This document shows positions 1 through 64,000 of a stretch of 64,000 bases of DNA, in pieces. A program made the position numbers and the translations under genes. The DNA is taken from assembly GCA_965603825.1 (NCBI GenBank), contig CBFDEM010000012.1, positions 310,001-374,000 of the forward strand, given 5' to 3'. Under the pieces are notes generated by a model, which made no database searches, was not told where the DNA came from, and was given only the letters and a program-made list of their open reading frames with translations. The DNA comes from Blepharisma stoltei ATCC 30299 (taxonomy: Eukaryota > Protista > Ciliophora). How positions within the stretch are numbered: the stretch's first letter is position 1; each line of letters begins with the position of its first letter.

Positions 1-13209: not shown

Positions 13210-15834
13210 ATGGCAAAAACTAAAGTTGCCTTTTTGTGCTTAGTTTTGCTCAGCTTTTCATATGCCTCAAACGATTACGGATTTTCAGAAGAAGAGGTTT
13301 CAGCTTTTACAAACCCTTATGTAGTCACTAGCGTTGTTTCTAACACAGGTGGCGTTACTGTTCAAGCTCAATATCAAGCACCAGCTGATTTAGAGACTCC
13401 AGCTTCAGAGCAAATCATAACTAACCTCGCAATCACCATCCAATACGATAACCCATATCGTGTGCGTTTTACAATGACTGATGCAAACAACGCCCGCTGG
13501 CAAGTCCCTAATGCAATTCCATCCTATACTCCATCTGGGGCAGGAAGCTTCTACTCCTTGGCTCCAATCGTAGTTGGTCAGCCTCTCTCTATAAAAATCA
13601 CAAGGACAACTGATAATAAGGTGGTATTTTTCCTAAATCCATCGCAGCCTTTTGGATACAACAATCAAGACATCGGCTTTGCAAATTGGTTAGGATACCC
13701 AATTAAAGTTATGGGACTAGGTGAAAGAATTTCTTCTTTTGTCTTAGCCCAAGGCTCTTATACCCTTTATGCTCGTGATAGAGGCTCTCCAATTGACACA
13801 GGTGACACTCCAGATTCTAACATGTACAGCTCTCAACCATTTTACCTCGCAGTTGATAATCAGTTAGCCGCTCATGGTGGGCTATTCTTGAACTCTAACG
13901 CAATGACTGCCTTTGTAGGGAGCAACTTTGTAGGATTTAGAACAACCGGTGGGATCATTGACTTCTTCCTATTTATAGGTCCTCAGCCAGCTGATGTAAT
14001 CAATCAATACCACGATTTGATAGGCTACCCAACACTAGTCCCTTGGTGGGGTTTAGGCTGGCATCAGTGCAGATATGGATTTCAGAATATCTCAGTGGTT
14101 TCTAGCGTAACTACTTCATATACAACTTACAATCTTCCATTGGATGCGATGTGGATTGATATTGACTACATGAACCAATATCAAGATTTTACTCTTGACC
14201 CAGTCAACTTCCCACAAGCCAGCTTCACCACATGGGTCACAAACTTGAAAGCCGCAAACAAGCACTTTGTCCCTATCGTAGATGCTGGAATTGCTCAGAG
14301 CGCCGGCTATTCTGTGTACAATTCTGGACTTAATCCTAATGTGTACATCACCTCAGCTTACAAGAATGTTCCTACCACAGGAGTAGTTTGGCCTGGAGTT
14401 TCAGTCTTTGTGGACTGGTTTAACCCTAATGCAAATGCTTTTTGGACAGGCCAACTGACTAAGTTCAATACCTTGACTTCATTTTCAGGGATCTGGATAG
14501 ATATGAATGAAGCTAGTAACTTTGTGAATGGAGAGCCAGGCCACCCTCCTTCTCAAATCACAAACTTAACGATGCCTTATACCCCTGGCCAAGATGTGAA
14601 TGACAATTCAATAGATGTGGCTTCAATACACTATGGAGGAATTCTTGAGTACAACGTCCACAGTTTGTTTGGATTCGGCGAGACAATGGCTACTTATCAA
14701 TACTTTAAAGGACTTAATTTGAGGCCTTTCATAATTACCAGGAGCTCATTCGTAGGAACTGGAAGATATGCTGGGAAATGGACTGGTGACAACTTCTCAC
14801 AGTGGAGCTTCTTAGCATACTCAATTACTGGTCTCTTCGACTTAGGAATGTTTGGAATTCCATTCGCTGGAGCTGATATCTGTGGCTTCCAAGGCAACAC
14901 CAATGAAGAATTGTGCTCCAGATGGATGCAATTAGGAACCTTATATCCTTTCTCAAGAAATCACAACGCAAAAGGTTCAGTTGATCAGTATCCTTGGTCA
15001 TTTGGCAGCACTCTTTTGCAGACCTCAAACATCGCTATTCGAACTAAATACTCTCTATTACTCCACTTTGCTACTGGAATGTTCAGAGTATCTCTTATGG
15101 GAGGAATGCATTTCAGACCAGCATTTTTCGACTATCCCAACGATATCAACTTGCTTAATAACGCTACCTCTCATTTCATGCTTGGTGAAGGACTTATAGT
15201 TCATCCTTGTCTCTGGCCAGGTGTAACTGGCTCTACATCATATTTCCCATATGATCTTTGGTATGACTTCTACCAAGGAACTTACATGCAATTGAACTAT
15301 TACAACAGCGCTTATTTAAATATGACATTACCTGGCCCGATCCCAATTCATATTAAAGGAGGGTACATTGTTCCTACTTTAGACAATTCAAACACAGCTC
15401 TTGATACTATATCATTGAGGAAGTCTCCAATTACGCTAGTAGTTGCATTAAATGGAGCATTCCAAGCTGATGGGCACGCAGTGTTTGATGATGGACTTTC
15501 AATCAACAGCCTAAGTGGAAACCTATATACAATGATTAATTATCATTATCAATATGTCAATGCTACAACTGATACCTTGATCATTCAACCAACAATAAGT
15601 GGGTATACAAGAGCTAATGGAGAATTCCCATATATTTCAAATATTATTATATATGGATGCGTTGAAGGAATAAGAAATGTATTTTACACCACGACTGCGT
15701 TTTCAGGCCAGCTAAACCCAGTATTTTTGCTTTGGAATCCTAATACCTCAGTATGCAAGATTATCCTTTCATCTTCTAGGCAGCTTGTGCTTCCTGACAT
15801 GGCAGGGCAGCTAACCATCAACTTTTATCTCTAA
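13210..15834 (+). CDS. Secreted/lysosomal alpha-glucosidase, glycoside hydrolase family 31
   Basis: Signal peptide; MWIDIDYM, WIDMNE nucleophile motif, WTGDN, GADICGF, RNHN. Confidence 0.95.
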   Translation: MAKTKVAFLCLVLLSFSYASNDYGFSEEEVSAFTNPYVVTSVVSNTGGVTVQAQYQAPADLETPASEQIITNLAITIQYDNPYRVRFTMTDANNARWQVPNAIPSYTPSGAGSFYSLAPIVVGQPLSIKITRTTDNKVVFFLNPSQPFGYNNQDIGFANWLGYPIKVMGLGERISSFVLAQGSYTLYARDRGSPIDTGDTPDSNMYSSQPFYLAVDNQLAAHGGLFLNSNAMTAFVGSNFVGFRTTGGIIDFFLFIGPQPADVINQYHDLIGYPTLVPWWGLGWHQCRYGFQNISVVSSVTTSYTTYNLPLDAMWIDIDYMNQYQDFTLDPVNFPQASFTTWVTNLKAANKHFVPIVDAGIAQSAGYSVYNSGLNPNVYITSAYKNVPTTGVVWPGVSVFVDWFNPNANAFWTGQLTKFNTLTSFSGIWIDMNEASNFVNGEPGHPPSQITNLTMPYTPGQDVNDNSIDVASIHYGGILEYNVHSLFGFGETMATYQYFKGLNLRPFIITRSSFVGTGRYAGKWTGDNFSQWSFLAYSITGLFDLGMFGIPFAGADICGFQGNTNEELCSRWMQLGTLYPFSRNHNAKGSVDQYPWSFGSTLLQTSNIAIRTKYSLLLHFATGMFRVSLMGGMHFRPAFFDYPNDINLLNNATSHFMLGEGLIVHPCLWPGVTGSTSYFPYDLWYDFYQGTYMQLNYYNSAYLNMTLPGPIPIHIKGGYIVPTLDNSNTALDTISLRKSPITLVVALNGAFQADGHAVFDDGLSINSLSGNLYTMINYHYQYVNATTDTLIIQPTISGYTRANGEFPYISNIIIYGCVEGIRNVFYTTTAFSGQLNPVFLLWNPNTSVCKIILSSSRQLVLPDMAGQLTINFYL

Positions 15835-16099
15835 CTAAAGAGTAATCAAAGTAAATTGTTGATTTATTAAATTAAACAATAAAATTCTTTAATGATGCCA
15901 ACTAAATATTACTTAATGATAAAAATAGCTTATTATAAATTCAGCTAAATAGTTCGCAATTATAATTTGCCATGATAAAATTCAGTTTATTTTCGACCAA
16001 TAATTTTCCTATTTGAAACCTTTAAGTGTCTCCAACATTAGCAAATGAATTAATTCTCTTATTAAAATTTCTGCTTTCCTCAAGATATTTTTAATATAA

Positions 16100-18349
16100 A
16101 TGCTATCTCCAGGTTTTTTTAAAAAGAGAAATTGGTCTTCATTTTCCTTAGTGGAATTCTCTCAAGCCTCCTCCAAGTCACTAAGTTATGACTACAAAGC
16201 CCAATTTACCATTAAGCGTCTCACAAAAGAAGATTATTTTCCTTCATCCGAAAACTTGGATGAAGAAGGTAGTAAATCACACTGCATTTTTCATCCAGAG
16301 AGCAATTGAAAATTTTTTTGAAACCTGCTTTCGCTTTTTTTTATCTTTTACCAGGCTATAGAAATTCCTTTCCTGCTTGTGTTTACAATAGATGACCTGA
16401 CTATTTGAAATGCTATTGATAATGCAATCAAAGTGTTTTTTCTTACTGATATTGCAATCAACTTTAATACAGGATTTTATAAAGGCGGAGCTGTTATCAC
16501 AAAACGCATAGAAATCGCTAGGAATTATTTGAGATTTTGATTCTGGTTTGATCTTATAGCAACAATTCCGCTTGAAGATTTATTTGAAGCCTTTAGGATT
16601 TCAAACTCAAGTGCTACTCATGCAGCTCAAATTGTAAGAGTAATTAAGATAAATAAACTTTTGAGACTCATAAGAATTTCAAAGCTCAAGCAAATTATTA
16701 TTGGCATTGAAGATTACATTGCAAGCCATACTTTAGCGATATTACTGGTTTTTCTCAGACTCGTAGTTTCAGCTTATATGGTAGCACACTGAGCAGCTTG
16801 TGTATGGTATTATATCGCTTCAAACGATGCAGAGACCAACCCTGACACCTGGCTAAATAACACCTATATGGAGAAAGATGATTTGACTGAGATTTATATC
16901 ACAGCATTGTACTGAGCCTTCACAACAATGACAACTGTTGGCTATGGAGATGTCTATCCAATTACACAAAACGAAATCATTGTGGCATGCGCCGCTATGG
17001 CTGTTGCTTGTGCCCTCTTTGGATACACTGTGGGCAGCATTGGCGCTCTTGTCTCTAAATCAAATGCTGAGTCTGATGAATATCGCGATAAGGTCTTGGC
17101 TATTAATGCTTATATGAAAAACAAAGAAATTCCAGGTGACCTGAGATTTAGGGTAAGAAGGTACCTAGATTACATCTGGGAAAACAAGAAGCATAGCATC
17201 ATGGGGGAAATTGAAATTCTAGGCCTATTATCAGAGCCGCTAAAGGAAGAAGTCTATGTCCATACAAGAGGAGAAATTTTATACACATGCCAGGTATTTA
17301 ACACTTCTTTTCAAAAAACCTTTATTTTGCAATTAACCAAGATTCTCGAGCAAAGAACATTTGCCCCTAATGACACTGTTTTTGACGAAGGAGAGAAAAG
17401 CCAAACACTGTTTTTCATTAAATCTGGAACAGTAGAACTTTATCACCACCAGACTCAATCAATATTCCAAGAGCTTAAATCTGGTTCCCACTTCGGGGAA
17501 ATTGCTTTTTTTACTGGATTTCCCAGGTGCTGCTCATCAAAATGTACAGGATTTGTAGAAACTTTGTCTCTTTCTCGAGAAATGATGGACTCTGCATTAG
17601 ATAGAAACCCCGATGCTGCACGAGCTTGTGATTATTTACAAACTCAATGCCATCAGGGTGATTTAACTTCTCTTGGAATCGTCTGCTATTTGTGTGGAGG
17701 ACTAGGACATGTGTCAGCTTTCTGTAAGAAGGTATTGCTCAACCAAACAGACGATGTTGTCAAGGCAAAATGGCTTAAGCAGAAAAGTGGTTTGACCACT
17801 GTGATTAATCCTTTTGAGCTTAAAAACAACCGAAAAAAGCGAAATGTCCATCATTTCCGATACCGAGCCTTCAATGCTGTAGGAGCTGACAGAGATCCCA
17901 GAACCATTTTCCTGGATGACCCTGCTCTTTCATTTAAAATCAACCGCTACTTTGAAAGAGAGTTCAGGAAAGAAATAAAAAATCGTAAAGGAGATAAGAA
18001 TGACCTGAGGAAAACTGTGACAAACATTGATGAAATCTTGTGCACAAGTGAACAGGATGAGGAAAGGGAAAATATCATAAACACTATGTTCGTCAGAAGC
18101 TTCGAATTTGATAGAAGCCTGCTATTCGGCTCTAGGCACAGCACCGCTAAAAGCGATCAAGGAGAAGAAATTTTGATAAAGAGCAAAAGCAATCCGCAAG
18201 AGCCAAAAGTGTATCTTAACATTCCAAGTCCATCAAGATTCCATTCTGCAAAAGAGTACCTTAATGTGCCTTCTCCAGCCAGATATAATTCTGAAAGATC
18301 GCTGCTCTACCACAATAAATGTAGTTCAGAAGGAGACCTGCTAAAATAA
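16100..18349 (+). CDS. Cyclic-nucleotide-binding-domain K+ channel (EAG/HCN-like), 749 aa
   Basis: One frame through six TGA codons (16307, 16319, 16406, 16538, 16790, 16913); S4 RVIKINKLLRLIRISKLK, AH-W-AAC, ALY-W-AFTTMTTVGYGD pore, C-linker, CNBD (FGEIA). Confidence 0.93.
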
Positions 18350-18380
18350 TGCTTATACATATTATCTTAAATGGGTTATA

Positions 18381-19568
18381 TTAAGCCTTAAACAAAGACA
18401 ACATTTTAATTTCTTTTCGCAGGTTGCTCAGCCACTCTTGTGTAACCTTTGGTTTGAATCTTGAAGAGCTCAAGCTGACTTCTTCGATCCTCTTCTGGAA
18501 CTCTTCAATTTCTTCATCAATTTCAATTTCTACCTCTTTTCTTTGCTTCCCATTGCTTTGGCTCCTATTTTTTGCCTTATTTTTCTTTGGAGTTTCGTCT
18601 CCATTGATAAAATTGACAATTTCATCGACACTCATTTCTTCTCACCTCACAATCTGTTTATTTCGCTTGAACTTCGTTCGATTGTTTGGGCTGCTTGCTT
18701 CAGAAAGCATGTTTAAATGTAACGATTCTTCGTCATAGAGTTGGCAAGCCCTCCTAGCAGCTTCACATTGATTTACAAACTCTCTCGCACTTTGGATTTT
18801 TTCTTCAAGTGGGCTTAGGACACGATGGAAGAAGAGGACTCTATTGACCTCTTCAAAAGTTGTGAAGTTCTTTTTGTAGTATCTCTGCATTGCGTCTTTT
18901 ACTTCTCGGCTTGCCCGCATGAAGACTTTATTCGCTTTGTCAATTCCGATGAGGACTGTGATAAGGTCGGGATCATCGTATTTTTTAAGATGTGTCAAAA
19001 GTTTGTCAGAGAAATTGTTAGCATTGTCATAGTAAATTTGGTAGAGAGACTCGAATTCTTCACCTCGTTTGAGAGAAGGATTATGACGTATATCTAATCT
19101 CTGATCAAATTTGAAGTATTCCGAGTTAGATATGTCAGTCTTTTGGCTTAAAGAGTTTGTGAATTCTGCAAAATACAGTTCAAACATTTGTCTTAGACTA
19201 TCTGATACCTTAGATTCAATAATAGATAAAGGATCAGGGTTGCAAACAAGAGAATTGGTATTAGACGTATATATTTGTGGTGGTTGGGGTATTGTGTCAC
19301 TTTGCCTTAAGCTTGTAGGTGATTTTATAGGTAATGCGAGAGAAATGTGATCAAATGCATCTGAATTTAGAGGCTGCAGAGTAGAATCCCGATAGCTTAA
19401 GCTTACTGAGGTTTTTATAGGAGATGCAAGAGAAATGTGATTAGATGTAGGGTTCTGGAGAGCAGATTCGCTTTGACTTGAGCTTGTTGAGGGTGTTCTA
19501 GGTTTTTGCTTTTTTCCCATTTTTATTACTTGGTTTCTTTGAGATACGATAAAATTTGAATTGGACAT
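18381..19568 (-). CDS. Hypothetical protein with a C-terminal SVDEIVNFING...EIEEF motif
   Basis: Two track ORFs join through TGA at 18642; the start may be the later ATG (MGKKQK). Confidence 0.75.
19263..19443 (-). repeat. 90-nt (30 aa) internal tandem duplication
   Basis: NHISLASPIKTSVSL.../DHISLALPIKSPTSL...; AGAAATGTGA recurs at 19341 and 19431. Confidence 0.75.
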
Positions 19569-19882
19569 ACTTTGCTAAGTATATAGGCCTTTGCAGATTT
19601 CTGTATTTGGAAAATTTAAAACAATTAATTTATTTGCCCTAGCAAGAAAAAGAGAAATATAGCCAATTCTTTTGAGACTTATCTTTCGTTGGTAAGTAAT
19701 TAGCTAAAGAAATCCTTATTAAGCCTATAATGTTTAATATGCAAGCACAAATGAAACAACTATTTATCAATAGCAATAAAAATATAAGCAATAGTTATAT
19801 TCTTAAATATTAAATAAATAATAATGCTTCATTTTCATATTATTTTTCTAAATGCTACTTCAAAAGTGCTTTGAAATTAAAA

Positions 19883-20983
19883 ATGTCAATTTATCAGTTT
19901 GAAATTCTTAACAAACTCGGTGAAGGTGCCTTCTCAAGTGTTTACAAGGTCCGCCGAAAATCCGATGGACAAATCTATGCTTTGAAGAAAGTTAAATTCG
20001 CTCCTATGAACTACAGAGAAAAAGAAAATGCACTCAATGAAGTTCGCATTTTAGCATCAATAGACCATCCAAACATAATTGCTTATAAAGAAGCATTTTT
20101 CGATGAAGGAACTTCTTCCCTCTGCATAGTAATGGAATATGCTGAAGGAGGAGATCTGTTAAATAAGATTGAAAATTGTAAGAAAAGAAGCATTTATTTC
20201 ACTGAAAATGAAATTCTCAGCACTTTAGCTCAAACAATCAGAGGGCTCAAAGCTTTGCATGACTTAAAAATTCTACATAGAGACATAAAAGTATTTCATA
20301 TTTAGTGCGCAAACATATTTTTGACTGCAAATGGAACTGTAAAAATAGGAGACTTAAACGTCTCGAAAGTGAATAAAGGTGGGCTTGCATATACCCAGAC
20401 TGGGACGCCTTATTATGCAAGTCCTGAAGTGTGGCAGGACAAGCCTTATAATTCTAGTTCCGATATCTGGTCACTAGGCTGTGTGATTTATGAGATGACA
20501 ACTCTTCGCCCCCCATTCACTGGAGTTGACATGAAAGCGCTATATAGAAAAGTCATCAAAGGTCTTTACCAGCCAATTCCTGTCAATTTCTCAGCCGAGC
20601 TCTCCAATGTGATTAAGATGATGCTCCAAATCAGGCCAAATGCTCGGCCATCCTGTGAGAAGCTATTAGAAATGCCCTTTGCGCTGAGAGAAAGGAATTT
20701 CAAATACAATGCAGAAGCTGACTCAGAGCTGCTGAACACCATAAAGTTTGAGCCAAGTATGAAGGTTTTAAGTAACCGTCTTCCTGGCCCAAATTACGAA
20801 AGACGAGGCCGTGGGTTGAGTGCACGAGGTTCTAAAGAAGAACTGGACAAAGAAAATCAGGTGAACACACAAAAGCTTAGAGATGCTCTAAGCTCTGACC
20901 CTGAACGGCATGTGAAATTAAGGCAAGGACTACAGAAAAACCGTGTAAGACTTCCGCTGATCCCACTCCCTAAACCTTTTTAA
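19883..20983 (+). CDS. NIMA-related (NEK) Ser/Thr kinase, one intron
   Basis: GEGAFS, ALKK, NEVRILAS, HRDIK|CANIF restored by splicing 20291-20305, GDLNVSK, GTPYYASPE. Confidence 0.95.
20291..20305 (+). other. 15-nt spliceosomal intron GTATTTCATATTTAG
   Basis: Removal restores the HRDIKCANIF catalytic loop. Confidence 0.95.
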
Positions 20984-21008
20984 AACATTTATACAATTTC
21001 TTATTTAA

Positions 21009-22583
21009 ATGGCGGGGTTATTGGAAGAGTCAAATAGATTTGAGAAAAGACTCCAGAATTTCCAAGCAATTCTCCCTGACGAGCTTAAAAAGAAGCACGA
21101 AACCTTCTCTGTGAATCTACGAAGGGAAAAGCGAAATGAGACCAGAGCTAAAAAGCGATATCTTATAGAGAACTCTCAGCAGGTTGATATATCTTCAGAA
21201 TTCAACTTTAAAGTGGAGCCTTTAGCAGAGCTTTACCCTGAATTAAATGGGGATAAGTCTTTGAAGCAAAAATTCGAGATTTTGAAATCAATTTTTACCG
21301 AGAATAAAATTCAGAGTGAGAGCTTAATGATTTTGGATATGTTTAAACATTGAATTTCTTTAGATCGATTTTTCTTGCTCTTTCATGAAAACCTGGATGA
21401 AAATTTTTTGAAGGTTTTAATTGAGTATGTAGATTTTCAGATTGGAGAACAGGCTGTGCATGACTCGACTTGAATTATTTGTAATATCCTTTCTGGGCCA
21501 GCTGAATTTACTGAATGCTTTATTAAGTTAGGGGGATTAGAAAAAATTTTGAATGCGCTTTCATTGAAATCGATGATAGTAAGTGAACATATTTTTTGGG
21601 CACTGGCAAATATTGCAGGTGATGAAATGGAGTATTCAATTTTGTTAATTAAAAAGGGAGTTATTGGAGTTATATATGAATTTCTCATTGAAGCAAATAT
21701 AGAAAGTTTGGCAATGCAAAAAGTTGCTTTATGATGCTTAGTAAACATTTCAAATGCTTGGGCAGCTATGCCTCCAACAGAACTCAGAAAATTGCTGATT
21801 ATTTTACGTACAATGATCTCTATAGAGAGCAATGAGGTAAAATGCTATTGCTTAGAAGCTCTTTGCAAAATTTCTCATAAAGAAGATTCAAAAGTACAGT
21901 TTGTTATTGATCAAGGCTTTATTCCCTTCGTTTTGAGAAACTTAAAGTCCTCTGAAGAATCCCTTCTTCATTCAAGCATCACTTTAATTGGGAATATCTG
22001 TGCAGGTACACATCTTCAAACGCAGAAAATGCTTGACGAAAACATATTAGACCTGCTACTTCCTCTTTCAGACCATCCTTCCTGAAAAATAAGGAAAAAT
22101 ATTTTCTGGATTATAGGAAATATTTCAGGAGGCACAAGAGAGCAGTGCGAAATGTTTCTTGATCATGAATTTCTAAACGTAGCAATAAGAGGTTTATTAG
22201 ATTATTCTTATGAAGTTAGACTCTATGCATCCTATATTTTTACCAATACAATGCATAATACAGACGAAGCGGGGAAAATGAAAATTATTGCTCACAACAT
22301 TTTCCTTGGGCTAGCTACAGCCCTTGCAGATCCTAATCAAGAATATTTGGTCAACATATTAGAAGTTTGCTATTATTTGCTAAAAGCAGGAGAGAATTAT
22401 GAAGTAAACCCAATCACTCAGCTTTTTGATTATTCTGGATGTCTGGATGCAATAGAAAGAGCGCAAAATCACAGCAATGACATAGTATGCAATGCATGCC
22501 AGACAATAATTGAAAATTTTTTTGGGGTAGAAGAAGTTATTGAAGGCGACTTTTTAAGGAGCGCAAAAACATTGATAGAGTAA
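21009..22583 (+). CDS. Importin-alpha-like ARM-repeat protein, 524 aa
   Basis: IBB-like VNLRREKRNETRAKKR; WALANIAGD; TGA at 21351, 21471, 21732 and 22083, with 21471 and 21732 at WxxxN ARM positions. Confidence 0.88.
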
Positions 22584-22603
22584 TAAATAATAGATTAACA
22601 CTA

Positions 22604-23788
22604 CTAAGGTTTATCTTCTGGAAACCTAGGGGAAAGCCAATCTTCGAACTCTTCTTTTCTAGGCTCATCCGATGAATATGACAAATCACTAATTTCTTCT
22701 TCTTCCTTACTATTATAACTGCTACTGCTTTTGAACTTTTCTTCTCTTTCATTCAAAAGCTCTTTAATGCTCTCTATTTCTTTTTCCAGTTCTTCATACG
22801 TTTTCTGGTACTTCGAGCTTTGGCTGGAAGCTGAAAGTCCGCTGTCAAGGCTTTTTACTAACGTATTTTGCTCGCTTATTATTTTTTCTAGTTTTTCTAT
22901 TGAATCCTTATGTGGGTCCTTTTCCTTAAAATAGCTGGGATATTTTTTATGGTTCTCAAACAGCTGTTTTCTCTTTTCTTCATACTCTTCTTTTATAGTA
23001 TCACGATTATCACTATAAGGCTCGCTCCAAGTGACTGTCTTTCTGCTAGCACTCGCACTAAGCGAAGAAGGATTGTCTGGGGAGGCTTCAGGGATTGCAA
23101 TGCTTGGGACTTCTTTTTCAGTTTTCTTCAAAATTGCTTTCTTTGATTTTTTGGGCCGCTTTTTCGTTGGAATTAGTGATGATTTCTCTTGCCGGGAAGA
23201 TGAGGAGAGCTGCGAATTGGATTTGCTCGTCTTGCTAAGACTTGACCTTGATTTATTATTTGAAGAACTCCTCAATGAAGAAGAATTCTGGGATGTCGAC
23301 AAATTCTTTGCAGTTGGCATCGAAACTTCAATAGTTTTTGACTTCGGCTCTTCTTCCACTATTTCGTCATTTGAAAAATAATTTGCAGGGACTGTTTGAG
23401 ATCGTAAGGATAGTGTCGTTATTCCTGGCCTTTCTCTTACTATTAGTTGCGGGATAACCATTTTGATTTTGGGGTAATCATTATTCACGTAATCATTTGA
23501 AGCTTCCTCTTGGGTTTTTTCCAGCTGATAAAGCTCAGTTGGTCTATGAGTGTTTTCAATTAGCCCATTTCCCCACACGTACTTCAAATTTCCGCCTTCC
23601 ACGCAGCTATCTGGGGCAAATCTTTCACCAAGTCTTGTTGGCTCTACCAAATTGGATGGGTTTGTGGAAGCTATTATTAGGCCTTGGTTAGATTTTCTTA
23701 ATAAAGCTTGAGTCTTGGAGTTGACAATTTGGTTTTCCAGCATTGGAAAAGCACTGATGCCGACCAATTGTGTTCGAAATGATTCCAT
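22604..23788 (-). CDS. Hypothetical Ser/Lys/Glu-rich protein with coiled coil
   Basis: 394-aa open frame ATG to TAG; no family recognised. Confidence 0.75.
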   Translation of the reverse strand: MESFRTQLVGISAFPMLENQIVNSKTQALLRKSNQGLIIASTNPSNLVEPTRLGERFAPDSCVEGGNLKYVWGNGLIENTHRPTELYQLEKTQEEASNDYVNNDYPKIKMVIPQLIVRERPGITTLSLRSQTVPANYFSNDEIVEEEPKSKTIEVSMPTAKNLSTSQNSSSLRSSSNNKSRSSLSKTSKSNSQLSSSSRQEKSSLIPTKKRPKKSKKAILKKTEKEVPSIAIPEASPDNPSSLSASASRKTVTWSEPYSDNRDTIKEEYEEKRKQLFENHKKYPSYFKEKDPHKDSIEKLEKIISEQNTLVKSLDSGLSASSQSSKYQKTYEELEKEIESIKELLNEREEKFKSSSSYNSKEEEEISDLSYSSDEPRKEEFEDWLSPRFPEDKP

Positions 23789-23821
23789 TTAAATTTAAGC
23801 GAATGAAGATGGATAAATAAA

Positions 23822-24229
23822 ATGCAAAAACTCAGCATTGAAGAGCTTGTGAGGCTGACTGGGACTTATATATGCAGCAGATGCACTGAATTAGGGTATA
23901 TTCCTCAGGTTTCGAAAACTCCTCCTTATAATCGAGTATTTTTAGAAACTCCAAGCCATAAAGCAATTTATATCAAACTTTTCGGACATGGGAACTCATT
24001 GATAAACACAGTTCACGCAAAATGAGGAATTATAGACCCTGAAAACCTAAAAACACTTGGATCTCTTGGCGATGATAATTTATGTCTGACTGCAATGGAT
24101 AAGTATCTTTTGCTTCAGCAGATTTCTAACACCATTGAGCCACTTTCACACAAAGAGATATCCCAATGCTCTTCTTCAATTCACAATTTGCAAGAAATCC
24201 TTGATCACTTTAATAAATTAATTGAATAA
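23822..24229 (+). CDS. Hypothetical protein, 135 aa
   Basis: Frame continues through TGA 24023 to TAA 24227-24229. Confidence 0.6.
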
Positions 24230-24234
24230 TAATC

Positions 24235-24474
24235 ATGGCAACTTTCTCTCTTTCCAAAACTACAAAAATCTCAAGAATCATTGATCAAGCTGAAATAGCT
24301 CTAAAAGAAACCAAAAAAATAACGATAATAGGAGAAGACTTGGCATCTGTGAAAGCAGTGACGCTAGCTGAGCAGTTGAAGAGCAAGTTTCCAAGTATCA
24401 CACAAATCAACAAAACGTATTTAAATGGGAACTACAGTGTTTTGGAAATTGAATTAAAATTAATTGAAAATTAA
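24235..24474 (+). CDS. Small Alba-fold (Alba/Rpp20/Rpp25-like) nucleic-acid-binding protein
   Basis: ITIIGEDLASVKAVTLAEQLK and SVLEIELK match the Alba pattern (G-x-A-I-x-K-A-V-x-x-A-E ... I-x-I-x-L). Confidence 0.7.
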   Translation: MATFSLSKTTKISRIIDQAEIALKETKKITIIGEDLASVKAVTLAEQLKSKFPSITQINKTYLNGNYSVLEIELKLIEN

Positions 24475-24499
24475 ATGCAATAAGAGCTCTTATAAAAAT

Positions 24500-25228
24500 T
24501 TAGACAGGCACTGGGGTTTTCTGACTCGCGTATTGTTCATACCAGTACTCAACTAGTTCCCAGTCAATGATAGTCCACCAATGCTCAATCCAGTCAAATG
24601 GGTCGTATAAGTAAGAAATATAGTATGCGTGCTCCCACATGTCAATTCCTAGAAAAGGGTAGCTTTCCCCACCAGCCAGTGGAGAATTGTCGTCTTCAGT
24701 AGTCTCTATAGCCAAATTTCCATTGTTGCTTTTTACTGAAAGCCACACCCATCCAGACCCAAAAACTGTATTTGCTTTCTCTGTGAATTCTTCCACAAAC
24801 TCGTTATAGCTTCCCCACGTACTTTCAATATCGTTGAATAGCTTCCCAGTTGGCCCATTCCCAGAGCATGAGGACTCTATAAGTATTCACCAAAACAAAG
24901 AATGGCCATAGTGTCCTCCAGCGAATCTTCCTAGTGCTTCGTCTTTTGTCCCATATTGGATCAAGAGATCAGTTACCTTTAATTTTTGATAATTTGTATT
25001 ATTTGTACATATAGTATTCAATGAGTTAAGACGATAAGCGTGCTCACGAGCGTAATGATAATAGAGATGGCCAGGCCAAATTGTAGGGTCCAAAGCATCA
25101 TAGCCATAAGGCAAAGCTGCCAGCGTGAAATTTGCGACTTCATTTAGAGGCGAAAAGTCTGACTTCGAGCAAATCGTCGCTAGGGAGACTGAGATTGAGA
25201 TGAGAAAAGATAGGCGTTTTAAGGACAT
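24500..25228 (-). CDS. Fe/Mn superoxide dismutase family protein with signal peptide, 242 aa
   Basis: LPYGYDALDP, GGHYGHSLFW-W(TGA 24887), FGSGWVWL, DMWEHAYY; hydrophobic N-terminus. Confidence 0.9.
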
Positions 25229-25314
25229 TTTAATTTTTTATAAAGAATTTTAAAAGAATCCAACTGATTAGAATCGTGAATCATATCTATAGCTATTCTT
25301 ATAATTTATTGACA

Positions 25315-26151
25315 CTAAAGAAGTGTGCACTTTTTATACCATGGCTCTTTTTTTGAGGGGCGGTCAACAATTCTTCTGGATCTGAGCTCCTTGACAATTG
25401 AGGCAAAAACTTCGTCAATTCCTGCAGAGGTGGCAGCAGATACTTCTATATGTCTGACTCCCAAGTTTTCAGCGAACTTCCTGCCTTCCTCTGCACTGAT
25501 GTTTCTGGTAGGTAAATCAACCTTATTGGCAGCCATTACAATGACTGGGCCTTTGTTGCCCTGATGTGAATACCGATGGAGGATTTTTTCATGGAAGTAT
25601 TTGAGTCTGTTGAGTGAATCAGGGACATCAACTGAGTAGACTAGGACAAAACCATCTTTTTTGTCGATCCAGTCATCTATAAGCGGATAATAATCCTCCA
25701 TACCTGCGGTGTCTAAAATTGAAATCACTGTAGGTTCTCCTTCAATTTGAGTTGTCTTAGTGTAATAATTTTCTATCGTGGGATCATAGTCTCTCACAAA
25801 CTTATTTGATACATATCTCATGGTGACAGCTGATTTCCCCACAGCAGCTGCTCCCAGCATTGCGATCACATATTTTTTGCTTTGTTTTGCTTGATTACTT
25901 TCGCTTATGGCCACTTGAAAATTTTCCCCTTGAGAAATATAGAGATGGGCACCATCTGAGAGGTTTCCAAAAGAGTTAAGCAAAACACCAGCCTCATTAA
26001 AAATCTTTTTGGCTCGAATTCCAAGCTTTTCAGAGCACAAGTTCAATAATTCTTCTTTTTCCATTCTGGGGTCGATCAAAATTTGTTCGCTAATCGTTGG
26101 GTGGTGCTCGTTCTTAAACAAGGCCACGCGAATTCTGGCTTGATCTACCAT
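25315..26151 (-). CDS. Ras-family GTPase with N-terminal doublecortin/ubiquitin-like domain
   Basis: GAAAVGKS, YDPTIE, DTAG, NKVD, SA, CAAX box CTLL; N-terminal ~75 aa ending LYISQGENF is DCX/KHA-like. Confidence 0.88.
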   Translation of the reverse strand: MVDQARIRVALFKNEHHPTISEQILIDPRMEKEELLNLCSEKLGIRAKKIFNEAGVLLNSFGNLSDGAHLYISQGENFQVAISESNQAKQSKKYVIAMLGAAAVGKSAVTMRYVSNKFVRDYDPTIENYYTKTTQIEGEPTVISILDTAGMEDYYPLIDDWIDKKDGFVLVYSVDVPDSLNRLKYFHEKILHRYSHQGNKGPVIVMAANKVDLPTRNISAEEGRKFAENLGVRHIEVSAATSAGIDEVFASIVKELRSRRIVDRPSKKEPWYKKCTLL

Positions 26152-26354
26152 TTTAATTATTGGAAATCTAGATTGGTATTATTCAGAAACTGAAATTTCT
26201 TTGCCTTTAGAGCATGAATTTTTTTAAAACCAGAAAACGGTTAATAATCAAGATTTAGTTTGAGTCTTATAAATATACCGAAAAGGTTATAACCAGATAT
26301 AGCAGTCAAATTTCTGATAGAACTATTTGTTTAAAGGGCAGTTTAAAATGTTTA

Positions 26355-27107
26355 TTAGCCTTCGTCTTTGCTCTCTTCTGAGTGCATTTCAAGCTCCATT
26401 GAATATTTAGCACTGCTATTCCATTTGTGCCGGCCTTCGTATCTTTGAGACATTAAGTCCGGAATGGGCGTTTCTTCTTCTGTTTGTTTGGATTGGTAAT
26501 ATATTAATATAAAATAGAGAGTTATTGACAATCCGTATATTATACATAAGGAGATAGCTATTGCTGGGCCATCGGTACAGCAGAGGTCAGGAGGGTTATC
26601 GCCTTTGACATCTTTTTCGCAATCTGCTCCAAAGCTTGAGTGCGCAACTGTATTTCATAAAATCAGTCCAATTATGTGACTTCCTAGCCCAAATATTGGG
26701 AAAATAACTTGCAGTCACGCCTTTATTGTCTTATTCCCGAATAAAATAAAAAGCAAAACAATTAGCCAAGTGCACGTAAATAAAATTGTGCATATTTCCA
26801 AAATAATAAAAGAAAGCCCAGCGTCCCTTAAATGCTCAAAAGTATAGCACATGGCTTTATCTAAATCGTCATCCTTGTCACACAGATTTTCAGCAAGAGT
26901 CGCATAAGTTTTCCCTTTTCATTCCGCTGGGCCACTCGTACAGCTTGAAATTCCTCCTTGCCATTTAGAACTGTCTCTGCCTTGTTTAACTCAATGGTCT
27001 GTAAAAACACTGCCAATGGATAATGAAATTAATAGTAGCTGAAAAGCAAGGAAAATGTATAATCATATCTGCTGACTGAGACAAAAGATCTTCACATCGT
27101 ATTTCAT
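26355..27107 (-). CDS. Four-TM claudin/PMP22-like membrane protein, 250 aa (absent from ORF track)
   Basis: ATG 27107 to TAA 26355 with five TGA=W (27063, 26991, 26919, 26715, 26655); four hydrophobic segments; first loop TDHW...WQGGISSC...C...C. Confidence 0.8.
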
Positions 27108-27151
27108 TATTAAATTAACAAATGAATTAAAAAAGCCTATTTTAAAATTAG

Positions 27152-27325
27152 CTACTTCACTCTTGTTATTTGTGAACTCATTGCAGCGTTGACTCCTTTG
27201 TAAATATATTGGTCGTCGTGATTGGGATCTGCCTTTGGGCTAGGTTTTGGCAATAGTTTATCAGTAACTACATAGCCCCCAACAAACGCGAGCATGAGTC
27301 CAATTGCATTGAAGAACTTTGACAT
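27152..27325 (-). CDS. Small single-TM protein, 57 aa
   Basis: MSKFFNAIGLMLAFVGGYVV...; ATG in AAAAATG context; fills the gap between neighbouring genes. Confidence 0.55.
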   Translation of the reverse strand: MSKFFNAIGLMLAFVGGYVVTDKLLPKPSPKADPNHDDQYIYKGVNAAMSSQITRVK

Positions 27326-27413
27326 TTTTATAATAACCTGCAGTATCTCGCTCAATATTCTTATTATTTAGATGACGTGAATTTTTCATTTCTTTCGCTT
27401 TAATATAAGAAAT

Positions 27414-30024
27414 ATGAGTAAAACTATTGCCTCAACTAAAATAATTCAAAGCAAACTCCGCGATTCTGAGACTGTTCTTCATGTAAGCTTTATTTCAGGT
27501 CGAACCCATTTCTCTCTTTCACAAAAATAAATTCAGGGATTTCTTCCTCTCTATAATAGGAAATAAAACCAGCCAATGTGAATATGCGTAAGACACATAC
27601 AGACTTTTCTTGTTCCGGCCACGAAATATGTATCCTTTGAACAATAAACTGGACTTGATTCAAGCTTTCCCTTTGACGAAAGAGTTGAAATTATTTCATA
27701 CTTCGACAGGCTATACAATTCAATGGCTGAATTATCTGGAAACTGAGTGGAAAATCAAAGTGATCAGCAACGACTTCATCAATTTGATAGGAAATTACTT
27801 AGAAGAAGCCATAAAATACCAGCGAGACCCTTTTAATTCGAATGCGACATCTTATAAATGGCTCTGGTTTTATGAAGAAATGATCCCTGCTCAGGTGAAA
27901 ATGATCAACGCTGAAGAAGAGGAAGCTGCTGCCAAAAGGAGCTCACTGCTGCATCCGGAAGACTACGGAAAAGAGGCAATGGACTTTTACATCAACGAAC
28001 AATTGAGGAAAAGAGAAAGCGAATTTACAGAAAAGAGAAATATCAGGATCATGGTGGGGACTTGAAATACTGCAGGTACTCAGCCTCAAGAAGAGCTGTC
28101 TTTATGGTATAAGTGCCAGAGTGAAAAATATGACTCTCCAGAAGAAAGTCCTGATATTTTATTAATTTGTTTACAAGAAATGTGTGAGCTCACTGCAAAA
28201 AACTTGCTGGGAGCAGAAGCCAGGATGCGAGAGTGAACAAATCACTTATGTGAACAAGTCAATTTGTCATTTCCTGGAAATGATTACGTAGTTGTAAAGT
28301 CTAATTAGGCTGGTTACCAAAGTTTAGTAGGGCTGTTATCATTAATTATAGTGAAAAGCTCCTTGCAAGAATATTTGTCAAACATTAAAGACTCATGTGT
28401 GAAACTAGGCCTAAAAGGCTACACAGGCAACAAAGGAGCTATCTGCCAACGATTTTCATTTTTTGACTCCACCATTTGTGTGATAAATTGCCATTTGGCT
28501 GCTCACAAGCACCAAACAAGGCTGCGAAACCACCATGTGAAGTCAATATTAAAATATGCGAAATTCACATTAGATGATAAAGAAATCAAAGGGATATATG
28601 AGCATGATTACATTTTTTGGACTGGAGACCTGAATTATCGACTAAATAAGCTGAACACTGATGAAATCTTGTCCAGACTTAATAGTCAGCAGTATGATGA
28701 GCTACTACGTTACGACCAATTTGACATTGAAAAAAAGACAAATCAGATTTTAGCTGATTTTTCAGAAGGAAAAATTGACTTTCCCCCAAGTTTCAAATAT
28801 TATATTGGATCAAATAAATTTGATACTAATAATAAAAGAGACCCTTCCTGATGTGACAGAGTTCTTTGAAAAGGTGAAGCTCAATTAATCAGATATGGAA
28901 TTTGTTCATATGTAATCCAAAGCGATCACAAGCCAGTATTTGCAAGCTTTCTTATCCGTGTAAAGCAAGCTGATTCAGAGCTGAAAGAAAAAGTTCGAAA
29001 CGAAATTTATAAAATTATAGATGAAGTCCAATATGAAGCTCTCCCCAAACTGACCTTATCAACTATAAGCATGGAATTCCCAGGAGTCAAATACAAAGTC
29101 CCGCAGTCCCAGAAGCTAAGTATTGAAAACACTGGAAATTCATTCGCAATTTTTGAAATCAAAGAATATGCTGAATTAACAAAAAATAAATCATATTTAA
29201 GCATTTCTCCAACAACTGGATCTTTATCGCCAGGAGAGTCTACAGAATTGATCATTACTGTAGATTTCGGAAAGCACCAGTCAAGATTGGCGAATAAAGA
29301 CGACGATTACTTATCATTAATTTTTATACTTGGAGTCATAGGCGGCTCTGACTATTATGTAAGCTTTATATAGATTGAGGTATCGATAGACTATAAAGGT
29401 TCCTGCTTTGGTGCAAAAATTCAGGATTTAGTCAAAATTTCTTACCCAGTAGCCTCGCTTCCCAATCGTATGGAATGGGTTGCTTCTCAATTAGAACCAA
29501 TTGTTGAAGTCCCAAAAGAGCTTCTGAGAATGATAAATTTCATTAAAAATTTTGGGTCAAGGGAAAAAGGATTATTTCAAGAGACTGGGATTTTGGAAAT
29601 AAAAGCACACATCAGAGATGTATTGGACAATGGCGAGCCTTTTAGGGAAGACGTTGATGTTTTTTCAATGAGCATTGTGATGCTCGAATTTCTGGAGTCC
29701 TTGGATGAACCACTTTTGCCCTCAGATTTGATAGATGGCTGTGTCAAAGTTTTCCAATCGTCGTCCTTTGCTTCTGCAAGGGCAAATCTATTACAGAATT
29801 TAGATCCAGTGGCAGAGTGCTGCTTTTTGGCAATTATTCATTTTTTGAGGCATCTGATTGATAACGGTCTTCATAATGGGTTGACGGCAAATTTCTTGGC
29901 AAAAGTGTTCACTGAGCCACTTACACACAAAGGAGAAATAGAAATAAAAGGAATTCGAAGGAATGAGGAAGACAGTTTGGAATCTGAAAGAAAACATCTG
30001 ATTTCTATGTTTTTTTATTCATAG
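27414..30024 (+). CDS. OCRL: OCRL/INPP5B-like inositol polyphosphate 5-phosphatase (5-phosphatase, ASH, RhoGAP-like), four introns
   Basis: GT-W(TGA)-N, LQEM, GNKG, NCHL, WTGDLNYR, PS-W(TGA)-CDRVL-W(TGA), SDHKPV, SCFG; RhoGAP-like GLFQ with Gln in place of the catalytic Arg. Confidence 0.92.
27483..27498 (+). other. 16-nt intron GTAAGCTTTATTTCAG
   Basis: Needed to link ATG 27414 to the downstream frame. Confidence 0.8.
27588..27602 (+). other. 15-nt intron GTAAGACACATACAG
   Basis: Removes an in-frame TAA. Confidence 0.85.
28294..28308 (+). other. 15-nt intron GTAAAGTCTAATTAG
   Basis: Removes an in-frame TAG inside the 5-phosphatase domain. Confidence 0.9.
29359..29373 (+). other. 15-nt intron GTAAGCTTTATATAG
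   Basis: Removes an in-frame TAG and joins GGSDYY to IEVS...SCFG. Confidence 0.9.
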
Positions 30025-30196
30025 TTATGCAGAATAAATTAATTAATATTCATAATTTCATAAAAACCCTGTAATTTCTGAAGGCAAATCTTGCCTAAAG
30101 GATCTATTTTCAATCTCTAAGCTAATTATTTTGCATAAACTATTGCCAATAAGATCGTTTTTTGATATTCTTTCATTGTTTACAAAAAATACAGTA

Positions 30197-31459
30197 ATGG
30201 ATCTTCCTGATGATGACATTTCTATGTAATCCTTATTCAGCTGTGATGAGCCCACAGTTTCTCAGAAAACAACTTCAATAGACAAATACCATTCGAATTT
30301 AATTTGCTCGAAAGGCATTTTTTCCGAACCGCAAGCTTTGAATGATGAAGACATAAACCCTTGGATTCCACCAATACCAATTACTCTTGATCCAAGCCAG
30401 CAGTACGAATCCTCTAATACATGACTAAAGCAGTACAATTCAGGTCCTATAAAAGCTTTAGATAAACTAATAACCGATATCAAACAAAGATCACTCAAGG
30501 GCGAAAATCCAAATAAAAAGCAATCTAATTTAGGGGATTTTGACGAATTTTTCCAAAGGATGAACAATGATTTAGAGCGCAGGAATAAAGCCCGGGAAAA
30601 AATAATCGAAATTACAAAAAACATAAAAGAAAAAGAAATTCAAAAACACCAAAATACAAAGAAAATTCCCAAAGCACAGAAAGAAGAAACTTTTAACAGG
30701 CTGATTAGAGATGCCATAGGCAGGCAGCAAACCATTGAAATGCGGCAAAAAATAAAAGAGCTTTTGCAGGAGCAGGAATCAAAAGAGCTAAGAGCAAACA
30801 GGCTGTCAAAGGATCAAGAAGAAAAACTTGTGGACAGGCTCCAACAGTTTTGGCTCAGAAAATGAGAAAAAATCGAAGCGAAAAAGAAAGAAAAAGAACT
30901 GATCGAAGACGAAGAAGTCGCGAAATTCAAAGAACAGTTTTCTAATAAGAAATCTGATAACGAAGTATTTGTAAGATTAACTGAGAAAAAAATAATTCCA
31001 ATCGAAGAAAAAAGAGAAAAAATATATTTTTCTGTTAATGATGCAATAGCATCAGGAAAAAGGCTGATGAACTCTGGAAATAAGCATATAAAAAAGAACT
31101 CAGAATTTCAAGAAAAAAATTCATCTATTGTTCCAAGAGTAAAATCTCCAAGAAATTTGCAGAATACAAGTTCAGGGTGAGATACTTTTTCTTTATCGCA
31201 ATCTAAATTTTCTAAGTAAGCTTTATACAGTACAAGTGTGAGTGAAAAGAATTTTAAGTCAAATAAAAGCCTTAAAACCGAACCTACTAAGCTTAATTTA
31301 AAGGCAGGTGAAAAAGAAATTTCAGTTAAATCGCCAATGTTTAGCACTCAAACCTATTTTCCACCTAAGAAAAAGGTGTCATTTGAGCCTGTTTTGATTT
31401 CCAAGCGTGGCCATATTCCAAGTGCTACTGAAACCTATAAATCCTTAGGTGGAATTTAA
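30197..31459 (+). CDS. Hypothetical Lys/Glu-rich coiled-coil protein, two introns
   Basis: ATG 30197, introns 30226-30240 and 31216-31230, several TGA=W, TAA 31459. Confidence 0.75.
30226..30240 (+). other. 15-nt intron GTAATCCTTATTCAG
   Basis: Removes an in-frame TAA; consensus A10. Confidence 0.8.
31216..31230 (+). other. 15-nt intron GTAAGCTTTATACAG
   Basis: Removes an in-frame TAA; consensus A10. Confidence 0.82.
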
Positions 31460-31501
31460 AAATAATGGTATATTGTTCATATTTATTAAAATATTCACTA
31501 A

Positions 31502-32281
31502 ATGGGTCTTTCTGGCAGTAAATCACGGATAAAACCTCCCAAGCCCGGCCAGCGTCTTGCCAACACAGGAATTGAAGACTTTGACAGTGTTTTCACTAAG
31601 TGTGAGCCATTACTCAAGCAAGTCCATGAAATCAAAGTTGAGCTCGATTTACGAACAACAGAATTCATTGAATCACTTGGAGCCCAAAGCCAATGAGAAG
31701 AGCAGCACAGTTTTGAAGAGTTAGTAAGGCTTATGCTTATCGTTTTTTCCACTATGGCCAGAGGTGATTTAGAATCTCTTAGCCTTACCTACTCAGAAGA
31801 AACTTCCCCTTACATAGATTTAAACCCCAAGCTTCTAAACTCAAGTTCAAGAAAAATGATGAAAACCTATCGCGAATTAATTAAATTCATTGAAAGTCTT
31901 CGAGAAAAACTTGCTTTGCTTGATGATCAACTGTCAGAACTAGCTAATAAATCCCAAGATTTCCCTCATAAAGTAGCTAGTCTGGTTGATGAATTTTGCA
32001 TGGTTGATAAAATCGCTGCAATTAAAAACACAAATAAAAATTGCAAAGAACTGGAGCAGGCTCCTGCTTATTTGAAAGAAATGATAAGGATTTCTAATGA
32101 AATCAGGCCAGATATCATAAAAGCTTGCAAGAAAGCTGCAGAAGATCACTTTTTTGCAGACCATTTAATCATCTGCGGACTGCAGGCGAGAAATGAAGGC
32201 TTGCGGCATCCAAGTGATATAATCAATCGATATGGTGCTTCTCGGCACACTACTACTGTAAAAAAATCAATGACAAGCTAG
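31502..32281 (+). CDS. Hypothetical alpha-helical protein, possible N-myristoylation (MGLSGS)
   Basis: Two ORFs join through TGA 31694. Confidence 0.75.
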
Positions 32282-32441
32282 GGTCCATTTATCAGTCAAT
32301 AATTGTTACGCAATTATTTTTACAATAAATTTAATTATTCTATAAAAACCTATTTCATAATATCTTATCATTCACTTCTTTTTAACTTAATTTCTTTATA
32401 AAGATATCCAATAGTCTTATTAATTCTAATCGTTTAACTTA

Positions 32442-33554
32442 TTAAGCTGCTGGCGCAAAGCCGACTCTTGAGTTGCCATAATCAAAGAGTGTATAATAAG
32501 CTCTGATAAAGACGTCCCCAAGGATGAAATCATGCTCCATTTGAGCTCCGAAGTCAGCTCCTTCAAGTCCTCCTTCGCAGTCAGTTATATTTTGATTTAG
32601 AGATGTTAAGTTCAAAACATATTGATAAGGAGTCAAAGGATAGTCTTTGCCACCAAGGGTGAAGGTGATGTTAGGGAGGGTGTTAAGATTTGAACAGTCA
32701 GTGTTGATGATCCCAATCTTGACTCTCATATAATCCATAATTTTGCTTCTGGTAACTAATAGAGATGTACCAGTATCAACAATACCTTTCAGGCCGGAAA
32801 ATGGAATTTTTTCAGTTCCAATTGAAACTTTATCGATGTTTATTAACCAATAGGTTTGGTTGCTGAGGGAGACATATGAGAATGCTGATTTTCCGAGGCT
32901 GCTGATTGATCCACCTAATATAAGTTGGCTGCCAGGGGCATTAACAACTTTGCTGAGATAAACAGAGAACTGGTTAGCAGGAATCAGCCCTGTTTGGTAC
33001 AAGGAATAGAAAGTAGGAGGAATGTTGTTCACTGCAATTGAAGGCCAGGCCATGCCAAGGATTCCGTCGAATTTTCCTGTGATGAAGGCAACTCCTTGTA
33101 AGTCGGTAACTTCGCCAAAAAGTACTTTAGGAATAGTAAAGTTTCCCCAAGTGACTGTATCTTGACTTGTGAATCCTTCCACAGATCCAGAGCCATAAGA
33201 TATGCTGAAGGATGTGCCATTTTTCACATAAGTGCTGGAAGCAGATGACTTATAAGTATCATGGGTGAAGCAAGCCAAGGTTTGGCAGCTATAGGAAGGC
33301 ACCCACAAATTGGAAGACCCAGTGTCAAAAATAACCTTGAATTGTTGGGCTGGAGTCCCAATTCCAATTGTTCCATAGTATTCAGCATCTTGGTAGTTAA
33401 CGATTGGGACATTGCCTGTTGATGCTCCAAATCTGGTGTATTTCCTTGGAGTCTTGTAGTAAGCATGCAACTCTTGGTTGGTTTTGAGAGGATGCAGAGG
33501 GACTTGGATGATCGCAAATGCAATTCCTAGAAGGAATAATAATTTCACCACCAT
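32442..33554 (-). CDS. Cathepsin D/pepsin-family (A1) aspartic protease
   Basis: Signal peptide; FDTGSSNLW, YGSG flap, VDTGTS, ILGDVF. Confidence 0.95.
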   Translation of the reverse strand: MVVKLLFLLGIAFAIIQVPLHPLKTNQELHAYYKTPRKYTRFGASTGNVPIVNYQDAEYYGTIGIGTPAQQFKVIFDTGSSNLWVPSYSCQTLACFTHDTYKSSASSTYVKNGTSFSISYGSGSVEGFTSQDTVTWGNFTIPKVLFGEVTDLQGVAFITGKFDGILGMAWPSIAVNNIPPTFYSLYQTGLIPANQFSVYLSKVVNAPGSQLILGGSISSLGKSAFSYVSLSNQTYWLINIDKVSIGTEKIPFSGLKGIVDTGTSLLVTRSKIMDYMRVKIGIINTDCSNLNTLPNITFTLGGKDYPLTPYQYVLNLTSLNQNITDCEGGLEGADFGAQMEHDFILGDVFIRAYYTLFDYGNSRVGFAPAA

Positions 33555-33854
33555 TATAAAATTATAACTAAAATTTCCACTAGCTAATTTTTATCAAGTT
33601 TTCTCAGAGTGAATGAGAGTTTCTTAATAAAGCAAAATTTATTGCAATCCTTAATGTAAGAGTGGGCATTAAGGGAGATAGAAAATAAAATAAAAGGGAA
33701 GCTATTAATAAGATGGAAATTTCTTGATTTTCGTATTTTATTTGTAATATGCACTGATACTTATCAGTTCAAAGTTATATTTTTTGTTGATAGATTTTTA
33801 AACGCTTTTACCATTTTGATTTCTTTTTCTTCTCATAAAATCTCCTAAATATCC

Positions 33855-34637
33855 ATGTTAAGAGGGGTAAAAGCTCAGTACTTCGAAGAACAAGCTGTCG
33901 GCAAGCATATAAAATCTTCCAAAAAGCGCTACACTTGAAAATTCACTCTCGAAGGCCAGGAAGTGACAGTTGATCTATTTGCAAGCAAATACTCAGGCAA
34001 GAGGACAATAAAAGTGGACGGTGACATAAAATTTGATGGGAAAAAATCAGGGTCACTGTTTAGCTTTCCCTTTCATATTGGTAGCCACTTGGTCATCGTG
34101 ATGGAAGTAGACAAAGCTTATGATTTGAAAATAGACAGCATTTCGTTTCTGACTCTATACCGAGAATCTACATCCTTGAGCATGAAAAACTATGAATCCT
34201 GAGAAGCTGAAGACATAAGTCCTTCGCCAAGCAACGCTTATCGTGACCGCAGTGAAACATGGGCTGGAGGATATGCACCTCCTGTACGCCAGACCTCAAT
34301 TGAAGAACTGCATATTGAAGACTGGGAAAAATACGCAAAACCTTATAAAATTTCTCAGAGAGAAATTTACCAGACAGCTATGAGAGAAAAACTCCCTATC
34401 AAGCCTCACCCAAAGAATGATTTAGTTATGAGAGACTCGATGAAAAACCCATTTGAGTTTGCTGAAGATATAGACTCCAGATATGTTTTCAGGCCAAAAG
34501 CAGACTCAGAATCTTTTGTAAATGGGCCGAAAGACTTGGCTGATGAGTCTAATCATAATGATAGACAAAGTTATAGAGCTTCTGAATTTAATACGTATAA
34601 TCCTGGACGCAGAGCAGCTGGCTCTTATATGCTTTAA
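33855..34637 (+). CDS. Protein with an N-terminal FAIM1-like beta domain
   Basis: ATG 33855; TGA 33936 and 34200 read through; W-KFTLEGQEVTVDLFASKYSGKRTIKVDG resembles the FAIM1 motif. Confidence 0.65.
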
Positions 34638-34807
34638 TATAAATATGCTTATGATAATACTTTTCTTAATAAAGAAAATACTGCAATTTGTGAATAGTAT
34701 TTATAAAGCTTTTTTATAAATCTATGAAATATATATAATTAGAATTTTTTGCTAATTAATATTAGACTGCATAATTAAAGACTTATTATGTAACGATTTC
34801 TAATATT

Positions 34808-36187
34808 ATGTCTAGCATATGCTCTTTTGAAGATAATAGGGTTTCTTTATATCTTGACGAAACCCCTACTTTAGGTCCTCAGCAAACTACTGAAAATAAA
34901 CAAGAAACTAAATATGCGACCTTTCAAGAACTATCATCAAAACGTCAGCAACTTGACAATTTCTCAGAGCCCAGAGCTCGCCTTCATGAACAATTTGAAA
35001 AACAACTAACTGCAGCTGAATTTTTTGAAAAACCTGACATTGTCCCATGTCCTTGAATAGAATTTAAATTTGACGAAATTGAAATTCAAGAATCTCCAAG
35101 CAGCTGCAATACATCAAAAACGCCTGAATCTGAAGCAAAAATAGAAATCCAGCAAATGTCCAGTTCTAAGCAGCATGAAATAGTTAAAAATTTAGAAAAA
35201 GAAATTGATGAGTTAAAAAGAGAAATCAGAAAGCTGAGGGATGAAAACCATGAAAATGAAAAATTGAAAACAAGACTAGGAAGAATTGGAGACTTGGAAA
35301 GGGAAAATGATGAATTGCATATATTGTTGAAAGCCCAAGGAGAAAAATTAAAGGAAAGCTTGGGAAGTGAAAGAGAATATGCAGAAATGGTGAAGGAAAT
35401 TGATAAGGAAGTCAATAGGATTAAGAATGAATTGGAAGCTAGTGAGGCGCAAAAATGGGAAATAAGAAAGCAGTTTGACTTGCTAAGCAAAGCTTATCAG
35501 GATATGAAAAATGACTATAGCAATGAAATGCAAATTCTTAATGAAAAAACAATTGCTCAGACAAGTGCATTTCAAGATATCGATTGCAAACTAAGAGTAA
35601 GTGAGCTTAAAGAAGTAGAAAATCAAAATTTAATTGATCTAGCTAACAAAAGAATTTCAGAACTGCAAGAAGCAATAAAAGATAAAGACAAGCAGCTACA
35701 GCTCCAGAGCAACTCATTAGATGAATACCGAAGTCAGCTTGAAGGCTTCGAGCCAGTGTCTCGCTATCAATCTCGCTTGGAAAACTGTCTCCGAGAGCTC
35801 GAACAAAAACTTGCCTTTAGTGAAGAGGCACGATTTGAGCAGATGAAATTATACAACGATCTTCAAAAAAAATTTTCAGCTCAAGAAACTGATAGGATCA
35901 ATCCCCGCAAAATACGTCAGCTTGAAGACTTGTTTATCAAGAACGGTGAAAAAATCGATGAACTATCAACAAAAATTTACCATACTTTAGACACAGCACT
36001 TACTGCAAGAACTGAGTGTGAGCCAAAATTCAAAAAAATAAAGCCTAAGAAGAAAAAAAGCCCATACTCAGAGCAATTCTTAAATAGACTTCATGCTGAT
36101 AGAAAAAACCCTTGTAACATCTGCATAAAAGAGCACGGTCATGAATGGGCGAGATCTCCAAAAAGCAAAATTAATATCATAAATTAA
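34808..36187 (+). CDS. Hypothetical long coiled-coil protein
   Basis: Two ORFs join through TGA 35054; heptad-rich; C-terminal CxxC...H. Confidence 0.8.
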
Positions 36188-36799
36188 ATGGAAAGCTTTC
36201 TAATTATTCATAATGTCGCAAAAAGACACAATATAGGCAGTATCCTTAGATCTTCTGCAGCCTTTAGCGTATCAGAAATTTGAATTGTAGGGCAACGAAA
36301 ACTTTCAACATTTGGAAATCAAGGGACAGCCAAAAGGCTGATTTATCGATATTTTGAGAATTTAACTAGCCTGAAAGAATATGCTGCAGGCTTAGGAATA
36401 GAAATTTGTGGAATTGAAATTATGGACTCGTCCAGAAATGTTTGGAATTCCCCATTCAATAAAAGCACCGCTTTTATATTGGGAAATGAAGGAACTGGAC
36501 TATCAGATATCGAAAAATCAATTTGTGATTACTTCATATATATTCCACAATACCGAAGCAACACAGAATCCTTAAACGTCTCCGTAGCAGCAGGAATTGT
36601 TTTAAGCCATTTCGCACGTAATTTTTATATAGATTTCGCTAATTTCGTTGAATCTTCTAGAGAAGGCGAGAAATATGAGCTAGATGACATAACAGGGCAG
36701 AAAGCAATGATGAAAAGAGCTGAAGAAATCAGAGAAGAGAGAAAACAAAATCGTGAAAAAGACGTAGAAGAGTCCTTAGGGGAACTTTATTCGGAATAA
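36188..36799 (+). CDS. SpoU/TrmH-family (SPOUT) RNA methyltransferase
   Basis: HNVAKRHNIGSILRS, GNEGTGLS, YIPQY, ESLNVSVA; TGA 36281 read as W; probable intron 36618-36632. Confidence 0.9.
36618..36632 (+). other. Probable 15-nt stop-less intron GTAATTTTTATATAG
   Basis: Perfect consensus match; splicing gives SHFAHFANF; unspliced frame also open. Confidence 0.7.
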
Positions 36800-36815
36800 T
36801 TACACGTATATAAAA

Positions 36816-38438
36816 ATGGATTTAAAATGGTTCGCACTACTTATCGCGGTCACTTTGTCCGCTGATTGCGTTTTAGAAAATTTTGCTATTGGAGATGTGA
36901 ATATTACTTCAGAGGCTCAATTTAAAAACTTCACAAAGGAAAATGAACTGTTTCTTCTTGGAGTTTCAGCCAAATGGTGCAAGAATTGCTGCCATTATGA
37001 GCCGATCTACAAGCAAGTACTGGAGGTGCTTGATACCTTAACGCCAAGAATCAAGCTGGCAAGGGCTGATATCAGCAAAACCAATTTCATCAAAAAATTT
37101 ATGGCAGAAAATGATGAGGTCCCTGTGATTTATGCAGTGAAAAAAGGAAAGTTTTATAAATATCATGATTACGTGAACTTTGCAAAAATTGTCAATTTTG
37201 TAGACAGAATGTATTTACCAGTTATAACTTTGAAGAGTGAAGAAGAAATTGAAAAATTTTTAACGCCGCCAGAAGGCAATAATAACTATTTGACACTGGT
37301 TGCTTTTATATATGACGATGATGATGCTGATGACTCTTTAGCAAAGCAATATGAAAAAGTCTCGATGGCTCTGGCAAATTGGGTGAACTGCCAAGTGGGA
37401 ATTGTGAGAGACAAAGCATTGATCAAAGAATTAAAGCAAAGAGAAAAATGGATTCCTTACTTGAACAGCCTAGTTTTAAGTAAAAGAGGAGCCGATGATA
37501 AAGTTCTAGACTTAGCGCTCCCTCAGAACTTAGGGAATTGGATAACTAGAAACGGTGTAGGGCTGGTTGAAGAGCTTACCCCTTATAATTATCAAGTCTA
37601 CAAAGGAATTGGACTGCCTATGCTCATCATGTTTCTAGACAAAAACAATGTTAATATGGACGAATATCTTGATATTTTCAAAAAAGTCGCCAGGGACTTT
37701 GAAGACCATATAAAATTCGTTTGGCTTGATGGCACTGAAGAAATCAATAAGCAAAGAAAGCGAAAAATTGGGCTTGTGACTGAAATTCTTCCAAGTCTCG
37801 CTTTTAATTTAGCAGATGGAAGAATTTACCCATATTTGGAAGGAAAACCAATTACAAGGGAGTCTATTGCAGAATTTGTAACAGAATTTTTAGAAAATAA
37901 GCATTCAGTCAAAAATGTCCCTGACTATAAGCCAGATATTGAATTAGAAAAGAAATATAAAGACACTCCAATAGTCACAAGAGAAACTTTTGATGAATTG
38001 GTGCTTGGTGAAGGCTTTGACGTTGTAGTGCTATTTTATTCTTCCCACAAAAATCAGGAATCATACACAATAGCTCCTTACTTCAATAAGCTTGCTAAAA
38101 GATACGGCGAGCTGGAATTTACAAATTTGCGAGTTTATAGGATGGATGTAGCAATACAGTCAGTCCATAAATTTGTTAAGACAGATACTATTCCTTCGAT
38201 TTATTTATTCCCAGCTTTTCACAAACATCCGCCTTATATAAGATACACTGGAGACATGGATGTGCTTAGGATGATGTTTTTCGTCGAAAAGTACGTAGAT
38301 GTTAAATTCGAACTGCCTGATGTTCCACATTTAAGTCCAGATGAAGCTGAGGAATACTGGGATAAAAAGTCCAAGCTAACTCCTGAACAGCAGCAAGAAG
38401 AAGCCAAAAGGCATGAAATAAGACACTTTGACCTTTAA
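36816..38438 (+). CDS. PDI-like ER protein with four thioredoxin-fold domains
   Basis: Signal peptide, AKWCKNC in the first domain, last domain lacks CxxC, C-terminal HFDL resembling an ER-retrieval signal. Confidence 0.85.
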   Translation: MDLKWFALLIAVTLSADCVLENFAIGDVNITSEAQFKNFTKENELFLLGVSAKWCKNCCHYEPIYKQVLEVLDTLTPRIKLARADISKTNFIKKFMAENDEVPVIYAVKKGKFYKYHDYVNFAKIVNFVDRMYLPVITLKSEEEIEKFLTPPEGNNNYLTLVAFIYDDDDADDSLAKQYEKVSMALANWVNCQVGIVRDKALIKELKQREKWIPYLNSLVLSKRGADDKVLDLALPQNLGNWITRNGVGLVEELTPYNYQVYKGIGLPMLIMFLDKNNVNMDEYLDIFKKVARDFEDHIKFVWLDGTEEINKQRKRKIGLVTEILPSLAFNLADGRIYPYLEGKPITRESIAEFVTEFLENKHSVKNVPDYKPDIELEKKYKDTPIVTRETFDELVLGEGFDVVVLFYSSHKNQESYTIAPYFNKLAKRYGELEFTNLRVYRMDVAIQSVHKFVKTDTIPSIYLFPAFHKHPPYIRYTGDMDVLRMMFFVEKYVDVKFELPDVPHLSPDEAEEYWDKKSKLTPEQQQEEAKRHEIRHFDL

Positions 38439-38462
38439 GTTAATTAGACTTTATGAAATAAT

Positions 38463-39209
38463 TTACGCAATTTCTTTAGGTTGATTAAGAGATAATACTT
38501 GCTCTTCTTTATAATTTAAAATTCCCAATAAAGCATTTCTATATTTACAATATAAGAACATCGAAGCATAACTTAAAGCCGCAGTAATTACTATGGTAAA
38601 AACGACAAAGAAAGTTATGGGATTTGACGTAGGCTTATAAAAATAAGTTATAGTTTCATTAATAGGAGGAATTTCCCAAAAATCCTTCTTTATTATTCTG
38701 TTCTTGTCAATTAATAAATTTGCTGAAAACGTTTTATTTTTATAAGATATAACCGCATTGATAAAAGCCAGATTTTTTACAGATTCACTGAGATTTTCGT
38801 TATTTTTAAAGTCTTGTCTCTTTGGTGGGACCAAAATATCAAAATGCAACTCACTTGCGTCGAAAAAGCTGAATAAAGCTTCAGTCAGGTATTTTTTGTC
38901 ACTTTCTAAAGTATTAAATATTGGAGAAACATGCATAATAAGCTCAGTAGAGTTTGGAGAAGAGTTTTCTAAGACAATGTAATGTAATGATGTGGAATTT
39001 GTGTGAGTGTTATTGAGGAGAAGGACTAGGGAGTTCTGCAAGTTGCCTGTGGAGTTTGAGAAAATAAAGATAAGATCATAGAGTTCGTAAAAAGCATTGT
39101 GTTTGCCACTGATTTCTTGGTAGAAATTGTTGAGCAACAGTAGTGCTTCCGATTGCATATCAGCGCTCAGAACATATAAAGGGAAAATTAAAATTGCATA
39201 GTAATTCAT
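38463..39209 (-). CDS. Hypothetical type I membrane glycoprotein
   Basis: Signal peptide MNYYAILIFPLYVLSA, several NxS/T sites, C-terminal TM. Confidence 0.7.
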   Translation of the reverse strand: MNYYAILIFPLYVLSADMQSEALLLLNNFYQEISGKHNAFYELYDLIFIFSNSTGNLQNSLVLLLNNTHTNSTSLHYIVLENSSPNSTELIMHVSPIFNTLESDKKYLTEALFSFFDASELHFDILVPPKRQDFKNNENLSESVKNLAFINAVISYKNKTFSANLLIDKNRIIKKDFWEIPPINETITYFYKPTSNPITFFVVFTIVITAALSYASMFLYCKYRNALLGILNYKEEQVLSLNQPKEIA

Positions 39210-39397
39210 TTTAATTATCAGAGTAAAAGAGAATTTCAAATGAATTATTAATATTAAATTTTACATAATTCATTTATTTTGATGAAAGTTTCTATACACA
39301 TTATAATGATTCGGAATTTCTTTATAAATAAAAACATCTGAAAAGTAAAGAGCCTATTTCTATGCAGGCTGTAAACCCTTTTAATTTAAAGTTAATC

Positions 39398-39964
39398 ATG
39401 GGAAATATATCTGTCCGAACATTGAGTTATTCTCTGCTTAAAACTGAAGATGTAGCTATAGAACTTGAAGAGCTTAAAGTCGCTCCTCAGCATGATGATC
39501 CTTCTCCAAGAGCCTTATCCAGTGTAATATCTGTCCTTATAAATTCAGGAGATTCTATTAAAGCACTCCAAATACTTGAACAGTTTACCCCAGATTTAGC
39601 GTTTCCTGGCTCAGAAGTTTATCTTATTTTATCTTCCCAAGCCTTTATTGATCTGATAAGAGAAAATTCAGTGATTGAAGCGTTGGAATTGGCTCAGAAG
39701 CTTTTATCTCAATATAAAGAGTCAACGATAAAAGTATGGAATTATATAAATCAAGAATTCTGCGAAATTAAAATAAATGAAATTATGGGCTTATTGTGCT
39801 ATGTTTCTCCAATTGAAAGCGTGCTTGGGTATCTATTGAATGAAAAGCAGAGAGAAAAAGTTGCAGAAATTGTAAATCTAAGACTGAACCCTGAAGATGA
39901 AAAAAAGTCATATTTTTGCAATGCAGGGAAAATTTGGAAATGCTTGAAAAAGAAATCTAAATAA
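39398..39964 (+). CDS. CTLH/CRA-domain protein (GID/CTLH complex-like)
   Basis: INSGDSIKAL...FIDLIR...EALELAQ...MGLLCY...LLNEKQREKVAEIVN; start could be 39362. Confidence 0.7.
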   Translation: MGNISVRTLSYSLLKTEDVAIELEELKVAPQHDDPSPRALSSVISVLINSGDSIKALQILEQFTPDLAFPGSEVYLILSSQAFIDLIRENSVIEALELAQKLLSQYKESTIKVWNYINQEFCEIKINEIMGLLCYVSPIESVLGYLLNEKQREKVAEIVNLRLNPEDEKKSYFCNAGKIWKCLKKKSK

Positions 39965-40007
39965 TGTAATTAATGCAGGAAATTTTAATTTATTTTTCAT
40001 ATTATAA

Positions 40008-42032
40008 ATGCAAAATCCACTTCATTATTGGTTTTCAGACTCAGCCCTGTCTAATAAAATTCCAAACAGTAAGCAATGATTGCACTGAGTGACAGGAATC
40101 AATGATGAGCTTCCAATCGTCATGTCTCCTGAAGAAGCTTTAGACCCTCCAATTACATTTCCTCAGCTGTTTCAAAGCACAATTCTAAAATTCCCATTGA
40201 AAACTGCTCTGCGAATCAAAAAAGATAACGAATGAGTGTCTTGAACTTATCAAGAATACTACAACCAATCAGTCCAATTCGCTATTTCTCTAATCAGTTT
40301 AGGAATTACTCAAAGGAAAGCAATAAACATTATTGGATTTAACTCCCCAGAATGGCTCATCTCATTTTGCGGCTCTTTATTAGCTAACTGCATTCCAGTA
40401 GGAGTTTACACGACAAGTGGTACTGAAAGTTGCTTTTATGCCGCTGATCATAGTGAAGCCGAACTGATAGTAGTCCAAAATGAAACTTATTTGGCGAAGT
40501 ATTTAGAAGTGTGGGAAAAACTGCCGAAAATCAAAGCAATAATAGTTTATTGGCCAAAAGCTAGCCTATCAAAGTGGAAAACTGATACTAAATTAATATT
40601 CACATGAAGTGAATTTATGGAGCTCGGAAATAATGTAGACCCAAATGAAATAGAAAATAGAATTCAAGCTATAAGGCCTACACAAGCAGCAACCATTGTG
40701 TACACTTCAGGGACGACTGGGCCTCCTAAAGGAGTTTTACTAAGCCATGATAATTATATTTGGTGTGCCAAAAGGATATGTGAGCGATTTAAGCTTGATA
40801 GAGAGGATGAGCAAATAATTTCATTTCTTCCACTAAGCCATTCTGCAGCGCAATGCTTTGATATCTTTTGCTGCATATTTCTAGGAGGATGCTTAAGCTT
40901 CGCTGATGAAAATGCTTTGCAAGGCACCATTGCGAATACCGTTAAAGAAGTGCGGCCAACATTTTTCTTTGCAGTCCCAAGAATATGGGAAAAGTTTGAA
41001 GAAAAAATAAAAGAAATGATTTCATCCAGCACACCTCAACAAAAAAAACTGATAAGATGAGCCCAAAACGTAGCTGGAAAATCTATGATATCTCATATTG
41101 AAAATCAACCGCTAAATAGGTCTTATTATTTAGCTAACTCTATATTTTTTGAAAAAATAAGAGCTTTATTAGGATTTGATAGGTGTAGAGTGTTAGCAAC
41201 AGGGGCTGCTCCATTACCACAAAGCACATTTAATTTTTTCTGGTCAATAGGTTTGCATATATTAATTGGCTATGGAATGTCTGAAAATGCTGCACCTATG
41301 ACTTATTGTGGGCCAGGCCAATGAGCCTTAAATAGTGCAGGAAAGCCGCTCAGAGGCGCAGAACTAAAAATAATTAACTCAAAAATGGAAGAATTGCCAA
41401 TAGGAGAAATCGGAGAAATTTGTTTTAAAGGAAGAAACAAGTTTTTGGGCTACTTAAAAAATGAAGTAGAATCAAGAAAAGCCATTGATGCAGACGGATT
41501 TATACACTCAGGAGATGAAGGATATGTAGATATAAATGGATTTGTGTATATCACTGGGAGAATTAAAGAGCTCATCATAACTGCAGGAGGAGAAAAAGTG
41601 CCGCCTTTTATAATTGAAGAAAAGATTAAAAATGAATGCAATATATTAAACACTGTTTTAGTCGTTGGTGAAGGGAAAAAATATTTAGCAGCTTTATTAA
41701 GCTTAAAATATCAGCAGCTTCCAGATGGATCTTATAGTAATGAATTAAGCAAAGAAATTTTAGATGTTTTAACATCGATTGGAAGTGCTGCTGTAGATAG
41801 AAAATCAGGAGAAAATTGTGCAGCCTTAAGAAAGTTTATCCAAAAGGCAATTGATAAGTATAATAAGCATGCTTCAACGAGAGTCCATCAGATTAAAAAG
41901 TGAGGGTATCTTCCATCAGAGTTTTCAATTGCAGGAGGAGAATATACTCCAACGATGAAATTGAGGCGGCAATTTGCTAGCAAAAAGTATAAAGTTGATA
42001 TTGAAAAGCTTTTTACTCAGCCTAATATTTAG
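40008..42032 (+). CDS. Long-chain acyl-CoA synthetase (bubblegum/ACSBG-like), 674 aa
   Basis: One frame through eight TGA codons; YTSGTTGPPKG, FLPLSH, GYGMSE, HSGD, GRIKELIITAGGE, TPTMKLRR. Confidence 0.93.
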
Positions 42033-42469
42033 TAATTAATAAATTTATGGCTTAAATGCTTTATTATGGTTGGAAATTTAGATTTAATCAACTATTTTAG
42101 GCTATTTTTCCTTCAGCAGTTGATGTACTAATAATTATACCTATAATATTTAGATAGATGTATTATTTTATAATATTTTATTTTTCTTATAATCTTCAAT
42201 AAATTTTCTTAATAAATTAAAAATTATGAGCTATTATCTAAATATTACTTATTCGATAAATTTTTGTCAAATCAATATTTTTATTTATATTATAATTATT
42301 TAAATCTAAGAATTTAGATACAATTAATTAAAGGAAGCCTTCAAACTATGCAATAAAATGAAATTGTAATGATATTAAAAAGCTTAATGCTTATTTTTCT
42401 GACAACTTTCAGCTAAGGTTTTATTAGAAGAGCTCAAACATAAATTTATAATAATCTTCATAAAAATCA

Positions 42470-43033
42470 ATGTCTAATTTGTCTAATATACTAATTCCTG
42501 ATACTTCCCAAGCTGAGCATTCTCACCGCACACGAGAATCTTCCCAACCCTCAGTCCCTCGCAAGCGCATCACAGTTCCTCGATTACTTACAAATTTCCC
42601 AACATCTTCAAGCACCAACTCAACTAACACATCTTTCAAATATCTCTATCGAAGAAACGATCTTAATTCCTCTTTCCAACTACCTAGTAATAAACCTTTG
42701 AAAGTCCCACCTTTATTGAATAAATCAATAATTCTTCACAAAGTTAAAGAAAAATCAGACCGAGTAGGAATTGACATCAATGATGACTTATTTTTTTTAA
42801 ATGAATATAAGTGAGATTTACTTAGGAAAATTGAAATAAAAAAGCAAAGAGAATTATCATGTGCGAAATTTCCTTTTTGGTTTCAGGATTCCCTTTGTGA
42901 TGACTTGATGATAAAAGCTGTAAAAGAGTCCAAAAGGATTGAAAATTATGATAACATCTTAGGAAACGAAAGAAGAAATGAATTTTCTAAGTGGATTGTA
43001 CAGATGAAAGAAAACTTGTATAGGGATAGTTAA
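42470..43033 (+). CDS. Hypothetical protein, 187 aa
   Basis: Frame extends through TGA 42812 to TAA 43031. Confidence 0.65.
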
Positions 43034-43514
43034 AATAGTAAATTTAATGTTTATTAACTTTTGATTGGGAGTATTAAAATGTCGGTTCTTTTATTCTTAT
43101 TACAAAATTACAAATGAAAAATTATTTACAATTTGAATTATAAAGCAGATAAATATGAATTATAATAATCTCGCTCTGATTATGATTTGACAGCATCTGA
43201 TTATCTGATTAATGCTATCTTAGAAATAATTCAAGCAGTTTTTTATTTATCAAAAATTACCTAAATATTGACTATGACTTTAGAGTTGTATTTATGATAG
43301 AAGGATGCTAAAAAGTAAAATTAAAATTCAAATTAAATTGCTTAAGCATAATACTAATCAATGCGAGTTGACAATGCGTAGGATAAATCCAAACCTCCAT
43401 AATTAAGACAAATTCTCAATATGGAAAACCAATAAAAAATTGCCCGGCATCTGATTTCGTCTATCAGCTAAATTATTTCCCAAAAAATTAATTTATCACT
43501 TTAATAGCTTCCTG

Positions 43515-44275
43515 CTATGCAATGCCTTTTCCAGAAGTAAGCCATCTACTCATCTGCAACTGCCTGATCTCTATTAAGAACATTTCATCTTTTTTCTGCT
43601 TCCTTAGTAGGTAATAGTATCTCGCCATAGCTTGTTCCTTCGTAATTCCATTCATCTCTCTTACCACATTCTCCCAGCTTACCCTCCCACACACTTGATT
43701 TTTCTTAATTGCTTCTAATAATTTCCTGGTTGGGTTTTTCTGCCAGTGCTTGCCTTTTTCCTTGTATATGACTAGTAATGAGTTGATAAGGTCATCATCT
43801 TCGATGCTGCAATCTGAATTTCTATTCTCCTTCCATTCCAAGTCAGTTATTCGGCCAACTGCCTGTTCAGACATCATAAAATTGTTTTGTTGATCAAAAT
43901 CAGATTAAAACCATCATGGATTTGGGCATATTTGGAAGCAGAAATTTAGGGAAAGTTTCTCATTAAAGACCATGATTGGATCATCTTGAGCATTTTTAGA
44001 GTATTCGAGCGGGAATTTCTTTTGGGTTTCGCGGTTGAGGCGGGGTCTAAAAGATTCCGCGATGAGAGATGCCTTGTGTTGAAAAGTAAGGATTGAGGGG
44101 AGAGTGAAGGTTTTTGGTTGGTTTAAGGAAGTTTTGAAGGAGATTGGTGGGAGAGGGTTGCACAGGATTTTCGAAAATAAATACAGGATGAGTTTGGGGT
44201 TTGGAATTGGCCAGCCATCCTCTTTAATGGAATGGGATTATTGATGGCTTTTTTGCGCTCCATAGGTGTTTGCAT
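43515..44275 (-). pseudogene. Myb/SANT-like gene, apparently disrupted upstream of 43877
   Basis: 43515-43877 encodes LLEAIKK...VSWENVVREMNGITKEQAMARYYYL (SANT-like); upstream coding-like sequence has TAA stops not explained by 15-nt introns. Confidence 0.4.
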
Positions 44276-44855
44276 GGAGTAAAATGCAGAGGCCCCAAGT
44301 ATTTTTTACTCAGAGAGTAGAAAATGAGAAATGATTATCAATTATTTCTCGAAAGATATTTATGATTCAAATCCTAAAATATCCTTCTTAATCAATCAAG
44401 AATGAGTTAAGTTAGATTTCACAGTAAAGAAACTAAAAAGTGAAAAAAGTAAATGTACTTAATGAATTAATACATCAAATGTAGTTTATTATCTTAAGGT
44501 TTAAAACTACGAAGGTGACGCTTTAAGTGCTACAAATTTTAATAAAGGTAGCCCCTTAAATTATTTTTATTATTTTGAGTCTCTATAATAAATTATTTCT
44601 TACCTATAAGTTATTATTGCATCAGTGTATTTATAAATTAATTCTTTACATTGGAAAAGCTTACTATAATAAGCTTGCGTATCTGGTAATTAATTTGTAT
44701 TATATATAAAATGCTGATTCCGTTCTTCACATAATTTTCGTTAATTTTTGAAAAATTAATCAAGTGTTATATTGAAATTTCTATATAAAATGTTTGCCAA
44801 TTCCTCCAATAAAAAATGTTAGTTTCTTTAAATTTTTTAATTAAACTCTAAGCAT

Positions 44856-45266
44856 TTAACTTGAGGACAATAGTGAACTTGCAGCACTTGATGTGTCATC
44901 TCCGTTAACAGCATTATCTTCTTCAGAAACCACAAATTCAGTTTCTGTAGTCGACTCTTCTTGAGATACCTGAATAAAAGAATCAGAAGTGGGGCAAATT
45001 CCAACATAAGCAACAAGGTCTTGGTAATATAGTTCAAAATAATATTCAGCTTGAGATTGTACGTAGCTGTAGACATCTTCTGCGTATGCTTGAGCATACT
45101 CTTCAGCCTTTGATTTAGCATATTCATAAAACTCTGAAGGATCTGATTGAAGGAAATTTGTGGATTTGGCGGTTTTATCACGAGTTTGTAAGAAAGCGGC
45201 TTTAAATAAATCAGGTTTCACAGCAAATACACTTAGGCTGAGTAATAGAACGAACACGATTTTCAT
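44856..45266 (-). CDS. Small secreted acidic precursor protein with repeated F[LI]Q motifs
   Basis: Signal peptide MKIVFVLLLSLSVFA; AFLQ, NFLQ, SFIQ; Tyr-periodic helix. Confidence 0.75.
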   Translation of the reverse strand: MKIVFVLLLSLSVFAVKPDLFKAAFLQTRDKTAKSTNFLQSDPSEFYEYAKSKAEEYAQAYAEDVYSYVQSQAEYYFELYYQDLVAYVGICPTSDSFIQVSQEESTTETEFVVSEEDNAVNGDDTSSAASSLLSSS

Positions 45267-45655
45267 TTTATATTATTTTAATCGCATAATTTGTCTTAGC
45301 CGTTTTATTCATAAAAATATGGAAGCAAGAGAGCTCATTTTTGATAAAATTTGGATATCTCCAAAATTATCTTATAAATAGCCATTCATTGTGCTTATTT
45401 AAAAAGTTTATATTGAGAATATAATGTCGCAGATTAAGATAAAGAAATTTATATTAATATTTGAGCTTAATTTAAGATATTCTTATAATTAAGGGTATTT
45501 AAGCTTCTGCGTCTAAATGCTGCAGATTTAAGGAAATTTAGATCATAGGTCATTAATATAATATCATTTGAGTTTTGCTTGCACCAGTTATTATTATATC
45601 CTTTTACATGAAAATATGAGATAATTAAGACTTCTTAATGAGTTGATACAAATAA

Positions 45656-47947
45656 TTACCGATAGCTACTCCATGGATCAGGGCCATCTCCTGGAAGCGC
45701 TGTCTCTTCTGCCTTCTGAACGTTTTTCGTCCTTTCTTCACATTCAAATCCTTGACCTGATGTTTCTTTATAATCTGCAGTATCCCCAGCTGGCTGTTTC
45801 AGTGTATATGGTTTTTGGTTCTCATATTTGCTTCCTTCATATCTTCTTTCTTGGTAATTCCTTTGAGCTGGAGCTTGCCTTCTAGGTGACTCATATCTTT
45901 CATAATTTCTCTGATGAGGACTTCCATAATACCTTCTAGGCTCTTCAGGAATTTCATCCTGATATTCTCTGTTATAATTTCTCCGAGAAGATTCATAGTT
46001 TCTTCTCTCGTCCATAAATTGCCTATCATAGCTTCCTCGATAGGTTCCTCTCCCTCTCCCCTGCCACATTTCGTCGCTTCTTGTGTTGTCATATCTGCCG
46101 TAGTCTCTCTGAGAAGAATAATCGTTCTCATAAAAGTTTCTTTCTTCTTCAGGACGATCATAGTATCCTGTATTATAATTTCTATTAGGGGAGCTTCTTC
46201 TCTCTTCTTGATATTGCCTATTGTAGCCTCTGCCTCTACCTCTTTCTCTTCCTCTTCCTCTTGAAATTTCATCGTTTCTTTCATATCTATCATAATTTCT
46301 CTGAGGAGAATACTCATTCTCATAATAATTTTTTGGCTCTTCATTATATTGATCATAAAAGCCTCTATTATAAGTTCTTTGAGGGGACCCATATTTTCTT
46401 CTTTCTCCTTGATAATATCGATCATAACCCCCTCTATAACCTCTTCCTCTCCCTCTTCTGCTCTCTCTCGGCATATCATAGCTGCTTGGGTTCAAGCCTT
46501 GTGAATAAAAATTTGTTCCCCCTTCTATAAACGGCAACATTTCGCTATAATCTTGCGTCATTCTTCCCGCTGCTAGGTCTTCAAACCACTCGGGAATTTC
46601 TTGATTGCTTTCTCTCAACAAGCTCATAAGATCTCTAAATATTGATTGATTTCTGCTATTTATAAAAGAAAATGCCTTGCCGCTCTTTCCAATTCTTCCT
46701 GTTCTGCCTATTCTGTGTACATAATGATCAATATAATTCGGTGTGTCAAAATTTATAACGTTATCTATATCAGGGATATCTAATCCTCGTGACGCTACAT
46801 CTGTTGCTACTAAAATTTTGACTCTTTTACGCTTAAAGTCATCCAGAGCTTTTTCACGCTGGCCCTGGCTTTTGTCACCATGAATGCTTGCACAGATGAA
46901 TCCTCGTTTTGATAGCTCGTAGAAAAGTCAATCCACACTTCTTTTTTTCTCTAAAAAGATTAGAGTTATTCCTTGGAAATTTTGTAAAACTCTGATTAAA
47001 AATTCTAGTTTAAGGTGATCTTCTACATGGTATAAAGTTTGTGTAATATTTTCCGAAGTCGATCCTACTCTCCCAATAGCCAAAAATACGAAATCTTTCA
47101 TAAATGTGGCTGCAATTGCTTTCATTTCTTCTGGAAACGTTGCTGAGCACATTATTGTCTCATGATCATTCCCATGCATTGCCCTTAAAATTCTTCTGAT
47201 TTGCGGCTCAAATCCCATATCAAGCATTCTATCTCCTTCATCTAGAATCAAATATCTAACAATAGCTAAGTCAATCATGCCTCTCTCCAAAAAGTCAATA
47301 AGTCTCCCAGGCGTTGCTATTAGAATGTCAATCCCTCTATTTATTTCATTTTCTTGATTATAAAAATCTTTCCCTCCATGTACAACTACACATCGTATCC
47401 CTGTCTTATATGCAAATTTAAGCGCTTCTCTTTGAGTCTGGACTGCCAGCTCTCTAGTCGGTTCCAAAACTAATCCTATAGGAAATGCTTCTCTTCGTCT
47501 GATTTTTTCAGGTGGACCATCTTTAAGCATTTTCGCGAACATAGGGAACAGAAAAGCGGCAGTTTTCCCAGAGCCTGTTTGGGCGCAGGCCATAAGGTCT
47601 CTTCTTAAAATTGATATAGGGATCGCATGTCTTTGTACTGGGGTGGGTTTTTTATAATTCATTAAGGAAATGTTTCTTTGAAGGACTTCATGTATTTCTA
47701 CATCAGTAAATTCTTCAAGCACTGGCATTTCTTCACTGACTTCTATTGGAATATTATCATAGTCAGAAAAATGTATCCCACATGTGGATTCTTCTTTAAA
47801 AAGTTGTTCAGCAAGCTGAAGAGTTTCAGGATCAAGGAATCCATCACGGCCGTCTCGTGTTCCTCAGACAGTTTCGCTTTTTTCGAGCGTCGAAGCATTG
47901 TAAGAACGAGATGGGCGAGGTGGCGAGTGATGGAAATTTCTACTCAT
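45656..47947 (-). CDS. DDX3/Ded1/Vasa-like DEAD-box RNA helicase with long RG/Tyr-rich tail, 763 aa
   Basis: ATG 47947; TGA 47864 and 46928; PTPVQ, AQTGSGKT, PTRELA, TPGRL, DEGDRMLDMGFEPQIR, SAT, HGD, SRGLDIP, HRIGRTGR. Confidence 0.93.
45880..46460 (-). repeat. About three imperfect 55-60 aa tandem repeats in the helicase tail
   Basis: RGRGRG(Y)...ERR...S..RNYN...EE..N.YEN.YS.QR.Y.RY recurs three times. Confidence 0.75.
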
Positions 47948-48233
47948 TTTTTGTGAGAAATTGGGGGAAAGATGCAGAAATAAGGAGAATAGGAATAACA
48001 AGGATTATTGGTGAAGTAAATGAAAATTAAGATAAAAGATGGGAAAACAGTGAACTTGTTTTTTTTTGTGGCCTAAAGCCTATAGGCTTAGCTGAATTGC
48101 TCATCTTTATAATACCGAGTTTTTTATAAGAAATTGAATTCCTTATAAATCCGTACAAAAGTTTTAAAATAAAAAATCTTTGCCATTAAATGTGATAAAT
48201 TATGGATTACTGAATCCTTTTGCTTGCCTATAA

Positions 48234-48869
48234 ATGGCTTATTACTCTACCGGAAATTCATCTCTTCCAATTGATGCTGATTTTTCTCAATCCCTGCCAT
48301 ATTGCGTTTGAGTTCCTTGCATTCCAGACCTGTCCACGCATTCTTTCATACCGATCTATACCATTTCAAATTTCGCACAAAGTCAAATCTCTAGCATACC
48401 TGAGCGAAAAGTCCCTATAAGTAGAGGTGGAATGAAATGGAAACCGTGAAAGGAAAGCGAGGATAATTTATTAATAGAATTAGTTCAAAAGTATGGCACC
48501 AAACAGTGGGCAAAAATTTCATTAGAAGTTAATAATGCGTTACATGGCTCTTTAACTGTCCGAAATGGCAAACAATGCCGAGAGAGGTGGAAAAACCATC
48601 TGAATCCGAATCTAAACAGTAAAATCTATTTAGAAGGAGAATGGTCACTAGAAGAAGACTTGCTTCTAATGAAACAAAAACTCGAGGTCGGGAAAAAATG
48701 ATGCAGCATTGCCAAAAGGATGCCAGGAAGGACAGAGAACAGCGTGAAAAATCGATGGAATAGCTTGATCAAAGCTGCAAAAAAAATAAAGGAGCTAGAC
48801 AACACGGCAGATGATTTGATTGCTGCGATATTGATAGAGGAATTTACCGATAGTTTGAACAAACATTAG
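48234..48869 (+). CDS. R2R3-type Myb transcription factor (largely missed by ORF track)
   Basis: P-W(TGA 48447)-KESEDNLL...WAKIS...RNGKQCRERWKNHLNP; GKK-W(TGA 48699)-CSIAKRMPGRTENSVKNRW; intron 48619-48633. Confidence 0.9.
48619..48633 (+). other. 15-nt stop-less intron GTAAAATCTATTTAG
   Basis: Splicing restores the canonical Myb linker LNPNLNKGEWSLEED. Confidence 0.85.
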
Positions 48870-48906
48870 CGTAAGTCATTAATAAATTTTGAGAAATCCA
48901 TTCACA

Positions 48907-51138
48907 CTAACTAGCTTGGTATTTTTTCTGAAGCCAAGAAATAGTATCAGGATCAATTTTCATGATTTGTGTTCCCACCCTTCTGTACCTGGGTGTCTCT
49001 GCAGCCATATTGTCAGTGTCTCCTATGGATTCCCCAGGCTGCGTCAGAGTTTTTACACGGTTTCTGCCCATTTCATATTCCCAAGTAAGAAGATTCACTT
49101 TAACCTGTTCTAAGCAGCTTTCGTCAATATAAGGACTTGCAAAATATCCAGCTAAAACTTCATAGAGAGGTAGTACAATGTTTCTAATAAACCCTGCTTG
49201 TGATTTAGGAATATCTGTAGTTTCCCTGTCGCAGTACATCGAAACCTGCTGATTTTTAGATTTTTCGATATCACCCTGTGCAAAAAACTCTTCACATACA
49301 AGCCTACTCCATTTTAAGTGCAAGTCCCTTGTTTTTGCAGCGTGGCCTACGTCAGCTGATTTTATTACCAATTTCAGCACGTCGACCCTCTGCTCAAGTT
49401 TATCGATATTTTTTGGTCCAGTTAGTGTTTTTGCTTTAAATTGTGCCAAAAAGTCCCAATGCTTGCTCATATCAGTAGAAAGGATCATCTCAATGATCAA
49501 CTTCCTCACAGCTAAATAATGGTCGAAATCCAAAGACACTAAAATATTGGAGTGGTCTTCTTGCATTATTTGAAAAGTGGTTGAGCAGTGCATCATTTCA
49601 AGGACTGAGTAATCATTGTCTGCTTAGAAATTACAATTTATTGCTAAAATATCTTTGTTGTTAATAAGAAACCTATTGGTAAAGCCAGGATGGGCAACAT
49701 CGTGTCCCAAAGATGCAATAATAGTAGCAAGCAAGTCAAAATCAGAGAGCAAGTCAGCTAACAATGAGCGGTTAATCATAAACATAGCTGACGCTAGCAC
49801 ATCAGCTGCATGTGTCGAGTTATGATAGGGGTTGTCTTTATACCTCATTTCCAGCTCATAAAAGTAGTTCATAAAAACTTCATCATTTATGTTCAGCGTT
49901 TCGTCGAGGGTGTATTTTTTTATGCAATACCTCCCCATTGTTGATAAAGGCTGATTCTGTGTGCATTCTCTCACGAAAAACATGTCAAAATTCCAGTTTT
50001 TTCCAATTTGTTTTAGAACGCCAATAAGCTCATCTGTGTTATATGCTTTATGGATTGTTATGATCTCGTCAGTTTTCCTTATCTTGATTTTACTTCTAAG
50101 CTTCGCTATCGGCTGAGAATCGTTGGTTGTTTCCTTTATAAAAACTCTATCATCTTCATCTAGATTTTTGGTGATAGCATCAATGCTGACTTTATAAATA
50201 TTGCTTTTGGATCTTATGATATCTATGACTTTATTTAATAATTCTTGTACTCTTCCTATTTTACTTCTCGTTGGTATCACAGATTGTGACAGCAGCTTTG
50301 TGCACTCAATTGACTCTTTGAGGTACCCCATAATTTCTTCTATTTCTGTTTGCGGCTCGCTAGAAGAAATGTGGTCTTCTCCATTTCTTTTGAAAGCTAA
50401 AAATTTTTCACGAGAGATTATTTCGTGCAGGTAAAATTTTTTAGACTCAATAAAAACCCTTGAAATATAAATTGAAAATTCAAAAAAAGTTGTTGATATG
50501 CTTTGGTCTGAACAGAGGTGTATAATCAAATAGAAAATAGCAATCAGCGAGTTTATGATAAAAAATCAGGATAAATTTGTATGGATAATTGAACTCGAGA
50601 CAGACAGAAGAATCAGAAGGCCAAGCATGCATGACATATAGTGATCCATTTTTTCATCAAAAATTAGTTCTTGAATAGGTTGGTTGTTGATTATTAAAAT
50701 TGCAGCTATGATCAAGTATGTGAGAATTAAAGCTGAAGCTCTTAACGATCTAAATAAATCTGTATAAAAGCTAAGAAAATACATAATCGTGCTGAAGAGC
50801 ATATGTCCTGCCATCAGTCCAATTGTGCAAGCACTTATATTTCCACTATCATGATCAGAGGTTGCGACAATGTATAATATTAAGTAAACAATGGAAAGTA
50901 GATAATAACTATATAAGTACAGTCTTAAATCTTGCTTAAATGATTTTGTAATTTTTTCAGGGTACCGATTTCAGTTCACTATAAGATTTTGGTACATCAT
51001 TTCTATTGAGTCATTTGAAAATTTCAAGAAACGGCCTATCGTAATTTGGCTAAGCAATTCGTCTTTTAATGGCATGTCAGTTGCTGATAAAGGATAACCC
51101 TCTTGAGTTGTGGTTCTTCCAATGCCTATTTTAGTCAT
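48907..51138 (-). CDS. Class I cyclic nucleotide phosphodiesterase with N-terminal multi-TM region
   Basis: YHNSTHAADV, HDVAHPGFTN, YNDYSVLE restored by intron 49620-49634, TDMSKH, ADVGH, EFFAQGD, QAGF; TGA 50971 and 50566. Confidence 0.92.
49620..49634 (-). other. 15-nt intron GTAATTTCTAAGCAG
   Basis: Restores the LAINYNDYSVLE PDE motif. Confidence 0.92.
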
Positions 51139-52030
51139 TATAGTGAGATTATCTAATTCGAAATTTGAAGAGAAATGAGACAAAAAGATAAATTTATCGC
51201 AAGCAATATTAGTAAAAAAAGAGCTGGGGAAATGTAACAGCTGACTGATGTCAGTGAATTAAGAAAGATTTGATATTCATTCACTATGAGCATATAATAA
51301 AGATTTTATATATATATCTTATTTCTTTTTTTTTAGAATTTGATTTTTGCTTTGCAAATGCGAAAAAAATTATCTAGCTATATTTTAGCCTTAAATTAAG
51401 AAATTAATTTAGAATAAGCTTGCATCATTCAGAAGTCAGTATTCTATAGGACTTAATTAAAAATATCTGGATTTAATACTTCTTAAATATCAAAATAATC
51501 ATTGATTATAGGCTCTTTTGAAAATCAACTAGCTGAAGATTGATATATTAAATCAAAATTTTAGTCGAAATCATTTTTCCTGGGTTCTGTCTGCTCTTTA
51601 TGAAAAAATAATTTATAGTCATAATAATCATTTGTTTGCTTAATAACCACTTTTTACAGTATTTTATCTTTAAAATAATGAAATGAGAAAGATTTTGCTA
51701 GATATTTGAAATTTTATAGCCTTAATAAATGCTAAATAAACATCATTTTAAATAAATTTAAATAATTCAAGCAGCATTATTTGTAAAATATCGGCATTGA
51801 GCATAAGTATCATCAATCGATTTAATCAAAATAAATATAAAAGATATTGATATTAACTTATCGAAATAAATAGGGTTTTATAGATTTTATGGCTAAAAAC
51901 TAAAAGGGCAAGAATGGCACTAAGTATATTTCTATTAATTATGTCTCAGTTATGCTATTCACAGAATATATGATGTAATTATTCCTACTTTTTATACCCA
52001 CACAATAGTTTTGAAAATGTTTAATTTAGT

Positions 52031-52077
52031 CAGCCTCTGAATAATCCACATCTTTAGGAGTATTCTTCACTTGGCTG
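52031..52077 (-). promoter_or_regulatory. SECIS-like element in the 3' UTR
   Basis: Minus-strand RNA CAGC-CAA-GUGAA-GAAUACUCC-UAAAGAUGU-GGAUUAUUC-AGAG-GCUG: helix I CAGC/GCUG, tandem GA core, 9-position helix II with one mismatch, AAA in the apical loop. Confidence 0.8.
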
Positions 52078-52097
52078 TATTAGTACAATCTTTTGGA

Positions 52098-52526
52098 CTA
52101 ACGTCAAGTCCCAGTAGCGCAAGGCGCTGTGTATGAGCTTGGCCTTCCTATTCGAGGCCCACTTGGGTCATATCGGTTAAGCTCGGCTTTTTTCACTGGC
52201 CTTGGAGGTGGTTGAAGTCCACTATTTCTTGGTTCAGGCTTTTTTTCCTCTTCAATATCTGGCTTTGGCTCTAATTTTTCCTCCTCTTTATCTTCTTCAT
52301 AAACCCTTGCCCTCCTTAGCTCTTCTTGTCGTCTTTCCCAATTTGACCTCACTTCAAGTCTAGTTCGGTTCAAACTTTCTTCAGAGAAAGTCTTTTTATG
52401 GTATATTGAATCTCTAAGCTTGACATATGCTGAAAATAGCAGTATCAATATTAACACGTAAATCCATAAAAAAGAACTATCACCTTTACTCCAAAAAGAC
52501 GGACGTAAGGCTTCGAGATAATCCAT
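52098..52526 (-). CDS. Selenoprotein S/K-family ER membrane protein, 142 aa, penultimate Sec (UGA 52104-52106)
   Basis: Single N-terminal TM, coiled coil, Pro/Gly/Arg-rich tail ending PCATGT-UGA-R-UAG; SECIS-like hairpin immediately downstream. Confidence 0.8.
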
Positions 52527-52565
52527 TACAAATTATAATTACGTGCAGATTAGACATTTTTTACG

Positions 52566-53453
52566 TTATTCTTTAGGGAATGGAAATGAATTTATGTATT
52601 GATCGATATCCACGATCTGCCAATTATAGAATTCTTTTTCGAAATTGGCATCAATAAAGCGCCTAAAACCATATTCTTTGTCGTATTGTTTTTTATCTCT
52701 AGGAAAAAGCTTTTCAAAGCGGATTATATGGAATTCATATTCTTCAGGATCAGCTTCGCCATCAGCTAGGCTATTCTGTGAATATTTGTCATATATTTGG
52801 AACCTCATTTTTGAAAGTAATCCAAAATCCACCTGGCAAATCATTATTGGGTATTTTTCAAAGAGCTCATGAAGATGTTTGGAATCTCTTGGAAAATTTC
52901 TTATATAATAAGGATTTGCACTCTTTTCAATTACTGCATTTTTATCTGAAATTTCATTTAAAAGAGTTTTGTTCCTTAAGCTAAATTCAAGTCTAACTGG
53001 ATAGCCTAAAGCATTTATCTGTAAAACATCGTATTCCGATGGAGAAAAATTTTGATTGATAATAGGTGATATTCCTGTATATGTAATGTATCCAAATAAT
53101 CTATATTCGATCACTTTTTCTCATCGGTTTAATAACTTGGCTCGATACCCATCATTTCTCAATTTCATTCATGCTTTGATTGATTTCTCATAAATTTCTT
53201 CCTTCATTATTTTCTTTAGTGTTTCCTTATCATTTTTGTCAAAAGCAAACATCATATCTATAAACTTTTGCACAAAATCTGCCTTATCAGCTGAAGTCAA
53301 CCCAAAATGTTCAATGCATTTATGGTAAAACCACTATATAGACAATACATAATCATTAGAAGGCGTCCCAAAAGTCCCAAATCTAAAAGGAAAATCAAGG
53401 GTCTGAGTAAAAGGATCGTGATAATTTTTAAGTAAGTGACTAGGCCATTTCAT
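52566..53453 (-). CDS. Hypothetical protein, possibly with a Tim44/mL45-like C-terminal domain; one intron
   Basis: ATG 53453, intron 53334-53348, TGA 53169 and 53121; HIIRFEK...WQIVDID ending. Confidence 0.65.
53334..53348 (-). other. 15-nt intron GTATTGTCTATATAG
   Basis: Removes an in-frame TAG; consensus A10. Confidence 0.82.
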
Positions 53454-53460
53454 GATTATA

Positions 53461-54492
53461 ATGTTGATTTATTTAATACTCATTTCATTAGTCAAAGGAA
53501 ACTGGCACGATGCTCTAGAAGAAGACAACTTTGAAGCAAGTACCTGTGGAAAATATCAATGTGCACCTTCCACTGCTACAGTCCCTTCAGGATATTGTGG
53601 AACAGTCACAAATGTAAACGTTTTCAACTTGAAAGCTTGCCCAACATCAGGAACAAGCACTTTTTGCAATACTACAACATTACAATGCACAGCAGCCCCA
53701 GCCAGTTCTGCATTAGCTTCTTATCCAGGCGAGCCTTGCACAAGTCAATCTGACTGCAAATATGGAACTTGCACAAGCAAAAAATGCGTTGGGGTCGCAA
53801 AGAATGGAAAATGCACAACACATGCCCAATGCGCTCCTGGATTGAGATGCGCGCCTGGTGGGACTTGCACTGCCCAATTGGCAATTGGAACTACAGGGTG
53901 TAGAGACTACCAAGATTGCGTAAATTGGGCTGGCTGCAATGCTACTTATACAAGCACAAATGGGACGTGCACCTCTTATGCAACCCTAAGTAATGGAGCA
54001 GTTGTGACTGACTGTGTTAATGGATGGTCTCATTTATGTAAAAGCGGATTTTGCTCAAATACTCAAAGTTGGTATGGAAATATCGGAATATGCCAATCTG
54101 CTCCAACAAGTGTAAAAACTCTTCCTGTAAGTTGTACACAAGATACTGACTGTGTTGGAACCGATGGGACAAATTTTTATTTAGGTCAATGCACCTGTGG
54201 CTATAATAGCGCTGGAACTTCTTATTGCAGCTCTTTTATTGGAGATGCGCCTGGAGTTTTGCTTATACAGACCTGGCTTAAGACGTTAAAACTCACAACC
54301 TCATGCAACACTGGCAGAAGGGCTAGTAGCGCTTGCATGTCTTTAATTGGCAAAACCACCTTAATGAAGCAAGTAAATTTTGGCTTTGCGCACTACCCAT
54401 TAACTATTAACAACGACGCATGTATAAAATCTATATACACTCCTGCCTATTGGGGTTTATCGCTATCAGAAGAATTTGATACTTTTGAATAA
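53461..54492 (+). CDS. Secreted cysteine-rich repeat protein
   Basis: Signal peptide MLIYLILISLVKG; more than 30 Cys in GxxCxxxxDC-type repeats; start could be 53452. Confidence 0.85.
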   Translation: MLIYLILISLVKGNWHDALEEDNFEASTCGKYQCAPSTATVPSGYCGTVTNVNVFNLKACPTSGTSTFCNTTTLQCTAAPASSALASYPGEPCTSQSDCKYGTCTSKKCVGVAKNGKCTTHAQCAPGLRCAPGGTCTAQLAIGTTGCRDYQDCVNWAGCNATYTSTNGTCTSYATLSNGAVVTDCVNGWSHLCKSGFCSNTQSWYGNIGICQSAPTSVKTLPVSCTQDTDCVGTDGTNFYLGQCTCGYNSAGTSYCSSFIGDAPGVLLIQTWLKTLKLTTSCNTGRRASSACMSLIGKTTLMKQVNFGFAHYPLTINNDACIKSIYTPAYWGLSLSEEFDTFE

Positions 54493-54514
54493 CTCTTAAT
54501 ATTTTTATTAAAAT

Positions 54515-54886
54515 TTAGCTAAAACAATACGCTCTCATATAAGGAATGTACTTAAGCACCAAGTAAAGTTGCTGCTTTATTGTATCCCAGCTTTGCGATG
54601 TAGAGATCTTATAGAGAAAAATGCGAATTTCTGTTTCTACCATTAAGAAGTATTTATTGCAAGATTTTAAATCCAAGGAGAGGAAATCTTGAAAAAGAAG
54701 GGAATAAGGAGATGGAGCGATTTCAGCACAATTTTCTGAGAGCGTTGGACAGCATGCTTCTCCGCAGGTTGTAATAGAATCACTACAGCAAACTAAGTTT
54801 GATTGATCTTGGATGCAAGGATTTTCACAGAGAGAGGTTGCTGAGGCTGCTATAAGAAGCAAAGCAAGAAGGTGAAGATAAGCCAT
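54515..54886 (-). CDS. Small secreted Cys-containing protein
   Basis: Signal peptide MAYLHLLALLLIAASA; CC...C...CC cluster. Confidence 0.7.
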   Translation of the reverse strand: MAYLHLLALLLIAASATSLCENPCIQDQSNLVCCSDSITTCGEACCPTLSENCAEIAPSPYSLLFQDFLSLDLKSCNKYFLMVETEIRIFLYKISTSQSWDTIKQQLYLVLKYIPYMRAYCFS

Positions 54887-55106
54887 TTTATAATAAACCT
54901 TTTTCACAATTTTGAATTAAAATGATTCTGATTCTATTTTCTATTTGCTTTATACTCAGTTTTTATCTTATCATTCATTTCAATTTTTCATTTTTCGCAT
55001 ATCAATTGATTAAAAATCCTATTTCCCTCATATTTAAAATGATCCATAATTAAATTGAATCCTCACTTTAAAAATAATAAGGCGCTGATATTTAAAGTTA
55101 TTTAAA

Positions 55107-55742
55107 ATGGATACCGATATCAAAGAGGAATTTCAGTGCAGCATCTGCTTAGGAGTTCTTGTTCAGCCTAAAGTCCATAAGCCATGCAAGAAAAATTTCT
55201 GTTCTGAGTGCATCACTAATGTAATAAAATTCACAACGTCTCCATGCCCAATCTGCAGATCTCCACTTACATCTGACTTATTGATGACTAATTATAATCT
55301 TTGGGACCAAATAAAATCCTCGCTATATTCCTGTGACTGTAAACAGACTTTTCCGTATACCTCTTATAATGACCATATTTCTATTTGCCCAAGCATCAAA
55401 GAATTAATCAAAAAAGCGTCAAAATCGATAAGGAGACCTAAAATTCCTGTTATAAATAGGTGGACATATAAGTGTCCTTGCTGTGGCTTAAAAAACTTCG
55501 ATAGAGTGTCTTTATTGTTCCACGTGAATAGTAAGCATCAGTATAAAGCAGCGAAATGCACGATTTGTTTAGCTATGCCTTGGGGAGATCCCGATGAAAT
55601 TTGTATTGATATTAATGAACACTTGCAGACAATGCACCAATTTGATTATGATACTTTTACTGTAAAATATATGTAGGATTTTTCAATGGATGATGAAGAA
55701 ATTTTATTGAAAGTGCTAGAGGAGTCACTATATCATCAATAA
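55107..55742 (+). CDS. RNF114/125/138/166-like RING, zinc-finger and UIM E3 ligase, one intron
   Basis: RING CSIC...CPICR, Di19-type CPCC...H...H, CTICLAMPWGDP, FDYDTFT|DFSMDDEEILLKVLEESL after splicing 55662-55676. Confidence 0.9.
55662..55676 (+). other. 15-nt intron GTAAAATATATGTAG
   Basis: Removal adds the family-typical C-terminal UIM. Confidence 0.88.
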
Positions 55743-56123
55743 AACTATTTAATCGTTAAAAAAATTAATTTGTAAATTAAATTTCATATCGTAATGACTT
55801 TCTGCTGTGAATTCGATATAAAACACCAAGCAATTTATAGCGCTATAAGCTAAGTTGGAATAATTTCAGACTAAGATTGTGGGATTATCATATATGCATT
55901 AATAAAAATAATCAGTAATTTCCATTAATTCATTAAAAAAAAATTGACTTATTTCATTCTCTATATCATAATATCAATTTTTACATCCCGCAACCTTCTT
56001 TTTATATTTTTGTAAATTTTATGATAATTCTATCTTAGATGACTTTTTTTAGAATTTTGTTAGTGCTATCTATTGTTAAGGTCAATAATCTGATAGGTTT
56101 TCTATTTTTAGCACTCCAATAAT

Positions 56124-58844
56124 ATGGGAAGTAATTGTGTATGTGGGCAAAGGCAAACAATCTTAGCAACATCAATTGTAAACATAAATCAGCCAATTCA
56201 AACACACGAAGTTTACTTGACTAAGCAAACATCATCATCTCAACTAAATATCACTTCACTCCCCAAGCGAGGCAATACTTTCAAGGTAAAACACAAAGCG
56301 CCAGTTATCGATGAAAGACGCCGCCGAAGTGACGAAGTAAAAGAGCCTTCATCTGCCTCTGTCTCTGACAAAATAAAAACCGAAGCCGACAAGAAAATGA
56401 TTCGTGATGCCCTAAGCAATCATTTTATATTGAAAAATCTTGATGAGGATTCTTTAAGACTCGTAATCGAGCATATGCGATTTTATACTATAAACCCTCG
56501 AGAAATAATTTTTACACAAGGTGAGCCTGGGTTTATTTTTTACGTTTTGTGTACAGGAAGGGTCGAACTGATAATAAACGGAGCAAGAAAAGCTGTAATT
56601 AACGCAGGCTCAGGATTTGGGGAATTAGCACTATTAGATGATAGACCTAGGTCTGGGACCATAAAAACGTTGGAAAGATGCACATTGTGAGGGGTTGATA
56701 GAACTACGTTTAAAGAAGCCATAAAAATCGTGAATGCTCTGAATTTGGAAGAAAATAAAAATTTCCTTGACAGTGTACCGCTGTTAAATCAGCTTACATC
56801 TGAGCAAAAAGACGGGCTTTTAGCTAGTTTGGTAACAGAAAAATGAAGCAGCGGGCAAAGCATAGTAAAAGAAGGAGACACAGGGGATCATTTTTATATT
56901 ATAAAGGAAGGCTGTGTGTCATGCAGTCAAAAGGAAACAGAAATTAGGCAGATGTTTAAAGGCGATTTCTTTGGGGAGCAAGCACTGCTGTACAATTCGC
57001 CAAGAACAGCCACAATCACAGCTATCAGTGAAGTAAAAGTTGTATCTATAGGAAGGCACGCCCTTATGGACGTTCTTGGTAGTAATTTACAACAAATTTT
57101 GTATAAAAACACACAAATGATTGCTATGGATAAATCCCCGAATTTAAAAAACTTTTCAAAGGAGCAAAAAGGGAAAATTATAAATATTATGCGAATTCAG
57201 AATTTTTCTTCAGGAGAAGTCATTATACCCAGAGGGGCGAATAAAGGAGCATTTCTATGAATAATCTTAAGAGGAAGCGTCAGAGGCCTTAAAGAAAAAT
57301 TGAATATTCTTACATGCATTGGCGACGATTTCTTGGTGAATCCTACTGAGGAAAAATATGAAATTGATTATATAGCTGAAACTGATGTAGATATCGCGGA
57401 AATAAGCAAAGAAGAAATAGAAAATTGCGTAGGCGGAAATATTGCTGAAATTCATGCGAGAAACGAAGCTTTGGCTGTAATAAAAAGAGTGCAGCTACTA
57501 AAAGGACTGACTGAAGATAAATATAAAGAGCTTATAAGGATGCTGAAAATTGTTGAGTTTAATGATAAGGATACAGTTGTGGAGCAAGGGGAGCCTGGAA
57601 GTTCGTTTTTCATAATAAAATGCGGAAGGGTCGATGTGATAAGAAATGGTGAAAAATTGAGATCGATCACTAAGCATGATTATTTTGGAGAAAGGTCAAT
57701 ATTATTTAACGACACAAGAAGCGCAACAGTAAAAGCTGATGGAAGTGTAACTTGCTGGATGCTAGAAAAAAATGATTTTTTAGAAATAATTGATGAAGGA
57801 ATACAACAAATGCTCTTAAGCAGAATTGAGCTTCAAGATGACACAATAGAACTTAGTGAACTTGTTCCTATAAAACTAATAGGAAAAGGAGTTCTTGGTA
57901 GCGTATTTTTAACATGTCACAGAACAAAAAATACGTTATATGCCCTAAAAACAGTAACTCGTGAAAAGATTTCTTATTACGGGGTTTATGACTCCATTGT
58001 CCTCGAGCGTACAATCATGATGCAGCTTGATCACATAATGATCATGAAATTAATAAAAACTTTTAAAGACCAGCACCGTATTTATTTTCTGGAGGAATAT
58101 GTTAAAGGCCAAGATCTATTCGATGTCTTACGACATATAGGGATATTGTCAGACGCTGATGCAAAATTTTATACTGCATCGCTGGTTTTAATAATCGAGC
58201 ATCTTCATGAGCGCGATATTATTTATCGTGATTTTAAGCCAGAAAATATTATGATAGATGATATAGGGTACACAAAATTAATTGACTTTGGGACTAGCCG
58301 CATTTTGAAAGGAAGATCATATACAACTGTAGGGACTCCTCACTATATGGCCCCAGAAATAATCAAAGGAGTCGGATATGGGCTATCTGTAGACTGGTGA
58401 AGTTTGGGAGTGATGCTCTATGAATTTTTATATGGGTCCTTACCTTTTGGGGAAGAAGAAAATGACCCAATAGCAGTTTTCGAGTGCATCTTAGAATACC
58501 GATTAATTTTTCCTTCCGAAAATGACCCCATGTCGCCTTCTCGGCAGCTAATTCAGCAGCTGCTAAACAAAAACCCAGGCGCAAGAACTGGAGGAAACCT
58601 AGGGAAGCTTAAAGAACATAGGTGATTTTCAAGTTTTAGCTGAGATAGCTTATTACTGAGAAAAATCAAAAGCCCTTATGTACCAAAAATAGAAATTGAT
58701 ACCAATTTATTAGAAAAAGCGATTAGGAAAAACAAAACGCTAGAAGCTGCTATACAAAAAGTTGAAGGCAAAGATGACTTTAGAAGCAGTGGAATAATAA
58801 TGAAAGATACGCCCGCACCTCCTGACTGGGATAGTGAATTTTAA
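56124..58844 (+). CDS. PKG: cGMP-dependent protein kinase (alveolate type, four CNB-like domains), 906 aa
   Basis: MGSNCVC acylation motif; FGELALL..PRSGT, FGEQALL..PRTAT, one degenerate CNB, FGERSIL..TRSAT; YRDFKPEN, DFG, GTPHYMAPE, WDSEF end; six TGA=W. Confidence 0.93.
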
Positions 58845-58852
58845 TATGAATT

Positions 58853-59488
58853 TTAAATTAAATCATTAATGCTATTAAAAAATTCAGACAGTTTTGGATC
58901 TTCATTCAAAAGCGACTTGAAAAGGTTTTGGTTTGTTGAAGCTGATGAGTTTTGAGGGGGCTTTGAAAGACTCACTGCAGGTTTTGGAGGCTGAGACACC
59001 ATAGAAATTGGCTTTGGAACAGATGTGTAAAATGAATGAACAGGAGAATCGCTTAAAGACTCAGATTCCGACCCAGAGCTTTCTTCCTCACATTTTTCAG
59101 TAGTTTTTTTAGTTCTAATCGAAACAGGAATAAACATTTTTGGTTCAGGCTTCTCTTTAACCAAAATTACTTTTTCCTCCCTTTCTTCTTCACTTTTTTC
59201 TTCATTCATCACATTTCTTATTTCTTTTTGCATTTCTTCCACATTTCTTAGCGAGCTGGTTGTCATCAGTTCACCACACATAGGGTCATTGCTTTCTGGA
59301 GATGGGGATCTTCTTATAACTTTTTTCTTTTTCTCAGGAATTTCGCCATTCTCTCTCTGTTTCATTTTCTTCAAAAAGCTTTGAAGGTTTTTCTTCTGTT
59401 TTATTTTGTATCTTCATTGTTCGACTGGGTTCATTTCTCTTTTTGGCTTTTTTCGGCCAATTCTTAGAGGTATGCTGTTTTTTCCCAT
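58853..59488 (-). CDS. Low-complexity nuclear protein with a WBP11-like N-terminal motif
   Basis: ATG 59488; MNPVEQ-W(TGA)-RYKIKQKK resembles the Wbp11 MNPxD..RK motif; assignment tentative. Confidence 0.6.
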
Positions 59489-59543
59489 TTATATAAAGTA
59501 TAAGGATGACTTAAATAATAATCGTAAAGGCAAATAATAATAA

Positions 59544-61421
59544 ATGTGGGTTTTATTGCTAGCTCTAGCCCAAGCAATTGAAGACATCGATTATTTTCAC
59601 ACAGGAATATTTGAAGCAAATCGTGATCCTGGCCTTTATGAAGTAAAAATCGGTCTAGAAGACACCGATTCAATATTATCAACATTCGGCTACTACAATA
59701 AAGACAAATAGTAAACTCCACTTAGTTGCGATATTGTTGTTCTTAGTGGAAGTAAAAAAACATTAATAGTCTACCTCTGGGATAATGGCTCTTCCAAGTT
59801 CACCAAAAGTGATACTCTTCAAATCCAAACTAATGGGACTATCATTTCAGCAATTCCTGGAGATATTAATTATGATGGCCTATTAGATCTTGTTGTCACC
59901 TTAAAGCAAGATTCCGATACCTTCTTGCATGTCTATTTCCAGAGTCCAAGCGGTTTTGTACCTAATCAGTCATGGCAAATCCCTGAAGGCTCACAGCCTT
60001 CTTTATTAGATATCAATGGAGACAGAAAGTAAGCAATATTTAGGCTGGAAATTATTGTGAACTATCAGTATAATGTGACAGCAGAAGCTGTAGTGATTTT
60101 ATATCAAAATAATGAATTTTCTATTCAGCCTTTGCATACCTTTGGAACAGATGATGATAACAACTGCATGATTCAGTCTTCATTTTTATTATCAACTCCT
60201 CACTCAGTTGCATCTGTTGACTTAAATAAAGACTGCTTAGCTGACTTATTCCTGACAACAGTTGACGAGTCAGGCGATGTTTCTTTTGAATTTTGACTTA
60301 ACATGAAGAATGGTAAATATTGCAAAAGACAAAAAACTCCAGCTCCTAAAGGTGCAGGGCAAGTATCATTTGCAGATGTTGATAGGAATGGAGTAGAAGA
60401 TTTGATATTCCCTGTGTGCATTGGAGCTGACTGTACAAGTAAGCAAGAAATTCATATAGTCTTTAACGATAATGATGCCTCTTCTACTTGCACTTATCAT
60501 TATGGAGGGGTAAAAGATTTTCAAATTGACGATATTGGAGATAAAGAAATTACAGGAAATAAAATGATAATAAAAATTGACCAAGAAAATTCATTTTATA
60601 GCTTGGGCAATGATTTTCCATTTACAATTCGATTCGGAGACATGGACTTAGATGGATATCCAGACTTTTTAGTCACAATGAAGCCAAAAGATACAGAGGC
60701 TGCTGGACATGCTTACTTATTTGAAAATGTTGACTGTGATGAAGAACACTGTGGAAAAGCTGAAAACCGGAGATTTTTTGAAAGATCTAAGAAGTCAGAA
60801 TATGATAAAATTGCAGAAGATCCTGGAGTTTTTATTGCAACTTTCTTTGATTTAGATGAAAATGGAGTTTTAGATATTTTAACAGTTAGCTATTCTGGAG
60901 AAAAATTCCAGACCAAAGGCTTCTACAATAACTTTTTAAACGATGCTTTTCATTTGAAAGCTTTAGCATTGAATGGCTATCAAAAACAAGAATATAGCTC
61001 AGCTTATCCAGGAGCAGTTTTTATGTTCACTTTGACCGAACTAGATATGAGCAAGGTGCAAATGCATTCGACTCAGATGCCACAAACTGCCTATTTTGCG
61101 TTGAATACTCCTTATTGTGTTTATGGACTGGGAAGGACAAATTCTTATATTGAAGAGTTCTATGTAGCAATGCCTGTAGGACATAAAGACTCTTCTTATT
61201 CAAAATTGTGGACTCCGATTATTCCAAATTCCTATCTAATTGCTTCTCCCAAAGGGTCTCCTGACAACTGGTTTTTAGAACTTTTTGCATCGCCAACTGA
61301 TAAAATTGGACTAATTATTGCAATATCAGCTGGGTGCTTAGTGATTATTGGGATTATTGTTGTGTGGAAGTATCATTTGGAAAGAAAAGAAGATAAAAAG
61401 AAATTCTCGATTAGATTTTAA
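59544..61421 (+). CDS. ITFG1: ITFG1/TIP/LINKIN-like FG-GAP-repeat type I membrane protein, two introns
   Basis: Signal peptide; GDINYDGLLD, DLNKDCLAD, GDMDLDGYPD, FDLDENGVLD, YGLGRTNSYIE, IIPNS, C-terminal TM then ERKED. Confidence 0.9.
59711..59725 (+). other. 15-nt intron GTAAACTCCACTTAG
   Basis: Removes in-frame stops and gives NKDKYCDIV. Confidence 0.88.
60029..60043 (+). other. 15-nt intron GTAAGCAATATTTAG
   Basis: Removes an in-frame TAA and gives DINGDRKLE. Confidence 0.88.
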
Positions 61422-61861
61422 TAAGCAATCCCATTAGATTTAAATAAGCAGAGACTTAACCTATCTATTTTTATAGTAATTGCGCTTTTAAATGTTTTTA
61501 AAGTTATTTATTTTGTTAGGAGAAACGCCTATAGGCAGTAAAGCTTTTTCAAGAAGAAAAATTGATAAATTTCTTGAAATTAAATTAAGGACTAGCACTC
61601 AATAAAAATAAAAAAAAATTGAAAGCAAAGAGCTAAATACAAACTTTTATTTCCCTAAGTTTTAAGTTATATAAATAATTTTTGCTTTTATCGATTCTAT
61701 AAATCCATAAAAATGAAGTCTCTAAAGTGCTTCAGAAGAAATCAGATAGCATCACATAATTCACGATCTTTGTATCTATATAAAATTTTTAAGAATTGAA
61801 ATCCTTGGCCTTCCACTATTTTTCCTATCTAATTGTAAGCCAATCGCATCTAATATAACAG

Positions 61862-62236
61862 ATGTCGAATATAATAAATATGAACAGATTCCGATTCAAA
61901 GAAGAAAACCCACTCCACAAGAGAAGAGAAGAGGTTCAAAAAATCACGACCAAATGGCCTGACAAAATTCCAATAATTCTCGAAAAAGCAAAGAATTCCC
62001 AATTAGAAGACATTCCAAAGAATAAATTTTTGTGTCCTTCTGATTATACGGTGCAGCAGTTTTTGGGCTGTATCAGAAAAAAGATTCAAATGAGACGCGA
62101 AACTGCTTTATTTGTCTTCATTAACGGGATAGAACTAGTCTCTGGTGACGCACCAATGTCGCAGATTTATGAGCAGAAAAAAGATGAAGATGGATTCTTG
62201 TATATGATCTTCAGTGACCAGGACGTTATGGGATAG
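61862..62236 (+). CDS. ATG8: ATG8/GABARAP-family ubiquitin-like protein
   Basis: PDKIPIILEK, KFLCP, KDEDGFLY, terminal Gly. Confidence 0.93.
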   Translation: MSNIINMNRFRFKEENPLHKRREEVQKITTKWPDKIPIILEKAKNSQLEDIPKNKFLCPSDYTVQQFLGCIRKKIQMRRETALFVFINGIELVSGDAPMSQIYEQKKDEDGFLYMIFSDQDVMG

Positions 62237-62407
62237 CTTAGATAATTGACTTTTATTTGAAATTAAGCAATTTTTTATTCTAAAACATTACCATGATTCT
62301 AATATTAGATCGAATATCTTATTTATGTTTTTAACTGTGTATGGCAATTTTTGAATTTTATTTATTTTTAAAATGATTTTTTAAGTGCTTTCCATCCATT
62401 TTATAAT

Positions 62408-62788
62408 ATGCAGGGCTCTAATTTCAAATTCACGAGCAATATATACTCCCGAGGAGGAAATGATCCGAGGAGGGCAATGTCAAGCAATTCTGCAGCTGCC
62501 ATGGAAGTAGCAAAATTTTGGTGTAAAGCAAAGGATGAAGAAGAAGAAGAAGCCAAAGATGAAAGGCCAGTTACCGTTAATGCCCATTCTCGAGACCATC
62601 TTCAAGAAATGTGGAATAGTATGAAACTTCAGAAGAAGCCTCCAAAGAGCAGCTATGGAGAAGTTTTTCGGGAAACTCCAGAGCTAAAAGAAGAGCGTGA
62701 GAGCTCAGATAATATTCATCACAAGAAAAAAGACTGGCTTAAAGACTATTTTGAATGTGTGCATAGACATAAATACTTCGTAAGGTAA
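62408..62788 (+). CDS. Hypothetical protein, 126 aa
   Basis: Open frame with coding-like composition flanked by AT-rich spacers. Confidence 0.65.
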   Translation: MQGSNFKFTSNIYSRGGNDPRRAMSSNSAAAMEVAKFWCKAKDEEEEEAKDERPVTVNAHSRDHLQEMWNSMKLQKKPPKSSYGEVFRETPELKEERESSDNIHHKKKDWLKDYFECVHRHKYFVR

Positions 62789-62956
62789 ATTGCTTAAATC
62801 ACAATTTTTTTCTGAAAATTCGCTTTTCAAAATTATATATGATTGGATCGTCAGCTCCTGCATCATCCAATTTTAGTTTTAAGCATAAATTAATATTACT
62901 TGTATGAGAAATTCAAATTCTGAGACACCATTTTATACCTAAATTATTACATGTTA

Positions 62957-63943
62957 CTAAGATACCAATTTATAGCTTTCTAGAAATCTATTCCTTATTT
63001 CTCCATAGATTTCAAGAAAATCCATCAACGCTTCTACCATGAACTCTGGCTTGCAAAGCTCATCAAGATATTTATTATATGCTTTCATTCTTAAATCAAG
63101 TGACGGAGGAGAAGCTGTAAACGTGGGAAAAGTTGGCAACTCCATTGAAGGGAAATCTTCTGCTGGAAATTTAAGCTTAAGAGTCCTATGAAGCCTTTCA
63201 AAATTAGACGGTGTTCTTAAGACATTATGAGACTTTCCTTCAGCCATTACGAGAATCCTGAAGTAGATGACCTGTATATTCCCTTCGGTTTTAGTTTTGC
63301 ATGATTTAATAAAAGTTTTAATTTTTGGATCTACGGAGTTGTCGACATGCGAATTTTTATGTTTGCTTAAAGCTCTTTTAAAAGAGTTATCTGATAAGTA
63401 CAGAAATGGTTCTGTACTTATATTCACGCTTCGCTCTGGGATAAATGTTGCAAAAGCTGATAATATTGAGCAAGTAATGATGCCTAAAATCAAAGCGCAG
63501 ATGTTTATTAAATCCCACAGTGGATCTCTGTCTTTATCGCAAGTCAAATAAAGTACTGAAACAACTCCCTGAGCAAAGAGATTAATAATTCAAAACCATT
63601 TGTTCCCAATGCATGTTGAAGCTATCCATCTTTGATATTCAAAGATGAGCAGGTAAAGACTAAGCATCCATGATGAAGTCAAGAGCCCAAAAAAGGCGAC
63701 TCTTACGAATCTAACCTCATCTCCATGAGCTTCAGAAAAGCACGCTTCTGCAGTGTGGATTATGCTGAAGAAAATCATAAGAACTGTACAGATCGATTTC
63801 ACTAATAGTGACTTAGAAAGATACCTAGACCTGGTTTTCCCATCTCTATAATGATATAAATAGCGATAAATAAAACACACCACGTACACCAGTGGGATTA
63901 AAATCATAAAGATGTAGATTTCGAACAAATTTTCTTCTTCCAT
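62957..63943 (-). CDS. Multi-TM protein with a C-terminal PX-like domain, 328 aa
   Basis: Joined through TGA 63590; about five hydrophobic segments; VLRTPSNFERLHRTLK...LPTFP...RMKAYNKYL...MDFL PX pattern. Confidence 0.75.
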
Positions 63944-64000
63944 TTTTCAGTATCTTTATTTCTCTTATCCATTAGATTTTGGTTGAGAAATGATTTGGAA

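Follow-up and report, generated by a model that had tools for sequence, protein, structure and literature searches.

Several eukaryotes are known in which the codon UGA specifies selenocysteine (Sec) besides another amino acid. In the heterotrich Condylostoma magnum and in Parduczia sp., UGA can mean Trp, stop or Sec (Swart et al. 2016, PMC4967479), and the codon stands for Trp and Sec in Amoebophrya sp. (PMC6394959) and in Blastocrithidia spp., where the SelTryp mRNA contains both readings (PMC12153298). The original prediction for the gene described here regarded such a dual meaning as apparently uncharacterized in heterotrichs; it had already been published in these reports on the heterotrich Condylostoma and on Parduczia, Amoebophrya and Blastocrithidia. 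Cys and Sec are the meanings of UGA in Euplotes crassus (Turanov et al. 2009, Science 323:259, as cited in PMC12153298). Euplotes resembles the present case in that one codon serves two amino acids, even in one mRNA, with Sec confined to UGAs that lie near the 3' end and are accompanied by a SECIS; unlike in Blepharisma, its default UGA is Cys, not Trp. The dual UGA of E. crassus was reportedly shown experimentally; the dual Trp/Sec cases, Blepharisma included, all rest on sequence inference.

For Blepharisma, the literature describes decoding of UGA as Trp by a tRNA-Trp(CCA) with a 4-bp anticodon stem, and no tRNA(UCA) is predicted apart from the Sec tRNA and a mitochondrial one; a tRNA-Sec(UCA) is also mentioned in a preprint (10.1101/2023.10.09.561518). 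B. stoltei shows a depletion of UGA over the final 25-30 codons ahead of UAR stops, and this has been read as residual recognition by eRF1; the Blepharisma eRF1 orthologue recognizes UGA weakly in vitro. We found no paper on the Blepharisma selenoproteome, on a SelS-like ciliate family or on the proximal motif presented below.

We analyzed a stretch of 64,000 nucleotides of B. stoltei DNA (contig 12:310001-374000), hereafter called the window. It carries an rDNA unit at 1-4920 (SSU from model position 235, 5.8S and complete LSU) that directly adjoins protein-coding genes, inside a contig of at least about 1.1 Mb.

The gene of interest in this window very probably encodes a small membrane-anchored selenoprotein, the penultimate UGA of which would be read as Sec by means of a SECIS, although the organism otherwise uses UGA for Trp. 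As in Condylostoma, Parduczia, Amoebophrya and Blastocrithidia, UGA would be Trp by default and Sec with a SECIS, and no tRNA(UCA) other than the Sec tRNA is fully cognate to the codon. In contrast to these organisms, UGA has so far been seen in Blepharisma only as a sense codon, with Trp as the main competitor, and the gene family is SelS-like, whereas the other dual-UGA cases involve TrxR, SelT, SelK and SelTryp. The SelS-like gene adds an example; the principle of one codon for two amino acids is already established.

A SelS-like gene with a penultimate TGA

The open reading frame starts with the ATG at 52526 of the minus strand and comprises 140 sense codons, the last of which read ...A-P-C-A-T-G-T. 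They are followed by TGA (52106-52104), CGT (52103-52101) and TAG (52100-52098), exactly the gene end that had been claimed. Equally correct was the claim that the other three Trp codons are UGG: residues 12, 21 and 63 are all encoded by TGG, and the penultimate codon is the sole in-frame TGA. The public annotation (P0001, 142 aa) reads this codon as Trp and ends ...T-G-T-W-R; with Sec, the protein ending ...W-R should be corrected to ...U-R. No spliced gene model was required in any step. The features of the gene are as follows.

52098-52526, minus strand: putative selenoprotein coding sequence; 140 codons, then TGA (Sec), CGT (Arg) and TAG; covered by RNA-like contigs
52104-52106, minus strand: putative Sec codon 141, TGA; TGA at the matching site in 10/10 family members
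52119-52121, minus strand: codon TGC of Cys136, 5 residues before the putative Sec (C-x4-U)
52419-52478, minus strand: single N-terminal hydrophobic transmembrane (TM) segment, about residues 17-36, according to sequence, AlphaFold2 and family alignment
52275-52382, minus strand: long charged helix, residues 49-84, with the conserved W-E-K/R-x-Q-E-E-L; AlphaFold2 pLDDT 80-96

The TM segment contains the family-invariant Trp21 and Tyr23, and the charged helix gives way to a disordered, Pro-rich and basic tail. Indeed, AlphaFold2, run with a 13-member alignment, predicted helices at residues 18-46 (pLDDT above 90) and 49-84 and disorder from 85 to 140. Cys136 is likely the selenylsulfide partner of Sec; the upstream Cys is kept in 8 of the 10 family members for which DNA was examined.

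The gene had been proposed to belong to the SelS/SelK family. Its SelS-like architecture, with a TM segment, a basic tail and a penultimate Sec codon, held up; a match to either Pfam family did not. Pfam SelS (PF06936) matched neither the window protein nor any of the 13 family members, and genome-wide the profile gave only a 13.7-bit match elsewhere. Similarly, Pfam SelK (PF10961) had no match in the window protein, the 13 members or the genome, and the control genomes were likewise without a match. The family profile found nothing below E = 0.6 among PDB sequences, and a search of the ESM Atlas by AlphaFold2 shape was set aside as uninformative, having returned only generic long-helix matches (TM 0.41-0.53). 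When the ESM Atlas was searched by features, Selenoprotein S clusters came first (0.91, 193 of 256 features shared) and made up 9 of the 10 best family-bearing matches. Furthermore, all elements of the SelS topology (TM helix, long helix, disordered tail, penultimate Sec codon and upstream Cys) were found in the sequence and the AlphaFold2 model. Because layout and ESM features fit while the Pfam profiles fail, we describe the predicted protein as SelS-like in architecture and do not assign it to PF06936.

The likeness to Selenoprotein S (SELENOS/VIMP, PF06936) extends from the N-terminal TM helix, the long cytosolic helix and the disordered, basic, Gly/Pro-rich tail to the penultimate Sec with its upstream Cys partner and to a conserved proximal 3'UTR element just past the Sec codon, the mammalian counterparts being PSL and SPUR. 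The window protein differs in lacking a PF06936 match and, with 142 aa, is shorter than human SelS (~189 aa). Residues 65-74 (R-R-Q-E-E-L-R-R-A-R) resemble the VIM, the p97/VCP-interacting motif, of SelS; Q-E-E-L alone is conserved across the family. Selenoprotein K (PF10961) is also a small single-pass membrane protein, and its tail, which ends Gly-Gly-Sec-Gly-Arg, resembles the G-G-U-R/S ends of several family members, but PF10961 finds no match here and SelK is without the long charged helix. The ciliate selenoproteome would thereby gain a SelS-like family outside Pfam coverage.

A profile search of 1.84 billion representatives recovered 14 relatives, and the DNA was read for ten members; a second one, of 5.8 billion proteins, yielded no named relatives. 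Shared features are the start of the TM segment (R-P-S-F-W...G-D-Y-x-F-L-W-x-Y), the helix motif W-E-K-K-Q-E-E-L and tails of the form C-x3-5-G-G or similar. The orthologue P0002 (locus L009), which is 45% identical, ends C-V-T-G-S, followed by TGA, CGC and TAG, and its SECIS differs from that of the window by compensatory pair changes in both helices. In all ten members, the predicted protein stops at the TGA, which is followed by one or two codons, TAA or TAG, and a SECIS-like hairpin. Conservation of TGA rather than TGG at this site, together with the SECIS, was thus found in 10 of the 10 members examined. The Trp positions of the same ten genes gave TGG 25 times and TGA once, against ten TGA at the putative Sec site (Fisher p = 4e-8), with the reservation that no homologue, and no Stentor orthologue in particular, was traced to a standard-code organism and that it is codon statistics alone which exclude UGA = Trp in the homologue species. 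None of the database homologues had the W-R or W-S ending expected from TGG at this codon. In L009 and L037, read-through of the TGA fuses neighboring called genes, and therefore their organisms probably also read TGA as sense. Two distant homologues, L047 (715-800) and L048 (1597-1690), are without the upstream Cys, and where UGA would be expected the cores of their SECIS-like hairpins have UGC and GGA, which may point to selenoprotein genes in decay or to non-canonical cores.

The SECIS hairpin and its transcript

The putative Sec codon is followed by a hairpin of 47 nt, which begins 20 nt past the TAG stop and ~26 nt past the Sec UGA.

52031-52077, minus strand: SECIS element, type I; core UGA at 52069-52067, apical AAA at 52055-52053, 3' GA at 52037-52036
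52009-52030, minus strand: last part of the 3'UTR, up to the ends of the transcript contigs (52009 or 52020)

Helix I is CAGC(C)/(G)GCUG, of 4-5 bp. In the core, 5' AAG-UGA-A (52072-52066) faces 3' A-GA-G (52038-52035), which corresponds to the non-Watson-Crick quartet (A/G)UGA-N versus N-GA-N; the quartet positions are invariant among the sequences of the covariance model described below. The base before the core UGA is G (GUGA) rather than the commoner A (AUGA). Helix II has 9 pairs with one C.U mismatch, and the unpaired AAA lies 11 nt past the core UGA, in keeping with the ~9-12 bp and the AA(A) at 10-13 nt that characterize SECIS elements. The helix, GA core and apical AAA are those of the SECIS-like hairpin that had been claimed at 52031-52077, and the covariance score given below agrees with it. 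The core UGA starts 37 nt downstream of the Sec codon's first base, which is less than the minimum of 51-111 nt proposed for mammals. The spacing in the TrxR gene of the same genome is about equal, and a similarly short one is known from Condylostoma TrxR (PMC4967479), which likewise has its Sec codon only shortly before the SECIS.

The Rfam SECIS models gave no match at E <= 10 over 51500-52700, only noise. Because of this, the hairpin was tested against the genome's own elements. In the GPx gene on contig 62, TGA occupies the catalytic position (V-N-V-A-C-E-U-G-L-T) and a SECIS hairpin lies in the 3'UTR; the TrxR gene on contig 33 ends G-C-TGA-G-TAG and has in its 3'UTR a SECIS of the same design as the window hairpin. 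By sequence, both TGAs are classical Sec sites. Since these clear TrxR and GPx elements were also unmatched, we read the Rfam silence as a sensitivity limit of those models. A search for Rdx/SelW gave one TGA-containing match (L036), rejected because its TGA lies at a Trp-like place and not in CxxU.

A covariance model was built from four hairpins (window, orthologue, GPx and a distant homologue), on which the window hairpin scored 55.9 bits. The genome (41.46 Mb, 64 contigs) was scanned at E <= 10, with 150 of ~31,000 first-look candidates scored and the TrxR element missed, and gave four matches among the 150: the window hairpin (55.9 bits), the GPx 3'UTR (50), a contig 25 paralogue of the window gene (41.5) and a site on contig 30 (25.1). 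Elements outside the training set were also recognized by the model, namely, those of the paralogue (41.5 bits), L039 (24.7) and TrxR (19.8). Over eight elements, 91% of cells were paired, with compensatory changes in 13 of 14 pairs, including all 9 pairs of helix II; controls in which the partner was moved by 1-3 columns were paired in 33-46%, a clear margin even if the alignment, being fitted to the model, favors structure. The hairpin is more than chance and is a canonical eukaryotic SECIS.

The contig 30 site (L044:1355-1549; G000:C30, about 527600-527800) is an observation in its own right. There, a mini-ORF of 41 codons precedes the 25-bit SECIS; it begins M-C-[TGA], and its end, R-G-G-C-G-R-stop, is like the SelK tail except that Cys replaces Sec.

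Assembled contigs from four runs of one study span 52009-52521 without differences and end at 52009 or 52020, i.e., 11-22 nt past the SECIS; the same runs gave no transcript coverage at 51500-52008. We consider these spliced contigs to be RNA because a 15-nt intron at window position 53334, in the upstream neighbor gene, has been removed from them in three runs; this intron belongs to the tiny-intron class typical of Blepharisma stoltei. As the contigs pass the 3' end of the SECIS at 52031, the SECIS lies within the mRNA and not beyond the poly(A) site, and the 3'UTR, of at least 78-89 nt, includes it whole.

Two probable readings of UGA and their rivals

The window clearly uses TGA as sense: its 44 long ORFs, bounded by TAA or TAG, contain 80 in-frame TGA and 162 TGG. 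That it stands for Trp, as the original prediction held, is in good agreement with this count and with the paralogue on contig 25 (G000:C25, about 53538-54034; L043:1052-1548), which encodes 140 aa followed by U and R (coding sequence L043:1052-1480). Codon 26 of this gene is a TGA at a family-invariant Trp (F-M-[TGA]-I-Y compared with F-L-W-I-Y in the window protein), and codon 141 is a TGA followed by CGC, TAG and the 41.5-bit SECIS. Read in this way, the paralogue would have both meanings of UGA in one mRNA, as does Blastocrithidia SelTryp, and is the clearest internal evidence of two readings. We are highly confident, as far as sequence can tell, that UGA would carry two amino-acid meanings in this genome, and both in a single mRNA in the paralogue; having one UGA of each kind, this mRNA offers an internal control.

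The genome also encodes most of the machinery that the prediction presupposed. The tRNA-Sec(UCA) scored 75.6 bits, above the Rfam cut-off, with agreement from ARAGORN and a T-run after the gene. SepSecS (423 bits) and SelD/SPS (214 bits) were found by genome search, and eEFSec has both eukaryote-specific domains, PF21208 and PF21131. PSTK is represented by a 30-bit candidate only, a second protein of the KTI12 family. SBP2 was the part that did not receive a confident identification, the sole candidate being a divergent L7Ae-domain ORF of 306 aa.

Sec-tRNA had been expected to compete at the penultimate codon with Trp decoding rather than with termination. The first half of this idea is reasonable, the Sec tRNA being the sole fully cognate one, but Sec insertion may compete there with termination as well, as the depletion of UGA near stops indicates. 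Given this depletion before UAR stops and the weak recognition by eRF1, the product of failed Sec insertion could be either the Trp form or a protein that lacks the last two residues; a selenium-dependent switch between Sec and Trp is speculation. Since UGA has been seen in Blepharisma only as sense, the Sec, Trp and stop outcomes would be separable by mass spectrometry, which recommends this organism as a test system.

Were the penultimate UGA a Trp codon and the downstream hairpin an unrelated or chance 3'UTR structure, the frequent use of UGA for Trp here, the ...T-G-T-W-R end of P0001 and the lack of an Rfam SECIS would all be accounted for. We consider this extremely unlikely in view of the TGA in 10/10 genes at this site versus TGG at 25/26 true Trp positions, and in view of the avoidance of UGA by B. 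stoltei in the last 25-30 codons before the stop. Furthermore, the hairpin has all SECIS hallmarks together with covariation, and hairpins of the same kind follow the TGA-containing GPx and TrxR genes, in which the TGAs occupy known Sec sites. The depletion near stops, taken with the weak in vitro recognition of UGA by Blepharisma eRF1, can also be turned into an argument that the codon is mainly a terminator, acting through residual eRF1 near the mRNA end, so that the protein ends at Thr140 and the SECIS is a decaying relic. L047 and L048, without the upstream Cys and with the deviant cores UGC and GGA, would be in line with such decay. However, an in-frame TAA or TAG one or two codons further on in 10 of 10 homologues is unexpected if UGA ends translation, the window SECIS is intact and the best-scoring among the genome candidates scored, the Cys five residues upstream is kept in most of the family, and the Sec machinery is retained. 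Termination as the main function of this UGA is therefore very unlikely.

In the Sec reading that we favor, the penultimate UGA would be decoded by Sec-tRNA(UCA), delivered by eEFSec in an SBP2-dependent manner and directed by the SECIS from 37 nt downstream, within a 3'UTR of ~90 nt. The product would have one N-terminal TM helix, a long charged helix and a disordered basic tail ending C-x4-Sec-Arg, and elsewhere in the genome UGA would be read as Trp by the near-cognate tRNA-Trp(CCA). The gene and its transcript, the covarying SECIS, the conserved TGA, the Sec machinery and the two classical selenoenzymes are direct results, whereas Sec insertion itself, a redox role of the Cys/Sec pair, localization to the ER or another membrane, and any role of the proximal motif are inferred.

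A proximal motif after the stop codon

Between the Sec codon and the SECIS lies a 16-nt motif that starts 5 nt after the Sec codon.

52083-52098, minus strand: proximal motif of 16 nt, possible hairpin; starts at the G of TAG, with the core CAAAAGATTG at 52086-52095

The stem would be GUCCAA/UUGUAC with one mismatch and the loop AAGA; a 6-bp stem is possible. The core, CARAAGAUYG, occurs at the same offset past the stop in the window gene, its orthologue, the contig 25 paralogue and the unrelated TrxR, and only once in the 64-kb window. The pattern TGA-NNN-TAR-NN plus core was found 6 times in the genome and 0 times in a reversed control; five of these six sites belong to genes with a C-terminal Sec codon. 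The sixth, at contig 14:124444, is not preceded by an open frame and is probably a chance match, of which ~0.4 were estimated. The element, TGA-NNN-TAG-NN-CARAAGATTG, was located at the following sites, each on the gene's strand.

Window 52083-52098, gene's strand: proximal element
L025:2961-2976, gene's strand: proximal element
L043:1480-1495, gene's strand: proximal element
L063 and L064, near 1507-1522, gene's strand: proximal element

The motif is shared by the genes for two SelS-like paralogues, for TrxR, for a 50-residue protein and for one with a PUB domain; at least three of the five are mutually unrelated. Two further candidate selenoprotein genes (L063 and L064) were recovered by the motif search alone. 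In contrast to these C-terminal Sec genes, GPx, with its Sec codon 122 codons before the stop, lacks the proximal element. The proximal hairpin is stable (z about -2.3) in the window gene and TrxR, unlike in L009 and L043, and therefore the motif is conserved more in sequence than in structure. Its outer pairs show a compensatory difference between TrxR and the PUB gene.

Without the TGA, the relaxed motif had 14 matches in the genome, one of them chance-like and seven belonging to one repeat family. Because it also matches this TGA-less repeat, the motif is informative only with TGA-NNN-TAG. The seven copies (L070-L076; G000 contigs 18, 40, 51, 52 and 61, mostly near contig ends) read ...TTAGAAGAG-TAG-NN-CAAAAGATTGAAGCAATAAAATG..., have neither a SECIS nor a preceding TGA, and are unrelated to selenoprotein genes.

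We tentatively suggest, as one possibility, that the 16-nt element is a Blepharisma-specific Sec-redefinition element, by which a C-terminal UGA would be singled out for Sec rather than for Trp or residual termination. It might do so by pausing the ribosome or by spacing it from a SECIS that lies ~26 nt past the UGA. The nearest precedent is mammalian SelS, in which a proximal stem-loop and SPUR act in a position-dependent manner just past the penultimate Sec codon (PMC6844570). The shared motif offers a mutable handle on how the ribosome tells two UGAs apart, a question that concerns all UGA-reassigned eukaryotes.

The two genes found by the motif search differ from the SelS-like family. The first (L063:1357-1575; G000:C41, about 102050-102270) has ~50 residues, starts M-G-N-C, a myristoylation-type N terminus, and ends R-P-C-W-T-G-U-R if its TGA is read as Sec; its SECIS, at L063:1529-1575, scored 25 bits. 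A second SECIS-like hairpin (L063:2008-2055, 27 bits) lies ~480 nt downstream of the first, and no TGA-containing ORF was found upstream of it. The other gene, on the minus strand of L064 (G000:C54, end near 37310), encodes ~190 aa with a Pfam PUB domain (60 bits), ends K-K-G-G-U-R on the same reading, and is followed by a SECIS-like hairpin seen by eye and folding. PUB domains bind p97/VCP, a partner of SelS and SelK.
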